Positions 1 to 64,000 of a DNA stretch of 64,000 nucleotides are shown here, piece after piece. How positions within the stretch are numbered: position 1 is the stretch's first letter; each line of letters opens with the position of its first letter. The position numbers and the translations under genes were made by a program. Location of the stretch: the IMG/VR virus record IMGVR_UViG_3300023174_000039, positions 62,001-126,000 of that record. One strand, 5' to 3'. The notes below the pieces were generated by a model that worked only from the letters and a program-made list of their open reading frames with translations, was not told the DNA's origin and made no database searches.

Positions 1-7
1 TCCTGCC

Positions 8-268
8 TTGGCACAGCACTGGCAACATCACGGTTATAGACCCTACAGACCTTATGGACCTCCTGTATACAGTGGCGGTGGTTGGGTGGCACCACTCATA
101 ATTGGTGGTGTAGTGGGTGCGGCAATTGCCAATCGTCCTGTGCCGGCAGAAACTGTGATTGTGCAGAGACAACCCGTAATTGTGCAACAGCAAGAATCAT
201 GCACAGCTTGGAAAGAAATACAAACATCGGATGGTAACACCTACCGAGAAAGAACCTGTACACAATAA
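8..268 (+). CDS. hypothetical Pro/Tyr-rich membrane or secreted protein (probably 5'-truncated)
   Basis: Hydrophobic segment GWVAPLIIGGVVGAAIA and C-terminal Cys pair; ORF runs from the window edge. Confidence 0.6.
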   Translation: MAQHWQHHGYRPYRPYGPPVYSGGGWVAPLIIGGVVGAAIANRPVPAETVIVQRQPVIVQQQESCTAWKEIQTSDGNTYRERTCTQ

Positions 269-269
269 T

Positions 270-662
270 ATGGCATACTCACAAAAAGTTGTAGACCACT
301 ACGAAAACCCACGCAACGTGGGTTCCTTCTCCAAGGACGACACTGACATTGGCACAGGCATGGTAGGTGCTCCTGCCTGCGGTGATGTAATGAAATTGCA
401 GATCAAAGTTGTAGATGGAATAATTACAGATGCACGATTTAAAACATATGGCTGCGGGTCAGCCATTGCATCAAGTTCATTGATCACTGAAATGGTCAAA
501 GGCATGACACTAGATAATGCTTCACAAATTAAAAACTCAGAAATTGCTGAAGAACTAGCACTACCTCCTGTAAAAATACACTGTAGTATTCTTGCAGAAG
601 ATGCTATCAAAGCCGCAGTTGAAGACTACAGAAAGAAACATGACACAACGCATCTTAATTGA
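270..662 (+). CDS. iscU: Fe-S cluster scaffold protein IscU
   Basis: MAYSQKVVDHYENPRNVG, GAPACGDVM, TYGCGSAIAS, LPPVKIHC; true ATG at 270. Confidence 0.97.
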   Translation: MAYSQKVVDHYENPRNVGSFSKDDTDIGTGMVGAPACGDVMKLQIKVVDGIITDARFKTYGCGSAIASSSLITEMVKGMTLDNASQIKNSEIAEELALPPVKIHCSILAEDAIKAAVEDYRKKHDTTHLN

Positions 663-1539
663 CAAACTGGAATTTTATGTTACAAACGTTTGTAACTTGA
701 CCTGCAACGGGTGTAACCGCTACAATAATTATAAATTTGCCGGATGGCAAAGTTGGGACGAATATGGCCCCATACTAGAACGCTGGGCAGAAAAAATTGA
801 TATCCGCCATCCTGTTATTCTTGGCGGCGAGCCATTGCTCAATCCAGAAATCAACAAGTGGGTGGAAGGACTAAAACGCTTGTGGCCCGACCATTCCGGC
901 GTACAAATTCAGAGCAACGGCACACGAATTGACAAGGTCAAGGGTTTGTATGAAGCTCTGGGCAACGGGCAAGGACACTGGATTGGTATCAGCATACACA
1001 ATCCCGACGACAAAGAAGAAATCTTTTCACGCATTAGAAACTTCTTGACAGCACCCATTACAGAAACCAGTGATCCCAATCATCCCATTGGTTCAGACTT
1101 TCAGTTTACTGACGTAAACAAAAACTATGTGCATGCCTGGATGAGCAACAAGTTTGTACAAAGTAATATTTTAGAATTGCCCAATGGAAGATTTGGACTG
1201 TACAACAGCGATCCTGTCAAGGCACATGACAATTGTGCCTTTGCTAGATTTAAAAACTATCACATGATCCGTGGCAAGATCTACAAGTGCGGCCCTGCTG
1301 CCTTGATGCCAGAATTTGATGAGCAGTATCAATTTGATATCTCGGACGAAGATCGATTGTTGATGAAAGGTTACAAGCCCTTGGCCATTGACGAGTTTGA
1401 CACACGTGGTGCTGAGTTCTTGGGCAATATTGACAATGTGATTGATCAATGCAAATTTTGCCCAGAATCATATGACTACAAACCTATTACTTTCACCAAC
1501 TTGAAAAAGAACTGGAAGAAAGATGATGTTGTAGCATGA
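640..1539 (+). CDS. radical SAM protein
   Basis: CNLTCNGC (CX3CX2C), LGGEPLL, SNG; C-terminal YKC...CKFC. Confidence 0.9.
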   Translation: MTQRILIDKLEFYVTNVCNLTCNGCNRYNNYKFAGWQSWDEYGPILERWAEKIDIRHPVILGGEPLLNPEINKWVEGLKRLWPDHSGVQIQSNGTRIDKVKGLYEALGNGQGHWIGISIHNPDDKEEIFSRIRNFLTAPITETSDPNHPIGSDFQFTDVNKNYVHAWMSNKFVQSNILELPNGRFGLYNSDPVKAHDNCAFARFKNYHMIRGKIYKCGPAALMPEFDEQYQFDISDEDRLLMKGYKPLAIDEFDTRGAEFLGNIDNVIDQCKFCPESYDYKPITFTNLKKNWKKDDVVA

Positions 1540-1859
1540 TCTCTGTAACAGATATTGCAGCCAATAAAATCTTAAAGAGCATTGCCAAACGCGGCCGAGG
1601 GCAAGGCATTCAAGTAGGTGTTAGAACTACAGGTTGCTCAGGCCTGGCCTACGTGCTAGAATATGTAGACAACCCCAACTTACATTGTGTTAGACACTAC
1701 GATAGCAATGGGGTTAGGATATTTGTAGATCCCAAGAACATACCTTATCTTGACGGCATGATTATCGATTTCAAAAGAAATGGCCTCAATGAAGGCTTTG
1801 AATTTATCAACAAAAATGAACGTGACCGCTGTGGTTGCGGAGAATCTTTTCGAGTGTAA
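1536..1859 (+). CDS. iscA: Fe-S assembly protein IscA (HesB family)
   Basis: TTGCSGLAY and C-terminal CGCGESF. Confidence 0.95.
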   Translation: MISVTDIAANKILKSIAKRGRGQGIQVGVRTTGCSGLAYVLEYVDNPNLHCVRHYDSNGVRIFVDPKNIPYLDGMIIDFKRNGLNEGFEFINKNERDRCGCGESFRV

Positions 1860-1861
1860 CT

Positions 1862-2578
1862 TTGTACAATCCAAAATTTGACTATAAGCCTATCCCACGA
1901 GTTGTGTTAGAAGGCAAACGTTTCTATGCCACCCCAGATGGACGAAACCTTCCTAGTGTAACTACTATACTTGACAAAACCAAAAGTCCAGACAAAATTG
2001 AAGCTCTTAATCGTTGGCGTCGAAGTGTAGGTGTAGAAAAAGCACAGCAGATTACCACTGAAGCGGCCAATCGTGGCACACGTATGCACACCTATCTTGA
2101 ACAGTATGTGCGTGACGGTGCTATCAAAGAACCAGGATCGAACCCTTATTCATGGCCCAGCCATGCCATGGCTCAGGTTGTTGTGGACAAAGGCCTAAAG
2201 AATGTCAGTGAGTTCTGGGGCATTGAAGTGCCCTTGTACTTTCCCGGCATCTATGCAGGCACAACAGATGGTGCAGGGATACACCTAGATGAACAAGCCA
2301 TTCTGGACTACAAGCAAACCAACAAGCCCAAAAAACGTGAATGGATCGAAGACTACTTTGTGCAGTTGTGTGCCTACGCAGAAGCACATAATGAATTGCA
2401 CGGCACAAACATACGCAAGGGCGTTATTCTCATGTGTGTAAAACCTGATCTTGACGAACAATTCAATATCATTAAACCCCCAGAATATCAGGAGTTTGTG
2501 CTAGAGGGTGCAGAGTTTGACCGATACAGAGATTTATGGTGGCGCAAGGTTGAACAGTATTATCTGCTAAATACGTGA
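1862..2578 (+). CDS. PD-(D/E)XK exonuclease (T4-like phage, Cas4-like)
   Basis: LPSVTTIL, RGTRMH, AGTTD...ILDYKQ, QLCAYAEAH; start uncertain (TTG 1862, ORF from 1835). Confidence 0.85.
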   Translation: MYNPKFDYKPIPRVVLEGKRFYATPDGRNLPSVTTILDKTKSPDKIEALNRWRRSVGVEKAQQITTEAANRGTRMHTYLEQYVRDGAIKEPGSNPYSWPSHAMAQVVVDKGLKNVSEFWGIEVPLYFPGIYAGTTDGAGIHLDEQAILDYKQTNKPKKREWIEDYFVQLCAYAEAHNELHGTNIRKGVILMCVKPDLDEQFNIIKPPEYQEFVLEGAEFDRYRDLWWRKVEQYYLLNT

Positions 2579-2595
2579 TCAATTGAGGAATCATC

Positions 2596-4398
2596 GTGGC
2601 CATTTTACAAATATCTAGAATTACACAACGAAAAGGTCTTAAAACAGACTTACCTGAGCCATTGGCCTCAGCAGAACTAGGTTGGGCAGTTGATACCAGA
2701 CAACTTTACATCGGCAATGGAGAACTGGCCGAAGGTGCTCCTGCTGTGGGAAACACTGAGGTTTTAACAGAATTTTCTGATTTATTAAGCTACGTTACAG
2801 CCTATACCTATCAAGGCAATGCAGGTGGGTATACTGTGCAAACAGGTGCCACATCAGGTAGTCCGGTAACACAAAGTATTCAAAGTAGACTGGACAGTTA
2901 TGCTATTGTCACAGACTTTGGGGCCACCGGTGACGGTGTTACTGATGACACAGCGGCCATCAATCGAGCACTTTATCAATTGTACTGCCGACAGTCAAAT
3001 CCACAAGTACGCAGAAGTTTGTTTTTTCCTGCAGGAACTTATTTGGTAACCGACACAATATTGGTGCCGCCTTATGCAAAACTATATGGCGAAGGCGCTG
3101 ATTCCAGTATCATATACTTTGAAGTAAATGACTGGGTACCACTCACTGCGTATGCACAAGGAGTATTGGTTCGTTATAATGTGACCGGTAGTTATTATCG
3201 AGCATTGTCTAATGTGCCAGCAGAAGATCCGGCCAGTGCAGGAAGTTCTATTGCGCCAACCAACACTACATATTGGCAACTGAATCAGAGTTCAGTTATA
3301 CCGGGCAATTTGCCTGAGTATGTGGTTAGAACCGCAGATAGTCTACAACAAACAGGGGTAGACATTGGTACAAATGGTGCCACACCCCCGCAGAACGTTG
3401 AAATATCCAGCATGGGATTTGCCACAGCTAATTCTGCCAACGATAGCAGTAGCAGTCACAATATCTGTCTGATTGAAGATATTGATACCATGGCCATAAC
3501 TGATGTTAACTTTACTGGGCCTTTTACACTGGCAAACTCAAGCACTGCCAGTGATAACTTGTCTTGTGTGACATTTGCCAGTACAGGAAGTTTACCATGT
3601 ACACAAATCAACATGGATAGATGTAAATTTAACGGCGCAACATACGGTATACTTGCTGAGCAGGTCATCAATGGTTGCACAGTTAGTAATGGGTATTTTA
3701 ATGTATTGTATCAGGGAGTGGTACTAGATACCAACCCCACTGGTGTGAGAATTGTTGAAAATATTTTTGATAATATCTATCATGAAGGCATAGTGATCTC
3801 AGGTGCCACATTGAATGCATCTGCTTATAATATTTTCTATGATGTTGGCAACATATTCTTGGGTGTGGTTACTACACCAGTGATTGACATTGACACTGAC
3901 AACAATATCAGTATTGGTGACTTGTTTGAACGTAATACTGTTGAATCAACCAGTCATCCCCGAGTGGCGCTGAACAACACAGGATCTATTGTGTTGGGTA
4001 TGAACATTCGTGGAGTGAGTTATCAGACCAATGGTGTTGCTAATACCACTATTGCCAATCAAATGCAATTGGGTGAGTATACTCGCACCACAGGTGTAGC
4101 AGACGTACTGGCAGACAACTCATCTAAAAATTTGTTTGTGGTCAATACTGGATTGAGTGATCCTATTACTGCATTTAAAGTTGACTATACTATCACAAGG
4201 AATTCCGCATTTAGAAGTGGCACCATGAATATTGTGTCTGGCACTGCGTTTACCTATTCAGATGACTATGCAGAAAATTCATCAACCGGAATCACCATGA
4301 TAGCATCGCAGGCAGGTGGCAACGTGACAGTGTCTTACACTTCGACCAGCACTGGTACCGCCGGCGCAATTAAATATTCAATCACTCACTTATCTTGA
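2596..4398 (+). CDS. virion structural / tail fibre protein with beta-helix (pectate lyase 3-like) domain
   Basis: N-terminal QRKG..DLP.L..AELGWAVD..LYIGNG; DFGATGDGVTDDTAAINRA..FFPAGTY; preceded by TAAATA at 2568. Confidence 0.8.
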   Translation: MAILQISRITQRKGLKTDLPEPLASAELGWAVDTRQLYIGNGELAEGAPAVGNTEVLTEFSDLLSYVTAYTYQGNAGGYTVQTGATSGSPVTQSIQSRLDSYAIVTDFGATGDGVTDDTAAINRALYQLYCRQSNPQVRRSLFFPAGTYLVTDTILVPPYAKLYGEGADSSIIYFEVNDWVPLTAYAQGVLVRYNVTGSYYRALSNVPAEDPASAGSSIAPTNTTYWQLNQSSVIPGNLPEYVVRTADSLQQTGVDIGTNGATPPQNVEISSMGFATANSANDSSSSHNICLIEDIDTMAITDVNFTGPFTLANSSTASDNLSCVTFASTGSLPCTQINMDRCKFNGATYGILAEQVINGCTVSNGYFNVLYQGVVLDTNPTGVRIVENIFDNIYHEGIVISGATLNASAYNIFYDVGNIFLGVVTTPVIDIDTDNNISIGDLFERNTVESTSHPRVALNNTGSIVLGMNIRGVSYQTNGVANTTIANQMQLGEYTRTTGVADVLADNSSKNLFVVNTGLSDPITAFKVDYTITRNSAFRSGTMNIVSGTAFTYSDDYAENSSTGITMIASQAGGNVTVSYTSTSTGTAGAIKYSITHLS

Positions 4399-4823
4399 TG
4401 TGGCCCAAGACTTTTGGCGAGAGACTCGCTGCCTGGACTGAACTTCGTCGCCGCTGTGAAACCGGAGATGTTGAGTCTGTGGTAAAAAACATCAACTTCT
4501 GGTGGTTTAGCACTCCATGGCAACCATATCATTTACATTGGGATGATCGAACAAATTGGCCCGATCCCTGGCAACTACTTGAAGATAACTTGTACTGCGG
4601 CCTTGCTCGCGGACTAGGAATCATGTATACTATAGCTATAGTTGACAGACCAGACCTGCAAGACGCAGTGCTTGTAGAGGTGGATAGCGACAATTTAGTC
4701 CTCGTGAGCCAAGGAAAATATATATTGAATTGGGACCGAGACACTGTCGTAAATATCAACCAGAGTCCCAAAAAGACTAGACATCAGATAACACAAAACC
4801 AAATAAAACTACAGATAAAGTAG
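4395..4823 (+). CDS. conserved phage hypothetical protein (transglutaminase-like Cys protease fold possible)
   Basis: W.PDPWQLL...YC motif; overlaps the upstream stop codon. Confidence 0.6.
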   Translation: MMWPKTFGERLAAWTELRRRCETGDVESVVKNINFWWFSTPWQPYHLHWDDRTNWPDPWQLLEDNLYCGLARGLGIMYTIAIVDRPDLQDAVLVEVDSDNLVLVSQGKYILNWDRDTVVNINQSPKKTRHQITQNQIKLQIK

Positions 4824-4830
4824 GAGTAGA

Positions 4831-7149
4831 ATGAAAATAATAACAGTTGTAAAACGCTCAGGGCGTAGAGAGCCATTGGCATTGGAAAAATGGCAGACAC
4901 AGATTGCTAAAATTTGTGCAGGCACAGCAGACGTAAGTCAAAGCATGGTAGAGATCAAAGCACAATTGCATTTTTATGATGGAATTACCACCAAAGAGAT
5001 TGATGAAATCACGTTGCGGGCCATAGTTGACCTAATTGACGTGGAGTCAAATCCTGATGTGGGGCATACCAATTATCAGTTTGTTGCGGGCAAGCAACGG
5101 CTCAGCATGTTGCGTAAAGATGTGTACGGAAGCTACACACCACCACACTTGTATGAAATAGTAAAAACCAATGTGGCCACTGGACTATACACTCCTGAGT
5201 TGTTGGAGTGGTATTCAGAGGATGATTGGAACCGCATGAACGATATGCTGGATCACTCCAAGGACGAAACATATTCATATGCGGCAATTGAACAACTAAT
5301 AGAAAAGTACTTGGTTAAGAACCGTAGTACCAAACAAATATATGAAACTCCACAAATTAGATACATGGTCGCGGCCGCCACTGTATTTCACTCAGAAGAA
5401 CCGAATTCAGCGAGAATGCGATACATCAAAGAGTACTACACAGCCGCAAGTGACGGGCTATTTACATTGGCCACACCGGTGTTGGCAGGGCTTGGTACAC
5501 CTACTAAACAGTTTAGTAGTTGCGTTCTTATTCGCTCGGATGATGATTTGGACAGTATTTTCGCGTCCGGGGAAATGATGGCCAAGTATGCCAGCAAACG
5601 TGCTGGCATTGGCTTGGAGATTGGACGACTACGTCCATTAGGCTCGCCCATTCGTGGTGGCGAGATCATGCACACAGGCATGATACCCTTCTTGAAGAAG
5701 TGGTTTGGCGACTTAAGAAGTTGCTCACAAGGAGGCATTCGTAATGCAAGTGCTACTGTATTTTATCCCATTTGGCATCATCAGTTTGATGATCTTATCG
5801 TACTTAAAAACAATCAAGGAACAGACGAAACCCGTGTCAGGTTCATGGACTATGGGGTTGTTCTTAGTGCATTCTTCTGGAGAAGATTCAAAAACAAAGA
5901 AAACATAACATTCTTTGATCCCAACCAAGTACCAGACTTGTATGAAGCATTCTATCAAAATACAGAACTCTTTGAAAAACTCTATTGTGAATACGAAAAG
6001 CGCAAAGACTTGCGCACAAAAACAATGAGCGCCGAAGAAGTATTCAAAGGAGGCATCTTGAAAGAACGCACAGACACAGGCCGTATCTATCTTGTGTTTG
6101 TTGACAACGTGATGAAACAAGGACCATTTGATCCTGAGTATCACCCCATTTACCAGAGTAACCTTTGCTGTGAAATTCTTTTACCTACTAAATCCTTTAA
6201 ACGTTTGGATGACAGCGATGGTCGTATCGCTTTGTGTACCTTGGGCTCAATCAATTGGGGTGCGTTCCGCAATCCAGAAGACATGCGCCGTGCTTGCCGC
6301 ATACTGCATCGTAGCCTCAATAACATTCTTGACTATCAAGACTTCTTGTCAATTCAGTCTAAGTTGTCAAACGACGAAATTCGACCTCTCGGAATCGGAG
6401 TCACCAATCTTGCCTACTGGCACGCCAAGCGAAGCTTCCGCTACGGAGAACGAGATTCCTTGGCTGAAGTCAAGACGTGGATGGAACATCAAGCCTACTA
6501 CCTAACTGAAGCATCAGTTGAACTGGCCAAGGAACGTGGTCGTTGCAAAGACTCGGATAAAACACGCTACGGCAAAGGCATCTTCCCTTGGGAATTGCGA
6601 GCCAAGGGTGTCAACGACTTGACAGACTTCACACCTGAACTGAACTGGGAAGGCCTACGTGCAGAAATGCGCAGTTACGGTGTTCGCAATGCCACACAAA
6701 TGGCCATCGCTCCTGTAGAGTCCAGCTCGGTAGTGATCAACTCAACCAATGGTATTGAAATGCCCATGAGCTTGATCTCTGTAAAAGAATCCAAAGCAGG
6801 AAGCCTAACACAAGTGGTGCCCGAATATCACAAGTTGAAAAACAAATATCAACAGATGTGGGCACAGAAAGACTGTGACGGTTACTTGAAGACCGCGGCT
6901 GTGTTAGCGGCCTATATTGATCAAAGCATTAGTACCAACACATTCTACAATCCCGCACACTTTGCTGACCGTAAGGTGCCCACAACCTTGATTGCCAAGA
7001 ACTTGATGCAGGCACATTACTGGGGATTGAAAACATTCTACTACAGCTTGATCAACAAAGCAGGATCAAAACAAAAGGCCGACGAGGCAGCTCCTTTGGA
7101 GGAAATTGATTTTGATCTTGAAGAAGACTGCGAAGCATGTAAGCTATGA
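4831..7149 (+). CDS. nrdA: ribonucleotide reductase class Ia alpha subunit
   Basis: ATP cone (VVKRSG), QFSSC, SNLCCEI, APVESSS, C-terminal CEAC. Confidence 0.98.
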   Translation: MKIITVVKRSGRREPLALEKWQTQIAKICAGTADVSQSMVEIKAQLHFYDGITTKEIDEITLRAIVDLIDVESNPDVGHTNYQFVAGKQRLSMLRKDVYGSYTPPHLYEIVKTNVATGLYTPELLEWYSEDDWNRMNDMLDHSKDETYSYAAIEQLIEKYLVKNRSTKQIYETPQIRYMVAAATVFHSEEPNSARMRYIKEYYTAASDGLFTLATPVLAGLGTPTKQFSSCVLIRSDDDLDSIFASGEMMAKYASKRAGIGLEIGRLRPLGSPIRGGEIMHTGMIPFLKKWFGDLRSCSQGGIRNASATVFYPIWHHQFDDLIVLKNNQGTDETRVRFMDYGVVLSAFFWRRFKNKENITFFDPNQVPDLYEAFYQNTELFEKLYCEYEKRKDLRTKTMSAEEVFKGGILKERTDTGRIYLVFVDNVMKQGPFDPEYHPIYQSNLCCEILLPTKSFKRLDDSDGRIALCTLGSINWGAFRNPEDMRRACRILHRSLNNILDYQDFLSIQSKLSNDEIRPLGIGVTNLAYWHAKRSFRYGERDSLAEVKTWMEHQAYYLTEASVELAKERGRCKDSDKTRYGKGIFPWELRAKGVNDLTDFTPELNWEGLRAEMRSYGVRNATQMAIAPVESSSVVINSTNGIEMPMSLISVKESKAGSLTQVVPEYHKLKNKYQQMWAQKDCDGYLKTAAVLAAYIDQSISTNTFYNPAHFADRKVPTTLIAKNLMQAHYWGLKTFYYSLINKAGSKQKADEAAPLEEIDFDLEEDCEACKL

Positions 7150-7397
7150 AAATGTATTGGAGAGGAATTGTTACTGGCATATTAATATATTACATAGCTG
7201 GTATATTAATGTCATGTGTAACTGACCTTTACTATTACTATTTGCAGTGGGGTGCTAGTACTAAGGATTCAATTGAGGCCGGGCCTATTAAATTAACATT
7301 AAGTAATGCCACAGATTGGATCACAATATTTAAAATGATGTTCACATTGTTAGGAACATACGCAGGTATTAAAATAATTAACAAAGTAATAAAATGA
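7146..7397 (+). CDS. small AT-rich membrane protein between nrdA and nrdB
   Basis: Two hydrophobic segments; 4-nt overlap with nrdA (ATGA) and with nrdB. Confidence 0.6.
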   Translation: MKMYWRGIVTGILIYYIAGILMSCVTDLYYYYLQWGASTKDSIEAGPIKLTLSNATDWITIFKMMFTLLGTYAGIKIINKVIK

Positions 7398-8503
7398 GTA
7401 AAGCACAATACAATTTAAAAACAAAAACAGATTACTTGAACCGCAAGATGTTTCTGGACCCTGCAGGTCCTGTGACTATTCAACGCTTTGAAGAAGTCAA
7501 ATATCAGAAACTAGCCAAATATGAGCAAGAGGCACGTGGATTCTTTTGGGTACCAGAAGAAATCTCTCTAACCAAAGACTCGCAAGACTTTAAAGATGCA
7601 TCAGATACTGTCAAGCATATCTTTACATCAAATCTGCTTCGACAAACAGCTTTGGACAGTTTGCAAGGACGTGGACCCACCCAGGTGTTCACTCCTGTAT
7701 GCTCAATTCCTGAACTAGAAAGTTTGATGTACAACTGGGGATTCTTTGAAACTAACATTCACAGCCGCAGTTATAGTCACATCATTCGCAATATCTACAA
7801 TGTGCCCAAGGATGTGTTTAACACTATCCATGACACACAAGAAATTGTTAGCATGGCGTCAAGCGTGGGCAAGTACTACGACGACCTACATCAATTTAAT
7901 TGTATCAAAGAAGTCGACAGCGATCCAAATAACAGCCCGGAAGAAGGCCACATCAAAGCAATTTATATGGCACTACATGCCTCCTACGCACTGGAAGCAT
8001 TCCGCTTTATGGTTAGTTTTGCCACTTCATTGGCCATGGTAGAAAACAAGATCTTCATTGGCAACGGCAATATCATTCAACTAATCTTGCAAGACGAACT
8101 GCTACACAAAGAGTGGACTGCATTTTTGATCAATCAAGTTGTGAAAGAAGATCCACGCTTTGCTGCCGCCAAAGCAGAATGCGAAGCAGAAGTATATCAA
8201 CTGTACTTGGATGTGATCCGTGAAGAAAAAGAGTGGGCCGACTACTTGTTTAAACATGGCCCTGTGATTGGACTCAACGCCAACATCTTGAGAGACTTTG
8301 TGGACTACACTGCCAAGAACGCACTCAACGAAATTGGTATCAAGTACCAGGAACCTGCACCCAAGAGCACGCCTATCCCTTGGTTTAACAAACACGTTGA
8401 CACCAGCAAGAAACAAACTGCACTGCAGGAGAACGAATCGACTAATTATGTTATCGGCATAATGAGCGACAGCATTGACTATGAGGAGTTACCAGACCTA
8501 TGA
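7394..8503 (+). CDS. nrdB: ribonucleotide reductase class Ia beta subunit
   Basis: FFWVPEEI, ETNIHSRSY, LEAFRF, DELLH, QENESTNY. Confidence 0.98.
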   Translation: MSKAQYNLKTKTDYLNRKMFLDPAGPVTIQRFEEVKYQKLAKYEQEARGFFWVPEEISLTKDSQDFKDASDTVKHIFTSNLLRQTALDSLQGRGPTQVFTPVCSIPELESLMYNWGFFETNIHSRSYSHIIRNIYNVPKDVFNTIHDTQEIVSMASSVGKYYDDLHQFNCIKEVDSDPNNSPEEGHIKAIYMALHASYALEAFRFMVSFATSLAMVENKIFIGNGNIIQLILQDELLHKEWTAFLINQVVKEDPRFAAAKAECEAEVYQLYLDVIREEKEWADYLFKHGPVIGLNANILRDFVDYTAKNALNEIGIKYQEPAPKSTPIPWFNKHVDTSKKQTALQENESTNYVIGIMSDSIDYEELPDL

Positions 8504-8934
8504 TGCAACAAGATATTAGAAAACATTTAGACAAAATTAACGAGATGATGCAAATCAACGAAGATCCTATCACACAATTTGCCAGTTCAGCACACGAAGA
8601 ATGGCGTCGTAACTTTGATCCTACAGGAACAAAGCCCAGAATCAAAAAGAACAGCGACGGATCTGAAGGCGATATCAATCAGCCATTTGATAAGATTCAC
8701 CCAGACTGGCAAAGAGAAAATCTGGCTGCAGGTAAAGCTGCCGCCGACGCTGTGGCCAAATTCCCTACTGACATGGAAAAAGCCGCAGAGTACATTCACA
8801 TTGAATGGATGAAACGCAATCCCAAGGCTGACTATAATGCGGCACAACATGTGCCATACGATCAACTGCCAGAAGATGAAAAAGAAAAAGATCGTGTGCA
8901 TGTACGCACCATGATGAAACTATTAGGAAAATAA
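8500..8934 (+). CDS. RyR-repeat-like domain protein
   Basis: AHEEWRR...PFDKI and IHIEWMKRN...HVPYDQLPEDEKEKDR resemble RyR repeats. Confidence 0.6.
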   Translation: MMQQDIRKHLDKINEMMQINEDPITQFASSAHEEWRRNFDPTGTKPRIKKNSDGSEGDINQPFDKIHPDWQRENLAAGKAAADAVAKFPTDMEKAAEYIHIEWMKRNPKADYNAAQHVPYDQLPEDEKEKDRVHVRTMMKLLGK

Positions 8935-8935
8935 A

Positions 8936-9166
8936 ATGCAAGCTATTATATGGAGCAAATATCACTGTCCCTATTGCGATCAAGCAAAGGCACTGTTAAA
9001 ACAAAAGGGTATCCCATTTGAAGAGAAGAAAATTGGAGATGGATATACCCGAGAAGAATTGCTAGAAGCAATCCCTTCAGCACGAACGGTACCACAAATT
9101 ATCCTAGACGGAGAATTGATTGGTGGGTTTACAGAACTCAAAGAAAAATTAACAGAAAGCACATGA
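8936..9166 (+). CDS. grx: glutaredoxin
   Basis: CPYC, TVPQI, IGGF. Confidence 0.95.
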   Translation: MQAIIWSKYHCPYCDQAKALLKQKGIPFEEKKIGDGYTREELLEAIPSARTVPQIILDGELIGGFTELKEKLTEST

Positions 9167-9477
9167 TGTCATCACAACTAGCACTAGAACCCAACCAGGT
9201 ATACACGTTCAAAATGAACTCGGGCGAAGAAATGGTTGCCAAAGTCAAGCAATCTGGCGGGGACTGGATTGTTTTAGAAGAACCAGTAAGCATTGCCCCT
9301 GGCCCGCAAGGTATGGGTCTAGTGCCTAGCTTGTTTACCGCAGATCCCAAGGAAGAAATTAAGTTAAATAGTAATAGTATTTCATTGGTATCAAAGACTG
9401 ATGATTCGGTTAGAATGAAATATCTAGAAGCAACAACTGGTATTAAGGTACCAGAGAAGAAACTTATACTAGGATAA
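9163..9477 (+). CDS. Sm-like fold phage protein
   Basis: FKMNSGEEMVAKV...Y...TTGI pattern typical of T4-like phage Sm-like proteins. Confidence 0.6.
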   Translation: MMSSQLALEPNQVYTFKMNSGEEMVAKVKQSGGDWIVLEEPVSIAPGPQGMGLVPSLFTADPKEEIKLNSNSISLVSKTDDSVRMKYLEATTGIKVPEKKLILG

Positions 9478-9478
9478 T

Positions 9479-9745
9479 ATGCCAGCAGTACAGCGACAAG
9501 GTGATTCAGACACAGGCGGCGGGAAAATACTTTCAGGAGTAGGTTCAGTACGAACCAATGGAATCCCTACTGCCACAATCAACTTGGCTGTTAGTTGGCA
9601 TGGTAAACGAGCGCATTCAGCGGCAAAAACCACCACAGGTGTAAGCAGTGTACGAGTTGAAGGACAACCCATCAGTGTTGCCGGTAATCCCGACACCTGC
9701 GGACACTCTCGTACTGGTGGCAGTGGCGATGTGAGGGCAGGATAA
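9479..9745 (+). CDS. PAAR-repeat baseplate spike tip protein
   Basis: MPAVQRQGD, VRTNGIP, VRVEGQP, DTCGH. Confidence 0.9.
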   Translation: MPAVQRQGDSDTGGGKILSGVGSVRTNGIPTATINLAVSWHGKRAHSAAKTTTGVSSVRVEGQPISVAGNPDTCGHSRTGGSGDVRAG

Positions 9746-11049
9746 TGGCAGGCGCAGGGTTTGGACAACCGGGCACATACACGCCATTGCAATTGATTGC
9801 CTGTGCCGGACTACTACAAAATCAAGGTATCAGTGTTCCTACCACATTGACTAATGCAGTGAGTTCTTACAACTCCTTGACCTTTGTTCAAGATCTAATG
9901 AGCACAATTTCTCTTGGACCTGGGTTTGGGTTGAATGCCGGAGTTATTGCAAGTTTAAAAACACTGGGCAATACTGCATGTCCTGCACTTGGTGCCAGTA
10001 TCCCTTCGGCTTATGCCGGAGTCAATCCTTTGATCCCTACAACACAGACTGGTGGGTTTGGTAACCTGGTTGCAGATAATGCCGCACTGTATCTTGGTAA
10101 TGGTGAAGTTGATCGTTTTTGTCAAGCATACCAAATTGTTGCAGGTTACCGTGGCACAGCGAACGAGCTGATACAAAGTGCTGTGAATGCTACCACATAT
10201 CTTGGACCCACATTTACCACAATGAATGATTTGATCACCGGTCAATTTACCAGTGTGAATTTGGCGTTAAAATGTCTAGGCAGGGACCTTGCACAATTAG
10301 GCAATGCAATCAATCTAGCCAGGCTAGATGATTTTGGTACACCAGCCGCTATGTTACAGCAATTGAGTGATGAGGCAAAAATCACAGCAGGTACATTGAG
10401 TTGTGTGGCATTAAAATTAGCAGAGTATGGATTGACTGAAAGCGATATTGTGTTGTTGTGTACACCTGGTGCAAGTACCAGAACCCCTTCAATGAATGAA
10501 TTCAACACTCTCCAGAAGAAAGCATATCAAGCAATGACCGCAATTGACTCGGACTGTTTGAGTTATGTGCTAGATGTTCTAGGGGTAGTAACTCCCAACA
10601 TTGGCACCATGGCTGACCTGTTGGATTTGAAAAAAATCTTGCCTGAAAGTTGGATTTCTCTCACTGTACAGTCAACAGCACCGCCAGCACCGCCTCCTAG
10701 TCCAGGATCACCACCAGCATCGGAGTTGACAACTAATCCATTAGCAAGCTCAATATTGATATTCAACACCGACGGTTCAGTAAACCCAGCTTTACAAACT
10801 TCACTGGAATTGACAGCATCGTCTTCGGCATCGGTATCACCATCGTCGTCAGCATCGTCGTCGGGACAACTCCCCCCAACATTTACCAACAGTCTAGCAA
10901 TTACCTTGCCAGGCGGCTGTGACGAATTGGCCAAAATAATACCTCCAGACCAAGCAATAGCAAACAAGGCATTTCAGGCAGGATTACAAAGTGTGGGCGG
11001 AATTTCCACTACCACTTTGCCTAGAGTGGCAACAGCACTGTTAGGATAA
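9745..11049 (+). CDS. putative baseplate/tail structural protein
   Basis: Directly follows PAAR; long Ala/Gly/Thr-rich ORF. Confidence 0.55.
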   Translation: MAGAGFGQPGTYTPLQLIACAGLLQNQGISVPTTLTNAVSSYNSLTFVQDLMSTISLGPGFGLNAGVIASLKTLGNTACPALGASIPSAYAGVNPLIPTTQTGGFGNLVADNAALYLGNGEVDRFCQAYQIVAGYRGTANELIQSAVNATTYLGPTFTTMNDLITGQFTSVNLALKCLGRDLAQLGNAINLARLDDFGTPAAMLQQLSDEAKITAGTLSCVALKLAEYGLTESDIVLLCTPGASTRTPSMNEFNTLQKKAYQAMTAIDSDCLSYVLDVLGVVTPNIGTMADLLDLKKILPESWISLTVQSTAPPAPPPSPGSPPASELTTNPLASSILIFNTDGSVNPALQTSLELTASSSASVSPSSSASSSGQLPPTFTNSLAITLPGGCDELAKIIPPDQAIANKAFQAGLQSVGGISTTTLPRVATALLG

Positions 11050-11052
11050 CAC

Positions 11053-11742
11053 ATGGAAACACTCAAAGGTCTACCTCTAGTTGAAAATGTTACAAAACCT
11101 GTGCCAGACACAGTGACAACTTATTACAAAGATACATTTGCCAAAGGCACAGGAGAGTTTGGTACATTTACCATGCAAGACTTTTTAGGCTCGGCTATAG
11201 GTACAGTAACAACACCAACAATGCAAAATATAGTGGCCACACTGCGCAACATGAATATCACTGCTTTGACAAGTCTATATCACCAGATGTTGCTGACCGT
11301 GCAAGGTGCGTACAATGATCCGTTGTATCCTCCGCAGATAATTATACCTTCAGGACCAGCAGCAGGAACATATGCCAATGGCAATGCCGCATTTACTTCT
11401 GGACTTATACCAGCGGCAAACACATTGATATCAAGTTTGATCTCTACATATCCTTCTGCTACCAGTTCGTTGAACAATAGCACATCTGCCATTTGTGAAC
11501 AATATGTATATGAATATACCAATCAGACCAAAGCAGGGCTAGCATTTGCTGATCTTGTGTCTGGAAGTCAGCAGGCTACCATCAGTTTTGCAAGCGGACT
11601 AGCATCAGCAGGATTAGACACACAGATTGGCGGACAAAGCAGTTACCTTTCAACTGTGGCAAATACAGCGACTCAGACTGGACAAGCAATTCTTGGAGCA
11701 TTGCGAGAAGGTCGGAACAACACATTAATGGACAAAACATGA
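11053..11742 (+). CDS. putative structural protein (in frame with upstream ORF)
   Basis: Separated from 9745..11049 only by TAA-CAC. Confidence 0.55.
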   Translation: METLKGLPLVENVTKPVPDTVTTYYKDTFAKGTGEFGTFTMQDFLGSAIGTVTTPTMQNIVATLRNMNITALTSLYHQMLLTVQGAYNDPLYPPQIIIPSGPAAGTYANGNAAFTSGLIPAANTLISSLISTYPSATSSLNNSTSAICEQYVYEYTNQTKAGLAFADLVSGSQQATISFASGLASAGLDTQIGGQSSYLSTVANTATQTGQAILGALREGRNNTLMDKT

Positions 11743-12902
11743 GCATCAAACATGATAATGTTGTTCCCAGCAATTGGCCCGGAGTACAAGAGTCTACTGG
11801 AATTCCGTCGGCTATTGTATCGTCAGTTGATCCTGCCACACGAGGCACTGTTAGGTATCTTAATTCACGTGGCCAAGGGCAACAAGCACTGCTAGTAAAT
11901 AATACATTGCCACCTCAAGCATTGCCTCCGGTGGCCAAGTATCAAGTGCCTGGTAATGCAAACTCTACAGACTATTCATGTGGCAACGAAGCAAGAGAAA
12001 AAATATTAAATGAACCGATCCCAGCTCCACCAGTTATTGTTGAAGTACTGGGATTTTATGCAAATGACGACTCTATGCCCCTGGGATATGATCCCACACT
12101 ACCAGCAAGTCAGTTGATAGTCAACACTGACTTCTGGGTAAATCTAAGGATACAGCCCAGTGTCGGATTGGATGGATTTGATCCCACTATTATATTCTTA
12201 AACAACAACATTGACGGCACCGCTTATCCTAGCCCCGCTGGGTATCCAGGTACTTTTGCTGGTAATGGCGCATCAGACTTTGGCGGAGCAGTTTATAAAG
12301 TCCCTAGCTTTTATATAGGTCAAGTGGGCCTGGCCACAATGACATTCACTGCCGGACAGCCAACAGTTAATACAACATTTGGTACTGCAACAGGAGCGAT
12401 TCCAATTGTGTCTGTGCCCACAGTGGTAGTAGCCACCGTTGAACAACAAGGATGGTTTCCTGGGATACCGGCACCCTTACCTGAAGATCCTACACCTCCT
12501 GCGGCGACTGTTCCTGAAACAGCCGATGCAAATGTTGATTCGGTGTATGTTGGCCAGGCATTGCAACTGGCAATAGTTGGTCCTCCATCTGCAACATATT
12601 CTTACACTCTGCCCTGGGCATCAGGAACCAGCACTACTGACTCAAATGGTAGAGGCATCATACCTGGCATTGCCATGCAAGCCGGCACCTGGCCGTTTAC
12701 CGTGATATTCTCAGGAATTGCACCTGTGTCCAAAACATTCTTAGTGATGGATAGTTACACTGCACCTGACGGATTCAATGGCAGTGATGCCGACGGCAAT
12801 GCAGCCTCTGCCGATGGTGACGGTGACGGAGGTGATGGGGATGGTGGAGATGGCGGTGGCGGCGACGGTGGTGGTGGTGGCGGGGGCGGGGGCGCCATGT
12901 AA
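11739..12902 (+). CDS. putative structural protein with Ig-like beta domains and Gly/Asp tail
   Basis: Pro/Thr/Val-rich beta-type sequence; GGDG repeats at the C-terminus. Confidence 0.55.
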   Translation: MSIKHDNVVPSNWPGVQESTGIPSAIVSSVDPATRGTVRYLNSRGQGQQALLVNNTLPPQALPPVAKYQVPGNANSTDYSCGNEAREKILNEPIPAPPVIVEVLGFYANDDSMPLGYDPTLPASQLIVNTDFWVNLRIQPSVGLDGFDPTIIFLNNNIDGTAYPSPAGYPGTFAGNGASDFGGAVYKVPSFYIGQVGLATMTFTAGQPTVNTTFGTATGAIPIVSVPTVVVATVEQQGWFPGIPAPLPEDPTPPAATVPETADANVDSVYVGQALQLAIVGPPSATYSYTLPWASGTSTTDSNGRGIIPGIAMQAGTWPFTVIFSGIAPVSKTFLVMDSYTAPDGFNGSDADGNAASADGDGDGGDGDGGDGGGGDGGGGGGGGGAM

Positions 12903-12922
12903 AATAGCCCAAAAATTCACTC

Positions 12923-12952
12923 AAAAATGTGGCTTTTTAGCCACATTTTTTT
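12923..12952 (+). terminator. hairpin/palindrome AAAAATGTGGCT-TTTT-AGCCACATTTTT (terminator or operator)
   Basis: Perfect 12-bp inverted repeat followed by Ts, immediately before a promoter. Confidence 0.7.
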
Positions 12953-13008
12953 GGTTGACCAATAATTCCCCATTTGCTATAATACTTGTATAGTAATTAA
13001 AAAGGAGT
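12951..13008 (+). promoter_or_regulatory. phage early sigma70 promoter cassette, copy 1
   Basis: TTGACC(12955)-17-TATAAT(12978), then SD AAGGAG. Confidence 0.9.
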
Positions 13009-13013
13009 TAGCA

Positions 13014-13289
13014 ATGCGAGCACTTTCTACATTTATTGACAACAAAAACCGTTATGCCAGTCTGTTCCGAGGCCAGCGTACAGAACCCTTGTACGAAGTT
13101 CAAACAGTCGCTGGTCGCATGCGTGTGGCCAAAATGATTGATTCAGACCTGAGCCCAGAGAATCTTTCTTGCGATGGTGAATTGCCCAGAGCAGAAGTTA
13201 ACAGACGCTACCGCGAACTCACAGCGGCCGCCCGAGATCTTATTAAATTAGACCCTTCAATGGCTCAACACATGTACGAATTTGGTTGA
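13014..13289 (+). CDS. early hypothetical protein
   Basis: LSPENLSCDGE motif; SD AAGGAG; stop lies inside the next -35. Confidence 0.75.
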   Translation: MRALSTFIDNKNRYASLFRGQRTEPLYEVQTVAGRMRVAKMIDSDLSPENLSCDGELPRAEVNRRYRELTAAARDLIKLDPSMAQHMYEFG

Positions 13290-13337
13290 CCAATAAATCC
13301 CAATTTGTTATAATACTTGTATAGTAACTAAAAGGAG
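13282..13337 (+). promoter_or_regulatory. phage early sigma70 promoter cassette, copy 2
   Basis: TTGACC(13286)-17-TATAAT(13309), SD AAGGAG. Confidence 0.9.
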
Positions 13338-13343
13338 TCCTGA

Positions 13344-13616
13344 ATGAACGTCAAAGAAATTAATTCTGCTATTATGTTTGGTAATCTCACCAATGACGAA
13401 CTGTCTACAGTAATTGATGCTGTGAAGTTTGCTCGTTCTCAACTTACTCAACAAAAGAAACGTATTTTTTCAATTGGTGATTCCGTAAAGTTCACCAGCA
13501 ATCGCAACGGCCTAACCTACGTGGGCACCGTGCGCAAGGTCAAAATCAAATTTGTTCTGGTTAACACACCTGGCGGCCTGTTCAATGTACCGGCCAACAT
13601 GTTGGAGGCAGCATGA
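13344..13616 (+). CDS. early hypothetical protein (SH3/KOW-like C-terminus)
   Basis: IGDSVKF...GTVRKVKIK...NVPANML. Confidence 0.7.
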   Translation: MNVKEINSAIMFGNLTNDELSTVIDAVKFARSQLTQQKKRIFSIGDSVKFTSNRNGLTYVGTVRKVKIKFVLVNTPGGLFNVPANMLEAA

Positions 13617-13783
13617 CCATCAAGCCCTTTCGCATCTGGCTTACCGATGTATGGCGAGACAATTGTGAAGAGAACGATGGCTGGGGTCAGCCTAGAATGA
13701 CCATGCCAGAATATTTTGCAAAATACAAGTGGTGGCTCAAACGTGAGTACCAGTATCAAAAAGGAGTTAGACGTGGGTCTTGA
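13613..13783 (+). CDS. small hypothetical protein (56 aa, not in ORF track)
   Basis: MTIKPFRIWL...YFAKYKWWLKREY; ATGA overlap with upstream gene. Confidence 0.65.
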   Translation: MTIKPFRIWLTDVWRDNCEENDGWGQPRMTMPEYFAKYKWWLKREYQYQKGVRRGS

Positions 13784-14177
13784 TATGTATGCATATGTGG
13801 CCGCTAGAGCAGACCAGCAACGTGAATTCTACGATGGGTGTGAGCTCAAGGACGGTGAATACACCAATCCCAATGTAACACAACCACGTGAGATCGCTTA
13901 CTGGCGTAAACATCCTAACCTGCATGGCTGGATGCAAAAACTTTGGGAATCACGTGGTAACTCTGGCGACTTTAATGGTGATGAACTTGAGCTAACATAC
14001 GACGATCTTGAAATATTAGAACTTGATGTTATTGCTGGCACACTGCCTGGCACCACAGGATTCTTTTTTGGTAATGACGCCGATGACCACTACAGGGAAC
14101 AGGATCTTGAGTTCATTAAGAATGCTCGAGCAGAGTTGTTTATGGGTTTAAAAGTGTTTTATAATAGTTCCTGGTAA
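13773..14177 (+). CDS. conserved phage hypothetical protein
   Basis: GTG start after AGGAG; MGLDMY...YWRKHPNLHGWM...GFFFG...YNSSW. Confidence 0.75.
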   Translation: MGLDMYAYVAARADQQREFYDGCELKDGEYTNPNVTQPREIAYWRKHPNLHGWMQKLWESRGNSGDFNGDELELTYDDLEILELDVIAGTLPGTTGFFFGNDADDHYREQDLEFIKNARAELFMGLKVFYNSSW

Positions 14178-14189
14178 TCAAGTAAATAT

Positions 14190-15563
14190 ATGAATGAAAC
14201 AAACTTCTCAGACCCAAGGTTCAGCGGGATAATGGCGGCAGGTTGGATCCGCGATCTCGAAAGCTCGGACAGCCGTATACACAAAGAAAAAACAATTGAA
14301 AAGGCCTTGATGGCAGCCAAACTAGGCAGTGCCGATGCACAGGCCTTCTTGTTCAACTGTTACCAAGCCTACAATCCTTTCTATGTGTTTGGCGTTCGAC
14401 AAGTGCCAGAAACTCAAGGGTTGACTGGCCAACCAAACCATTGGCCTGGATTTTGGGCCTTGCTAGAAAGTCTGCGTACTCGTAGTATCACTGGCAATCG
14501 CGCAAGAGAAGCAATCGAAACTTGCAGTCAGATGTTTGACTCAGAAGAGTGGAATGGACTGGCTCGACGTGTGTTAATCAAAGACTTGCGATGCGGTATC
14601 ACAGACAAAACGCTCAACAAAGTACTGAGCAAAACAGAATACAAAATTCCCGTGTTCAGTTGCCAACTAGCACAAGACTCTACGGACCATCCCAAAAAGC
14701 TCAAAGGCATCAAGCGCCTTGAGTGCAAGCTAGATGGTGTACGTGTGTTGGCAGTGGTGTCAGGTGATGCGTGTACCTTGTACAGTCGCAATGGCAAAGA
14801 GTTTGAGAACTTCCCACAGATTGCTGACTTCATTGAAGAGCATCGTAAATCTTTTCAACACAGCTCGGGGTTCGGTGGACAGTTTGTGTTAGATGGTGAG
14901 ATTGTGGGCAAGAATTTTCAAGACTTGATGAAACAGGCTCAACGCAAGAGCAATGCCAAAACAACCAACATGGTTTATCATGTGTTTGACATCTTGCCTC
15001 TGACCGAGTTCCGTGAAGGCTTTTGTAATTTGCAACAGCACAAACGTATTGATTTGCTGAAACGTGCTCAAGCAACGTTGCCGGAAAAAGGTTGTGTGCA
15101 GATCATGCCTGGAATGGATGTGGACCTGGACACCGCAGAAGGACATGATGTCATGCGCAGATTTGCCGAAGCTTCAGTAGAAGAAGGTTACGAAGGCATC
15201 ATGATCAAGAGCATGGATGCACCTTATGAATGCAAACGCAGTGACTTTTGGATGAAATGGAAACCCACTATCACAGTTGATCTCGATATTGTGGGTTTTG
15301 AAGAAGGTACTGGTCGCAATGCAGGCCGGTTGGGTGCTATAATATGTGAAGGGGAAGACAGTGGGCGAAAAATTCGTGTTAATGTTGGCAGCGGCTTCAG
15401 CGATAGCGATCGTGATGAGTATTGGCTCAACCGGGATACACTTCTTGGTAACGTGGTTGAAGTCGAAGCTGACGTTGTTACCCAAAATCAAGACGGATCA
15501 TATAGCCTGAGATTCCCTCGCTTTATGAGATTTCGTGGATTTGAACCAGGAGAAAAACTTTGA
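14190..15563 (+). CDS. ATP-dependent DNA ligase
   Basis: ECKLDGVR (KxDG), LDGEI, EGIMIK, WMKWK, SLRFPRF. Confidence 0.96.
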   Translation: MNETNFSDPRFSGIMAAGWIRDLESSDSRIHKEKTIEKALMAAKLGSADAQAFLFNCYQAYNPFYVFGVRQVPETQGLTGQPNHWPGFWALLESLRTRSITGNRAREAIETCSQMFDSEEWNGLARRVLIKDLRCGITDKTLNKVLSKTEYKIPVFSCQLAQDSTDHPKKLKGIKRLECKLDGVRVLAVVSGDACTLYSRNGKEFENFPQIADFIEEHRKSFQHSSGFGGQFVLDGEIVGKNFQDLMKQAQRKSNAKTTNMVYHVFDILPLTEFREGFCNLQQHKRIDLLKRAQATLPEKGCVQIMPGMDVDLDTAEGHDVMRRFAEASVEEGYEGIMIKSMDAPYECKRSDFWMKWKPTITVDLDIVGFEEGTGRNAGRLGAIICEGEDSGRKIRVNVGSGFSDSDRDEYWLNRDTLLGNVVEVEADVVTQNQDGSYSLRFPRFMRFRGFEPGEKL

Positions 15564-15991
15564 AAATTGGACTCAGTTATAGTCGGTGTGTGCGAGACAT
15601 TGTTGATGGTCGAGTAGACATTGATGATGTGCTGGTTATCATTGCTCGCACTGATTTTGATCCCAACAATGACGAGCAATGGCAGGGTATCTGGGAAGGA
15701 TACGGAGGAGGTCAAACCTTTGGCAATCCATTTGGAGGCCACGAGTGGATGGACTACTCAGCTGAACACGAACACAAGTTTCGACAGGTCACAATTGACT
15801 TGTGGAATCAAGGCAAGTTTCACCAGCCACGTAAGTTTGGTGCACAACCTGCTCGCCGACCTGAATTTTGGTTGGAAGCGGTGTTACCCAGCGAAGAGCT
15901 GGAACACAATGCCGCGGCAAAAGATGCATGGAACAAGTTTCAAATGGTGGCCAGCCTAACCAATGTTAAATTAAACAAGGACTATCAATGA
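15560..15991 (+). CDS. hypothetical protein
   Basis: Overlaps ligase stop; IGLSYSRCVRDI...GKFHQPR. Confidence 0.7.
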   Translation: MKIGLSYSRCVRDIVDGRVDIDDVLVIIARTDFDPNNDEQWQGIWEGYGGGQTFGNPFGGHEWMDYSAEHEHKFRQVTIDLWNQGKFHQPRKFGAQPARRPEFWLEAVLPSEELEHNAAAKDAWNKFQMVASLTNVKLNKDYQ

Positions 15992-16215
15992 GTAGACGTA
16001 TTGGACCTATCACACTAGACGGCGACACCGCCGATCGTATTACCTTACTTACTTTAAAAGAGTACCGGGCGTATCTCAAGAAAGAACTTACAGAGTGGAA
16101 AAAGAATCCCAAGACTGATACCAACCCAGGAGGTGTTTGGTTGCACTCTGAAGATGTTGTGACCAACACTCAGGTAATTGAAGCACTGACCACAGTTATA
16201 AAGCAATACGAATGA
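15988..16215 (+). CDS. hypothetical protein
   Basis: ATGA-coupled ORF. Confidence 0.65.
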   Translation: MSRRIGPITLDGDTADRITLLTLKEYRAYLKKELTEWKKNPKTDTNPGGVWLHSEDVVTNTQVIEALTTVIKQYE

Positions 16216-16442
16216 AAGCACAATCAGCAAACGGTGTAACCGGACACCTAATACAGATATTCACAGGACAAACTGTGTTTCGAGTGTACGATGACAATCA
16301 AAACTTTGTTGACTACGACTTGCGACACAGCGATTTAACTGTTACAATTACAGATGAAGATGCATATTTTTATCGTGACGAATACAACGATGTGCTAGAT
16401 CACGCACCAGAAACATTAGGAAAATACGATGGCAAAAACTAA
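16212..16442 (+). CDS. hypothetical protein
   Basis: ATGA-coupled ORF. Confidence 0.65.
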   Translation: MKAQSANGVTGHLIQIFTGQTVFRVYDDNQNFVDYDLRHSDLTVTITDEDAYFYRDEYNDVLDHAPETLGKYDGKN

Positions 16443-16641
16443 AGCAGTAAATAAAATCAGTGACAAGTTGGCCAAGGTCAACGAGTCATTCACAGTATAC
16501 ATGTATGACAATGCATACATGATTGAAGTATCAGGGCGCGACAGCGAGAATGAATATAAAACGGTCAAGCTCATGGTTCCTACCTTGGACCAGCTACAGG
16601 CCTTGATCAAAGAAACTACAGAAATGGAAAAGGACGATTAA
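16429..16641 (+). CDS. hypothetical protein
   Basis: SD AGGA; operon context. Confidence 0.65.
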   Translation: MAKTKAVNKISDKLAKVNESFTVYMYDNAYMIEVSGRDSENEYKTVKLMVPTLDQLQALIKETTEMEKDD

Positions 16642-16643
16642 TT

Positions 16644-17168
16644 ATGACACAGAACAAAATACCCAGTGTAACATTTGCGTTTCGTGAGGGCGACGAAGAA
16701 CCCAAAGGCGGTGGCTGCCCAATTGGCGGAGCATTTGTTTTTAAAACAACCGATGAGTTGTTTGCCAAAAAGAAAGTGATACTGTTTAGCTTGCCCGGTG
16801 CATTCACACCCACTTGCTCAACATATCAGTTGCCCGGGTTTGAAAAACAATACAAGAACTTCCAGGCTCGCGGCATTGATGAGATCTACTGCATCAGCGT
16901 CAACGACGGGTTTGTTATGAATGAATGGGCACGTTCGCTAAAAATCAAGAATGTCAAGGTCATTCCTGATGGTGCTGGCTTGTTTACAGACGCCATGGGC
17001 ATGTTGGTTGACATGAGTGCCATTGGATTTGCCTGGCGCAGTCGCCGATATGCAGCCGTGATCAACGACGGTGTAATTGAGCACATGTTTTTAGAACCTG
17101 ATTCAAGCGAAACAGATCCTGATCCATATGGTGTTTCCAGTCCTGAAAATTTGATGAAGCACCTTTAA
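16644..17168 (+). CDS. peroxiredoxin (Prx5/redoxin family)
   Basis: LPGAFTPTCS, SVND.FVM..W, RSRRYA. Confidence 0.93.
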   Translation: MTQNKIPSVTFAFREGDEEPKGGGCPIGGAFVFKTTDELFAKKKVILFSLPGAFTPTCSTYQLPGFEKQYKNFQARGIDEIYCISVNDGFVMNEWARSLKIKNVKVIPDGAGLFTDAMGMLVDMSAIGFAWRSRRYAAVINDGVIEHMFLEPDSSETDPDPYGVSSPENLMKHL

Positions 17169-17177
17169 GGAAACGTC

Positions 17178-17543
17178 ATGTTCAGTGTTTTGAAGTTTAT
17201 TTACATTGTGTTCAAGGCCTTTAGAGACGGATTAAACCCCAATCTTAACAGCCTGCGGTATGCACCAACATATGTAAAATATCTAACCAGCATTTTGCTA
17301 GCCTGTTTTTGGTGTCTAGCATTTGGTATCTATATTGGCGAACTATTGATCATTGGTTATAACATGATTGGACACATTGCTCTCATCAGCATGGCCTTTG
17401 CCACAGGCATTGTCATGCAGGTGTTTAAACGCACATACGGCCCTAGGCTAGGAACTGAAGATTATCTCCGCCAGCCTGACAGAAGCAGTCGGTGTGATGA
17501 ACTCACAGATGAACAACGTAGAGAACTGGCCACACGAATATGA
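17178..17543 (+). CDS. membrane hypothetical protein
   Basis: Two TM-like segments. Confidence 0.65.
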   Translation: MFSVLKFIYIVFKAFRDGLNPNLNSLRYAPTYVKYLTSILLACFWCLAFGIYIGELLIIGYNMIGHIALISMAFATGIVMQVFKRTYGPRLGTEDYLRQPDRSSRCDELTDEQRRELATRI

Positions 17544-17704
17544 ACGATTTGAAATTTACCACTGCTGGTGAGTACATGAAGGACGACAGGTGCGATGGTA
17601 CCTGTATCATTGACACAGAAGATGAATGTTGGTGCGGACGCAAATGGGATGGACAAAAGATGTGTTTACCAACAGCAAATGACAATGTGTACTATGGAGC
17701 ATAA
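17540..17704 (+). CDS. small Cys-rich protein (54 aa, not in ORF track)
   Basis: MNDLKFTTAGEYM..C.GTC......CWCG......C; fills the gap with an ATGA overlap. Confidence 0.55.
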   Translation: MNDLKFTTAGEYMKDDRCDGTCIIDTEDECWCGRKWDGQKMCLPTANDNVYYGA

Positions 17705-17706
17705 CT

Positions 17707-18327
17707 GTGTTAGAAACCATTTGTGATACTCTAGTCGAAGCATACAAACGCAACTGGATTACCAGTCGTGACGGTAATGTTTCAATTCGTCATCATGACC
17801 GTGACCACTTTTATATCACGCCCAGCGGTGTGCGTAAACAGACCATGCAACCAGATCAATTTAAAAAGATCAGTATTCATGGTCTATTATGGCAAGAAGA
17901 ATTCTACACAGACATCAGTGCCAATCTAAGGCCTAGTGGAGAGATTCCCTTGCACTTTGGTCTACAACGAGCAATGGGCCAGCACAGTGCTGATGTTAGA
18001 GTTGTAGTACATCTACATCCTACATATTGTGTAGCGGCTATGCATCGTGGCATTGAATTAAGCAGTCTTGCCAATGACTTTCCAGAGTTAAGCAGGTACA
18101 CTAAGGTGGCACCAAATGTAGGAGATGTAGCACCAATCAGTCAAGAGCTGGCCGATCATTGCCATGAGAATTTGCAGTTAGATGACTCAGGTAACATTGC
18201 TTACGATATTGTAGGTATTAAAGGTCATGGAGTAGTTGCTATAGATACAAGTCCATGGAGGGCTTTTGAACACATTGAACGATTGGAACATATTTGTCAA
18301 ATTGTATTAGCATCAGGAAAATTTTAA
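17707..18327 (+). CDS. class II aldolase/adducin family protein
   Basis: DGNVS, ITPSG, PSGE..LH, HLHP, GHG. Confidence 0.9.
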   Translation: MLETICDTLVEAYKRNWITSRDGNVSIRHHDRDHFYITPSGVRKQTMQPDQFKKISIHGLLWQEEFYTDISANLRPSGEIPLHFGLQRAMGQHSADVRVVVHLHPTYCVAAMHRGIELSSLANDFPELSRYTKVAPNVGDVAPISQELADHCHENLQLDDSGNIAYDIVGIKGHGVVAIDTSPWRAFEHIERLEHICQIVLASGKF

Positions 18328-18337
18328 GGAGAAAATT

Positions 18338-19027
18338 ATGTTTGAAACAACTTATGAAAATGGAATGTCATATCGTTCCGCAAGTGAGATTAATTCAGCA
18401 ATGGGCCGTGTATATGGACACATGAGCCTTGCTGTCGTTGTATCAATGATTGTCAGTTACTTTGTGGGCACTAGTCCAGAGTTGTTGGCATTCTTTTTTA
18501 CAGGATGGATGAAGTGGATTGTAATTTTTGCACCACTAGTGGCTATTTTTGGTGTTAGCATGGTACTAAGTAATAATCCTAGTAAAGGCGTAGCACAGTT
18601 ATGTTTACACGGCTTTGCGGCTTTGATGGGATTGAGCTTTGCCACAATTTTTGCTGTGTTTAACATGGGCAGTATTGTGTCGGCCTTTATGGGCGCGGCC
18701 ATCTTGTTTGGTGTCATGAGTGGCTATGGCTACTTTACCAAACAGAGTCTAGACAGTATGGGTAAGTTTATGATTGTGGGTTTGATTGCCATCTGCATTG
18801 CCAGTATCGTTAATATCTTTATTGGCAGCACCGTGATGCAGATGGTGATCTCCGCATTGGCCATCATCATCTTCTTAGGCTTAACAGCCTATGACACACA
18901 AAAGATTCGTGAAGAACTTTCGGTAGAGACTGGAGATGCCGTCGAAGTAACTGGGGCATTGACTCTGTACATGGACTTTATCAACTTGTTCCTAAATCTG
19001 TTACAGTTATTTGGTGATAGGAAGTAA
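18338..19027 (+). CDS. Bax inhibitor-1/YccA family membrane protein
   Basis: 7 TM segments; AYDTQKI, LYMDFINLFLNLL. Confidence 0.93.
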   Translation: MFETTYENGMSYRSASEINSAMGRVYGHMSLAVVVSMIVSYFVGTSPELLAFFFTGWMKWIVIFAPLVAIFGVSMVLSNNPSKGVAQLCLHGFAALMGLSFATIFAVFNMGSIVSAFMGAAILFGVMSGYGYFTKQSLDSMGKFMIVGLIAICIASIVNIFIGSTVMQMVISALAIIIFLGLTAYDTQKIREELSVETGDAVEVTGALTLYMDFINLFLNLLQLFGDRK

Positions 19028-19028
19028 C

Positions 19029-19442
19029 ATGGCAAACTGGACACTAAAAACACTGCACAAAAAGTCTGCTATTGAAAAACAGTTCTGGTGCAAAGACGGC
19101 AAAGTCATCATTCGTGAAGAAGGATATCGCTGGGGAGAATTCTATTGCGAAAGCGATGAACAACCTGTTATCGAATCCATTGATGGAGAATACAATCTAA
19201 GCGAAAGCGAATACGATTGGGAACTTTCAAGTCTTGATGACGGGTGTTGGTCTGAATGGATATTTCCTGAAGACATGACGGAAGAAGAGCAATCAGAAAT
19301 TGAAACAGCCTGGGATGAAGATTACTTTGATGGCATGGAAGAATTGGGCTGGACCAATGATGACACAGACTACATCTTGCAAGGTCCGTTGGAATTAACC
19401 GACGAAGAAGGTAATGTAGTATACGAGGGCAAAGATGAGTAA
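19029..19442 (+). CDS. acidic hypothetical protein
   Basis: KKS..E...EGYRWG motif shared with the next ORF. Confidence 0.7.
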   Translation: MANWTLKTLHKKSAIEKQFWCKDGKVIIREEGYRWGEFYCESDEQPVIESIDGEYNLSESEYDWELSSLDDGCWSEWIFPEDMTEEEQSEIETAWDEDYFDGMEELGWTNDDTDYILQGPLELTDEEGNVVYEGKDE

Positions 19443-19917
19443 AGTATACGTAATCAAACCTCTGGAAAAGAAAAGCATTGTTTATCATGTAGAGATGTTT
19501 CGTGATAATCCGGATGGTAGTACCAGTTGGTTCAACATTGACGAAACCTATCGCTGGGGACAAGGATTTATTGAAGCTGACATGGATGTAAATCTTCCGT
19601 ACAAAGATGACAAGATTGCCTATGCCAAAACTGATGCGGGGTGGGGCTCAGAGTTTGATGACAGCATCAGCATTGATTGGGAATTCAGTGACGATATTAC
19701 AGAACTTGAACAACAAGAACTTAAAGAACTCTACTACGAAGGTGGAGCAGCCTGGCTCTATGACGGAGAGCATGAATGGCAGGAAGAAGACAGTGCTGTG
19801 CATATATACGGACCTTTCCAAGTTAGCCTATGCGAAGATGACGGTACTGTCATTGAAGAAAATGTTAAATTAAAACCTCGACCCGCTGCCAGCAATAACT
19901 GGCCTTTTCCAACGTAA
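19435..19917 (+). CDS. acidic hypothetical protein (paralog-like of previous)
   Basis: KKSI...ETYRWG...W.F.DD.TE.EQ.E. Confidence 0.7.
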   Translation: MSKVYVIKPLEKKSIVYHVEMFRDNPDGSTSWFNIDETYRWGQGFIEADMDVNLPYKDDKIAYAKTDAGWGSEFDDSISIDWEFSDDITELEQQELKELYYEGGAAWLYDGEHEWQEEDSAVHIYGPFQVSLCEDDGTVIEENVKLKPRPAASNNWPFPT

Positions 19918-19930
19918 TTAGCCAGACTCA

Positions 19931-19959
19931 TTGACAATCCTGGATCATGTTGTTATAAT
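19931..19959 (+). promoter_or_regulatory. consensus sigma70 promoter
   Basis: TTGACA-17-TATAAT. Confidence 0.9.
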
Positions 19960-19963
19960 TGTA

Positions 19964-20109
19964 GAGCATGATCAGGGAGATGGTGCTGTTCAATGGTATG
20001 GTGGGGTTCCTAGGCCTGCTGTTACCGTGGCATGTGAACGTTAGTCACATAGGTTGCGACACTGTCCCTGGATTCGTCCAAACCCCGGCTGATACCCGGG
20101 AGTATGCTC
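19964..20109 (+). ncRNA. candidate multi-branch structured RNA (or leader; a 50-codon ORF 19968..20120 also spans it)
   Basis: Nested stems GAGCAT/ATGCTC and CAGGGA..GGTG/CACTGTCCCTG, internal hairpins, GGA-TTCG-TCC. Confidence 0.45.
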
Positions 20110-20141
20110 ATAGGGATTAACACAGTGAAAGGATATTTCTA

Positions 20142-20462
20142 ATGTCTGTTGAAACAGAGACCTCTGCGTCGAGCATGTCTGCGTCACTCAGCTCGCTTGA
20201 ATCAACGCCCTTGGTCATGCACCGTATTTGGTTTGATTTGCGTGATACCCGAACTTGGTACGCAATCATGAAAGAAGCTAATGCACTATATGGTCGGGAC
20301 GGCTGGCGCAGTCAGCCCAGAGTCAAACGTAGACTAGATAAGTTTGTGTGGGAAAGAACTCGGGTGGAAAATCATGTTTGGTTTGAAGTGCCAGATCCGT
20401 CATTTGCAACATGGTGTGCAGTTAAACACGCTGTGATTGTAGTAAAAAATCCCGGTAAATAA
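20142..20462 (+). CDS. hypothetical protein (paralog family with C-terminal F-x-D...A/T-x-F-x-L-K/W motif)
   Basis: VWFEVPDPSFATWCAVK. Confidence 0.65.
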   Translation: MSVETETSASSMSASLSSLESTPLVMHRIWFDLRDTRTWYAIMKEANALYGRDGWRSQPRVKRRLDKFVWERTRVENHVWFEVPDPSFATWCAVKHAVIVVKNPGK

Positions 20463-20467
20463 ACACT

Positions 20468-22003
20468 ATGATATTTGGTTTCGGCATATTAGCCACAGCT
20501 CTGCTACTGAGCCTGGTGGCCGCTTATTACTCAGTAGCAGGCCTTACCGCCATATTTTCTGCGGCAGTTGTTCCTGTTGTTATCATGGGTGGCAGCTTGG
20601 AACTTGGCAAGATTGTGGCCACAGTATGGTTGCATAACAATTGGAAACGAGCCGGCTGGGCATTCAAAGCATATTTGATTCCGGCAGTGGCATTCCTTAT
20701 GATATTGACATCAATGGGCATCTTTGGATACTTGTCAAAAGCTCATAGTGATCAAAGTCTAGTGTCCGGTGACTCTATGAGCAAGGTCGCTATCTATGAT
20801 GAAAAAATTAAGATTGCAAAGGAAAATATCGATGCGAACCGTAAGGCGCTTAAACAGATGGATGAAGCTGTTGACCAAGTCATGGGCCGAAGTACATCAG
20901 AAACGGGGGCAGATAAAGCCGTGGCTGTCCGTAGGGCTCAACAAAAGGAACGTGGGCGTCTCATTGCTGAAATCTCGGCCGAACAGAAAACAATTACTAG
21001 CCTTAGTGAAGAAAGAGCGCCGTTGGCGGCAGAATTCCGCAAGGTCGAAGCCGAGGTTGGTCCTATAAAATATATTGCGGCATTGGTATACGGAGATAAT
21101 CCCGATGCCAATGTGTTAGAAAAAGCAGTGCGTCTTGTGATCATCCTGATTGTGCTGGTGTTTGATCCCTTGGCTCTCACACTTATTCTGGCTGCCAACA
21201 AACAGTTTGAATGGGCGCGACAGGGCCGGGGCGGATTTGTGCATGATGAACCGGCATATCCTCCAGATGACGGCCCACTAACTGATGAACAGATTGAACA
21301 GATAAAACAAACAGCAGACAAACCCAGTTGGGCGACACATGCAGATCCGTCACCACCGGGTTGGATGTACAACACTACCACAACAACATACCCTTCTACT
21401 GAACAAGAAGTTGAAGAATTAACGTCCGAGTTTGATCGTAGCCGCCATGCATATCTGGACAAACCATTTGTGCATTTTGAAAATCTCAAACCAATGGTTG
21501 CCAAAACTGAATCAATCTTGTCACCGGTTGCCACAGAACCTATTAACCCAGCACCTGTGCCACAGCAGGTGATTGATTTTGATCCGTTTGATCCCGAAGA
21601 CACTCCAGAAATGAAAGCAGCCAAAGGACAATGGAAAGAATTAAATCCCAACGATACTTTAAAGAATCAACGTATCATGATGGCCAAGGGTATGATTGCT
21701 GAGTTGCCTTGGATAAAGTACTTGAAACCTGTGCCCAACTCCAGCTTTGGTCCTACGTTCCCAGCCACTCCCGAGCGTGGCGATAGCTTTGTCAAAACAG
21801 ATGTCATACCCAATCAACTGTATAAATTCAACGGCAATACCTGGATTTTAGTTGACAAATCCACAATAGATAACTATACTTACGACACAGCATACATTGA
21901 TCATTTGATTGATAAAATTGCCACTGGTGAATATGATCCTGATTTACTAAATCCAGGTGAACAAGAACAAGTAGCACAACGTTTACAAACCAAAACAAAA
22001 TAA
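20468..22003 (+). CDS. membrane protein with coiled coil and Pro/acidic C-terminus
   Basis: 3 N-terminal TMs, SMGIFGYLSKAH, EAEVGPIKYIA, VFDPLA; TAAATA upstream. Confidence 0.75.
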   Translation: MIFGFGILATALLLSLVAAYYSVAGLTAIFSAAVVPVVIMGGSLELGKIVATVWLHNNWKRAGWAFKAYLIPAVAFLMILTSMGIFGYLSKAHSDQSLVSGDSMSKVAIYDEKIKIAKENIDANRKALKQMDEAVDQVMGRSTSETGADKAVAVRRAQQKERGRLIAEISAEQKTITSLSEERAPLAAEFRKVEAEVGPIKYIAALVYGDNPDANVLEKAVRLVIILIVLVFDPLALTLILAANKQFEWARQGRGGFVHDEPAYPPDDGPLTDEQIEQIKQTADKPSWATHADPSPPGWMYNTTTTTYPSTEQEVEELTSEFDRSRHAYLDKPFVHFENLKPMVAKTESILSPVATEPINPAPVPQQVIDFDPFDPEDTPEMKAAKGQWKELNPNDTLKNQRIMMAKGMIAELPWIKYLKPVPNSSFGPTFPATPERGDSFVKTDVIPNQLYKFNGNTWILVDKSTIDNYTYDTAYIDHLIDKIATGEYDPDLLNPGEQEQVAQRLQTKTK

Positions 22004-22006
22004 CAC

Positions 22007-23197
22007 ATGAAATCAACTGAAAATATCAGCACCTGCAGTTTTTGCAACAAACACAAAGATGCAGTAACCAAACTTATTGTAGGTGAAGAAGTTGCAATTT
22101 GCAACGAATGCGTGGACTTGTGCCAAACATTATTGGTAGATCAACCTGAGGCAAAATCCGAAGAAGCTAGTCTTGACCCTAGAGAGATTAAAAATCATCT
22201 TGACCAATATGTAATTGGGCAGGACAATGCCAAGGTCATGCTGAGTGTGGCCATTGCCAACCACTACAAACGCATTAGAAACAAAGATGTCAACACTGAA
22301 ATTGAAAAAGCCAACATTCTCATGCTTGGCCCCACAGGTTCGGGCAAAACATTGTTGGCTCGCACAGTGGCACGTTACCTAGATGTACCATTTGTGATTG
22401 CCGATGCTACTAGTCTAACCGAAGCAGGTTATGTGGGCGATGATGTGGAAAGTTTGATCAGTCGCTTGTATGCTGCCGCTGGGGGAGATGTTGAAAAAAC
22501 ACAACGCGGTATTGTGTTTGTAGACGAAATTGATAAAATCAGCCGCAAAAGCGAAAGCACCAGTATCACACGAGATGTATCCGGTGAAGGCGTACAGCAA
22601 GCCTTGTTAAAACTAGTAGAAGGCACCAAGTGTCGCATCGTGCCACAAGGTGGCCGCAAACATCCAGGCGGCGACAACATAGAAATTGACACACGCAACA
22701 TTTTGTTCATTGCCGGTGGCGCATTTGTTGGGCTAGACAACATTGTTAAAAGTCGTGTTCAAGGCACAGGCATTGGGTTTGGTGCAGAAGTAAACAGCAA
22801 AACAGCCGGAGATCTACACATTGACAAAACCACTCCTGACGATCTTGTGAGATTTGGACTTATTCCTGAGTTTGTGGGAAGGTTTCCTGCTTGGGTCGCA
22901 CTACGAGAACTAGACAAAAAAGATCTTGTGAGAATCCTTAAAGATGTCAAACATAACTATGTGAGTCAATATCAATGGTTGTTCAAACAGGACAATGTTG
23001 AACTTGAATTTACATCTGACAGCTTGGAGTTGATTGCAGAACGCACACTCAAAAACAAAACAGGCGCACGTGGATTACACAGTGAACTAGAGCGTGTGCT
23101 AATGCCACACATGTACAACCTAACACGCTATCGTACCAGCGGCATTAGCCATGTGGACATTGATCAGAATTTGGTAAATATTCCCAAGGAGCTTTAA
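22007..23197 (+). CDS. clpX: ATP-dependent Clp protease ATP-binding subunit ClpX
   Basis: C4 zinc finger, [23 protein letters not shown] loop, TGARGL. Confidence 0.97.
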
Positions 23198-23204
23198 TGC
23201 ATTT

Positions 23205-23429
23205 ATGGAAAAATTACACGGCAGATCAGTACTAGTCACGGACGGAAATGTTGATAGGGCATTGCGTAAATTCAAAAAGAAAATACAAGAAACAGGTTTG
23301 TTAAACGAACTTAGAGATCGAGAATTCTACACCAAGCCCACAACTCAACGCAAACTCAACGCCAGTGCTGCCAAAAATCGCTGGAAGAAAAAACTTCGAG
23401 ACCAACAGTTACCTAAAAAACAGTTCTAA
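23205..23429 (+). CDS. rpsU: 30S ribosomal protein bS21
   Basis: VDRALRKFKKK...ELRDREFYTKPT..RK. Confidence 0.92.
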   Translation: MEKLHGRSVLVTDGNVDRALRKFKKKIQETGLLNELRDREFYTKPTTQRKLNASAAKNRWKKKLRDQQLPKKQF

Positions 23430-23698
23430 TGTACATAGAGTTTTGTATCCCCAGTGGCGGAGGCGGCATGCCAGCACAATATGTCAACTACTGGTTGAAA
23501 CAAAATTTAGAATCTTGGGCCAAACGCTACAACGTTGAATACCAAACCAAGCATATCAAATACACTGTACGAGTAACGTTTGATGATGACAAATTGTATG
23601 ATTTTTTTGCCATGACCTGGCACCCAAAAAGCCAACACATGCAATCTGCTCTTGAACAATATCGCCTAATTGAACCAATGAAACTTGACAGAAGTTGA
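23429..23698 (+). CDS. hypothetical protein (same paralog family)
   Basis: VTFDDDKLYDFFAMTW. Confidence 0.65.
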   Translation: MYIEFCIPSGGGGMPAQYVNYWLKQNLESWAKRYNVEYQTKHIKYTVRVTFDDDKLYDFFAMTWHPKSQHMQSALEQYRLIEPMKLDRS

Positions 23699-23715
23699 GA
23701 TTTCCTGTATAAATA
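23685..23715 (+). promoter_or_regulatory. dual promoter: sigma70 TTGACA-17-TATAAA overlapping T4-type late TATAAATA
   Basis: TTGACA 23685, TATAAATA 23708. Confidence 0.75.
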
Positions 23716-23719
23716 TGTT

Positions 23720-23776
23720 TGTAGATGCCGATGGTCGGGTCTACATTTAACTAGTCATCTTGCTTAATAAAGGAGA
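23720..23776 (+). promoter_or_regulatory. ROSE-like RNA thermometer leader of hsp20
   Basis: 5' hairpin, then UCUUGCUU pairing with SD AAGGAGA with a bulged G. Confidence 0.65.
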
Positions 23777-23782
23777 AAACAA

Positions 23783-24241
23783 ATGACAAAAACTCTCACC
23801 CTTCGTTCTTTCGATATTCCCGCAATTCACAAATTTGGTATCGGGTTCGATAACATGTTTGATGAACTCATGCGTGTGAGTGCCCAACAAGGCAGCACCA
23901 ACTACCCACCTTATGATATTGTACAAGTCAACGATGACGAATACATGATCAGTGTGGCTGTGGCTGGATTTGGGTACGATGATCTCTCAGTGACCAAGGA
24001 TAAAAAGATTTTAGTTATCGAAGGCACACACAGTCGTGAAACTGTGGAAAATGAAGATTCAACTGCAAAATACCTGCACAAAGGAATCAGTGAGCGTAGT
24101 TTCCGTAGAGAATTTCAATTGGCGGATCATGTGGAAATTACCGGAGCACACCTTGAACTTGGTATCCTAAGTGTTCACTTAAAACGTGAAATACCTGAAG
24201 AAGCCAAGCCAAAGACCATTGCTATCACATACACTTCCTAA
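23783..24241 (+). CDS. small heat shock protein Hsp20 (IbpA-like)
   Basis: IGFD..FD, NYPPYDI, AVAGF, YLHKGISERSF.R.F.LAD. Confidence 0.96.
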   Translation: MTKTLTLRSFDIPAIHKFGIGFDNMFDELMRVSAQQGSTNYPPYDIVQVNDDEYMISVAVAGFGYDDLSVTKDKKILVIEGTHSRETVENEDSTAKYLHKGISERSFRREFQLADHVEITGAHLELGILSVHLKREIPEEAKPKTIAITYTS

Positions 24242-24296
24242 TATAATAGTGTAAATACAGTGACGGCACTGTGTCGTCACTGCAACAGGGAAAATC

Positions 24297-24605
24297 ATGT
24301 CACAATCAGAAACACGTACAAAAATTAAACCAAGTGAACAACTCAAAGAGCCACCAATGTACAAGGTCATCTATCTAAATGATAACCAAACCACAATGGA
24401 ATTTGTGATCGAAACCTTGATTGAATTTTTTAATTACAACACAGACACAGCGTTTACCATCACAGAAGACATTCACAATGCTGGATCAGCATGTGTTGCG
24501 GTGTTGCCATACGAGATTGCCGAACAAAAAGGTATTGAAGTAACCCTGGCAGCCAGAAATAATCAGTATCCTTTGCAGATCAAACTTGAGCCTGATCAGG
24601 CCTAA
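24297..24605 (+). CDS. clpS: ClpS N-degron adaptor
   Basis: PPMYKVIYLNDNQTTMEFV...IHNAG...YEIAEQK...YPL. Confidence 0.93.
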   Translation: MSQSETRTKIKPSEQLKEPPMYKVIYLNDNQTTMEFVIETLIEFFNYNTDTAFTITEDIHNAGSACVAVLPYEIAEQKGIEVTLAARNNQYPLQIKLEPDQA

Positions 24606-25393
24606 AACTCCACAGTGATTCGGCGAGGGTAGTACACATGCTGTCCGTACTCGGTATTGCCGCGGCCACGACAATGATTGAGATATCGGATGTTGTCGCG
24701 AATCTGATCAATAGGACTATGATAGTGCCCAAAACACCAGGTGTGTATTTTTCTTTCGGTATCTACCATGTGCGCCTGGCGCATGAGTTGGTTGCCCATG
24801 GTGTTGCATCTCCAGGTGCCTGCTAGATTGATGTCGTGACTGATCAGCACAGGATCAGGCACAGTGTGTGTTATCATTACAATTTTTTTAACATCCTGGT
24901 GTGTTTGTAATCGTTTCACAGAGTTGATCATGTACATGGCATCAGTTGTGGCCATCCTACCAATGGTTTTTACAGTGTCGCCGGTTAATTTGAATTTGTC
25001 TTGATACCACTGAGCACTTTGTGTGGGATCAATGGTTGGGTCAAAATCAAAACCAAACCAGCCATTGGTTCCCAGTATAGCAACACCGTCAATCACAACC
25101 ACATTGTCCTGTAGGTAAACCAAATTGGGGATCTTTTCAAGTCGTGTTACCAAATCAGCATAACTGTAGGTCAGGTTGTTGAGATAATTGGTATGTTCAT
25201 CATTGCCATCAATGTAGAAAACAGCCTGGTAATTTTTGCCCAGATGTGTAAGAACCTCCACTAGATCATTACGATCCATGGCTATGTCCCCTGCAACCAC
25301 AGCAACAGGGCTAGTGGCAATACCCGTCCAGTCAAATCGTGGCCAGGTATCAACGTGTAAATCAGAAATTAAATCAAAGCTAAATGTCATCAT
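24602..25393 (-). CDS. metallophosphoesterase
   Basis: SDLH, AGD, GNDEH, THTVP, FGHYH. Confidence 0.85.
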   Translation of the reverse strand: MMTFSFDLISDLHVDTWPRFDWTGIATSPVAVVAGDIAMDRNDLVEVLTHLGKNYQAVFYIDGNDEHTNYLNNLTYSYADLVTRLEKIPNLVYLQDNVVVIDGVAILGTNGWFGFDFDPTIDPTQSAQWYQDKFKLTGDTVKTIGRMATTDAMYMINSVKRLQTHQDVKKIVMITHTVPDPVLISHDINLAGTWRCNTMGNQLMRQAHMVDTERKIHTWCFGHYHSPIDQIRDNIRYLNHCRGRGNTEYGQHVYYPRRITVEF

Positions 25394-25414
25394 ACATATT
25401 TAAAAGGATTTAAC

Positions 25415-25765
25415 ATGCACATTATTTTTGGAGACGCTGTCAAAGAAATACCTGACAGCTATACTGTGTTAGAGCTCGACACAATAAACACCAACGGAAC
25501 TGTGGTCACAGCCTATTGTGTGGTAGAAAAAATACCATTGCAAGAGTTTCCCTTGATTGATGCTCATATCAAACTACATGAAGATGTGATCAAAAACTAC
25601 CGCCTGCAACACTGGGATTACTGTGAAAAAGCCATTGATGCGCTACAAGGCAAGTGGAACGGAGAAGTTGACAGCTTTTATCAAACGCTACTAGAGCGTA
25701 TAAAAACTCTTAAAGAATCTGTGTTGCCTGATAACTGGGATGGCGTTGTAATCAAAAACACCTAG
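25415..25765 (+). CDS. hypothetical protein
   Basis: YTVLELD...W.G; SD AGGA. Confidence 0.7.
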   Translation: MHIIFGDAVKEIPDSYTVLELDTINTNGTVVTAYCVVEKIPLQEFPLIDAHIKLHEDVIKNYRLQHWDYCEKAIDALQGKWNGEVDSFYQTLLERIKTLKESVLPDNWDGVVIKNT

Positions 25766-25810
25766 TAAATAAAACTTCCGGGCAAATGTAAATACCCAGG
25801 AGGAAAATAT

Positions 25811-25951
25811 ATGAGTTGGTTCAAAAGAAAACCGCATTTAAAAGCGCCGCCACAACAGCACCCGCATCACATCAGTCCAGCCACTGCAAAAGCACTGGAA
25901 AAAGCCAAAGAATCTGCGCCAAAAAAACAACCCGCCCCACCCGCTAAATAA
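25811..25951 (+). CDS. small basic Pro/Lys-rich protein (46 aa, not in ORF track)
   Basis: Strong SD GGAGG, TAAATA upstream; MSWFKRKPH... Confidence 0.55.
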   Translation: MSWFKRKPHLKAPPQQHPHHISPATAKALEKAKESAPKKQPAPPAK

Positions 25952-25971
25952 TTGATTAACAGGGGTCCAGA

Positions 25972-26832
25972 GTGAAAATAGCACGAGTTTTAATGGTCGG
26001 GGCACACCGCATTGGTGCCGCATGTTTGAGTCTGCAGTTTGATCATAATCTTAATAAATTTGACAAGACTTATGTGGTATGTCCACTTCCTGGCGATCGA
26101 CTACAAAAAGTATTTGAAAAATACAACATTGACACCCAAGGATTTGAATATATCAATGACTATGACCTAGTGAAAGAATTTCCTTTGATTTCCAATTGGT
26201 ATCTCACAGGAGAGTATCGTGGCACTTGGTTGATACAGCAGGCCATGAAGTTTTACATGCTTGATAAAATTGATGCAGATGTGGTATTCATCCACGATGC
26301 TGATAGTTTTTGTGTTGAGCCCTATGAGTGCGTGGTAGATGATAAATTAAATTTGTTTTATCTGCCAGAAACCACACATGCCTGGGAATACTACCGAGCA
26401 TTTGAGAATGTAACAGGATTGTCGAGACAGAGTACGGACTGTTATATTACAGAAATGATGCCAGTTTTTAAACATGACTGGAACAATTTAAAAACACTGA
26501 TTGCCAGCAAGTTTGACCAACCTTGGTCCAATGTGTTGATTGAGCAAACCCCTTGGGATCATGTGGGCAACATCAAATGGTTCAGCGAGTATGAATTCTT
26601 GGGCAACTGGACCACTAGTCAACACAGCGATTATATTCGAACTCAACAACACAGATACGATTATAAAAAGCTAGAAGATCTTACCTATCAAGATTTCCCT
26701 ACCGGCATCAACTGTGTGAGTGATAAAAACCCATTTGGTAATATATTACCTTTTGATTATGGCACCGATTCAGTGATGAACTTGGATACCGTGCTGGATC
26801 GTTTACAGCGCCTGGGCATATTACCTGATTAA
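25972..26832 (+). CDS. DUF6492-like (GT-A-like) protein
   Basis: WLIQQAMK, DAD, TEMMP, FSEYE.LG. Confidence 0.65.
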   Translation: MKIARVLMVGAHRIGAACLSLQFDHNLNKFDKTYVVCPLPGDRLQKVFEKYNIDTQGFEYINDYDLVKEFPLISNWYLTGEYRGTWLIQQAMKFYMLDKIDADVVFIHDADSFCVEPYECVVDDKLNLFYLPETTHAWEYYRAFENVTGLSRQSTDCYITEMMPVFKHDWNNLKTLIASKFDQPWSNVLIEQTPWDHVGNIKWFSEYEFLGNWTTSQHSDYIRTQQHRYDYKKLEDLTYQDFPTGINCVSDKNPFGNILPFDYGTDSVMNLDTVLDRLQRLGILPD

Positions 26833-28122
26833 CTGCTCAACCTCGTCCTGGTGTTGCATGCTTTCAAGTAATATTGCATCAGCCAATTTGAATTTTTCTG
26901 GACTATGAGTCCATGCCTGCCGAAACTCCAGCCAGTAACGCCCAGTTTTGTATTGTTCAATGATACTCAGTCCACGATTCAGGTTGTTGATAAATTCATC
27001 AAATATACTCTGTTGCCATCGATCACTGAAAAATAATTTTTTATTGTAATCAGCAATCTCATACAGGCGGTGCCACAGCTGATGTTTTTGCTCTAGCGGC
27101 AACTGACTAATTCTTTTCATTTCGGCACATATGCTGGCTAACCGTTTTGCAGGATCTTGAATGGCATCGTAGCTTTCGTCAATCATGCCAGCAAATGTTT
27201 TAAATCCATAGTTTCTAAGATATTGCAAACTACCTGCTGTGGCAGCCAATATAAATGGTCGTCCACATGCAATTGGCCGCAAGGACTTTTCGGTCAGGTG
27301 CCATCGTGCATCGTCAAACAATGTTTCTAGTACTACTTCTATAGCAGTAGTGCTATAGTCCAGAGTGGTGTAATCTGCGCTGGCAGTGGCGTCAACTTTG
27401 CATGGTTCAAAATAATTTTCCAAGTCTCTAGATTGTACAGTGAAGTCTGAGTTTTTGGGCTGAAAGGTAGTATAGTGCCCACTCTCACAATGTGAATTAA
27501 ATGTCATTTGACATTGATGTTGTAAATTGTGTTCTACCAACAGTTCGGTAAATTTCAGTCTATATTCCCGGGTACCGGACCAGGCACGATTGTACACTAA
27601 AAAATCTTTTTTGATTTGATTAAAGTTTGGCACCAGTCCGTAATCATTGGGTGCGTATCGATACCAGTCTGCGGCAATGGCAGCATGTGCCCACCAATAT
27701 ACTCCGACAAAATCTGCATTTTCGTACTGTGTTAGATTACTACTGTTCTGTTCACTGTGTACCAGCAACGTTTTATCATACACACTGTGTCTGGTGCCAA
27801 TGATTGAACGGAGATTTTGGTCAGTGACTAGTTTTTTTATTCTAGTCATGTTGTCCGGGTTATTGGCTATAGAGGGTGCATGCTTGACAAAATAATCCAT
27901 CATGATGTCATGTGTGTATTGATCAAAAAACAGCGGCTCTTGATCATGACACAATGCACCAGGCTTTTCAATCTGATGCCGCCATCCGTGCTGTTTAAAA
28001 TTGTACAAGGGCAACAGATCTACCAGATTTTTTGAGCCATGGGGATAGAAGCGATAAATTAATATGTCATGGTTGCATAAACCGTCTAAGTGATTGTATA
28101 ATCTATCTAAAGGAACACTCAT
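26821..28122 (-). CDS. phage glycosyltransferase-like hypothetical protein
   Basis: HDQEP, VVLET...LTEK..RPIA...PFI..A..GSL.YLR.YGF.TF...IDESYD; ATG at 28122. Confidence 0.6.
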   Translation of the reverse strand: MSVPLDRLYNHLDGLCNHDILIYRFYPHGSKNLVDLLPLYNFKQHGWRHQIEKPGALCHDQEPLFFDQYTHDIMMDYFVKHAPSIANNPDNMTRIKKLVTDQNLRSIIGTRHSVYDKTLLVHSEQNSSNLTQYENADFVGVYWWAHAAIAADWYRYAPNDYGLVPNFNQIKKDFLVYNRAWSGTREYRLKFTELLVEHNLQHQCQMTFNSHCESGHYTTFQPKNSDFTVQSRDLENYFEPCKVDATASADYTTLDYSTTAIEVVLETLFDDARWHLTEKSLRPIACGRPFILAATAGSLQYLRNYGFKTFAGMIDESYDAIQDPAKRLASICAEMKRISQLPLEQKHQLWHRLYEIADYNKKLFFSDRWQQSIFDEFINNLNRGLSIIEQYKTGRYWLEFRQAWTHSPEKFKLADAILLESMQHQDEVEQLIR

Positions 28123-28125
28123 AGT

Positions 28126-29364
28126 ATGAAAAAAATTGGATTTATTGGTATTGGTAAACTTGGCCTTGATTGCGCTGAAGTTATGGCAGAGAAGCACATG
28201 GTGCGGGGTTATGATATTTACCCACGTACCAGTGACACTGTAAAAGTTTGTGGCATTGACGAGCTGGTAAAAATGAGCGAATGGATCTTTATTGCTGTGC
28301 CAACCCCGCATGCAGAAGGATACGATGGATCCGTGCCATCAAGCCACATGACTCCCCGAGACTTTGGACATGATGCTGTGATTGATGCCATCAATAAAAT
28401 CAATCAACATGCTCAGACCAGCAAGAAGGTTGTGCTTATCTCTACTGTGCTACCAGGCACCACACGTGCCAAGTTTGTTACATTGCTGGACAAGAAACAT
28501 CAGTTCCTGTATAACCCTTATCTAATTGCCATGGGCAGTGTGAAGTGGGATATGGCCAATCCAGAGATGGTCATCATTGGCACCGAAGATGGTGAACTCA
28601 CAGGCATTGCTGGCGAACTGATTGAATTGTACAAGACCATCATGAACAACGATCCTCGTTATGAGATTGGCACATGGGACGAATGTGAAGCCATCAAGAT
28701 CTTCTATAACACATACATTTCTGCCAAGGTTGGCATTGTGAACATGATCCAGGACTTTGCCATGAAGATTGGCAACATCAATGTTGATGTTGTTACCAAT
28801 GCCCTGGCACGAAGCACCATGCGATTGCAAGGTCCCAAATACATGACAGCAGGCATGGGAGATGCAGGTGCATGCCATCCACGAGATAATATTGCCCTGC
28901 GTTGGTTGGCAGAACACTACGAAGTGGGCTATGACCTGTTTGACACAATCATGCATGCTCGTGAAATACAGGCCAAGAATCTGGGCTTGTTCTTGGTTGA
29001 ACAAGCCCGAGCCACAGGATTACCAATTGTGATTCATGGCAAAGCCTACAAGCCCGACGTTGAATACTGTATTGGTTCATACTCTACCTTGGTTGGACAC
29101 TATGTAAAAGAAGCAGGCATGCCTGTGGTATATGTTGATCCGCTGGCAGACAACCAGGATGAAGTGGTTGCGGAAGTCACAGGACCTGCTGTGTTTTTAT
29201 GGGCACACAACCGCAAGATCACCTACGAGTACACAGGCGAACAACAAGACACACAGGCCTATTGTGATATCAAACCAGGTTCGGTTATTGTTGATCCTTG
29301 GCGTAAACTGGCATCTACCGCAGATTACCGAGTAGTACACTATGGCAACACACGTGGTCAGTAA
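28126..29364 (+). CDS. UDP-glucose/GDP-mannose dehydrogenase family protein
   Basis: GIGKLG, AVPTP, STVLPG, IKIFYN, GACHPRD, AYKP, DP. Confidence 0.92.
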   Translation: MKKIGFIGIGKLGLDCAEVMAEKHMVRGYDIYPRTSDTVKVCGIDELVKMSEWIFIAVPTPHAEGYDGSVPSSHMTPRDFGHDAVIDAINKINQHAQTSKKVVLISTVLPGTTRAKFVTLLDKKHQFLYNPYLIAMGSVKWDMANPEMVIIGTEDGELTGIAGELIELYKTIMNNDPRYEIGTWDECEAIKIFYNTYISAKVGIVNMIQDFAMKIGNINVDVVTNALARSTMRLQGPKYMTAGMGDAGACHPRDNIALRWLAEHYEVGYDLFDTIMHAREIQAKNLGLFLVEQARATGLPIVIHGKAYKPDVEYCIGSYSTLVGHYVKEAGMPVVYVDPLADNQDEVVAEVTGPAVFLWAHNRKITYEYTGEQQDTQAYCDIKPGSVIVDPWRKLASTADYRVVHYGNTRGQ

Positions 29365-29860
29365 ATACAATCTTCCAGTATTCTGGAACGATGAGTACAA
29401 GACTCTTGACTATGTTCAAGAGCCTTTTAATGACCCTGTTAGTGTAGAACGTTGGCTTGAACAGGGCTACACCAACAAAATCACAGGCGATCTGTGCGAC
29501 ATGCGTCACCGTTTGCCCGTATGGACAGAAAGATTTATCAAAATTTATACTGAACTGGGATGGAAGGACATTGGACTTGCATTCTATCGCATGCCCACAG
29601 GAACAGTGATGCCGGTTCACAGTGACTTGTACAAACGCTATGTTGAACTGTTTGACTTGAAAGGCAAGGAACAGTCAATTCGCCGTGCGTTGGTTCTGAT
29701 GGAAGACTGGAAGTCGGGGCACTATCTTGAAGTCAATGGGCATCCTTATGTGAATTGGCAAGCAGGAACCACAGTGGAGTGGCAATATGATACTCCGCAC
29801 TCTGCAGCCAATATTGGTCTAGAAGATCGTTATACATTGCAAATTACTGGACACATATGA
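29342..29860 (+). CDS. 2OG-Fe(II) oxygenase-like protein
   Basis: PVHSD...PHSAANIG..DR..LQITG. Confidence 0.75.
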   Translation: MATHVVSKYNLPVFWNDEYKTLDYVQEPFNDPVSVERWLEQGYTNKITGDLCDMRHRLPVWTERFIKIYTELGWKDIGLAFYRMPTGTVMPVHSDLYKRYVELFDLKGKEQSIRRALVLMEDWKSGHYLEVNGHPYVNWQAGTTVEWQYDTPHSAANIGLEDRYTLQITGHI

Positions 29861-30780
29861 TAAGTTCACACAATGAATGGGACCCATTAAAAAAGATTGT
29901 GGTAGGCACAGCTGATTATGCCAACTGGCCATTACACGATCCTGTTTTTTCAAAGGAAAGTGAAAAGACCAGCTGGAAAGAAACTCCAGTACCCAGTGGC
30001 CCTGTGCCACAATGGATCATTGATGAAGCCAACGAAGACCTTGACGGCCTGGCCAAGATTTTAACAGATCAGGGTGTGGAAGTTGTGCGCCCAGAACCCT
30101 TGAACTTTCAAACACACGATGGCATGTACAATTACTGTCCCAGAGATAGATTGTTGATTGTTGGGGACAAGGTCATTGATACTGCCATGATGTATCCCTG
30201 CAGAGACATGGAACTACAATGCTATCACGAAATACTTGGAGATGCAGAAGTAATCACCATGCCTAGAGATCAAGGTCTTGTGCTAGATGCAGCCAACATA
30301 CTACGTCTTGGACCCAATAAGATGTTGTACTTGGAAAGCGCAAGCGGCAACAAAGCTGCCTACTATTGGTTGTTGGCCAACTTACCTCCCACCACCAGCA
30401 TTGAGCTGTGTAATTTTTACGCTGGAGTACACATTGATTCGACCATTGTGCCCTTGCGTGAAGGTGTTGTCATGTTGAATGCCAGCCGTGTGAGTTTTGA
30501 CAACGTTCCTCGAGCATTTGACGGCTGGCAAAAGATCTGGGTTCGTGACGTGGTAGCACAAGGATTTCATGAATACCCTTATGCATCAAAATGGATTGCA
30601 ATGAACCTGTTGGTAGTGGACCCAGAAACTGTTATAGTGGACCGGCACCAAACCGAATTGATCAAAACCTTGGAAAGTTACCGATTCCGAGTAATTCCGC
30701 ACGAATTACGTCATAGTAGGACCTTGGGCGGTGGATTTCATTGTGTTACATTAGACCTAATTCGGCAAGCAAGAAGTTGA
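29857..30780 (+). CDS. amidinotransferase (glycine/inosamine-phosphate amidinotransferase family)
   Basis: HNEWDPL, CPRD, DAAN, HIDST, GGGFHCVT. Confidence 0.92.
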   Translation: MISSHNEWDPLKKIVVGTADYANWPLHDPVFSKESEKTSWKETPVPSGPVPQWIIDEANEDLDGLAKILTDQGVEVVRPEPLNFQTHDGMYNYCPRDRLLIVGDKVIDTAMMYPCRDMELQCYHEILGDAEVITMPRDQGLVLDAANILRLGPNKMLYLESASGNKAAYYWLLANLPPTTSIELCNFYAGVHIDSTIVPLREGVVMLNASRVSFDNVPRAFDGWQKIWVRDVVAQGFHEYPYASKWIAMNLLVVDPETVIVDRHQTELIKTLESYRFRVIPHELRHSRTLGGGFHCVTLDLIRQARS

Positions 30781-30805
30781 CTTTTTGCACAATTGAGTAT
30801 ATAAT
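30777..30805 (+). promoter_or_regulatory. sigma70 promoter for uvsE (probably leaderless mRNA)
   Basis: TTGACT-17-TATAAT with ATG 6 nt later; -35 contains the upstream TGA. Confidence 0.8.
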
Positions 30806-30811
30806 ACTCAT

Positions 30812-31840
30812 ATGAACACACGAATTGGCTTTTGTTGCAAGTGGCTTAATGATCCGTACGAATGTGGCGGCATGAAAGTTAACGCAGTGGACCGTGACCT
30901 AAACGGCAGATCAACTACCATGAGATGGCTTCGCGAACATGCGTCCGAAGCCGACCAGCGTCAATGGGACATCATGAATCACAATGCGTCAGCGGCTGTG
31001 AGAATGATTGAACGTGTGGCCACACTACCGCCTGAACGTAGAATGGTACGACTTGGCTCAGAAATGCTACAAGGCTACACCGAACCCAACTGGATTGCTT
31101 GGTGGCAACGTCAGGAAATACAAGATCACTGTGCAAAGATCTTTGCTCCAATTGGTGAAGCCGCACGTAAATATGGTGTGCGTTTGAGCTTTCATCCTGG
31201 CCAGTTTTGTGTGCTAGCAAGCGAAGCAGATGAAATTGTAGAACGTAGCATACTGGAATTTGAATATCACGTGGATATGGCACGTTGGATGGGTTATGGT
31301 AGCACATGGCATGACAACGGGTTCAAGATCAACGTACACTTGAGCGGTAAAGGTGGACCCGCTAAATTCTTGCGTACCTTGGGTAGACTCAGTCCCGAAG
31401 CAAGAAACTTAATTACCATCGAGAATGATGAGATGACAAATGGACTTGACACTACTTTGGCTGTGGCTCAGCATGTGGCTCTTGTATTGGACCTACACCA
31501 CCACTGGATTAACTCGGGGGAATACATCTCCGCGCAGGACAGTCGTGTCCAGCGGGTTATTGACTCTTGGCGCGGCGCTCGTCCTGCACTTCATTACAGT
31601 GTTAGTCGCGAGGACCTTTTGGTTGACCATGACCGAGGAACTAGACCCGATCTTGCTGAACTTCTTGCTAGAGGTTATAAGAAACAGAAACTTCGAGCAC
31701 ACAGCGACTTCTATTGGAATGACGCTGTGACCGACTGGGCATTGACTTTTGCTGATGCATTTGATATTCAATGCGAAGCCAAAGGCAAAAACCTTGCCAG
31801 TGAACAAGTTTATGAACAATATATTTCTCAGCACTCTTGA
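30812..31840 (+). CDS. uvsE: UV damage endonuclease UvsE/UvdE
   Basis: IGFCCK, RLSFHPGQF, INVH, IENDE, DLHHH, HYS, AHSD, EAK.KN. Confidence 0.93.
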   Translation: MNTRIGFCCKWLNDPYECGGMKVNAVDRDLNGRSTTMRWLREHASEADQRQWDIMNHNASAAVRMIERVATLPPERRMVRLGSEMLQGYTEPNWIAWWQRQEIQDHCAKIFAPIGEAARKYGVRLSFHPGQFCVLASEADEIVERSILEFEYHVDMARWMGYGSTWHDNGFKINVHLSGKGGPAKFLRTLGRLSPEARNLITIENDEMTNGLDTTLAVAQHVALVLDLHHHWINSGEYISAQDSRVQRVIDSWRGARPALHYSVSREDLLVDHDRGTRPDLAELLARGYKKQKLRAHSDFYWNDAVTDWALTFADAFDIQCEAKGKNLASEQVYEQYISQHS

Positions 31841-32099
31841 ATGGATACGTGATGATTTTAAGTCTCACCCAGTTCGCTTTGTTGTTGAGCTTGTTGCTTG
31901 GGCTACTAGTGTTGGTTGCAGTATTACTATGGCACTCACAGTCCCCAATCCACCGCTTCTTGCTATGTATCCTGTTTGGATCTCTGGCTGTGCCATGTAT
32001 GCTTGGGCTAGTTGGTCTAGGAAATCTTTTGGCATGCTGGCTAACTATCTACTGTTGACCACCATTGACAGTGTGGGCTTGGCACGAATGTTAACCTAG
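31812..32099 (+). CDS. small membrane protein
   Basis: Three TM-like segments; ATG at 31812. Confidence 0.7.
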   Translation: MNNIFLSTLEWIRDDFKSHPVRFVVELVAWATSVGCSITMALTVPNPPLLAMYPVWISGCAMYAWASWSRKSFGMLANYLLLTTIDSVGLARMLT

Positions 32100-32118
32100 C
32101 ATGCAATAAATAGGTGTA

Positions 32119-32760
32119 ATGAAAACCATTGCCCTATTTGTACACCAACCCAAATGCTCTGTACAAAGTGCTAACGGAATTATCGAAGCATTGAGCCCGC
32201 ACTATCGATTCAAAATCTTTACCCGCCACGAAGTTGAGCGGGATTTTTTTGACGATGTGGATGCTGTTTGTTTCCCCGGTGGCATAGGCGATGCCAGCAG
32301 TTTTGATTACTTGACGCGAGAGAATATCACCAAGATTCAAGCCTTTGTGAGCACAGGCGGAGCATATATTGGCATCTGCATGGGTGCGTATTGGGCCAGC
32401 AGCAACTACTTTGACATACTCAAGCATGTTGATGCCAAACAGTACATGCGCAGACCCGGTACAGACACACGCCGACCACATGCTAAAAACATTGACATAA
32501 CCTGGAACAATGATCCAATGAAGATGTTTTGGTATGATGGGTGTGCTCTGGTTGGCGATGAGTCAAAGTTTACAACTGTGGCCCGCTATACAGGAAACAA
32601 CGACCCAATGGCCATCATACAAAACCGCATAGGACTAATAGGGTGTCATCCTGAAAGCACACCGCATTGGTATGAATCTTACAGTTGGATGCGTAGTCGA
32701 TATCATGATGGTTACCATCACGCATTATTATTAAATTTTGTCAACAGTTTATTAGTGTAA
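32119..32760 (+). CDS. BPL_N / class I glutamine amidotransferase-like protein
   Basis: FPGG, YIGICMGAY, GCHPE catalytic triad. Confidence 0.85.
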   Translation: MKTIALFVHQPKCSVQSANGIIEALSPHYRFKIFTRHEVERDFFDDVDAVCFPGGIGDASSFDYLTRENITKIQAFVSTGGAYIGICMGAYWASSNYFDILKHVDAKQYMRRPGTDTRRPHAKNIDITWNNDPMKMFWYDGCALVGDESKFTTVARYTGNNDPMAIIQNRIGLIGCHPESTPHWYESYSWMRSRYHDGYHHALLLNFVNSLLV

Positions 32761-32789
32761 CAAAATTGTAATAGTCTTCGTCTTAAATA
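32755..32789 (+). promoter_or_regulatory. Pho-box-like direct repeat plus late TAAATA promoter
   Basis: TGTAAC(32756)/TGTAAT(32767) with 11-bp period; TAAATA at 32784. Confidence 0.7.
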
Positions 32790-32793
32790 CTTG

Positions 32794-33606
32794 ATGAAGA
32801 CATATCGCTCAATCTTTGTTAGTGATGTCCACCTTGGAACCAAAGATTGTCAAGCCGATCGTCTCAACAACTTTCTCAAACACAACTCCTGTGATACCTT
32901 ATACCTAGTAGGTGATATCATTGACGCCTGGCGCATACAACAAAACCGCTGGCGTTGGAAGCAGAGCCACACCAACGTTGTTCGTCGGGTGTTAGGTCAT
33001 GCCAAGCGTGGTACTAGAGTTGTTTATGTAGCAGGCAACCATGACGAGTTCCTGAGACCAATGATACCATATGGTTTCAGTTTTGGACTTGTAGAAATAC
33101 ACAATCAAATTGAACATATAGGTGCCGACGGCAAGCACTATCTAGTCACTCACGGCGACTTGTTTGATGGTATAACAAGACTGGCACCATGGATAGCATT
33201 CTTAGGAGACAAAGCGTATGACATCGTTCTTACTATCAACTCTAAGTACAATTGGTTACGTCATCGCATGGGTTTTGGGTACTTTAGCATTAGCCAGTTT
33301 CTTAAGCACCGAGTTAAAAAAGCTGTAGACTTTATGTTCAAGTTTGAAGAAAATCTAGCAAACTATTGCAAGAAGCGTGGGTACGATGGAGTAATCTGTG
33401 GACACATACATCATGCAGAAATAAAAGAAATCAACGGTGTTATGTATATGAACGACGGAGACTGGGTTGAATCGTGTACTGCCTTAGTAGAACACTGGGA
33501 CGGACATTGGGAAATAATTACCTGGACCAAGGAGACAGACAATGTGGGTATTGATACTACTGGCAGTTCACTTAAACGACTCAAAAGACGTGCCGGGCCG
33601 AATTGA
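32794..33606 (+). CDS. PlcP-like phospholipase C (LpxH-like metallophosphoesterase)
   Basis: SDVHLGT..CQA, VGDIID.W, GNHDEFLR, HGDLFD, GDKAY, CGHIH, NDGDWVESCTAL. Confidence 0.85.
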   Translation: MKTYRSIFVSDVHLGTKDCQADRLNNFLKHNSCDTLYLVGDIIDAWRIQQNRWRWKQSHTNVVRRVLGHAKRGTRVVYVAGNHDEFLRPMIPYGFSFGLVEIHNQIEHIGADGKHYLVTHGDLFDGITRLAPWIAFLGDKAYDIVLTINSKYNWLRHRMGFGYFSISQFLKHRVKKAVDFMFKFEENLANYCKKRGYDGVICGHIHHAEIKEINGVMYMNDGDWVESCTALVEHWDGHWEIITWTKETDNVGIDTTGSSLKRLKRRAGPN

Positions 33607-33708
33607 ATTGCTATTTCAGGATCGCGCCACATGTGAACAAAGTCTGCAGAGCATGACATATTGGTTGAAGTTTAACCAATTCAAAATTGAAGGAAGGTGT
33701 GTGAAAAA

Positions 33709-34419
33709 ATGAAACTCAGCGATAAAATTACTATTGTAGTACCTTGCAAGAATGAAGAAAACTATATTCATCATTTGTTGGATGCCTTGCGTGGCCAAGA
33801 CATTGGCAACACCAGAATCATCATAGCTGACTGTTCCACTGACGCAACTAGACAAGTGATACAAGATAATAGTGCAGGACTGAATGTTGAAATCATTGAT
33901 GGTGGTCCCGTGAGTATAGCCAAGAACCGCGGAGCAAGATTAGCAACCACTCCATACATCTTGTTTATTGATGCCGATGTACGCTTCTTTAAACCCACAG
34001 TTATTCAAGATGCTGTCAACGCCATTGAACAAAAGAACTTGGATTTAATAGGATTGAAAATTAAATGTTATGACCAAGATCCAAGAGCAAAGATAGGGTT
34101 TATTATTTTTAATACTATAAATCAAGCATTGAAATATTTCTCACCTTTTGCAGTTGGTGCATTCATGCTCACACGCAAAGATCGGTTTGAAGAATTTGGC
34201 GGTTTCCCTGAACAGCTTAGTACCTCTGAGGACTACTTCCTATCAAAGAAATACAATCCCAGAAAGTTTAAAATCATCCGACACCACCTTGGGCAAGACT
34301 CGCGCAGATTCAAGAAGATGGGATATTTAGGTATGGCCAAGTATTTGGTGAAAAATTTTGTCAATCGTAATAATCAAGCATATTGGCACAAATCAGATCA
34401 TAATCGTTACTGGATGTAA
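33709..34419 (+). CDS. glycosyltransferase family 2
   Basis: VVPCKNEE, D.STD, AKNRGA, FIDAD, GGF, ED, SRR. Confidence 0.9.
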   Translation: MKLSDKITIVVPCKNEENYIHHLLDALRGQDIGNTRIIIADCSTDATRQVIQDNSAGLNVEIIDGGPVSIAKNRGARLATTPYILFIDADVRFFKPTVIQDAVNAIEQKNLDLIGLKIKCYDQDPRAKIGFIIFNTINQALKYFSPFAVGAFMLTRKDRFEEFGGFPEQLSTSEDYFLSKKYNPRKFKIIRHHLGQDSRRFKKMGYLGMAKYLVKNFVNRNNQAYWHKSDHNRYWM

Positions 34420-34448
34420 CATTACTGTAACTATCAATCACGTAAATA
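34414..34448 (+). promoter_or_regulatory. Pho-box-like direct repeat plus late TAAATA promoter
   Basis: TGTAAC(34415)/TGTAAC(34426); TAAATA at 34443. Confidence 0.7.
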
Positions 34449-34495
34449 ACACTGTACCATGTCGGTACGCACTCATAACACCTTAAGGAGAACCC

Positions 34496-35443
34496 ATGAG
34501 ATTAGAAGACCTAGCCACAAGATTATCGGCTGTTGAAGCCAAGTTAGCTACCCTAACTGGAACCACAGTTAACACAGACAGTGCCACAAGCATTGAAGAA
34601 CTAGACACAAGACTATCCATTGTTGAAATTCAAATTGAGCAGTTAATTGCTGTAAAAACACAACAACACGTTGACGCTATTGTTGCCGCAGCCGCACAAG
34701 CAGTTGAAAGCATCCAGGACGCTGTTGCAGAAGTAGTTGCACTTTCTCCAAGTGCAGAAGTACCAGCAGCCGCTGACATTGTGGCTGACGTTGTTCAAAC
34801 TCAAGCAGAAGCACCGGCTGTAGAGCACTCAGAAGTTGCTGACATTGTTTCAGCCGCTGTTCAAGCAGTTGTTGCTGCCGAGCCAGAAGTTGTCATTGAT
34901 ACAGTGGCAATTACAGAAGCTATTATAGCCGCTGTTGCTGATGCACCTTTGCCAACCAAAGCAGGAAATTCCATAGCAAATCAAAATATCTGCGCACCTG
35001 GCAATGAGCGAGTATGGTTATACCAAGGCAACATGAGCTCTACTCAGTGGGAAGATACACTGTTGATCAAGAGTGGTTACACTTGGTTTGCTCCAGAAGC
35101 AGACGTGACTTCTGGTGTTGTTATTGATGGTGATAGCCATGATGGAATCTATCACATTACTGTGGCCGATGCTGGTGGTAATGTTGTCATTCCAACTTCT
35201 GGCAAAGTATATACTTTTGTTCCACCAGCATCTGCAACAGAACCAGCACCAGAAGTGGTGCAACAGGTTGTTGACGCAGTTGTTGAAATCATTGCTGCCG
35301 CAACAGGTGTTGACACAGTTGCTCCTGAAATTGTACAACAAGTTGCTGATGCAATTGCAACTCCAGCAGATCCAGCACTAGACGCTATTGAAGCACGTTT
35401 AAATGTTGCTGAAGCCAAAGTTGATACCTTATTGGGCAAGTGA
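34496..35443 (+). CDS. acidic Ala/Val-rich protein with terminal coiled-coil repeats
   Basis: RLSAVEAK / RLSIVE / RLNVAEAK; SD AAGGAG. Confidence 0.75.
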   Translation: MRLEDLATRLSAVEAKLATLTGTTVNTDSATSIEELDTRLSIVEIQIEQLIAVKTQQHVDAIVAAAAQAVESIQDAVAEVVALSPSAEVPAAADIVADVVQTQAEAPAVEHSEVADIVSAAVQAVVAAEPEVVIDTVAITEAIIAAVADAPLPTKAGNSIANQNICAPGNERVWLYQGNMSSTQWEDTLLIKSGYTWFAPEADVTSGVVIDGDSHDGIYHITVADAGGNVVIPTSGKVYTFVPPASATEPAPEVVQQVVDAVVEIIAAATGVDTVAPEIVQQVADAIATPADPALDAIEARLNVAEAKVDTLLGK

Positions 35444-35504
35444 TCAACAGTATTTTTAAACCGGGCACAAAATAGCGTGCCGCTGGATTTGCGTAACCAG
35501 CACT

Positions 35505-35525
35505 AGCACCTTCGGGTGCTTTTTT
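35505..35525 (+). terminator. intrinsic terminator
   Basis: AGCACC-TTCG-GGTGCT-TTTTT. Confidence 0.9.
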
Positions 35526-35582
35526 ATACTCACTAAATCTTTGTTCTAGTGCAATAAATATTAACATAATAATAACTATAAG

Positions 35583-36890
35583 GTGAGTAAGATGATAAAA
35601 AGAATTGCCCTAGGTCTGGCCAGCCTTGTGCTGGTAGCAGTTGCCACTGCACAAACTACCACTACGTCGGGTACAACTGGTGGAACAACCACAGGTACTA
35701 GTACGCTGATCAATCAAAATTCATCATTGACCGGCGGATACTCTTCAACCAGTCTAGTAGACACCAACAGCACCAGCAACAGCACCAGCTTGGTTAACTC
35801 AAACAGCAATACCACCAGCAACAGCAACAGTACCAGCAACAGCACAATCAACAGTACCAGCACAAACAACAACAATAACAACAGCACCAGTACCAGTGTA
35901 AACACCAACAACAATATTCAAAGCGGTACGGTGACCAACAACAACAACAATGTCAACAGCGGCACAATGACCTACAACAACAACAATGTGAACTCTGGTA
36001 CAATGACCTACAACAACAACAATGTCAATACTAGCACCAGTGTAAACACCAACAACAACAACAATGTCAACACTGGCACGATGACCTACAACAACAACAA
36101 TGTGAGCACAAGTAACAGCACCAGTGTAAACACCAACAACAATATCAACACTGGTGACATGACCTATAGAAACATCAACACAAGTACCAGCACAAGTACT
36201 GCCACCAACAACAACAACAATGTGAACACAGGCACGATGACCTACAACAACAACAATGTGAGTACCAGTGCTGCCACAGTTAACAATAACAATGTCAGCT
36301 CCAGCACTGCCACCAACAACAATGTCAACACTGGTGACATGACCAATAGAAACATCAGCACTTCATCTAGTACTGCCACAAACACCAATATCAATCAAAA
36401 TGCAAACGTAAACACCAACATTCAAGCAGGTGAGTTGACCAACAAGAACATCAACACCACTGAGATTACACAGCGAGTTATTCAACCACCTCCAACAGCA
36501 GTAGCACCAGCTATGTTGAGTGGCGGCAACGCTGACCTATGCTCAACTGGTAGTAGTGGCAGTATACAAACACAGGTATTTGGCATAAGTTCAGGTGGTA
36601 CCATGCGTGATATGAATTGCGAACGTCTAAAGCTATCCAAGACTCTGTACGACATGGGCATGAAGGTTGCCGCAGTTGCCACAATGTGTCAAGACCGTCG
36701 CGTGTTTGATGCCATGTTGGCTGCTGGAACACCTTGTCCATACGAAGGCAAAATTGGTGAGCAGGCCCGAGCACAATGGGATGCAAATCCAGACAAGATC
36801 CCAAAGATGCCAGAGGAAAAAATAGATGACACTTATAAGAAAATTGGTATTGGCGCTTTGCTTGGCGTTATTGTCAACAAGTTATTCTAA
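35583..36890 (+). CDS. secreted/membrane protein with long Asn/Thr/Ser repeat and conserved Cys-rich C-terminal domain
   Basis: Signal peptide; repeats; DMNCERLKLSK.LYDMGMKVAAV..MCQD..AGTPCP; C-terminal TM. Confidence 0.8.
   Translation: MSKMIKRIALGLASLVLVAVATAQTTTTSGTTGGTTTGTSTLINQNSSLTGGYSSTSLVDTNSTSNSTSLVNSNSNTTSNSNSTSNSTINSTSTNNNNNNSTSTSVNTNNNIQSGTVTNNNNNVNSGTMTYNNNNVNSGTMTYNNNNVNTSTSVNTNNNNNVNTGTMTYNNNNVSTSNSTSVNTNNNINTGDMTYRNINTSTSTSTATNNNNNVNTGTMTYNNNNVSTSAATVNNNNVSSSTATNNNVNTGDMTNRNISTSSSTATNTNINQNANVNTNIQAGELTNKNINTTEITQRVIQPPPTAVAPAMLSGGNADLCSTGSSGSIQTQVFGISSGGTMRDMNCERLKLSKTLYDMGMKVAAVATMCQDRRVFDAMLAAGTPCPYEGKIGEQARAQWDANPDKIPKMPEEKIDDTYKKIGIGALLGVIVNKLF
35760..36460 (+). repeat. 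coding AAC/ACC-rich repeat (GTMTYNNNNV units)
   Basis: ATGACCTACAACAACAACAATGT occurs four times, plus GDMT variants. Confidence 0.9.
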
Positions 36891-38694
36891 CAGCCAACAA
36901 GTTGATACAACAGGTAACCTGACTAACTTTACTAATCAGGCCAACAGTACAACCTCTACTTGGCAAAATGCCGGCACAATTGGTCAGCAGTTGACCTGCT
37001 GGGAAGCTGGCGGCCCGGGCTATTGTGGACCATTGCCCAGAGTTGCGGCCTGGGGTGCAGGGTCAAATGTCATCAACTTCTCCTATGGGTTAACTGACTT
37101 GAATCAAGTGGTCAATATTAAAAACGCATTGCCCAATTCAGGCACAGGACTACAAGTAAACGGATTTAATTTTACGTTCCAGGCCAAAAACGGCAACGGC
37201 TGGGACAATGGAATGACCGACACCTTGAGTGCTTATGTAAACATCTACAACAACACAAACTCAAAAGTATTGGAGAACTACAACTGGAATTTATCCTACA
37301 ACACACAGGGGTGGAGAAACTTTGATCTCAGCAAGACTTTCACAAGCCCATATGGTGCTCCTGATTTAGGCAACGCCCAGTATGGATTTGTGGGCAAGGA
37401 CAATAACTTTTGGGTTGGCCCTTATGGCCCTGAAATTATAAATGTTAATTTTGGTTTGAAGTATAGTGTTGATCCATGTGCCACCAATCCCTTGTACTCG
37501 CCTAGCTGTAAAGGATATGCAGACGCTCTTGCTAAATTGGCCCCAACACCGGTGGCTATAGCTACTGATGCACTACCACCCCCGCCCCCAGAATCTGGCC
37601 CACCACCACCAGGATCTCCACCACCTCCTGGCAGTCCTCCACCGTCAGATGCACCCATGGCAGGTCCGCCTCCACCCCCAGGAGCACCTGGCGCAGGCAA
37701 TAATCCCAATGCACCACCTCCAGCAAATCAACCACCACCCGGTGGAGGACAACCGGCTCGTCCTGGTGAAACAAAAACAGCCAATGACAGCAAAGCGGGT
37801 CCCAGTCTTGGCAATGTACTAAGCATGATCAGCAGTAATCAAGCCAGAATTGGCAACGAAACAAAAGCAGTAGTTCAAGCCGCAGAGTCGGCTGCTGCCA
37901 AAGATGCACAACAGGCACAGTCGCAAGCCGAATCTGTGGCTGCCACAGCAGTGATGCAAAGTCAGTCAGATACTGCAACCACTAATAACAATAGCACCAC
38001 AGCTAAATCTACCAGCAGTCAGACTCAGAATTCATCAATTGCATTGGCGTCGGCCACACAAACCACAGTGGGCAAAGTTGAAACATTGAAATCTGGCACC
38101 ACTGCTCAAGAAGCAACCGCTGCATCTCAAGCGCCTGCAGGACAAATTGAAACACTAAAAGGTGCAACTCCTCCGGTGGTCACAACTGATGTGGCCACTG
38201 TGGCTTCTGCGCCAGCAACTAACACAGGCCCTGCACCACAGTCTGCGGTCAACACAGCAACTGTCCAACCCACTACTGGTGCAGTTGAATCTTCACGTTA
38301 TGAGTTGTTTACATTGCGTGGCCCAACCAACACTGTTGAATTTGAAATACCGCAACTGGAAGGCATCAAGATAGGCACACGATCAGCACTGATGGATGCA
38401 ATAGAACAGCAGCCGATGGTTCAACAAACCGCAACACAAACACAGTCAACTTCTGCGGTGAATCGCAATGTGCAGGCCAATGAACTAGCCGGAGGTGTTG
38501 ACATTGCCAACATAGCACGTCAGCCTGCAGGCTATCAAGCATACTCAACTGCCATGCCTGATGTGGCATTTTATGCACCACGTGAAATATATCGTAATCA
38601 AGTCAACGTGGACAACGCAAGATTATTGCGTGGCTTGGGTAGTGATAGACTGCACCAAGAAATGGTTAACCAGCAGTATAAACTGGGAGAATAA
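36826..38694 (+). CDS. secreted protein with N-terminal beta domain and Pro/Ala/Thr-rich linker
   Basis: Signal peptide; DPC..NPLYSPSC.GY; poly-Pro; HQEMVNQQY. Confidence 0.75.
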   Translation: MTLIRKLVLALCLALLSTSYSNSQQVDTTGNLTNFTNQANSTTSTWQNAGTIGQQLTCWEAGGPGYCGPLPRVAAWGAGSNVINFSYGLTDLNQVVNIKNALPNSGTGLQVNGFNFTFQAKNGNGWDNGMTDTLSAYVNIYNNTNSKVLENYNWNLSYNTQGWRNFDLSKTFTSPYGAPDLGNAQYGFVGKDNNFWVGPYGPEIINVNFGLKYSVDPCATNPLYSPSCKGYADALAKLAPTPVAIATDALPPPPPESGPPPPGSPPPPGSPPPSDAPMAGPPPPPGAPGAGNNPNAPPPANQPPPGGGQPARPGETKTANDSKAGPSLGNVLSMISSNQARIGNETKAVVQAAESAAAKDAQQAQSQAESVAATAVMQSQSDTATTNNNSTTAKSTSSQTQNSSIALASATQTTVGKVETLKSGTTAQEATAASQAPAGQIETLKGATPPVVTTDVATVASAPATNTGPAPQSAVNTATVQPTTGAVESSRYELFTLRGPTNTVEFEIPQLEGIKIGTRSALMDAIEQQPMVQQTATQTQSTSAVNRNVQANELAGGVDIANIARQPAGYQAYSTAMPDVAFYAPREIYRNQVNVDNARLLRGLGSDRLHQEMVNQQYKLGE

Positions 38695-38695
38695 T

Positions 38696-38788
38696 ATGAA
38701 CGGCGAACGCATCTACAATTTAGTGTGTGAAGCGATAATAGTCGTGGGATTTGCTGTAGTAGGGTGGTATCTAATTTTAGGAGAATGA
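38696..38788 (+). CDS. 30-aa single-TM peptide
   Basis: SD GGAG; MNGERIYNLVCEAIIVVGFAVVGWYLILGE. Confidence 0.5.
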   Translation: MNGERIYNLVCEAIIVVGFAVVGWYLILGE

Positions 38789-38789
38789 A

Positions 38790-39377
38790 ATGACGGAAGA
38801 AATAAAAGACGTAAATGCCAAGGTTGATGAACTAGAAGCAGCCGCAAAGAAGTATGCCAGCAAAGACACAGTGATCTCAATTGGCGGGTACGAGTTTACA
38901 CCAGCCAAGCTGATGGTGGCATTTACCATTGTGAGCTCCACACTGGGCGGGCTGTATGGCACATTTGAAGTGTACAAAGATTACATGGGTATGAAGAAAA
39001 AGATTGCCGAATACACTGCTCCGGACTTGAGTGGTTTTGACAAGCGACTGGCAGTGATTGAAGAAAACAGCCAAAAGACCAGCGACTATACTCGTGACAT
39101 CAAGACGGATTTGAAGAACGATTTGCGTCGTAATGAATCAGTAACTGAGCAAGTAGAACGCAGTGTCAAGACAGCACAACGTGAAACTGAAAGTGAAATG
39201 CGTGACATGCGTCGAGCTGTGCGTGAAGATCTAGAAAAAGCTCGTAACGAAGCCAGTGTTATCCGCAAGGAAATGGCTGATGCTCGCAGAGAAATTGAGC
39301 GTGAAGTTGTTCAGCTAAAGAAAGAAGTTGATGGCAAGATACAACGAGCCATCGATAATCCATTGGCCAACAAGTGA
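38790..39377 (+). CDS. membrane-anchored coiled-coil protein
   Basis: TM segment, then heptads; ends DNPLAN. Confidence 0.75.
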   Translation: MTEEIKDVNAKVDELEAAAKKYASKDTVISIGGYEFTPAKLMVAFTIVSSTLGGLYGTFEVYKDYMGMKKKIAEYTAPDLSGFDKRLAVIEENSQKTSDYTRDIKTDLKNDLRRNESVTEQVERSVKTAQRETESEMRDMRRAVREDLEKARNEASVIRKEMADARREIEREVVQLKKEVDGKIQRAIDNPLANK

Positions 39378-39686
39378 TCACACGCCTGTAAATGAATACG
39401 CAGAGCCACTGACAAACACGCCGCCTGTGATAGTGACTGTTTGACTTGGTGCATTTGTGCTGACCACTGTGGCACCTGGCAACCCAACCACAGTCCACCC
39501 GGCCTGGATATCATAATAACTTGGTGATGGAGTAGTTGCCCAACTGCCACCTTGAAAGAAGAATCCAACAGTGCCGTTGCTGCCTGCCACGTTCTGAAAA
39601 CTTTGTGTTGTTTGTCCGGCATAGTTGCCTGGACCGATAGTCCATCCGCCTTGAATTGACCATCCGGGTCCAATTGATACTGGCAT
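39378..39686 (-). CDS. small putative virion decoration protein
   Basis: N-terminal IGPGW.I.GGW.IG motif. Confidence 0.6.
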   Translation of the reverse strand: MPVSIGPGWSIQGGWTIGPGNYAGQTTQSFQNVAGSNGTVGFFFQGGSWATTPSPSYYDIQAGWTVVGLPGATVVSTNAPSQTVTITGGVFVSGSAYSFTGV

Positions 39687-39756
39687 AATTTTTCCTTTGT
39701 GTAAAAGACTTACAGGGGAAAAATGCTACCACTTCCAGTGTTAATGTTTGTTTTAT

Positions 39757-40443
39757 TTATGCTGATTTTTTAATTACCGCTTGAACAAGGCTGTCTATGC
39801 TGTTCACAATGGGCACACCTTGTTCACTAGCAATACCGATGCTTAGGGGCAATTCAGTACAGCCCAGCACAATAGCTTGAGCTCCATGTGTGATCAGGCT
39901 GTGAATCACCTGCATCAGCAATACCTGAGATTCCCCAATCTTGCCAGCCTTGATAAAGTCAATTGCAGGTTGTACAAAAAAGTCCATTTCAGCACGGTCA
40001 GGAACAATACATTTCCATCCCTGTTGCTCTAGTTTGTGTTGATAGATACCGTTGTCTATTGTGCCTTGTGTGCCCATGATGCCAATGGTGGTGTTGGCAA
40101 GTCCTAGTTCACGCAGTTGATCTGCTATGCTGTCCACTATGTGAGTGATGGGCACACCCATTTTTGCCATGTCATCATACCAATAGTGTGCAGAGTTGCA
40201 AGGGATCACAACATGATCACAGCCCACAGTTTTCAGTGCCTGTATGCCCTGCAACAACCACAGCATGGGTTGATTGTCACCGGCTTGCATGGCTCGGCTA
40301 CGGTCAGGTATTCTTGGCTCGTTCCACAACACAAAAGGTATGTGTTCTTGATCGGTTGTGGCAGGCGTTTGTTTTATGAGTCTAGTCACAAACTCTGCTG
40401 ATGCCGCAGGACCCATGCCACCTAGTATGCCCAATCGTTTCAT
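39757..40443 (-). CDS. aspartate/glutamate racemase
   Basis: MKRLGILGGMGP, PDR, IPCNSAH, LGCTELP (two catalytic Cys). Confidence 0.93.
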   Translation of the reverse strand: MKRLGILGGMGPAASAEFVTRLIKQTPATTDQEHIPFVLWNEPRIPDRSRAMQAGDNQPMLWLLQGIQALKTVGCDHVVIPCNSAHYWYDDMAKMGVPITHIVDSIADQLRELGLANTTIGIMGTQGTIDNGIYQHKLEQQGWKCIVPDRAEMDFFVQPAIDFIKAGKIGESQVLLMQVIHSLITHGAQAIVLGCTELPLSIGIASEQGVPIVNSIDSLVQAVIKKSA

Positions 40444-41219
40444 ACTTTGCTGTGTTGCAACAACAACACAGTGTTGTTGTGTTGATTGGGATGAAAATCT
40501 CTGCGCATGAAGCTCAACCAAGGTCCGACCAACCCAGTCACAAATCCATTTTTCCAGTTGAACAACACAATCACAGCATCTTTTGCTGTGCGCCATTTCC
40601 ACAGTTGACGATCTGCACGTAGCAACACCAGGGTATTTCTGGCAATATCCCACACAAAGTTTGCAGTGGTCAACAGCATGCTGAGTCGCAGTTTACCGCC
40701 GCCAATGGCGTTGATAGTGTCCATGGCAACTGCTTTGTGTTCTATTTCTTCCACAGCATGCCAAGTCCACAACTGACGAAAGTGAGGATGCATGCTGTCC
40801 AACAGTTCAGGATGTGTCAACAAGTGTTCGGCAAAGATGGCAGTGATGTGCTCTAGACTCACTGTGCTGGCCAGTTGACCTTTTTTGCTGATTTTGGTTT
40901 TGATGTATTCTAGTTTGGCCAGTGCCAGTGCTTCCAAACGTTCAGCAGGCAAGCCTTGCTTGGTCAGCCAAAGATTGTATTGTTGGTGAGCATAACGATG
41001 CCAGTTTTCTTGTTTGACAAATGTGGCAATTGCTTGTTGTTGGTCAGCATCGGTGATTCTGTGTTGATAGTTTTTCACGCTGTCAATAAAGAAACGTTCA
41101 CCATGTGGGAATGTGATGCTCAAGGCATTTAAAAAATGTGTTTTGAACGCACTGTTATCAAAATAGTATTTTGGTAATTCCTGTGTCCAGTCTTGCTTTA
41201 GTGGTTGTTCTTTGAACAT
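40440..41219 (-). CDS. predicted metal-dependent hydrolase (PF10118-like, di-metal)
   Basis: NALS.TFP.GE.FFI, QE..H...H, LEH.TA, WHA.EE.EHK.VA, FHP. Confidence 0.85.
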   Translation of the reverse strand: MFKEQPLKQDWTQELPKYYFDNSAFKTHFLNALSITFPHGERFFIDSVKNYQHRITDADQQQAIATFVKQENWHRYAHQQYNLWLTKQGLPAERLEALALAKLEYIKTKISKKGQLASTVSLEHITAIFAEHLLTHPELLDSMHPHFRQLWTWHAVEEIEHKAVAMDTINAIGGGKLRLSMLLTTANFVWDIARNTLVLLRADRQLWKWRTAKDAVIVLFNWKNGFVTGLVGPWLSFMRRDFHPNQHNNTVLLLQHSKV

Positions 41220-41224
41220 ATTAG

Positions 41225-42133
41225 TTAGAAGGTAATTGATCCTGACCCCACAGTGGTCCACTTGTACACTCTATAGCCACCGGCAACTGTGACAGTTGGG
41301 CTACCAGTAGTGGCAGTTGCGGCTGCATATGAGTCTGGGTAACGAATGATCACGATACCTGATCCGCCACCTGCGCCAGACCCGTCGTTTCCCGGAGTCC
41401 CGCCGCCTGAGCCACCGCCGCCTCCACCAGTGTTTGGAGTTCCGGCAGTTGCAGTGGTTGCTCCTGTTGCTCCTGCACCACCGCCACCTGCACCACCAGA
41501 TCCAGCTGTACCACTGCCACCGCCACCAGCGTATCCACCGCCACCACCGCCACCTGCATAGGTTACAGATGTTCCAGATATTGAACTTGCTGTGCCTCCT
41601 CCACCATTTCCACCATTAGCTCCAGCATTGCCACCAACCGCACTGGCGCCGCCACCGCCACCAGCATGATAAGGAGGAGAAGTTGAACCTGATCCCCCGG
41701 AATTTCCTTGGCTTCCTGTCCCAGAACCACCCGATCCCGGCGCCGACACGCCGTACCCACCACCGCCACCAGATCCACCTGTTCCGCCGCCACTGGTACT
41801 ACTGGTATATGAATACGCACCGGCGCCACCACCAATAGATGTTATAGTGCTAAAAATAGAATCACCACCAGATGCACCTGCTTGTGTGCTTGAGTTTGGT
41901 GCGCCACCTGCGCCAACAGTGACCGTGATGGGTGTACCACTGGCTACTGCAAATCCTGTTGCGGTTCTAAATCCACCTGCACCCCCGCCCCCGCCATGTC
42001 GTGTACCACCTGCCCCGCCACCGCCAACCACAAGATATTCAACTGTGGGCGTAACTGACGGGCCACCACCTGTGGTATCGCCAATGGCCCATGCACCTGT
42101 AATTGCCCATCCGGGCCCGATTGTGAATCCCAT
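41225..42133 (-). CDS. glycine-rich domain virion/fibre protein
   Basis: VEYLVVGGGG, NTGGGGGG, GGSGIVIIRY; shares the N-terminal IGPGW motif. Confidence 0.75.
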   Translation of the reverse strand: MGFTIGPGWAITGAWAIGDTTGGGPSVTPTVEYLVVGGGGAGGTRHGGGGGAGGFRTATGFAVASGTPITVTVGAGGAPNSSTQAGASGGDSIFSTITSIGGGAGAYSYTSSTSGGGTGGSGGGGGYGVSAPGSGGSGTGSQGNSGGSGSTSPPYHAGGGGGASAVGGNAGANGGNGGGGTASSISGTSVTYAGGGGGGGYAGGGGSGTAGSGGAGGGGAGATGATTATAGTPNTGGGGGGSGGGTPGNDGSGAGGGSGIVIIRYPDSYAAATATTGSPTVTVAGGYRVYKWTTVGSGSITF

Positions 42134-42158
42134 GCTTGTGTCCTTATTAGACTCTTAT

Positions 42159-42761
42159 TTATTTTTTAAACAACAATGATGAAGCGATGACCAAGGCAGT
42201 CTGTGCAGCCTCTACGTCATCAGGCTGTTGTTTCCAACCCACGCTGATTTGTCCTATAAACACCCCGGGCTCGGCAGGCACACTGATACGGCACATGTAA
42301 TTCACACCGTTTTCTCTGTAGGCAAATCCAATTAGACTTTGTGGTTTGAGATAGGGACTGCACGGTATTTTACCAGACATGAGTCCAATCACATCATTGT
42401 TGTTGTCGTAGTTTTTGCTGAACAAGCCCACATCCAGGCCGTCGTACTGCTTGATTCTGCCACCATTGCGTGTGGACACAAACACAATTTTTCTTGTGTT
42501 TACCAGGGTATTGACCTCCATGATAGACACCAGTTCTACATCGGTGTTTTTCAACAAGAAATTGTAGGCTTCTTCATATCGGCCATTCATCTTGGGCAGG
42601 GCCTGTTGGGCACGATATGTGGCCATCATGGCATCTTTTTCGCTGTAAACAAACCAGCCCACAAAGCCCAGCACACACAGTAATATTACTGTGAATAATC
42701 TAAAAGGACTTTGCCCGATCCAGTTTAGTATTTCAAGCAGGGCTTCTTTGATCTTGTCCAT
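42159..42761 (-). CDS. single-TM protein with GAF-like periplasmic domain (T4 holin T-like?)
   Basis: N-terminal TM; C-terminal YMCRISVP....FIGQISVGW. Confidence 0.45.
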   Translation of the reverse strand: MDKIKEALLEILNWIGQSPFRLFTVILLCVLGFVGWFVYSEKDAMMATYRAQQALPKMNGRYEEAYNFLLKNTDVELVSIMEVNTLVNTRKIVFVSTRNGGRIKQYDGLDVGLFSKNYDNNNDVIGLMSGKIPCSPYLKPQSLIGFAYRENGVNYMCRISVPAEPGVFIGQISVGWKQQPDDVEAAQTALVIASSLLFKK

Positions 42762-44022
42762 GTGCCTGTTCTTTGTCACAAACAAATGCTGTCACTGCTA
42801 CGTTACCATGCACATGACTTGCTGTGCGAATCATGTCCATCAGAGGATCAACTGCAATCAACAGTACCAACACAGCTTCGCTGGGCAGTTTCAACAAGTC
42901 ACAAACAACTGCTACAGTGGCCACTGTGAGAATACCTGTTGTACCTGCTGATGCAAGCCCTGCCAAGATACTACCAAATAGCACAACTAGTAATCCTGTT
43001 AAGCCTAGTGGTGCATCATAAATGTTGGCAATGAATACTGTGGCAATGGCATAGTAAACGATACTACCAATGCGATTAACAGTGAAGCTGAGTGGCACAG
43101 TTAGTTCAACGCCGCCCTTGTCAAAGTGTAGTTTGTGCAGGGCTTCTTGTGCGTATGGGATACAGGCCAAACTTGAGCGTGAACTCACAGCAACAATCAG
43201 TGTTTCTTTGGTTTCTCGGATCACGGTAGCAAGGCTTAGACCTGAACGTGCCCAGATCACAGCAGTACCTGCCGCAACAACCAACACCCCCCCAACAAAC
43301 TGCTGGAACACAAAGTCAAACATGGTCATGAAGATGCCCACACCAACCTTGCCAACCTGCGATGAAATCATGGCCAACAGCGCAATTGGCAAGAAATAGT
43401 TTAGGAACTTGAAGATGCTGATACTGGCCTGTTGAATACTCTTTAGCACTTCCACCAACATCTTTTGACCTTCTGTTTTCAGGTGCCCCAGTGCCACACC
43501 AAAGATCAAACAAAAGATCACAATCTTTAAGCTCTCACCATTGTTTAGTGTGTTGAAGATGTTTTCAGGAATGAACTTTTCTGCCATCTTGCCTGCATTG
43601 ACAGGTGGTGCAACAGGCATGGGCTCGTGTAAAGTGATATTCAAATCAGTACCACTGTCTTTGTTGTTGACCAGCACACCCAGTTGTGTTTTCTTCTCTG
43701 GTGTCATTTCTGTACCTGTGACCAGCACAGTGCCCACACCAATCACAGCGGCCAGGAACATACTGCCCACAAAGCCAATGATGATTTTGCGTATCAATTC
43801 TTGACTGCCTTCTTTCTGCAGTAGGCCAATGATACCCACCAGGATAGTGGCCAACAAGAATGGTAACACAACAACTTTGAGCAGGCTGATGTAGATGCTG
43901 CCAATGCTGTCAAGACCTGTGCTGAACTCTGGAGCATACACACCAGCTAGAATGCCCACAATGATTGAACCAAGTATGGTCCAGGGGCTGATCAAAAATG
44001 TTTTTAAATGTGCAGTTGTCAT
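42733..44022 (-). CDS. dicarboxylate/amino acid:cation symporter (DAACS, GltP family)
   Basis: Multi-TM; IPENIF, SSRSS hairpin, D...DM.RT in TM8. Confidence 0.92.
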   Translation of the reverse strand: MTTAHLKTFLISPWTILGSIIVGILAGVYAPEFSTGLDSIGSIYISLLKVVVLPFLLATILVGIIGLLQKEGSQELIRKIIIGFVGSMFLAAVIGVGTVLVTGTEMTPEKKTQLGVLVNNKDSGTDLNITLHEPMPVAPPVNAGKMAEKFIPENIFNTLNNGESLKIVIFCLIFGVALGHLKTEGQKMLVEVLKSIQQASISIFKFLNYFLPIALLAMISSQVGKVGVGIFMTMFDFVFQQFVGGVLVVAAGTAVIWARSGLSLATVIRETKETLIVAVSSRSSLACIPYAQEALHKLHFDKGGVELTVPLSFTVNRIGSIVYYAIATVFIANIYDAPLGLTGLLVVLFGSILAGLASAGTTGILTVATVAVVCDLLKLPSEAVLVLLIAVDPLMDMIRTASHVHGNVAVTAFVCDKEQAHGQDQRSPA

Positions 44023-44031
44023 GGGGTGTCC

Positions 44032-44850
44032 TTATTTCTTTTCAGCTTTGTAGCGATCCATCAACTTCTTGGTGTCGATGTTGTTGTATTCATTTTTAAT
44101 CACGTAGTTGACCACGCTCAACAGTTGAATAGCCCGGGGATTCACTGCCACAGCAATGTTGTCTACACTGTCAGAGATGGTGATTGACTTGGTAGTAATT
44201 GCCGCATCTGGCTTTTCAAATGCAATTTTCTTGATTTCAAATTCATCACGGTAAGCGGCAGCGATGTCGCCACGTGTGACTTTGTCAATGATCACATCCC
44301 ACTTGTCTTCAGGCAGGAATTGTGCATTGGGAAAGTTAATTCTAGCAAATGTGTCATAACTGGAGTTGCGGATAAAACTTATCTTGCCGTTGAATTCTCT
44401 AATCACTTGATACACTTCTCTGCCCTGAGTATTCTGGCTCAACCATAGTCGATTCACAACTAAACTTTGGCGCAGTTTGATATAGGGATCACTGAATCTA
44501 ACTACTTGTAACCGTGGACCAGTTACGGATAGTTTACTAACAGCAATATCTGCTCTGCCATCTCTGACCTGTTCTACAACTTCTGCGAAGCTTTCTGCGT
44601 CTCGTCTAAACTGTACAGGAACTCCAAGTAACACCCCAATGCGTCGAGCGATCTCAACGTCAAGGCCGTGTATGGTATCCTCGTCTCCGGAAAAGAATGG
44701 AGGATTGTCTTTTTTGGTCATTGCCACCACAAGCACATTGGCTTTTTTGATTGCGGCAATATCTGCGGGTAGTGGTACAGTTGATGTTGGTAACTGTGCA
44801 GAAGCAACAGTGGCCAACACAAGTAATACGGTGGCGAATAGTTTTTTCAT
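44032..44850 (-). CDS. periplasmic amino-acid substrate-binding protein (SBP family 3)
   Basis: Signal peptide; NPPF, GLDVEIA, ADIAVS.LS.T..R...V.FSDPY. Confidence 0.92.
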   Translation of the reverse strand: MKKLFATVLLVLATVASAQLPTSTVPLPADIAAIKKANVLVVAMTKKDNPPFFSGDEDTIHGLDVEIARRIGVLLGVPVQFRRDAESFAEVVEQVRDGRADIAVSKLSVTGPRLQVVRFSDPYIKLRQSLVVNRLWLSQNTQGREVYQVIREFNGKISFIRNSSYDTFARINFPNAQFLPEDKWDVIIDKVTRGDIAAAYRDEFEIKKIAFEKPDAAITTKSITISDSVDNIAVAVNPRAIQLLSVVNYVIKNEYNNIDTKKLMDRYKAEKK

Positions 44851-44911
44851 TTGTATGTGTCCATAATGTAGGTATTTAATACCCAACGTTATTTATGTTT
44901 TTAGATGTTAC

Positions 44912-44940
44912 AAAAAAAAGTCCCTTGCGGGACTCTTTTT
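44912..44940. terminator. bidirectional-type terminator hairpin
   Basis: A-tract, AGTCCC-TTGC-GGGACT, T-tract. Confidence 0.8.
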
Positions 44941-45208
44941 ATTTTGCCGCTGGCTTGGGTGCTTTTGGCTTGGGTTCTGCTTTGGGTTTTGCAGGTGCCC
45001 GGGGTTTTGGTGTTGCCTTGGGTTTTGCAGGTGCTTTGGGGACAGGAGCGGCAATTGTTGCCTCAGTCCCTGCTGGCACAACTTCAACCTTGGTTTCAAC
45101 CACGGGTGCTGATTCAACCTTGGTTTCAGGTGCTGGTGCTTCGACTTTGTATGGTGCTTCGGGAATTGAAGGCTTGCCAAACAAGAATTCTTTGATTTTT
45201 GCTAACAT
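44939..45208 (-). CDS. Pro/Ala/Lys-rich small protein
   Basis: SD AGGAG and TAAATA upstream; KAPAKPK repeats. Confidence 0.7.
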   Translation of the reverse strand: MLAKIKEFLFGKPSIPEAPYKVEAPAPETKVESAPVVETKVEVVPAGTEATIAAPVPKAPAKPKATPKPRAPAKPKAEPKPKAPKPAAK

Positions 45209-45266
45209 AATGTTCTCCTATACAATTATTTATTAGTGATTGTTCACTAGAAAAAATTAAGATAAT

Positions 45267-45297
45267 TGTTGCAGTGCAAGGTAAATAATGTTACAAT
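45267..45297 (+). promoter_or_regulatory. PhaR-like box overlapping sigma70 and late promoters
   Basis: TGTTGCAGTGCAA; TTGCAG-17-TACAAT; TAAATA at 45282. Confidence 0.6.
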
Positions 45298-45302
45298 AGA
45301 AC

Positions 45303-45353
45303 ATAGGGTGCTGAATAGGTCGGGCCTTATAGTAAACTCGCTTAAATTAGGAG
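45303..45353 (+). promoter_or_regulatory. ROSE-like leader similar to the hsp20 leader
   Basis: Hairpin with TGC.GA...GGTCGGG; CTCGCTT opposite AGGAG. Confidence 0.55.
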
Positions 45354-45359
45354 AAAATT

Positions 45360-45635
45360 ATGTTTACATTAGACGCAACAATCGACGCCGTTCAAACCGG
45401 TAAAAAACAATTTGTCAAGACATTTGTGCAAAACGAAAAAATTGCCGACGCAATGAACACTTTCATTGATGAGCAAGCCGCTTACACAAAGAAAGCTGCC
45501 AAAGTTGGCACAGACACATTTGCCACTTTGACCAGCGAAATGGTCAAAGCTTCACAAGAAGCCATGAAGTTTGACTACACCAAGTTTGGTGAAGGTATCA
45601 TGAAGGCCTACTCTGCTACTACTTCTAAAAAGTAA
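45360..45635 (+). CDS. phasin-like protein
   Basis: Small amphipathic helical Ala/Lys/Thr-rich protein preceded by a PhaR-like box. Confidence 0.55.
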   Translation: MFTLDATIDAVQTGKKQFVKTFVQNEKIADAMNTFIDEQAAYTKKAAKVGTDTFATLTSEMVKASQEAMKFDYTKFGEGIMKAYSATTSKK

Positions 45636-45659
45636 TTGCCCTGTACTTTTAACAAGTAC

Positions 45660-45710
45660 TTGACATCTAATCCGGTTCGTGCTATAATAACGCATGTACC
45701 GGATTTTTTT
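45660..45710 (+). promoter_or_regulatory. consensus sigma70 promoter overlapping an intrinsic terminator
   Basis: TTGACA-17-TATAAT with the -10 in the loop of AATCCGGT..GC / GC..ACCGGATT-TTTT. Confidence 0.8.
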
Positions 45711-45721
45711 ATGGAGCAATT

Positions 45722-45874
45722 GTGAAACCTATAACTTTTGTATTACAAATACCCAGACTGCGTAGACGTGCTGTGGAGTTGTATAGCCGCGACACCCCGT
45801 TCAAATCACGTGCAGAAAAATCTAAAATAGTGTACAATCGCAAGATCAAACATCGCAACAAGGACAAAACATAA
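45722..45874 (+). CDS. ArfA-like (alternative ribosome rescue factor-like) small basic protein, not in ORF track
   Basis: GTG start, SD GGAG; DTPFKSRAEKSKIVYNRKIKHRN. Confidence 0.55.
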   Translation: MKPITFVLQIPRLRRRAVELYSRDTPFKSRAEKSKIVYNRKIKHRNKDKT

Positions 45875-46047
45875 TGGGCGGTAAAGCAAAATCAATCTAT
45901 CTCACTGTACTCCCGAAAGGATCACACATGAGCGTGTTTAAAAAAATGTTCTTTGAGGCCAAGAGCTACAACGAATATGTCAAGTCGGAAGAGTTCAAGA
46001 CCAAATATCCCCGAGAACAGTTTGATATTGTAAAAGAAACCTACTGA
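45874..46047 (+). CDS. small hypothetical protein (57 aa, not in ORF track)
   Basis: TAATG overlap; MGGKAKSIYLTV...VKETY. Confidence 0.65.
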   Translation: MGGKAKSIYLTVLPKGSHMSVFKKMFFEAKSYNEYVKSEEFKTKYPREQFDIVKETY

Positions 46048-46048
46048 C

Positions 46049-46285
46049 ATGCACAAACGAATTCAAGAGCTTGCTCAAGAGGCAGGCATGTATGTTGACC
46101 TTGATGGCAAGCCTTGGCCCAAATGGATGGGTGCCGAAGAATGTGAACTAGCATACCAAAAGTTTGCCGAGTTGATTGTGGAAGAATGCACCACAGTGAT
46201 TGACCGAAACCTGTTCCAAAACATTGGATGGAACACCAGCCGGGCTGTTAGACGTCATTTTGGTATTGATCAAGTTGACGAATAA
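46049..46285 (+). CDS. hypothetical protein (RI.ELA..A...KFAELIV.EC phage family)
   Basis: Characteristic motif; ends HFG. Confidence 0.75.
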   Translation: MHKRIQELAQEAGMYVDLDGKPWPKWMGAEECELAYQKFAELIVEECTTVIDRNLFQNIGWNTSRAVRRHFGIDQVDE

Positions 46286-46303
46286 ATCGTTTTGCGTTAC
46301 AAT
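46275..46303 (+). promoter_or_regulatory. sigma70 promoter
   Basis: TTGACG-17-TACAAT. Confidence 0.75.
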
Positions 46304-46332
46304 ACACTATCTTAACCTTTTTGGAGATTGAA

Positions 46333-46968
46333 ATGAAGTTCACAGCACTAGCCCTGGTATCCGCATTGACCATTGCAGGATGTTCTACCACAGCAGTTAC
46401 CAACAGTAACGAGCAGATTCGAAATCAGAAGTTGTCCACAAGTTTTGTTGGTGAAGGTATCCGAATTGAAACTGACTGCAAGTGGTACAAGCCCTGGAAA
46501 GAAGACTGCGAGATTGTGAGCATTGAAGCAGTGGCAACTGCACCCACTTTTGGTAATACAGTGCCCAATCGTAAAAATGCACTCACAGTGGCCGAGATGA
46601 ACGCCGGTGCCAATGTGTCGCACTTTATCAAACAAAACATCACCAGTTCAAGAGTCACATCTACCATTGCCAAAAACGTAGAGAAAGCCCGAGACAAGCT
46701 GAACACCAATCATGGCGACCATGATGTGGTTGAAATGTCAGACAAAGAAGCCCGGGCCACCAATGTGAGTGTGCGTGAAAACAGCAACGACACAGCCGTG
46801 CAATTGACTACTACTGTGCAGGCCAACAGTGCCGCAATCCTGCGTGGCTTCAAAGTGATCAAACAAGAAGTCATTGGCGCTCAAGAAGTGGCAGTGACTA
46901 TTCGTTGGGACAAGAACAGCGAACGCACCGCCAAGCTGTTAGAAAGCAAATTTGGTGCTGGTCGTTGA
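46333..46968 (+). CDS. lipoprotein (LPP20-like)
   Basis: Lipobox IAGC; LRG...V.VTIRW. Confidence 0.75.
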   Translation: MKFTALALVSALTIAGCSTTAVTNSNEQIRNQKLSTSFVGEGIRIETDCKWYKPWKEDCEIVSIEAVATAPTFGNTVPNRKNALTVAEMNAGANVSHFIKQNITSSRVTSTIAKNVEKARDKLNTNHGDHDVVEMSDKEARATNVSVRENSNDTAVQLTTTVQANSAAILRGFKVIKQEVIGAQEVAVTIRWDKNSERTAKLLESKFGAGR

Positions 46969-46974
46969 TTGGCC

Positions 46975-48036
46975 ATGAAAAAGTTAATTATGGCAGCCGC
47001 CATGTTGTTGTCAACTGCGGCACAGGCACTGAATCCCAGCATTGTGCTCACAGTAGGCCAATGGGTACTCAAGAATTCAGATCGTGTGTACTACGTGCAA
47101 GTGGAAGGCCGCGGCTACACTGAAGCTGAAGCCAGACGCAATGGATTTGCACTGGCAGTGGAGCAGGCCGTGGGTACTCTGGTGCTAAGTGAACGAGAAG
47201 CGGTACAACAACGGCTGGCCAGAAATGAAATCACCAACTATAGCAGTGGCTACGTTGATAACTTTCAAATTCTAGACAAAACCATGCGTCACAACGAAGT
47301 CACAGTGACCATGGATGTGTGGGTGGCTCACAGTGCTATTGCTAACAGACTGTTTGGTCGATCAGAAGTAGCAGGCCAAGTTGATGGCGCAAGAATCGGG
47401 GCACAGGTGCAAACCATGCAACAGAGCTTGTCAGATGGTGATCAAATTGTGTCCCGGGTGTTGAAAGACTTTCCTCGACGTGCATTTGACATCTCCCTGA
47501 GCAATGCTCGGTTTAGAATGGATGCGGACCGGCGCACCCTACTTGAAATACCATTCGTGCTGAAATGGAACTACAACTACATTGTGAGCCTGCACGAAGC
47601 ACTACAAGCTACATCGCAAAATCCGCGAGCAAAAAACTGTTGGAACTACAATCAGGACTGCGCCAATCAGACCTACATTAGAGTAGTGGCCAAAGACCCT
47701 GCAAGATTTGCCAAATGGGACAATACTCTGGGATTCAATGACTACCAAAAACACCACTTGGTTAATGACGCATTCATTAACTCAGTGCCAGTTATGCACT
47801 TGGTGATCCGGGATCCGCACAATCGCATTGTATTTCGGGACTGTTACAGATGGTCAAACATGACTTGGTCCAGCACCGAATCCTTTGTGGAAACACGCAA
47901 CAACCAAATTGGGGTGTACGGCGATCTGGTGCGTAGCAGTAGAATTGTGGTGGATTTAGGGTGGGATTCCCGTGGAATAGACGCATTAAGCAACATTGAA
48001 TTGTCAGTTGTCAAAGCTGACTCGTGCAAGGCATAA
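46975..48036 (+). CDS. secreted protein (FlgT-N/LPP20-like N-terminus)
   Basis: Signal peptide; V.G.G....EA..N....AVEQAVG.LV.SE. Confidence 0.7.
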   Translation: MKKLIMAAAMLLSTAAQALNPSIVLTVGQWVLKNSDRVYYVQVEGRGYTEAEARRNGFALAVEQAVGTLVLSEREAVQQRLARNEITNYSSGYVDNFQILDKTMRHNEVTVTMDVWVAHSAIANRLFGRSEVAGQVDGARIGAQVQTMQQSLSDGDQIVSRVLKDFPRRAFDISLSNARFRMDADRRTLLEIPFVLKWNYNYIVSLHEALQATSQNPRAKNCWNYNQDCANQTYIRVVAKDPARFAKWDNTLGFNDYQKHHLVNDAFINSVPVMHLVIRDPHNRIVFRDCYRWSNMTWSSTESFVETRNNQIGVYGDLVRSSRIVVDLGWDSRGIDALSNIELSVVKADSCKA

Positions 48037-48081
48037 GTAATTATCTAAGCAGTTTATTGTTTAGATAATCATTTGTACATT

Positions 48082-48654
48082 ATGGCACTAGATACTACCA
48101 CAACCGAAAACTCTCACAGTCAAGACCTAGCCGATAACGGCATGTATGTTTTCATGGGCGAAGTAGACAATGAAAGCATCCGACCCATTATTGAATGGAT
48201 CTTGCACGAAAACTTTGTTGTAAAGAAAAAGCGCAAAGAACTCCTGCTGATGATCTGTAGTGAGGGTGGCGATATGAGTGCCGCCTTTGCCTTAATAGAT
48301 GTGATGAAGAGTTCCAACATCTTTATTAAAACCGTGGGCCTGGGGCAAATTGCATCAGCAGGCCTGTTGATCTTTCTAGCAGGATCACCGGGACGCAGAA
48401 CACTCACACCTAATACTTCAATCATGAGTCATCAATATGCCTGGGGCAGTGACGGAAAACATCATGAGTTGTTGGCTACCATTAGAGAATTTGAACTCAC
48501 GCAACGTCGCATGGTTCAGCATTACATAACCTGTACAGGATTGAGTGAAGAAGATATCAAGCAACACCTGTTGCCACCACATGATGTTTACTTGAGTGCC
48601 GAAGATGCCCTGAGACTAGGCATCTGTGATCATATCAGCCAGCTGGCTCGTTAA
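48082..48654 (+). CDS. ClpP-like protease (divergent)
   Basis: ICSEGG, GQIASAG (Ser), MSHQ (His), HDVYLSAE.A..LGICD. Confidence 0.88.
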   Translation: MALDTTTTENSHSQDLADNGMYVFMGEVDNESIRPIIEWILHENFVVKKKRKELLLMICSEGGDMSAAFALIDVMKSSNIFIKTVGLGQIASAGLLIFLAGSPGRRTLTPNTSIMSHQYAWGSDGKHHELLATIREFELTQRRMVQHYITCTGLSEEDIKQHLLPPHDVYLSAEDALRLGICDHISQLAR

Positions 48655-50258
48655 CGTTTTCTACGCCCTGTAGTTTTTTCGTCAAAGTCAGGTTCTTTAC
48701 CACGTGCGGCTCGGGCACCAGGGCCGCTGAGTCTAGGTGCTCGGCCAACCTGATCCAGTTGCTCAGTATCATCACCTGGGCCCATAAAATCACCCAGTTC
48801 GCCGGCCTCGCTGTCACCGGGTGCATCAGTAGTGGAACTGTTTTCTACGTTGGGAATGGCTCGGGGTTCTTTGTTGATGTTGAACACCAACTTGCCGCCT
48901 GAACTAGCAGTTGAGCTATAACTCTTTTGTGCTTCAAGTGTTACTTGAGTAAACAACTTACTGGGCCAAACTGTGTTGAATTCTAATACAAATTCGCCAT
49001 CTTTGGTCTTGGTAGCATTGGTATACATTTGCACAAATGCCGAGTTGTTGAGAATGTCTGCTGCCGCTTCTGAGAAGTTGGTTTTTAAATTGATCTCGTT
49101 ACACACCTTGTAGGCAATTGAACTAACCAGGTGGTTTAGTGGCACCACTTTGCTGGGGTCGTCTGCTGTGCGATCTTTGTAGAGTTTTTTGAGGTTGGGC
49201 GATATTTTGGTTTTGTCAATGTCAAAATTCTTGTCTCCGGCATACTGTTTAAGACTCATCACCTGTGGAATTTCGTCAGGGGTGATGATGCCAAATTGCA
49301 CGCCAAGATCCAGCGGGCCAGAGTCGTGATTGCCTTTGTCAATGGTTTTGAGAATGTCAATAACATCACTATAGTTGGCAGCAAACTCCGTCATACCGGC
49401 TGCTTCTAGTTCACGTACTGCCACCAACAAATTGATCGAGCTGGCCATGGCGCCCTTGGCGCCCTTGCTTGACAACTTGATTTGTTTGCCTTCAGGACTG
49501 ACCAACAACGAGTCATACAGTCCACCGGACACGTTTTGATTAAAACTTACAACACAATCAGAGAATCCATTTCTACCCATGAACAACTCAGCTGCCTTGG
49601 CAGCATTGCCCTTGACCTGACCACCGTTGATCAACACACATGGTTGTAGCATTTCACAGAAGTAATCTCGAAATCCTTTGAAGTCCATGTTGCCACCATC
49701 TACTGCGGTAGGGAAACGAGCAGAATTCATCACAGTGGCAGCCGCTTGATATTCAGTGCTTTGGTTGCCAAATTTAGCACCAATCTGTGCCAGGATGCTT
49801 TCGGGCGTTTGACTTTTGAAATTGGTCAATACATCACTGGGTTTGTACCCTGCCTTCTCTTTTGATCCACGAGCATCAGTCTGGCTGAAGTTGCCGGGAA
49901 TGTCCTTGGTCTGGAAAAAGGTATTTTGTGTTTTTACTGGCTTGATCTCTTTGGTAAATTTTGCTAGATATCTAGTGCCCACAGCAGTATCAAATGCCGC
50001 AATACCAAATGCTCGCATGCCAGCATTGGGTTGATTGACCTTTTCAATTGGGTGTCCGGCAGCTTGCTCCACTTCAGACCAGGCTGCCATAAATTCATCG
50101 GGTGTGGCATAACTGCCAACTTCCGGGTAGAATGTTAAAGATTTAAACACAATCTTGTCGTCGGCAGTGTCACCTCTGGAATAGGTCTCGCCAGGTGCTC
50201 GGCCACTAAGCCCACGGGCTTCGGTTAATGAATCGAGTAAATCAAGTAGGTCTCTCAT
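48651..50258 (-). CDS. large hypothetical protein, possibly head-packaged, with PD-(D/E)XK-like motif
   Basis: N-terminal ...LTE; FCE, GLYDS....IKLSSKG. Confidence 0.6.
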   Translation of the reverse strand: MRDLLDLLDSLTEARGLSGRAPGETYSRGDTADDKIVFKSLTFYPEVGSYATPDEFMAAWSEVEQAAGHPIEKVNQPNAGMRAFGIAAFDTAVGTRYLAKFTKEIKPVKTQNTFFQTKDIPGNFSQTDARGSKEKAGYKPSDVLTNFKSQTPESILAQIGAKFGNQSTEYQAAATVMNSARFPTAVDGGNMDFKGFRDYFCEMLQPCVLINGGQVKGNAAKAAELFMGRNGFSDCVVSFNQNVSGGLYDSLLVSPEGKQIKLSSKGAKGAMASSINLLVAVRELEAAGMTEFAANYSDVIDILKTIDKGNHDSGPLDLGVQFGIITPDEIPQVMSLKQYAGDKNFDIDKTKISPNLKKLYKDRTADDPSKVVPLNHLVSSIAYKVCNEINLKTNFSEAAADILNNSAFVQMYTNATKTKDGEFVLEFNTVWPSKLFTQVTLEAQKSYSSTASSGGKLVFNINKEPRAIPNVENSSTTDAPGDSEAGELGDFMGPGDDTEQLDQVGRAPRLSGPGARAARGKEPDFDEKTTGRRKR

Positions 50259-50319
50259 TGTATTTCCGTAAGAATTATGTTATACTTATGCAAGAGCATT
50301 ACATAACACAGGAGAATTT

Positions 50320-50943
50320 ATGCCCAGTTTGATCCCAATGGTTGTAGAACAAACCTCAAAAGGCGAGCGCAGTTACGACATTTACAGTCGGCTGCTTCGA
50401 GACCGTGTCATCATGTTGGACACCGAAGTAAGCGAACACATAGCCAGTTTGATTGTGAGTCAATTGTTGTACCTTGAAAGTGAAGACCCTGACAAGGATA
50501 TTTCGCTATATATAAACAGTCCCGGCGGTAGTGTCACTGCTGGACTTGCAATCTACGATACCATGCAGTTTATCAAACCAGACGTTCATACCATTGTTAT
50601 AGGACAAGCTGCCAGCATGGGCAGTTTCTTGGCACAAGCAGGTGCACCGGGCAAGCGTTTTGTGCTGCCTGAAAGTCGCACCATGATTCACCGTGTGAGT
50701 TCAGGTACTCCCAGCACACGTGGCTCAATCCATGTGCAGGAACTGGAGTTTGAAGATGCTCGCAGAATGTTTGAAGAATCAAAACGCATCAACCAACGTC
50801 TTACTGAATTGTATGTCAAACACAACACAGCAGGCAAAACCTATGAAGAACTGTACGAGGCCATGAAGTTTGACACCTTCTTGAGCGCCGAGCAAGCAGT
50901 GGCATATGGACTTGCTGACAAAATTGTAACCAAACGAGTCTAA
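50320..50943 (+). CDS. clpP: ATP-dependent Clp protease proteolytic subunit
   Basis: [42 protein letters not shown]. Confidence 0.97.
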
Positions 50944-52106
50944 TGTTTTTTTCAATCACACACCACCCTGACACAAATTTTTCACATCAATGGCACAGCC
51001 CATCTCTAGTTGTCAACACTGACGCAGGATGGAATCATGTTGTGATTGATGATCAAATGGTGGTGTACAAAGGTTATGCTGAATCGGGTGTGTTGATTGA
51101 TCTGTTGCCACAAATACTGCAACAGTCTGAGCCAATGATGTTGGGCAATTTTTGTGCAATTGTGATTGGTAAAGATACATTAAAAATCAAAACAGACAGG
51201 TATCGTAGTTTTCCAATCTGGGTCAATGCCGGCAAAGAAATTACCAATTTGCAGGCATTGTCTCACACTGTGTGGACTGACATATACATTGAGTCAGATT
51301 TGGATCTAAACATTGTTCAGCACAAGTTCAATGTGATTGGCAAAATTGACACCACCCCAATTTCTGAATCAGATGCCTTGGAGCAGATAGATCAAATATT
51401 GCTGACTCGCACTGCTGACTTTGTCAAGTACAACACTCTGCCCATACGTTCTTTTCTAACAGGCGGGGTTGATTCGTTGCTGGTGTACAGTTATCTTGTG
51501 AGAGTCGGTGCACCAGTTGAAGTAATAGATTACTTGCATATTGACTATGATCACTTTTGGAAATCAAACTCTCATTATCTAAAAAAGTTCTGGGGGTACA
51601 GTCAGATACATCACTGGAACGACCCCACAGTTCTTGCCAGCGGCGCACCTGGTGATGAGTTTATGTTGCGCAGTCCCACAACTGCGTCAATGTATTTGCA
51701 GTTTCACCAATTGAACATGACGGATCTGTTGGAGGCCAATCCCACCTGTTTGCATTACTCGTATTTTAATCAAGCCAAAAATCTTGATGCCATACGACGA
51801 CCTTATGCTGTGACACGTCCGCAACAAATGGCCTGGGATATATGCAACATCCTGGTGAATGATTGGCAGCACTGGCACATTGGCAATACTTTGACCTGGA
51901 CCTTGTTGCGTGACATTGAAGTACTAAAACTATTGCTTAGAGTACCGGTAGAATCTGCTGTTGGTCAGATTCTCAACAGTGATCTTTCAAACCAGCTGAC
52001 TGAACGTAATCTTCCAGGGTCAACTGTTTGGATCAGTGACCAAAAGAACACAGGTGCTATGCGGAAAAATCTAACACGCCCGCTAAAAATTCGCAATGAT
52101 CTTTGA
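50943..52106 (+). CDS. asparagine synthetase-like (Ntn + PP-loop) protein
   Basis: GNFCAI, D.YRSFP, FLTGGVDS, GAPGDE. Confidence 0.7.
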   Translation: MFFSITHHPDTNFSHQWHSPSLVVNTDAGWNHVVIDDQMVVYKGYAESGVLIDLLPQILQQSEPMMLGNFCAIVIGKDTLKIKTDRYRSFPIWVNAGKEITNLQALSHTVWTDIYIESDLDLNIVQHKFNVIGKIDTTPISESDALEQIDQILLTRTADFVKYNTLPIRSFLTGGVDSLLVYSYLVRVGAPVEVIDYLHIDYDHFWKSNSHYLKKFWGYSQIHHWNDPTVLASGAPGDEFMLRSPTTASMYLQFHQLNMTDLLEANPTCLHYSYFNQAKNLDAIRRPYAVTRPQQMAWDICNILVNDWQHWHIGNTLTWTLLRDIEVLKLLLRVPVESAVGQILNSDLSNQLTERNLPGSTVWISDQKNTGAMRKNLTRPLKIRNDL

Positions 52107-53184
52107 CAGACACATGTTTTACTTGATCCATCCGGCTCACAAATTCCGTTAGCGTCTGATGACTTGGCTGGTCCCACGGGTATGTTTTTAAATTTGCAAT
52201 GATGGACCGTAATGCATTGATAGCATTGCTTTTTTGATCTGGCAGTATATCAGCCTTTAAAAGTTGTACACATGCTTGATACAGTTTTTGAATCACTACA
52301 TCTCTTTGAGCAACAGGCACAACACCTTCCAACAGGTGCGGCGCCCCTGGACTGCCAAACGTTACCACACTGGGCCAATTCTGCGCCAACAGCTCTATCA
52401 CTTGATCCAGATGATAATAGTTGTAGATTGAAGTTGTGATGTTTACCCGCAAACTTATCTTGGGATTGGCTCTTGCTTGTTCAAAGTTTTTCAACACCAC
52501 AGGCCAGTTGGTGCCAAATCTCACATACTCTGCTGCCTTGCCCACAGCGTCAATGCTGAACACCATGGTGATCTTGCCGGCATAACTTTCTACCCATGCC
52601 CAATCCACTGTGCTGCCATTGGTAAACATTGTGATATTGCTGTGTAGGTTTGCATGTGCCCAGGCCAGAAACTGTTTGCAATTGGGATCATAAAACGGTT
52701 CTCCACCCAACAACACCACGTCCCGTATGCGGTCAGCAATGGGCAACAAAAAATCAAAGTTGTCTATTCGAGTGCTGTTGATAGATTTTATATCGATCAA
52801 TCCGGCCTGTGCATGATGCTGGCTCACACGGCTACTGGCTTCGGGCCAACAAGTTTGACAGCTGAAGTTGCACACATTGCCTGGGCGTATCTCCAGGGTA
52901 ATATCGTCATTGGCATAGTGAGCATAGGCATGTTCGCCACCCAGCCGAGTGCTGTCGTTGCGTTGCTGAAGTTCTCTACGCTCACAACGAGTGCAGGCCG
53001 CGGGCCACACACCATTGGCCAACTGCTGTTCAAATGGGATATTTTGTTGATGCCAAGTTGTCAGATTTACTTGACTGATGTGATTTTGGGTTGAGTAATT
53101 GGAATCCTGCTGCCATTCGCAACAGGGTTTGACCACATGGTCATAACTGATAGCCAGGCCATGCTTTAGAAATTTACATTGCAT
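52057..53184 (-). CDS. radical SAM protein with twitch/SPASM-like N-terminus
   Basis: PCC, C..C, CNFSCQTC, LGGEPF, TNG, SID....YVR.G..W. Confidence 0.9.
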   Translation of the reverse strand: MQCKFLKHGLAISYDHVVKPCCEWQQDSNYSTQNHISQVNLTTWHQQNIPFEQQLANGVWPAACTRCERRELQQRNDSTRLGGEHAYAHYANDDITLEIRPGNVCNFSCQTCWPEASSRVSQHHAQAGLIDIKSINSTRIDNFDFLLPIADRIRDVVLLGGEPFYDPNCKQFLAWAHANLHSNITMFTNGSTVDWAWVESYAGKITMVFSIDAVGKAAEYVRFGTNWPVVLKNFEQARANPKISLRVNITTSIYNYYHLDQVIELLAQNWPSVVTFGSPGAPHLLEGVVPVAQRDVVIQKLYQACVQLLKADILPDQKSNAINALRSIIANLKTYPWDQPSHQTLTEFVSRMDQVKHVSVKDHCEFLAGVLDFSA

Positions 53185-53216
53185 GGTCTATTTAATGTGT
53201 AGACCTAGAACAAAAT

Positions 53217-53315
53217 TTAAAACCAGCCGTCAAAGTCGCTGTCAATTATGGGATGCACTTCCCATCCTTGTTGTTTCCATCGCAACAACATCACAAGAGT
53301 TTCTATAAATGTCAT
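53217..53315 (-). CDS. 32-aa micro-protein
   Basis: MTFIETLVMLLRWKQQGWEVHP...; ATGA-coupled. Confidence 0.5.
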   Translation of the reverse strand: MTFIETLVMLLRWKQQGWEVHPIIDSDFDGWF

Positions 53316-53395
53316 TCGTTAAACTCCTCAGCCATATACACTAGAATTATTATTCCAAATATTATAATCTGAATTGCCGCTAGTTCTATGGGCAT
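53312..53395 (-). CDS. 27-aa single-TM micro-protein
   Basis: MPIELAAIQIIIFGIIILVYMAEEFNE. Confidence 0.5.
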   Translation of the reverse strand: MPIELAAIQIIIFGIIILVYMAEEFNE

Positions 53396-53397
53396 GA

Positions 53398-53502
53398 TTA
53401 TTTCCAATAATTGTACTTGCTGGCAGGGCTCTGACGATACTGGTGAATCATTTCGGCCCAGTTGATTAGACCTTGGTAAATTGTGTTGATGATGTTTTTC
53501 AT
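53398..53502 (-). CDS. 34-aa micro-protein
   Basis: MKNIINTIYQGLINWAEMIHQYRQ...; SD AAGGA, ATGA overlap. Confidence 0.55.
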   Translation of the reverse strand: MKNIINTIYQGLINWAEMIHQYRQSPASKYNYWK

Positions 53503-53666
53503 AGATAGCTTTCCTTTTGAGAGTTAAATTGCTTAATGTAGTTTTCAAGCTGGGCGGCATCGGTAATGCCTTTAGTGCTTAGATATGCATCCAAGCGGCT
53601 TTGGTAATCAGATCCCGGAAACATTTCACCTAAACGTTCCAGTAATCGTGCTATGGTTTGTGTCAT
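53499..53666 (-). CDS. 55-aa DUF3563-like protein
   Basis: RLDAYLS.K...DAAQLENYIKQF; SD AAGGA; TAAATA upstream. Confidence 0.55.
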   Translation of the reverse strand: MTQTIARLLERLGEMFPGSDYQSRLDAYLSTKGITDAAQLENYIKQFNSQKESYL

Positions 53667-53685
53667 GATTTTATTTCCTTCTCAG

Positions 53686-53715
53686 TATTTACCATTAGAG
53701 TCTGTTGCACTGCAA
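53686..53715 (-). promoter_or_regulatory. PhaR-like box plus late TAAATA promoter
   Basis: TTGCAGTGCAACA on the minus strand, 11 nt upstream of TAAATA. Confidence 0.6.
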
Positions 53716-53745
53716 AAAACTAGTGGTTTTCACTGATTTTTATCA

Positions 53746-53781
53746 GTTGACCATTAAATCACAATTTGCTATAATACTTGT
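53746..53781 (+). promoter_or_regulatory. early promoter cassette, copy 3 (leaderless variant)
   Basis: TTGACC-17-TATAAT-ACTTGT-ATG. Confidence 0.85.
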
Positions 53782-54192
53782 ATGCTATATTTTTCTTATG
53801 GAATGAACACAAATCAGGCCGAAATGGCCGCACGGTGCCCAGGCGCTCAGGCGCTAGGACATGCCCGTTTGATTGATCATGTGTTTCGGTTTGCTACTCA
53901 TGCTGATGTTGTAAAATGTCGCGGGTCTTTTGTGGACGGAGTACTGTGGGAAATCAACAACAGTGATTTGCGAGCTCTTGACAGCCTTGAAGGCTTCCCT
54001 TACTATTACAATCGTCGTGCTCTAAGAGTGGCGTTTGAGGGCAGGACTGTGTTGGCCGAAACTTACTACATGCAACCGGGGCACTTGGACTCAGAACCCA
54101 GCCGTGGTTATTTTGCAACAGTTTTAGAGGGCTATCGTCAGCACAATATACCCCTGGATCAGCTGTACAACAGCATGGAAATCTTTGGTTGA
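53782..54192 (+). CDS. gamma-glutamylcyclotransferase (AIG2/GGCT-like)
   Basis: YFSYGMN, RCP, GVLW, LD.LEG. Confidence 0.88.
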   Translation: MLYFSYGMNTNQAEMAARCPGAQALGHARLIDHVFRFATHADVVKCRGSFVDGVLWEINNSDLRALDSLEGFPYYYNRRALRVAFEGRTVLAETYYMQPGHLDSEPSRGYFATVLEGYRQHNIPLDQLYNSMEIFG

Positions 54193-54242
54193 CCAATAAT
54201 TCTCCTTTTGCTATAATACTTGTATAGTAATTAAAAAGGAGT
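54185..54242 (+). promoter_or_regulatory. early promoter cassette, copy 4
   Basis: TTGACC(54189)-17-TATAAT(54212), SD. Confidence 0.9.
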
Positions 54243-54247
54243 GACAC

Positions 54248-54649
54248 ATGGAATTTCATGTTGACGGCCGAGGCCAACCCAAACGGTTTGTTGAGAGCTT
54301 GCTTCCATCCATGCTAGAGCAGTTGAAACTGACTACCAGCAAAAAGTTCCTGCATATTATACTAGACCGAGACCTTGAGGAACTGGGCACCACCATGCCA
54401 CTCAACGGCCTTGACACTTACCTGGTTGTGATCAAACCTGTAAAAGACCGTGCCGCCTTGGGCGCCACCCTGGCACACGAGCTCACCCATGTGGCACAGT
54501 TTGCCAAAGGTACCCTGCAGTTGACACCACGTGGCAAGCTGTGGAAAGGCAAGTACTACGGCCGCCGAGTGCCGTACCTGGACCAACCCTGGGAGATCCA
54601 GGCTTTTGCCAAGCAAGAAATCATCATGCGCAGGGCCATTGAGCTATAA
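54248..54649 (+). CDS. HEXXH zinc metallopeptidase-like phage protein
   Basis: LAHELTHVAQ...PWEIQA. Confidence 0.8.
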   Translation: MEFHVDGRGQPKRFVESLLPSMLEQLKLTTSKKFLHIILDRDLEELGTTMPLNGLDTYLVVIKPVKDRAALGATLAHELTHVAQFAKGTLQLTPRGKLWKGKYYGRRVPYLDQPWEIQAFAKQEIIMRRAIEL

Positions 54650-54650
54650 G

Positions 54651-54732
54651 TGTTGTTTTTTTGCAACACACAAAAAGGTTGACCAAAATATCCCAATTTG
54701 CTATAATACTTGTATAGTAATTAAAAAGGAGT
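54651..54732 (+). promoter_or_regulatory. early promoter cassette, copy 5, with upstream TGT-N12-ACA palindrome
   Basis: TGTTG-N8-CAACA; TTGACC(54679)-17-TATAAT(54702). Confidence 0.9.
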
Positions 54733-54737
54733 TCGAA

Positions 54738-55016
54738 ATGTCTTATGTAATCGTAGCTAAAGGTACCGGTCTTATCGTTACAGACGGTCCCAACAAAACC
54801 CGTGCATACAAAACTTTTGGTGCCGCCAAAGCAACCCGCACACGTCTTTGTACAAAAGCAGGGTGGAACGAAAGCCAATTGAACATTGTGGCCCGTGACA
54901 CATACACCGCACCCCGGATCACTGTTCGTAATTTGATGACAGGCAAGCCTGTGGAAATTGACGCAGACACACCTTGGGCTTGCCGAGTTGACAGCGAAGC
55001 ATACTGGAGCAACTAA
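54738..55016 (+). CDS. early hypothetical protein
   Basis: AAKATRTR...V.NLMTG...DTPW.C...SE.YWS. Confidence 0.75.
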   Translation: MSYVIVAKGTGLIVTDGPNKTRAYKTFGAAKATRTRLCTKAGWNESQLNIVARDTYTAPRITVRNLMTGKPVEIDADTPWACRVDSEAYWSN

Positions 55017-55099
55017 TGACAGACTTACAAATTCTTGTAACAACAGCAGTGGTCATTGTGATCTTTGCTGTGAAGGTTTGGATTCTTACAAAGATTTAA
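55016..55099 (+). CDS. 27-aa single-TM peptide
   Basis: TAATG overlap; hydrophobic. Confidence 0.5.
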   Translation: MTDLQILVTTAVVIVIFAVKVWILTKI

Positions 55100-55111
55100 G
55101 GAGCATCTGAT

Positions 55112-55345
55112 ATGAGAAATGCTACACCACGTACATTTACATTTAACGTCATGGTCAGAGAAACTGCCGACGGTCGTGTCACTAGATCCTCCACAGGCGG
55201 ACCGTGGTTACGATTGGCTAGAAAAATGGCCAAGAATGGCCATGCCACGTTGACCTGTAACGGAAGCCAGTTTGCCGGATATGGTGGATCTTATGATGTT
55301 GGTTATTACAGTTTGAACTATACAGTAACGGAGATTGTAAAATGA
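55112..55345 (+). CDS. hypothetical protein
   Basis: SD AAGGAG. Confidence 0.65.
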   Translation: MRNATPRTFTFNVMVRETADGRVTRSSTGGPWLRLARKMAKNGHATLTCNGSQFAGYGGSYDVGYYSLNYTVTEIVK

Positions 55346-55575
55346 TGCATCAAAACGTACAAAAACTCATCAACGATTATCAGGCAATTCTAGACCGAGA
55401 TCCCATGGATCAGATGGAAGACACTCAAAGCATTCTCACTCGCTTTGCGCAGTTGGTGGCCGCAGAGATAGGCGAGATTGTGGTAGCAAGCCCTTACATG
55501 GAAGGTACTCGCATGTACTTTGACGAGAAGATTGCTCGCTATGAGATCAAGAAAAGCGTGGGCCTAGCAGAATGA
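55342..55575 (+). CDS. hypothetical protein
   Basis: Coupled ORF. Confidence 0.65.
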   Translation: MMHQNVQKLINDYQAILDRDPMDQMEDTQSILTRFAQLVAAEIGEIVVASPYMEGTRMYFDEKIARYEIKKSVGLAE

Positions 55576-55916
55576 AGTGGTACTCGGAAACAACCGCATA
55601 CACAGACAGCATGCCCAACGGCACCTATCTCTTGAACGACTCCAAGACCAAACTGTATGCCTACGTAAGACCCGGAAGCGGCACTCCCAAACAGTTTAAG
55701 AACCCAATCAAAATTGACACCCGCGGCCGCAAGTTTGTGGAGAGCTCTACTCAGTACAAGATTCTTACTAAAGAGGAGCCCGAAGGTCGTGTATGGGAAG
55801 TGGCTGGTTCAAAAGGCGACGTGTACCGAGTAACTGAGGCCAATGGCTATCTCTCTTGCACCTGTTCAGGATTTCGGTTCCGAGGTGATTGTAAACACGT
55901 CAAAAGCATAGTATGA
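55572..55916 (+). CDS. SWIM zinc finger protein
   Basis: GSKG..Y.V....SCTC.GF.FRG.CKH. Confidence 0.8.
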   Translation: MKWYSETTAYTDSMPNGTYLLNDSKTKLYAYVRPGSGTPKQFKNPIKIDTRGRKFVESSTQYKILTKEEPEGRVWEVAGSKGDVYRVTEANGYLSCTCSGFRFRGDCKHVKSIV

Positions 55917-56146
55917 CCAAAAGAATTAAATTCTTTCACCTCAATGAGTTTCATAGACTTAGTGACACAATTCACCGTCGGTTTGGCCAAAGACTATGTA
56001 CTTTTGATCAAGATGTAATGCTTCAAGCTCGCAGTGAAGCCATTGAGTTTTTACGATCCAACGGATTTGATGTTGATGATGAATTGAATTGGGTCACTTG
56101 GGAAGACCCGAAAGACTACACCCTGGCTTTGTTAAAGTGGACATGA
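55913..56146 (+). CDS. hypothetical protein (same paralog family)
   Basis: VTWEDPKDYTLALLKWT. Confidence 0.65.
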   Translation: MTKRIKFFHLNEFHRLSDTIHRRFGQRLCTFDQDVMLQARSEAIEFLRSNGFDVDDELNWVTWEDPKDYTLALLKWT

Positions 56147-56188
56147 TATTTTAGACCAATAAGTACTTACTTAACAACCAAAACACAC

Positions 56189-56219
56189 AAGAATCAGGCC
56201 TAACCAGCCTGATTCTTTT
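56189..56219 (+). terminator. intrinsic terminator
   Basis: AAGAATCAGGC-CTAACCA-GCCTGATTCTT-TT. Confidence 0.8.
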
Positions 56220-56279
56220 GGAGACCCTTAAATAATTGTTGCAGATCATTGAGTCTGCTTTTTTAAGGAGTCTATTATT

Positions 56280-56510
56280 ATGGACAAAGCGTTTGAAATG
56301 GCCACAGGCCTTCTAAGTCATGTCATTGACCTAGGTATTAAGTTGATTGCTGCCGGAGTAGTATTGCAAATCCTATTTGGATCTGCTGTGCCATTCTTGT
56401 CAATTGATGTTGTTGCAAGTATTACCAAGTTGGTTGCCGCATTGGGCAGTCAAGGATTGGTTGGCTTGGTAGCAATTGCAGTGATATATTGGACTTTTAA
56501 CAAGAAGTAA
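56280..56510 (+). CDS. small membrane protein
   Basis: Two TMs; SD AAGGAG; TAAATA at 56229. Confidence 0.75.
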   Translation: MDKAFEMATGLLSHVIDLGIKLIAAGVVLQILFGSAVPFLSIDVVASITKLVAALGSQGLVGLVAIAVIYWTFNKK

Positions 56511-56528
56511 AATAGACTTTGATATCAC

Positions 56529-56560
56529 AAAAAAGCCACCCTAGGGTGGCTTTTGTTTTT
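56529..56560. terminator. bidirectional terminator
   Basis: AAAAGCCACC-CTAG-GGTGGCTTTT between convergent genes. Confidence 0.9.
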
Positions 56561-56787
56561 TACGCTTGGTCTACAAACTTCTTGAGTGCTTCCGCCTCAC
56601 TCACAATAGCCGTTGTTGACGGAAAGTCAGGCATGGTTGGAAACGGTAAACTGTCACGATTGGCATCAGTTAGTTTAGAGTGATACTCGTCTAAAAGCTG
56701 ACTGCGTTTTTCGTAAATTGGCGCCTGGAGGATTTCCTTGGCCAGGGTGAGAAGTTCGAGACGGATCTCGTAAGGTGTTTTGCTCAT
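56560..56787 (-). CDS. conserved phage hypothetical protein
   Basis: MSKTPYEIRLELL.LAK...P....I...A..L..FV; SD AGGAG. Confidence 0.75.
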   Translation of the reverse strand: MSKTPYEIRLELLTLAKEILQAPIYEKRSQLLDEYHSKLTDANRDSLPFPTMPDFPSTTAIVSEAEALKKFVDQA

Positions 56788-56859
56788 GTTTTTCTCCTGT
56801 GTATGTGTGTGTCGTTCAAGTCCCGCCCTATGCAGGACAAGATTGCTACACGAGCATGT

Positions 56860-57291
56860 TTACTTATAGATGTAGTTGATGGTGGTAGAATTTTCGCGGT
56901 AGATACCAGCACCATTCTTCAAATGGAAACGTCGAGCCATTTCGGTCTTGGGACTCAAGGTCACATAGGTATCAATGCCGGGAAATTCGGCTTCGATTGA
57001 CTTCTGGGCTTCTTGGATTAGGATACGACCTGCACCACTGGCGTAACTCCAAATTGTGTAAAATACCGCAGTTGTGGCACTCTCCACAATACCAGCCATG
57101 TCCTCCACAGCTTCAGGAATTGAGTTTAGGAATTTTACACAGGTTACAGCTTCGGTCTTGTCACCGTCCTTGAGCACATACATTCGACTGTTGATATTGA
57201 CGCGGTCGGTCAATGGAATCTCAGGACGAACAGGGTCGTCTTTGATCAGAGTTTCTAGGTCTTCTGTGATGCTTGTGATTGTGTATAACAT
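56860..57291 (-). CDS. GNAT-like phage protein
   Basis: DDPVRP, FYTIWSY..GAGR, TLSP.TEMA..FHL.NGA. Confidence 0.7.
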   Translation of the reverse strand: MLYTITSITEDLETLIKDDPVRPEIPLTDRVNINSRMYVLKDGDKTEAVTCVKFLNSIPEAVEDMAGIVESATTAVFYTIWSYASGAGRILIQEAQKSIEAEFPGIDTYVTLSPKTEMARRFHLKNGAGIYRENSTTINYIYK

Positions 57292-57348
57292 AATGTACGC
57301 CGTTTCTTTATGTATAGTTATTTATCATCGTAATATTACAAAACCATT

Positions 57349-57377
57349 AAAAAACCTGCCTTACGACAGGTTTTTTT
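57349..57377. terminator. intrinsic terminator
   Basis: AAAAAACCTG...CAGGTTTTTT. Confidence 0.8.
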
Positions 57378-57560
57378 GCCTTTTAGGTCCATGCCTCTTG
57401 ATGTTTTTTCAAGGCCAACATCCTGGCCAAGAACAATCTATCTAGCACATAATCGGAAAGGTCTTCATCTTCGTGTATGACTTTTCCAAACTCCAAACTT
57501 CTCCGATTACGTCCAAACGTGACTTCGTCATCTATGACAATGTCATCGTTGTCTTCAAGA

Positions 57561-57779
57561 TTATTTGGCGGCTGGTGCGGCTGCTTTGGCGTCTGCTTTA
57601 GCTGCGTCTTTCTTGGCAGGCTCACTTTTGGCAGGCGTTGCTGGCGCAGGTGCGGCAGGGGCTGGTGCTGTGACAGCAGGTTTGGCTTCCACTTTCTTTT
57701 CTTCTTTCTTGGCAGGTTCTGCGGCAAAAGCGGAAACTGCAAATGCAGTGGTAGCAATAAGAGCGATAAGTTGTTTCAT
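57561..57779 (-). CDS. small secreted Ala/Lys/Pro-rich protein
   Basis: Signal peptide MKQLIALIATTAFAVSAFA; EPAKK repeats; SD AAGGAG. Confidence 0.8.
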   Translation of the reverse strand: MKQLIALIATTAFAVSAFAAEPAKKEEKKVEAKPAVTAPAPAAPAPATPAKSEPAKKDAAKADAKAAAPAAK

Positions 57780-57998
57780 GGTAATCTCCTTGATTAGAAA
57801 CTGGTAGACCAAGACCTTCCTGGCTACACATATACAACGCCATAGCCCTAGAAAACGTTTACGTGTTTTGGTTATATTGCCAAACTATTTTGTTTTGGCA
57901 AATGCTGTGCCAAATATCATTGCGTTTGTGTTACAATACCCGTATAATAGTGACATACTGTACGCAAACAGTATTTTTACATGAAAGGTAAATTTAAC

Positions 57999-58265
57999 AT
58001 GCGATTCAATCCTGAAACAAAAACTTACAAACTGTTCTCTGCTTTGCACAAAGGCGAGACAGTTACCGCTAGCCAAGCTGAAAAACGTTTTGGTGTCAAA
58101 AACATCAGCGCCGAAGTCAGCCGCATCCGCCAAGCTGGCTTTGCAGTATATGCCAATCAGCGTGTGGCTGGTAATGGTGTAAAAGTTACTGAGTACCAAA
58201 TTGGCAAGCCAAGCCGCAAGTTGATTGCCGCTGGTTACAAAGCCATGGCACTTGGTTTGGTCTAA
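57999..58265 (+). CDS. winged HTH phage protein
   Basis: G..VT..QA..RFG..N.SA.VS.IR..G.AVY.N; promoter TTGCGT-17-TATAAT at 57920. Confidence 0.75.
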   Translation: MRFNPETKTYKLFSALHKGETVTASQAEKRFGVKNISAEVSRIRQAGFAVYANQRVAGNGVKVTEYQIGKPSRKLIAAGYKAMALGLV

Positions 58266-58299
58266 ATTAGACTCGCTGGCTCCCCAAAAGAGCCACACC

Positions 58300-58357
58300 A
58301 AAAAACCCACCGCCCTGGTGGGTTTTTATTGACTTTTTATTCTGTCTGTTGTATAAT
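58300..58357 (+). promoter_or_regulatory. terminator followed by sigma70 promoter
   Basis: AAAAACCCACC-GCCCT-GGTGGGTTTTT, then TTGACT-17-TATAAT. Confidence 0.8.
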
Positions 58358-58378
58358 TGTGTTGTAAAGGAGTAGCCA

Positions 58379-58831
58379 ATGCTATTAAAACTTTTAGACC
58401 GTTTGGGACGCAAACGTATTGTAATGGATCGAGTAGAAAATGAACCATATCTTGAACGCTATTATCTGTTTCTCCGGGATCGTGAACGATTTCCGTTTAA
58501 TATATTTTTGCACAAGTTTCTCAAATCTGATCCCGATGATGTGCATGACCATCCTTGGCCTTATGCCACTGTTATACTAAAAGGTGGGTACTGGGAATGG
58601 ATACCTGTGTTTGATACTATAGGGAGAAAAATTGGTGAAGTCCAACATTGGCGCAAGCCTGGCCATTTTCGCACTTGTAGTGCTAGTAGTTTTCATCGCA
58701 TTGAGCTAGACCCCAACGTTACTTGTTGGACCTTGTTCATGCCTGGACCCAAGCAACGTGATTGGGGATTCATGGTCAAGAACAAGTGGGTACAATGGGA
58801 ACAATATTTAAAACAAAGGAAGTCAGTATGA
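58379..58831 (+). CDS. cupin-like protein
   Basis: LHKF..SD....HDHPW....L.GGY.E...HRIEL...WGF. Confidence 0.8.
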   Translation: MLLKLLDRLGRKRIVMDRVENEPYLERYYLFLRDRERFPFNIFLHKFLKSDPDDVHDHPWPYATVILKGGYWEWIPVFDTIGRKIGEVQHWRKPGHFRTCSASSFHRIELDPNVTCWTLFMPGPKQRDWGFMVKNKWVQWEQYLKQRKSV

Positions 58832-59133
58832 AGTGGTTGAAACGCATGATCTATCGATGGTATCAAGATGGTCGAGACATGTATGACGAAGAACCAGCTA
58901 CTCTTAGTAGCAAACCGTTTCGAAACAGAGTTGCCATACGAGGCAATGACATTGACTCAGATGAAGGCCTCAACATCACAGTTCGCAAAGCTGTGGGCGG
59001 TAAGATTGTGTCATTCCGTTACTATGACAACAAACAAGATCGCACCAACTACAAACTGTATGTGATTCCAGATGACCTGGACTTTGACAAGGAACTGGGC
59101 AAGATGATCACTTTAGAATCAATGCGGATGTAA
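58828..59133 (+). CDS. hypothetical protein
   Basis: ATGA-coupled; AVGG.IV....YD. Confidence 0.7.
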   Translation: MKWLKRMIYRWYQDGRDMYDEEPATLSSKPFRNRVAIRGNDIDSDEGLNITVRKAVGGKIVSFRYYDNKQDRTNYKLYVIPDDLDFDKELGKMITLESMRM

Positions 59134-59141
59134 ATACAATC

Positions 59142-59516
59142 ATGGACTTTGTAGAATTTTTAGTAGACAGTTTGTTGATTTTTGTAACCATCCAGGTTGG
59201 ATTGAATTTAGTGGCCTGGGTGCTCAAACGACGTGTAGAGTCAAACTTGAATACAGTATCTGCTGATATTGAACTCGAACGTCTGATTCCGCTCACCATT
59301 GAGGTTGTAGACAATCAGTATTTCTGCTACAATAGCATAACACAAGATTTTGTGTGTCAAGGGGTTAACTTGGTTGAAATAGTAAAAAGATTCAAACAAC
59401 GCTATCCTGACAAGTCAGCTGCCATCTTCAATGGCGATGAAACAGCAGTGCGTACACTTAAATCACAATTGAAAGAACTTGATGAAAATAGCAGTAGCGT
59501 CAGATATACATCTTGA
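59142..59516 (+). CDS. hypothetical membrane-anchored protein
   Basis: N-terminal TM; FVCQG. Confidence 0.65.
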   Translation: MDFVEFLVDSLLIFVTIQVGLNLVAWVLKRRVESNLNTVSADIELERLIPLTIEVVDNQYFCYNSITQDFVCQGVNLVEIVKRFKQRYPDKSAAIFNGDETAVRTLKSQLKELDENSSSVRYTS

Positions 59517-60330
59517 ATTTGGAGACTTGGACTTTGAAAACACTGACGGTGCTGAAGTCCTAATCCTGTCGGGTGATATCTGCGTGGCCAATGATCTTGG
59601 CCACAACACCATTGAAAGCACAGTGATGTATCGTAGCACTCGGTATCATGGCTTCTTTAAAAGATGTTGTGAGAGATTCCCGCATGTGATCTATGTGCTG
59701 GGCAATCATGAACACTATCATGGTGATGTGGCCACCACACTAGATCAAATGCGATCGGTGTTGGCGTATTTGCCCAATCTCTATATCATGGAAAAAGAGA
59801 GTCGGGTTATTGGTGATACCACATTTGTGGCAGGTACCTTGTGGACTGATATGAATCAAGAAGATCTGCATACCTTGGCTCACATGCGTGGTTACATGAA
59901 TGACTTCCGTATTATCAGCGACAGCCGTGCTCTAGTGCATTTTAAAGATCGGGATGGTAAGTTCCAGACACGAGTCGGTAAATGGACTCCAGAGGCATCA
60001 GTCACTGATCACAAGGCCATGAAGGGCATGATCCGGGAAACTGTGGAAGCCGATCCCACTGCTCGCTATGTGGTAGTGGGACATCATGCACCCAGTAGAT
60101 TAAGCACCAAACCGCGATATCAGAAGGATGTAGTGGTAAATGGTGGATACAGTTCCAGCCTGGATGATTTTATCTTGGATCATCCACAGATTCGGCTGTG
60201 GACACACGGGCACACACATGATACATTTGACTACCAGATTGGGTCAACCCGCATTGTGTGTAATCCACGTGGGTATGCAGGACATGAAGAGCAAGCAAAC
60301 TTATGGCAATTGATTACCGTGGATGTATGA
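59482..60330 (+). CDS. metallophosphoesterase
   Basis: SDIHLE, GD, GNHEHY, TLWTD, HHAP, HGHTH, NPRGY. Confidence 0.9.
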   Translation: MKIAVASDIHLEFGDLDFENTDGAEVLILSGDICVANDLGHNTIESTVMYRSTRYHGFFKRCCERFPHVIYVLGNHEHYHGDVATTLDQMRSVLAYLPNLYIMEKESRVIGDTTFVAGTLWTDMNQEDLHTLAHMRGYMNDFRIISDSRALVHFKDRDGKFQTRVGKWTPEASVTDHKAMKGMIRETVEADPTARYVVVGHHAPSRLSTKPRYQKDVVVNGGYSSSLDDFILDHPQIRLWTHGHTHDTFDYQIGSTRIVCNPRGYAGHEEQANLWQLITVDV

Positions 60331-60509
60331 AATGGATTCGCTATAGCGGTGCCAGTGTTATTGTCACACTGAATCCGCTACACTGGAGTTGGATACCTAG
60401 GGCTCGGCATGAAAAAACTGTGGAGTGGCCTAGTCCCAACGAAAACACCTACATGGTGTCGTGGTTATTTTTAACTGTTCGAGCGTGGACAGACAACGGA
60501 GATTGGTAA
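60327..60509 (+). CDS. hypothetical protein
   Basis: ATGA-coupled, Trp-rich. Confidence 0.6.
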   Translation: MKWIRYSGASVIVTLNPLHWSWIPRARHEKTVEWPSPNENTYMVSWLFLTVRAWTDNGDW

Positions 60510-61234
60510 TGAAAGTTTATATCAGCGGATATCGAGATCACTGGATCTCCCCTTACACCATGTTGGACTATGCATTCTTTTGGACTGACTGGTCAAAGTG
60601 TGCTCGATGGAAACTTCTACAAACCCTGGAAGATGAAAGTCGAGAAAAGTCCACATACGTGGAACGCCCTGAATGGTGTGAAAAGTGGAGTGATCGCCTG
60701 GAACCCATTAGTAAAGCCATCCAGTGGGTATGGGATCGAGTGCATCCACCCATCAACTATGTGAAAATTGATCACTACGATACCTGGAGCATGGATCATA
60801 CCTTGGCTCACATTGTGTTGCCCATGCTGAAACAACTACAGGAAAAAAAGCACGGCTCGGCTCTGGTGGCAGATGAGGATGTGCCCGAACATCTCAGAAG
60901 CACCGCCGCACCGCCCAAAAAAAATGAGTGGGACACTGATGACAACCTGCACCTTCGTTGGGAGTGGGTCATGAACGAAATGATCTTTGCGTTTGAGTGC
61001 AAGATGGACGACTCCTGGGAAGATGCTTATCGCTCAGGAGAACATGATCTACTATGGATTCCTGTGGACAAGGATGGCAACGAAGTGCCTAAAGGTGAGC
61101 ACAAGCATTACCAAATGACGCACGGTCCCAAAGACACATACAAGTGTGATTATGAAGGCATGAAGAAGGTAGAAGACCGTATTCAAAACGGCTTCCGCTT
61201 GTTTGGCAAGTACTATCAAGGCCTGTGGGATTGA
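60509..61234 (+). CDS. conserved phage hypothetical protein
   Basis: DTWSMD.TLA.I.LPML.QL...HG...GF.LFGKYY..LWD. Confidence 0.75.
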   Translation: MKVYISGYRDHWISPYTMLDYAFFWTDWSKCARWKLLQTLEDESREKSTYVERPEWCEKWSDRLEPISKAIQWVWDRVHPPINYVKIDHYDTWSMDHTLAHIVLPMLKQLQEKKHGSALVADEDVPEHLRSTAAPPKKNEWDTDDNLHLRWEWVMNEMIFAFECKMDDSWEDAYRSGEHDLLWIPVDKDGNEVPKGEHKHYQMTHGPKDTYKCDYEGMKKVEDRIQNGFRLFGKYYQGLWD

Positions 61235-61704
61235 TGGCAGACGACGCCAACTCTGCCAAAGGACGAACCAGTTTTGATGTTGCCACAGGCAACACCTTGG
61301 TTCAATTCTTCAATCGAAACGTAACACCCTACGCTACCGAATCCAGCGGACCCAAGTTTGACCTAATCCCTGTTGAAAAACAAAAAGACATCATGGTCAA
61401 TGTTGCCCGTTTGCATGCCCAACAAGAGTATGACCGAATCATGGACTTGGTTGCGGTACTAAGCAAACAGGCCGAACAGATCAAGCATAGATTGGACATC
61501 ACAGACATGGTGCATGCGGCCAAATATGATTTCCAAACCTATCACGGCAACACCTATTGGTTGCTGTATGATCGCAGGAAGGACTGTACTAGGTTAAGTA
61601 TCAATGGCCCCGACGACTGGAATACCGGTATCCCTGACGGCTACGAGTACATTACTCGGATCAAATGGTTGGGAGATTACACCTGGATTGAAGTTGACGA
61701 ATAA
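61234..61704 (+). CDS. DUF2452-like protein
   Basis: PY.T....P.F, AKY.F....G..Y.LY, LS...P..W, D.TW. Confidence 0.65.
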   Translation: MADDANSAKGRTSFDVATGNTLVQFFNRNVTPYATESSGPKFDLIPVEKQKDIMVNVARLHAQQEYDRIMDLVAVLSKQAEQIKHRLDITDMVHAAKYDFQTYHGNTYWLLYDRRKDCTRLSINGPDDWNTGIPDGYEYITRIKWLGDYTWIEVDE

Positions 61705-61738
61705 TACAACTCTGTGCTATAATCAATGACCAATAACT

Positions 61739-61993
61739 ATGACTGATTCAATGTTTGACTCAATGATCCACGACCTATTATCTCGACATGATCCACGCCA
61801 AACTAATCTACCAATTAAACTAGCAGACTATGAATCTTGGCAGAAGTTATATACATTTGACGCCCTGCAAGACATGAGATATGGGCAGAGTTTTTGCAAT
61901 CACTTTGACATTCAAGATCATAGAATTTACTATGAGCGAGATTGGGTGCGATGTGATACACTCATAAGGAGAGAATGGATTGAAAGACCTTGA
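61739..61993 (+). CDS. hypothetical protein
   Basis: RYGQSFCNHF; upstream TTGACG-18-TATAAT. Confidence 0.6.
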   Translation: MTDSMFDSMIHDLLSRHDPRQTNLPIKLADYESWQKLYTFDALQDMRYGQSFCNHFDIQDHRIYYERDWVRCDTLIRREWIERP

Positions 61994-62222
61994 TTTTCCG
62001 CACGGTGCTAGAATCAAATGGGGCAGACCGTTTGATTCAATTACACAATGGGACGAAGTGGCCACCTGGGGCATAGAGTTCTTTGGCCTGCCTGGTGATC
62101 GCTATGTCACCGACATCAACATCAACGAAATGGTTTGGTGGTTCCGAGACCCACGTGATCAAACCCTGTTTACCTTGCGCAATGGATCAGCACAATGCAT
62201 CCAATTACAATTCGAGACGTGA
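61980..62222 (+). CDS. hypothetical protein (same paralog family)
   Basis: FGLPGDRY...WFRDPRDQTLFTLR. Confidence 0.65.
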   Translation: MKDLDFPHGARIKWGRPFDSITQWDEVATWGIEFFGLPGDRYVTDININEMVWWFRDPRDQTLFTLRNGSAQCIQLQFET

Positions 62223-62410
62223 GTCCGTTTGACGCAATTGGATACAAGTTTCAATTGATACAGGCAGGCTTGGTCATGGATGATGATTTTTCTTGGTCGT
62301 ATGTTCCATCCACCTGGGACAACTTCACCGGCGAAACACACGGCAAATATGTGGTGTTTCAATTTCGTGAAGCTAATCTAGCAACTTTTTATCAATTAAA
62401 ATGGACATGA
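62195..62410 (+). CDS. hypothetical protein (same paralog family)
   Basis: FQFREANLATFYQLKWT. Confidence 0.65.
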   Translation: MHPITIRDVSPFDAIGYKFQLIQAGLVMDDDFSWSYVPSTWDNFTGETHGKYVVFQFREANLATFYQLKWT

Positions 62411-63219
62411 AATACTTTTTACTTGCACTTGCTCTTGTGGTGTCTCCAGCCTGGAGCAAGACCAAAACAGCTAACTTGCCCACAGAGTCCGTGTTGATAT
62501 TCAATGTGTCAACCAATAAATCTGAATATGAACGCAACGCCACAGAGCAACGTGCCATTGCGTCGATCACCAAGATCATGACTGCCATGGTTACCCTGGA
62601 TTATGATCGTGACCTGGGCAAACAACTCATGCACCGGCCAAGTGTGAGCACAAGTTTGCCCCGGCAACTGTACACACGACAAGACTTGCTCACTGCCATG
62701 TTGGTCAAAAGTGACAATGGGGCCGCAGAGACCCTGGCCCAAGACTATCCCGGGGGTGTGTCTGCTTTTGTGCAACGCATGAATCTACAGGCACGCGAAT
62801 GGGGCATGAGCCGAACTGAATTTGTAGATCCACATGGCCTTAGTTCTGGCAACATCAGCACAGCACATGATGTAGCTGACATGATTACTACCTCCACCGG
62901 CTACTGGTTCATTCGAGAAACCTCAATCAAGAAACAAGTGGCCATTGAAACTCAACAAAAGAAACGAGTGCGTACCATCAGTCTTGCCCATACCAGCGCA
63001 CCCATGTTGTTTGAGTTTGACAACATCATTGTGAGCAAAACTGGACTGACATCGGCAGCAGGTTGGTGCGTGGGCATGGCAGTGAATCAGCGCCAGCAAC
63101 AGTATGTTATTGTGGTGTTGGGCGCACCCAACAAGGCACATCGTTTTGAAGTGGTCAAAGACATGATGTACAACCATGTGCTGGATCAGAATATTCCCTA
63201 CTCCTTGGATTTGCAATAA
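62407..63219 (+). CDS. D-alanyl-D-alanine carboxy/endopeptidase (peptidase S11, PbpG-like)
   Basis: Signal peptide; SITK (SxxK), SDN, DPHGL, KTG. Confidence 0.92.
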   Translation: MKYFLLALALVVSPAWSKTKTANLPTESVLIFNVSTNKSEYERNATEQRAIASITKIMTAMVTLDYDRDLGKQLMHRPSVSTSLPRQLYTRQDLLTAMLVKSDNGAAETLAQDYPGGVSAFVQRMNLQAREWGMSRTEFVDPHGLSSGNISTAHDVADMITTSTGYWFIRETSIKKQVAIETQQKKRVRTISLAHTSAPMLFEFDNIIVSKTGLTSAAGWCVGMAVNQRQQQYVIVVLGAPNKAHRFEVVKDMMYNHVLDQNIPYSLDLQ

Positions 63220-63226
63220 TTACAAC

Positions 63227-63460
63227 ATGCTAGAAGAAAGAGTTATAGACTCTAGAAAACGAGAAAGTTTCCAGTACTCCCGGGAAATTTCCAAACCTTT
63301 TGGCAAATTAGATCATGTGCTGGATTGGTGCAAAACCGAACTTGTAGGCGACTGGCGTTGGCAATTGGTAGATGTGAGTTCGGATAGTCGTCCGGGACGC
63401 TACATTTTCTACTTTGATTTGGAACGAGACTTTTTTGCCTTTACTCTACAATGGTCCTAG
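63227..63460 (+). CDS. hypothetical protein (same paralog family)
   Basis: WCK...GDWRW...FYFDLERDFFAFTLQWS. Confidence 0.65.
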   Translation: MLEERVIDSRKRESFQYSREISKPFGKLDHVLDWCKTELVGDWRWQLVDVSSDSRPGRYIFYFDLERDFFAFTLQWS

Positions 63461-63462
63461 CC

Positions 63463-63494
63463 TGGTTGACCAATAAATCCCCTTATGCTATACT
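63463..63494 (+). promoter_or_regulatory. early promoter cassette, copy 6 (diverged)
   Basis: GGTTGACCAATAAATCCC...TATACT, 17-bp spacer. Confidence 0.8.
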
Positions 63495-63520
63495 GTTCAT
63501 AACACCTTGGGAGAAACTTT

Positions 63521-63754
63521 ATGATTCAAATTGAAAACCTTACACCCTACCAGTGCGAGATGCTGGACATAATGTGGGAACTAGAAAGCCAAGAACAATA
63601 TGTTGAATGGTATGAACTGTTGGATCCAGAAGATCAACTGTTGGCCGAATCCCTGCAATGCTTGATCATCATGGAAAGTCTTGAGCCCACAATTGCAGGC
63701 ATGGACAATTACTGGTTGGCCACTAACTACCTTAAGAAATTTCAACTGCAATGA
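63521..63754 (+). CDS. hypothetical protein
   Basis: I.NLT..Q.EMLD.MW; SD GGAG. Confidence 0.7.
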   Translation: MIQIENLTPYQCEMLDIMWELESQEQYVEWYELLDPEDQLLAESLQCLIIMESLEPTIAGMDNYWLATNYLKKFQLQ

Positions 63755-64000
63755 ATCACAAATTTTTGGTCATGTGGTGCAACGAAGGTCTTGAGTGTGT
63801 GGTTGACCTAACCGAGGATGAAAAAAATCGTACTTGGTCTGTACTCGCGGGAAAACCTCCGGTGAGTCAATTGCCCAGCCTACACCACTTGATTCTACGT
63901 GCTAGATACAACCAACAACGCCATTATGAAATTTACACCGTGGAAGCCACAGAAGGCATCTCAGCAGATGACATCCGCGATATGTTTGAAGGTTCTCCAC
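63751..64000 (+). CDS. hypothetical protein (3'-truncated)
   Basis: MNHKFLVMWCNEGLE...LRARYN.QRHYEIY; open to the window end. Confidence 0.65.
   Translation, partial: MNHKFLVMWCNEGLECVVDLTEDEKNRTWSVLAGKPPVSQLPSLHHLILRARYNQQRHYEIYTVEATEGISADDIRDMFEGSP

Follow-up and report, generated by a model that had tools for sequence, protein, structure and literature searches.

RESULTS

A small-gene locus in a jumbo phage genome

The DNA analyzed here (the window) is a stretch of 64,000 nucleotides comprising bases 62001 to 126000 of the 331,654-bp IMG/VR virus record IMGVR_UViG_3300023174_000039, which has 44% G+C and a CheckV completeness of 95%. The record encodes a T4-type major capsid protein (Pfam Gp23, E 1e-97) and a large terminase, and the capsid protein is 61 to 66% identical to those of jumbo myoviruses such as Pseudomonas phage PA5oct, Sinorhizobium phage Phosso, and Xanthomonas phage XaC1. 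The possibility that the record is a chromosome fragment was therefore rejected, and its earlier description as a phage is correct; the phage is a 332-kb myovirus. In addition to the features listed in Table 1, the window carries ribonucleotide reductase, DNA ligase, and UvdE. Rfam and tRNA scans of the window were empty, and a literature search for the host of this clade gave no answer.

Table 1. Features of the window around the two PhaR-type boxes and their surroundings (window coordinates)
Position	Strand	Feature	Observations
22007-23197 and 48073-48654		ClpX and ClpP, both encoded by the phage	ClpP stays linked to the 91-aa gene even in distant relatives
39757-44886	-	Island of host-like genes: Asp/Glu racemase, glycine-rich protein, sodium:dicarboxylate symporter, family-3 solute-binding protein	Symporter and binding protein about 93% identical in related phages
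44939-45208	-	Divergent 89-aa gene; conserved N terminus (MLxKIKEFLFGKP...APYKVE) and Lys/Ala/Pro-rich histone-like tail	A K/A/P-rich divergent ORF with the same N-terminal motif lies 120-190 nt upstream of the 91-aa gene in most related loci; no Pfam or PHROG match; Atlas neighbors all viral
45227-45234	-	AATAAATA, just before the RBS of the K/A/P-rich gene	Looks like a T4 late promoter; TATAAATA is not enriched genome-wide (15 copies)
45234-45249		Second conserved palindrome, TAGTGA-N4-TCACTA (type B)	Conserved in many related loci; in the whole genome only here and beside the second box (53722-53734, AGTGG-TTT-TCACT)
45266-45282		PhaR-type box, TTGTTGC-AGT-GCAAGGT; TGTTGCAGTGCAA at 45267-45279, core TGC-N3-GCA at 45270-45278	Left arm fits the consensus, right arm degenerate; 11.4 bits on the host-derived matrix
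45269-45297	+	Predicted promoter: TTGCAG (45269-45274), 17-nt spacer, TACAAT (45292-45297); TG at 45289-45290	Extended -10; TAAATA (45282-45287) inside the spacer
45281-45288	+	ATAAATA-like element	With 45227-45234 (-), may be a T4-type late promoter on each side
45303-45330	+	Stem-loop at the 5' end of the predicted transcript, conserved loop ATAGG/ATGGG	11 pairs, 91.6% of cells paired, 8 pairs with compensatory changes
45331-45359	+	Conserved leader AGTAAACTCGCTTAA and Shine-Dalgarno AGGAGA (45349-45354)
45360-45635	+	91-aa protein, predicted three-helix (PHL)	Hallmark of a family found almost only on phage contigs; Phasin_2 only sub-threshold
45643-45712	+	Two hairpins and a T-run: intrinsic terminator	-26.7 kcal/mol, z -4.3
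45660-45688	+	TTGACA-17-TATAAT promoter for the next small gene	12 of 12 consensus matches; inside the terminator hairpin of the 91-aa gene
45722-45874		50-aa basic gene
52057-53184	-	Radical-SAM protein	Flanks the second box region
53499-53666	-	55-aa gene behind the second box, weakly DUF3563-like	235 related stretches in viral contigs
53702-53718		Second PhaR-type box, CTGTTGC-ACT-GCAAAAA	19.7 bits, best site in the 332-kb genome; intergenic, 36 nt before the start codon at 53666
53747-53776 and 54685-54713		Near-consensus promoters	With 45660-45688, recurrent form TTGAC(A/C), 14 nt, TGCTATAAT; probably early promoters
53782-54192	+	Gamma-glutamyl cyclotransferase-like gene	Flanks the second box region

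A sequence-only reading had placed a TGC-N3-GCA-type operator over the -35 of a TTGCAG-17-TACAAT promoter, next to TAAATA and upstream of a gene for a small amphipathic protein. Inspection of the sequence confirmed this observation, as each of these elements lies where it had been described. Two refinements can be made: TTGCAG matches TTGACA at only 3 of 6 positions, such that a consensus promoter scan did not list this promoter, whereas a TG one base before TACAAT (TGTTACAAT) makes it an extended -10. On its own, however, the motif is not beyond chance, as TGNTGCNNNGCAA occurs twice in the window against 1.7 expected, and TGC-N3-GCA occurs 101 times in the 331,654-bp genome.

Conservation of the palindrome upstream of PHL

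To assess whether the motif is maintained, relatives of the 91-aa protein, here called PHL, were collected. The family comprises 997 clusters at 90% identity and 174 representatives at 50% identity, and 95 IMG/VR loci were found, many of them on contigs of 260 to 364 kb. Only two short metagenome-assembled genome (MAG) contigs were found among 185,579 species genomes, and tblastn found no homologue in cultured phages. A profile search of a 5.8-billion protein set gave 1380 hits, and none of the 120 listed has a Pfam domain. Odd long hits of the search for representatives (entries P0159, P0190, and others) are low-complexity artifacts.

Alignment of the upstream regions showed that the regulatory DNA is conserved better than the protein, and consists of a palindrome, a -10 element, a stem-loop, a leader, and a strong ribosome site. 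Of 67 non-redundant related phage loci, at least 52 carry an N3 palindrome at the same place, with the consensus WTGTTGC-RNY-GCAACAW. T is at position 2 in 51 of 52 sites, G at position 3 in 45, and purine at position 8 and pyrimidine at position 10 in 50 each. The -10 element is also conserved, and the center of the box lies 18 to 19 bp before it in 44 of 49 loci. Relatives whose protein is only 33 to 34% identical still have the box, the hairpin, and the ClpP neighbor. In 478 kb of related phage DNA, 43 of the 48 matches to the strict pattern TKNTGCRNYGCANMA lie at this one promoter. The copy in the window has GCAAGG instead of GCAACA in its right arm and scores only 11.4 bits, against about 20 bits in most relatives.

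Four lineages lost the palindrome but kept the -10 and the hairpin; it is therefore a regulatory add-on and not a core promoter part. The palindrome as an RNA hairpin or terminator was considered and rejected, as it is unstable as a hairpin (-1.8 kcal/mol) and has no T-run. This favors recognition as double-stranded DNA, and symmetry reaching the central base is what a dimeric DNA-binding protein would select.

The 5' stem-loop was supported by covariation, as sliding the partner by one column dropped pairing to 51% or less; it is probably an mRNA stabilizer or a protein-binding site. Both divergent genes have an ATAAATA-like element, and 23 nt of their leaders form an imperfect inverted repeat. 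Contigs of three metatranscriptomes (two labeled freshwater and one marine) cover the PHL gene more deeply than its flanks, although this is weak evidence for expression, since the gene is also more conserved than its flanks.

Comparison with PhaR sites of host genomes

To evaluate whether the palindrome resembles PhaR operators, it was compared with experimentally defined sites: TG-N-TGC-N3-GCAA for Herbaspirillum seropedicae PhbF, with a DNase footprint; YTKNTGCRNYGCANMAR for Ralstonia eutropha PhaR; and TGCRNYGCASMA for Bradyrhizobium diazoefficiens PhaR, with footprints, where the phaP4 site overlaps the -35. The phage consensus fits all informative positions, including the T and G/T of the flank and the purine and pyrimidine at the two ends of the spacer, features that the sequence-only reading had not used. 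The window copy fits the Herbaspirillum motif exactly, although against the flanks and spacer of the defined sites together (T-K-N before TGC, R-N-Y, N-M-A after GCA) only its left arm and spacer fit.

We next examined 81 genomes sampled from the order (Burkholderiales) of a Polynucleobacter MAG, of which 54 have Phasin_2 genes and 57 have PhaR. Of 30 phasin genes, 27 have TGC-N3-GCA boxes within 220 nt upstream (51 sites), against 44 of 316 control windows. N3 spacing dominates, with 51 sites against 2 with N4, and the low-GC Polynucleobacter-like MAG uses the same TGTTGC...GCAACA flavor before one of its phasin genes. A matrix built from these host boxes scores 13 bits or more at the expected place in about 50 of 65 phage promoters, but in only 5 of 1658 windows of the phage genome. 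Upstream regions of six host phaR genes were also inspected; only one had a strong box, so this control is uninformative. The phage itself has no PHB_acc_N (PhaR) domain and no PhaC_N.

A second box precedes a DUF3563-like gene

The best-scoring site in the phage genome lies before a 55-aa gene whose only Pfam similarity is DUF3563 (PF12086), at 14.9 bits against a cut-off of 26.9 (E 0.026), colinear over 5-48. A profile comparison (hhalign) with host DUF3563 gave E 0.0057 at a probability of 6%, over the AYL...D..LE core. In host genomes, 8 of 13 DUF3563 loci (L205 to L217 of our collection) have a box of 17 bits or more just upstream, against 1 of 171 control windows. Thus, two phage genes behind the box each point, weakly but independently, to a host family whose members carry PhaR boxes. 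DUF3563, a family without known function, is accordingly predicted to belong to the PhaR regulon of Burkholderiales; a literature search found no paper that mentions it. In two relatives (L013, position 5855; L014, position 4715), a PhaR-type box (TTTTGC-AAC-GCACAA) lies about 60 nt before the homologue of the 50-aa basic gene that follows PHL in the window.

Variant spacings and a second palindrome type

The same half-sites one base further apart (N4; for example, TTGTGC-GATT-GCACAA) were found in 8 of 67 PHL promoters and in 24 of 44 promoters of the 55-aa family (L011, L013, L029, L054, L067, L071, L073, L083, and many of L124 to L203). One phage (L013) has N4 at PHL and N3 before another gene. 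The N4 palindrome is not enriched in the 81 host genomes, where 4 genomes have a match against 7 for the control pattern. A search for the 55-aa gene in five relatives with N4 boxes was unsuccessful; the records are fragments. The type B palindrome takes the place of the box before the 55-aa gene in close relatives.

The PHL protein and its divergent neighbor

AlphaFold2 predicts three helices for PHL (residues 2-22, 26-70, and 73-89) at pLDDT 87, with moderate hydrophobic moments of 0.26 to 0.41; a small amphipathic all-helical character is thus predicted, but is not specific to phasins. Phasin_2 (PF09361) is the only family that recurs. The window protein scores 16.1 bits against a gathering cut-off of 24.9 (residues 25-85 to profile positions 29-90), and none of 61 family members gave a significant hit, although 18 matched at E 0.1 or better (best 8e-4) and one Atlas neighbor cluster carries the tag. 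The search against phasins that had been proposed as a check was negative at the profile level, as hhalign of the phage family against 30 Burkholderiales phasins gave a probability of 2.6%. A profile search of solved structures found only designed helical bundles, and Foldseek against AlphaFold clusters and PDB and an Atlas shape search returned only generic helical hairpins; one phasin-domain entry at rank 30 carries no meaning. NCBIfam and PHROGs gave nothing useful. We therefore do not classify PHL as a phasin, and that it works like one is a hypothesis resting on its regulation and general character.

In relatives, the tail of the divergent gene contains literal PAKK and AKKP repeats, and some carry a Cys-rich insertion (CGCGRS..G.CVGLHKL) between the N terminus and the tail. 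Such tails attach PhaM and PhaF to the nucleoid, but searches with the N-terminal part detected no relative, and this similarity is a lead rather than evidence.

DISCUSSION

Taken together, these data are best explained by a PhaR-type operator centered about 30 bp before the start of a promoter with a weak -35 and an extended -10, which would drive a small, strongly expressed phage gene. As the phage encodes no PhaR, the box would be read by the PhaR of the host, which would sit on the -35 region and block RNA polymerase in cells that are not making PHB. Nascent granules would titrate PhaR away in cells storing carbon, and the gene would then be switched on. The transcript would begin with the conserved stem-loop, and its product, proposed to act on the granule surface as a phasin does, is the weakest step of this model. 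In this view, the box belongs to a small phage set of PhaR-boxed genes that also includes the DUF3563-like 55-aa gene and, in some relatives, the small basic gene downstream. We consider control by host PhaR probable, at roughly 0.6. What the analysis establishes is the sequence, its conservation, and its likeness to host boxes, whereas PhaR binding, repression, titration by granules, and granule binding by the protein are inferred. The interpretation offered by the sequence-only reading, that the phage senses host carbon storage and coats or mobilizes PHB granules, is thus partly supported: its operator half is well supported, its phasin half is only a lead, and an action on granules is inference with no direct evidence.

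Other readings remain. The palindrome may instead be the operator of a phage-encoded regulator or of another host factor, sharing half-sites with PhaR boxes by convergence or chance, within a phage-specific set of interchangeable modules (N3, N4, type B) placed before TAAATA/TATAAT promoters of small conserved genes. The frequency of N4 versions in relatives, their scarcity at host phasin genes, the phage with both spacings, and the replacement of the box by type B palindromes in the closest relatives are consistent with this view, and most phage operators are read by phage proteins. However, the half-sites, including the R/Y spacer ends, agree with PhaR sites by roughly 11 bits (our estimate from the consensus positions), two independent target genes point to host families with PhaR boxes, only two sites exist in 332 kb, and no candidate regulator was found next to either site. 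We regard this alternative as unlikely but still possible. Far less likely is a phage-specific core promoter in which the box substitutes for the -35 and is read by modified RNA polymerase, as at T4 middle or late promoters, with the adjacent ATAAATA as the real -10. The T4-type capsid, the conservation of ATAAATA or CTAAATAC beside the palindrome in this and the 55-aa family promoters, and the AATAAATA of the divergent gene could fit such a promoter, which host PhaR might not control. Yet a promoter class would give dozens of boxes where only two good ones occur, four lineages dispensed with the box, the symmetry reaching the center is typical of a dimeric site, and TATAAATA is not enriched, its 15 copies comparing with about 25 expected from base composition by our estimate. 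A dual early/late promoter also remains possible.

It is also conceivable, though doubtful, that PhaR controls the promoter while the product is not a granule-surface protein but any abundant small helical protein, for example, a partner of the phage ClpP/ClpX or a nucleoid or virion protein, whose synthesis is merely tied to the carbon state of the host. The lack of significant homology to phasins, the conserved synteny with ClpP, and the many non-phasin genes in bacterial PhaR regulons support this, whereas the recurrence of Phasin_2 as the single weak hit and the PAKKA-like tail of the divergent partner speak against it. At the other extreme, a widespread clade of freshwater jumbo phages may carry a set of its own genes wired to PhaR, comprising a phasin-like protein, a protein with a PhaM-like tail, and a DUF3563-like protein, with which the phage detects growing PHB granules in the infected cell and remodels or taps them. 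This speculative and rather unlikely reading would make it the first virus known to sense and manipulate a bacterial carbon-storage organelle.

PHB granules are a major carbon and reducing-power reserve of many freshwater and soil bacteria, and full-text literature searches found no report of a phage phasin or of a PhaR-controlled phage gene. If host PhaR reads these boxes, a common group of giant freshwater phages (about 1000 protein clusters at 90% identity) ties part of its program to the storage state of the cell, which would affect how infection outcome depends on nutrient status.

The closest known counterparts are the PhaR (PhbF, AniA) operators at phasin promoters of H. seropedicae, Cupriavidus necator (R. 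eutropha), and B. diazoefficiens. The phage box shares their core, their flanks (T, G/T before the core; A/C, A after it), and the purine/pyrimidine ends of the spacer, overlaps the predicted -35 as at B. diazoefficiens phaP4, and precedes a gene for a small, predicted helical protein. It differs in lying in a virus without phaR, phaC, or a recognizable phasin, in usually being single where host phasin promoters often have two boxes about 55 bp apart, and in having N4 variants that are hardly seen in hosts. Compared with Phasin_2 phasins such as PhaP1, PHL is likewise small, Ala/Lys/Thr-rich, predicted to be all-helical, possibly highly expressed, and behind a PhaR-type box, with a weak colinear Pfam match; it is, however, half their length (91 aa against 175 to 200), below the gathering cut-off, negative in profile-profile comparison, and found almost only on phage contigs. 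The divergent gene shares a Lys/Ala/Pro repeat tail with PhaM of C. necator and PhaF of Pseudomonas putida, which are granule-to-nucleoid tethers, but its N-terminal part (APYKVE motif) has no detected similarity to either, and such tails also occur in unrelated DNA-binding proteins. Host-regulator boxes are kept in front of phage auxiliary genes elsewhere, such as Pho boxes before cyanophage pstS and NtcA sites in cyanophages, where a lytic phage wires its own genes to a host nutrient-status regulator that it does not encode; here, the signal would instead be the state of a storage organelle, the PHB granule, read through PhaR.

Follow-up and report, generated by a model that had tools for sequence, protein, structure and literature searches.

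Does a small basic peptide, encoded by a phage immediately behind a perfect sigma-70 promoter, belong with the ribosome-rescue factor ArfA, and would such a peptide rescue stalled ribosomes or block them? Ribosome rescue is essential in bacteria, and ArfA is regarded as a back-up system under tmRNA control, with a narrow distribution in some beta- and gamma-proteobacteria. The locus lies in a stretch of 64,000 nucleotides (the window), which corresponds to bases 62001-126000 of an IMG/VR virus record of 331,654 bp with a CheckV completeness of 95%; the viral record agrees with the phage origin assumed in an earlier note on this DNA. The phage genome has a GC content of 44% and contains 24 tRNA genes, and the sequencing runs containing its DNA are freshwater lake and river metagenomes. 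Neither a tmRNA gene (aragorn) nor an RF-1 domain was found in the phage genome. The phage thus appears to have no release factor or ArfB of its own, and hydrolysis by its products, if any, must rely on a host factor.

The ORF occupies 45722-45874 on the plus strand and consists of a GTG start, 50 codons and a TAA stop at 45872-45874; the coordinates, start, stop and peptide given in the earlier note are all exact. A Shine-Dalgarno sequence, GGAG, can be read at 45713-45716, 5 nt upstream of the GTG, and gene calls in relatives that start too far upstream render the same GGAGCAATTGTG as ...GAIV. The 50-aa peptide has a net charge of about +12, with K, R or H at nine of the last 18 residues, and terminates in the hydrophilic sequence NKDKT. 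The gene is present in a single copy in the source record. The next small ORF, with 57 aa (45874..46047, plus strand) and no family match, starts with an ATG that overlaps the TAA of the ArfA-like gene (TAATG), which makes translational coupling of the two likely; the overlap between the stop and the downstream ORF measures 4 nt in relatives. The upstream gene (45360..45635, plus strand) encodes 91 aa, is syntenic in relatives and shows a weak similarity to PF09361 (Phasin_2) with an E-value of 0.014, below the cut-off. Metatranscriptome contigs cover the 91-aa gene in all four freshwater libraries, so it may be highly expressed, and its leader has a sub-threshold Rfam match to ROSE_3 (45302-45365; 25.7 bits, where the gathering score is 43) that is probably due to chance. 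Over the ArfA-like ORF, contigs were found in one of the four freshwater RNA libraries, where DNA carry-over is possible and the contigs show no transcription start; they are a weak indication that the ORF is expressed. Farther upstream, the minus strand carries a dicarboxylate/amino-acid:cation symporter of 429 aa (42733-44022; PF00375), which is 77-93% identical to 120 listed metagenomic clusters, a family-3 solute-binding protein (44032-44886) and an 89-aa ORF (44939-45208) with a Pro/Ala/Lys-rich C-terminal half and no Pfam match. An 84-aa gene is located on the minus strand at the relative position of the 89-aa ORF in three relatives (L001, L003 and L004).

The sigma-70-type promoter at 45660..45688 on the plus strand matches the consensus at 12 of 12 positions. 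TTGACA (45660-45665) and TATAAT (45683-45688) are separated by a 17-nt spacer, and an extended -10 TG is situated at 45680-45681. Perfect TTGACA-N16-18-TATAAT sites occur 11 times on the plus strand of the whole genome, which is the coding strand, and never on the minus strand, against about 0.14 per strand expected, as estimated from base composition. In addition, related phages keep a promoter with 11-12 of 12 matches and the 17-nt spacer ahead of the homologous gene in 26 of 31 distinct upstream regions. Such an excess of sites, together with the upkeep in relatives, indicates that the promoter is more than a chance occurrence, in line with the consensus promoter that had been proposed from the letters of the window. 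Most of the 11 perfect sites lie directly 5' of a Shine-Dalgarno sequence and a start codon. The 11 plus-strand sites point to an early gene class that would depend on host sigma-70, in a host with promoters of the proteobacterial type; the proteobacterial host is suggested here solely by these sigma-70 consensus promoters.

The promoter is interleaved with a hairpin (45669-45705) and a T-run (45704-45710), which together (45669..45710, plus strand) are terminator-like for the upstream 91-aa gene and place the -10 box in the loop. The predicted RNA fold of 45630-45725 has an energy of -28.9 kcal/mol with a z-score of -4.5, and none of 200 shuffles was equally stable. The hairpin design is kept in the relatives, with compensatory stem changes and also with quite different stem sequences, and in about half of these related loci the arrangement is that of the window, with a strong hairpin that encloses the -10 box in its loop and has a T-run after it. 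The hairpin and T-run would terminate the transcript of the 91-aa gene, and transcripts begun at the promoter would lack the 5' arm of the hairpin. Terminator-promoter modules of this kind recur in the source genome at record positions 172113 and 81931 (window 19931). We take this module to resemble the promoter-early stem-loops of T4-type phages.

The gene is under purifying constraint, with dN/dS values of 0.15-0.19 against relatives and differences mostly at third codon positions. A word search returned 56 homologous clusters at 90% identity, with lengths of 46-84 aa, all unnamed or called hypothetical, and an exhaustive profile search of 1.84 billion proteins returned 102 clusters at 50% identity (E<=1e-3), nearly all of 38-60 aa. 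One family member (P0224) is named "stalled ribosome alternative rescue factor ArfA" in its source, and the other homologues are hypothetical proteins. In the close subfamily, P11, R14-R16, A17, V18, E19, L20, Y21, R23, P26, F27, E32, Y38, R40, K43 and H44 are invariant; many members of the wider family have almost no N-terminal extension, yet they keep the RRA-x-EL-F/Y...PF core. The gene is carried by 39 IMG/VR loci on contigs of up to 364 kb. Wherever the genomic context is readable it is that of a phage, either a phage lineage of 260-365 kb in size or, in one case, a T4-like contig. Long contigs that carry the gene share a syntenic order of UvdE, the 91-aa gene, the ArfA-like gene, small ORFs, two ClpP genes and a radical SAM gene, and most of their other ORFs have no Pfam match. 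On the T4-like contig, a divergent 48-aa member (L097, 6001-6147) is situated just downstream of gp45, gp44, gp62 and RegA, which means that the family is not confined to the huge-phage lineage; a stem-loop lies 5' of this gene and abuts its start codon. Three further divergent members are found on short contigs of small same-strand ORFs. A tblastn search of 50,697 GenBank phage records with four family members, as short queries and with the low-complexity filter on, gave no match. Some members match PHROGs 2701, 6310, 20887 and 18092, all of unknown function, and relatives in cultured phages hence probably exist. The ArfA-like ORF is a real, conserved, phage-borne gene.

Is the product related to ArfA? 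Scanned against Pfam and NCBIfam, the window protein has no match even at E<=10, PF03889 (ArfA) and PF23876 (DUF7230) included; it does not reach the gathering thresholds of 25.5 bits for PF03889 and 27 bits for PF23876, and no DUF7230 match exists in the phage genome at E<=10. The window protein should hence be called ArfA-like and not a certified PF03889 member. When 88 family members were scanned singly, nine matched the Pfam ArfA family (best E 3.7e-4) and 36 matched DUF7230 (best E 6e-7), the latter counted at E<=1. A profile built from the alignment of these 88 members (A4) was compared with 177,635 PDB sequences and gave six matches, all of them ArfA chains, with a best E-value of 5.1e-5. 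The profile of the close subfamily, run against the whole PDB at E<=10, gave four matches, all E. coli ArfA, at E 0.16. In hhalign, A4 matched the Enterobacteriaceae ArfA alignment with a probability of 94.8% (E 4.8e-8) and a diverse nine-sequence ArfA alignment with 91.5% and a score of 37.4. A word search with E. coli ArfA and a genome-contig scan supplied Enterobacteriaceae ArfA only, and the nine-sequence alignment includes five divergent ArfAs from a class-wide genome search with PF03889. The reversed alignment scored 12.0 and 40 column shuffles scored at most 12.3, compared with 37.4 for the real alignment, so the match does not merely reflect a shared richness in Lys and Arg. The narrow subfamily of the window, taken alone, reached 65-77% with ArfA and 9% with bacterial DUF7230. 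Furthermore, DUF7230 and ArfA clusters were among the nearest neighbours in a language-model embedding search.

By profile methods, the 50-residue phage protein is thus a stripped-down relative of ArfA. The ArfA-like identity claimed in the earlier note is upheld at the level of family profiles (E 5.1e-5 against the PDB, hhalign probabilities of 91-95%, and controls near 12 against 37), but it does not extend to membership under any Pfam or NCBIfam threshold. The absence of a profile match, which that note had named as a counter-argument, is not what we found. The E. coli ArfA core that it quoted corresponds letter for letter to the translation of MG1655 arfA.

The phage peptide has the size of the mature factor of E. 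coli ArfA (YhdL; PF03889; PDB 5MDV, 5MGP, 5U4I and 5H5U), and the two have several elements in common: a short helix, a D-x-x-F motif, an R-x-E-K-x-K strand region that pairs with RF2 beta-5 in ArfA, and a Y-x-R-K-x-K-H block with the KH motif in a tail that is about half basic. They are 34-40% identical over 35-41 columns, with no gap except one three-residue deletion. The aligned pairs (phage/ArfA) are A17/A15, V18/I16, E19/E17, L20/A18, Y21/L19, D24/D22, P26/L24 and F27/F25 in the first part, R30/R28, E32/E30, K33/K31, K35/K33, Y38/Y39 and R40/R41 in the middle, and K41/K42, K43/K44, H44/H45 and N46/N47 at the end. Residues that are invariant or nearly so in the phage family coincide with conserved and functional positions of ArfA, including A17/A15, E19/E17, D24/D22, F27/F25, E32/E30, Y38/Y39, R40/R41 and K43-H44/K44-H45.

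In E. coli ArfA, a short helix spans residues 15-24, and L19, L24 and F25 form a hydrophobic patch that binds W319, V198 and F217 of RF2 (PMC5378476, PMC8012679). F25 and residues 25-30 contact RF2, and the backbone of residues 25-29 extends the RF2 β-sheet (PMC8012679, PMC5378476). Within the alignment, the elements that would contact RF2 are kept: F27 and E32 never vary, L20, Y21 and P26 do not vary within the subfamily, and these residues align to ArfA F25, E30 and L19/L24. Residues 31-48 of ArfA fill the mRNA tunnel by means of redundant positive charges, contacts between the KH motif and the mRNA channel are conserved, and N47 marks the shortest active truncation (PMC5378476, PMC8012679). 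K43-H44 is invariant in the phage family, and the peptide ends four residues past the N47 equivalent (N46). The AF2 model of the phage peptide is an extended chain with one short helix at residues 17-21 (pLDDT 86), like ribosome-bound ArfA; a Foldseek search of the PDB with this model returned no match, as expected for an extended chain of 50 residues. The predicted complex with residues 105-365 of E. coli RF2 scored 0.26 against a mark of 0.32, which speaks neither for nor against binding.

There are also obvious differences between the two proteins. The KGKGS turn, present in E. coli ArfA and in all 11 bacterial ArfA sequences that we examined, is absent from the phage peptide, where a net deletion of three residues lies between E-K-x-K and Y-x-R-K; the earlier note had stated this absence, and the alignments agree. 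No single residue of the KGKGS motif is essential (PMC6299226). The 16 N-terminal residues of the phage peptide are unrelated to the ArfA N-terminal minidomain and cannot be aligned with it, and it is this minidomain that activates RF2 (PMC5378476). ArfA A18 is replaced by an invariant Leu (L20), and ArfA P23-L24 by T-P. The ArfA variant A18T binds and recruits RF2 without activating it (PMC8012679, PMC5378476). However, divergent bacterial ArfAs have S or R in the A18 column, so the Leu of the phage peptide is not decisive.

The regulation of the two genes differs as well. Bacterial arfA and brfA are expressed from truncated, non-stop mRNAs and are repressed by tmRNA (PMC8012679). In contrast to E. 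coli arfA, the phage gene has no RNase III or terminator hairpin within the ORF and encodes no hydrophobic C-tail; its 3' end is less structured than shuffled sequences (z +1.6), with no in-ORF hairpin. Unlike E. coli ArfA, the peptide is phage-borne and stands behind an early consensus promoter. The stop codon of its own, which the earlier note had pointed out, together with an ordinary mRNA, implies that the phage gene would escape the tmRNA control of bacterial ArfA. With neither a KGKGS turn nor non-stop regulation, the peptide should be made constitutively from the early sigma-70 promoter. Its own stop, hydrophilic C-terminus and unstructured 3' end further suggest that the phage form corresponds to the pre-truncated, active product of the bacterial gene.

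Comparisons with other rescue systems place the phage family near, but apart from, an uncharacterised bacterial family, DUF7230 (PF23876). Neither has the KGKGS turn, and hhalign relates them at 78% over the C-terminal Y-x-R-K-x-K-H half, whereas the bacterial DUF7230 members that we found have an N-terminal half of the N-P-V-A-K-H-A type, unlike that of the phage family. Within the ORF, the bacterial DUF7230 genes (L140, L141, L144, L145; genomes G033, G245, G323, G156) have a canonical terminator or else a long hairpin, and in the longer members this is followed by a stretch that encodes a hydrophobic tail. This is the design of arfA and brfA, and bacterial DUF7230 is therefore likely an uncharacterised family of tmRNA-regulated rescue factors. 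Among 401 sampled genomes of the class, DUF7230 was present in ten and ArfA in six, with no overlap, numbers that are too small to speak of mutual exclusion. A literature search found no mention of DUF7230. Its identity with ArfT was considered and rejected: ArfT carries KKGGSTNKK and has no F25 equivalent (PMC6299226). BrfA of Bacillus and ArfT of Francisella are, like ArfA in design, small and basic rescue factors that detect an empty mRNA channel and depend on a release factor, and BrfA has the KH motif in common with the phage peptide (PMC8012679). Neither has a detectable sequence relationship to the phage peptide, however; BrfA is regulated through non-stop mRNA, unlike the phage gene (PMC8012679), and ArfT, without the F25 equivalent, works with RF1 or RF2 (PMC6299226).

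The phage family is not categorically new, one cultured phage with an annotated canonical ArfA being already on record. Gp10 of Citromicrobium phage vB_CbaS-RXM (OL963731), a 104-kb siphovirus of an alphaproteobacterium, is annotated as ArfA in a one-line mention (PMC8953757). This was the sole published mention that our literature search found, and the search returned no paper studying a phage ArfA. Like the present gene, RXM gp10 is phage-encoded, and it lies in an early-looking block of small ORFs; however, it is of the canonical type, with KGRGSY and a hydrophobic tail, and as a single sequence it shows hardly any relationship to the family described here. In Roseobacter phage CRP-212 (MZ892988.1, 39097-39189), an ORF annotated as "hypothetical protein" has 58% identity with the RXM ArfA over the N-terminal half of the latter, which makes it a candidate for a second canonical ArfA in a cultured phage.

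Other genes of the window also bear on translation and proteolysis. The phage bS21 gene (23205..23429, plus strand; PF01165, E 4.6e-17) is present, as the earlier note had stated, directly downstream of a ClpX homologue with zinc finger and AAA_2 domains (22007-23197). Two ClpP paralogues (48073-48654 and 50320-50943) are located 2-5 kb downstream of the ArfA-like gene, and the ClpP pair is syntenic with that gene in relatives. Since ssrA-tagged proteins are degraded by ClpXP, a link of the phage ClpX and ClpP to ribosome rescue is conceivable. As for the suggestion that the peptide complements phage bS21, what we observe is the co-occurrence of the two genes.

From this evidence, we consider it somewhat probable that the peptide is a rescue factor which is made early and constitutively, depends on a release factor and recycles ribosomes from cleaved mRNAs. 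Host sigma-70 RNA polymerase would transcribe the gene from the consensus promoter immediately after infection, and the peptide would be translated from an ordinary mRNA with its own stop, outside tmRNA control. By analogy with E. coli ArfA, its substrate would be the 70S ribosome stalled at the 3' end of a cut mRNA. The basic C-terminal half (K33-K47, including Y-x-R-K-x-K-H) would thread into the empty mRNA channel, while the helix A17-Y21, P26-F27 and the strand S29-E32 would dock a class-I release factor of the host, RF2 by analogy. The docked release factor would then hydrolyse the peptidyl-tRNA and return the ribosome to the pool, and the phage would benefit by recovering ribosomes at a time when mRNAs of the host, or its own mRNAs under attack by host RNases, are cut. 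Ribosome binding, release-factor recruitment, rescue activity and the benefit to the phage are all inferred from the likeness to ArfA. Several features speak against rescue, namely the failure at curated thresholds, the hhalign probability of only 65-77% for the narrow subfamily, the missing KGKGS turn, the dissimilar N-terminus and the Leu at the A18 position. The earlier note had proposed a constitutive phage factor that either rescues or blocks ribosomes; the phage-borne gene, the lack of non-stop regulation and the early promoter agree with a constitutive factor, and of the two actions we regard rescue as the more probable.

A block is doubtful in our opinion, although part of the anatomy fits it. 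On non-stop ribosomes, the peptide would then sit in the vacant mRNA channel and the decoding centre, like ArfA, but with no activation of a release factor, and would out-compete tmRNA-SmpB and the host Arf factors, for instance so that phage products are not ssrA-tagged and degraded, or so that host translation is brought to a halt. The link to ArfA and DUF7230 is indeed best conserved in the channel-binding half, the N-terminal minidomain responsible for activation has not been kept, the A18 position holds Leu where A18T recruits RF2 without activating it (PMC8012679, PMC5378476), and a ClpX and two ClpP of the phage's own suggest interference with host proteolysis pathways. The family, however, keeps F27, the strand S29-E32 and the hydrophobic L20, Y21 and P26 with little or no variation, and a simple channel plug would need none of these; the A18 column is not small in divergent bacterial ArfAs either, and the RRA-x-EL-F/Y...PF core persists in many members almost devoid of an N-terminal extension. 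It is likewise unlikely that the peptide is a viral inhibitor of rescue, perhaps one that holds RF2 in an inactive compact state as ArfA A18T does. In a further reading, which is compatible with such an inhibitor, the large and diverse phage family may be the evolutionary pool that gave rise to bacterial ArfA and DUF7230, both narrowly distributed.

We see a small chance, too, that an ArfA homologue has taken on a different ribosomal job, such as working with RF1 as well as RF2 in the manner of ArfT, acting on stalls from anticodon nucleases or A-site cleavage in abortive infection, or serving only ribosomes that contain phage bS21. The fold-less basic design is common to ArfA, BrfA and ArfT, whose release-factor specificity differs (PMC8012679, PMC6299226), the operon of bS21 and ClpX also stands behind a perfect early promoter (window 19931), and a channel loop shorter by three residues may alter the tolerance for mRNA 3' of the P site. 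Against this, the profiles match ArfA itself most closely, and the match extends to the F25 position, which has no counterpart in ArfT (PMC6299226). It is very unlikely that the peptide is a small, basic phage protein with no kinship to ArfA, such as a nucleic-acid binder or a leader peptide, which resembles ArfA through convergence or composition. Such a protein would be short and Lys/Arg-rich, without a curated family match and with an empty Foldseek search, as is the case here; but reversed and shuffled controls score about 12 against 37, ArfA is the sole PDB match despite the hundreds of basic ribosomal and nucleic-acid-binding proteins in the PDB, the conserved columns coincide with functional residues of ArfA, and a dN/dS of 0.15-0.19 is at odds with a mere leader peptide. 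A leader peptide was rejected on this low dN/dS together with the family-wide conservation of residues.

The rescue factor thus remains the reading that we prefer. What is new is a large and diverse ArfA-like family, phage-borne wherever its context is readable, that lacks the elements of tmRNA control and heads early operons. As natural minimal variants with neither the KGKGS turn nor the ArfA minidomain, its members may indicate what channel sensing and release-factor switching require. As a by-product, bacterial DUF7230 is indicated as a likely tmRNA-regulated rescue family. If the proposed rescue role is true, phages would manage the pool of stalled ribosomes during takeover, alongside their own tRNAs, bS21 and ClpXP.
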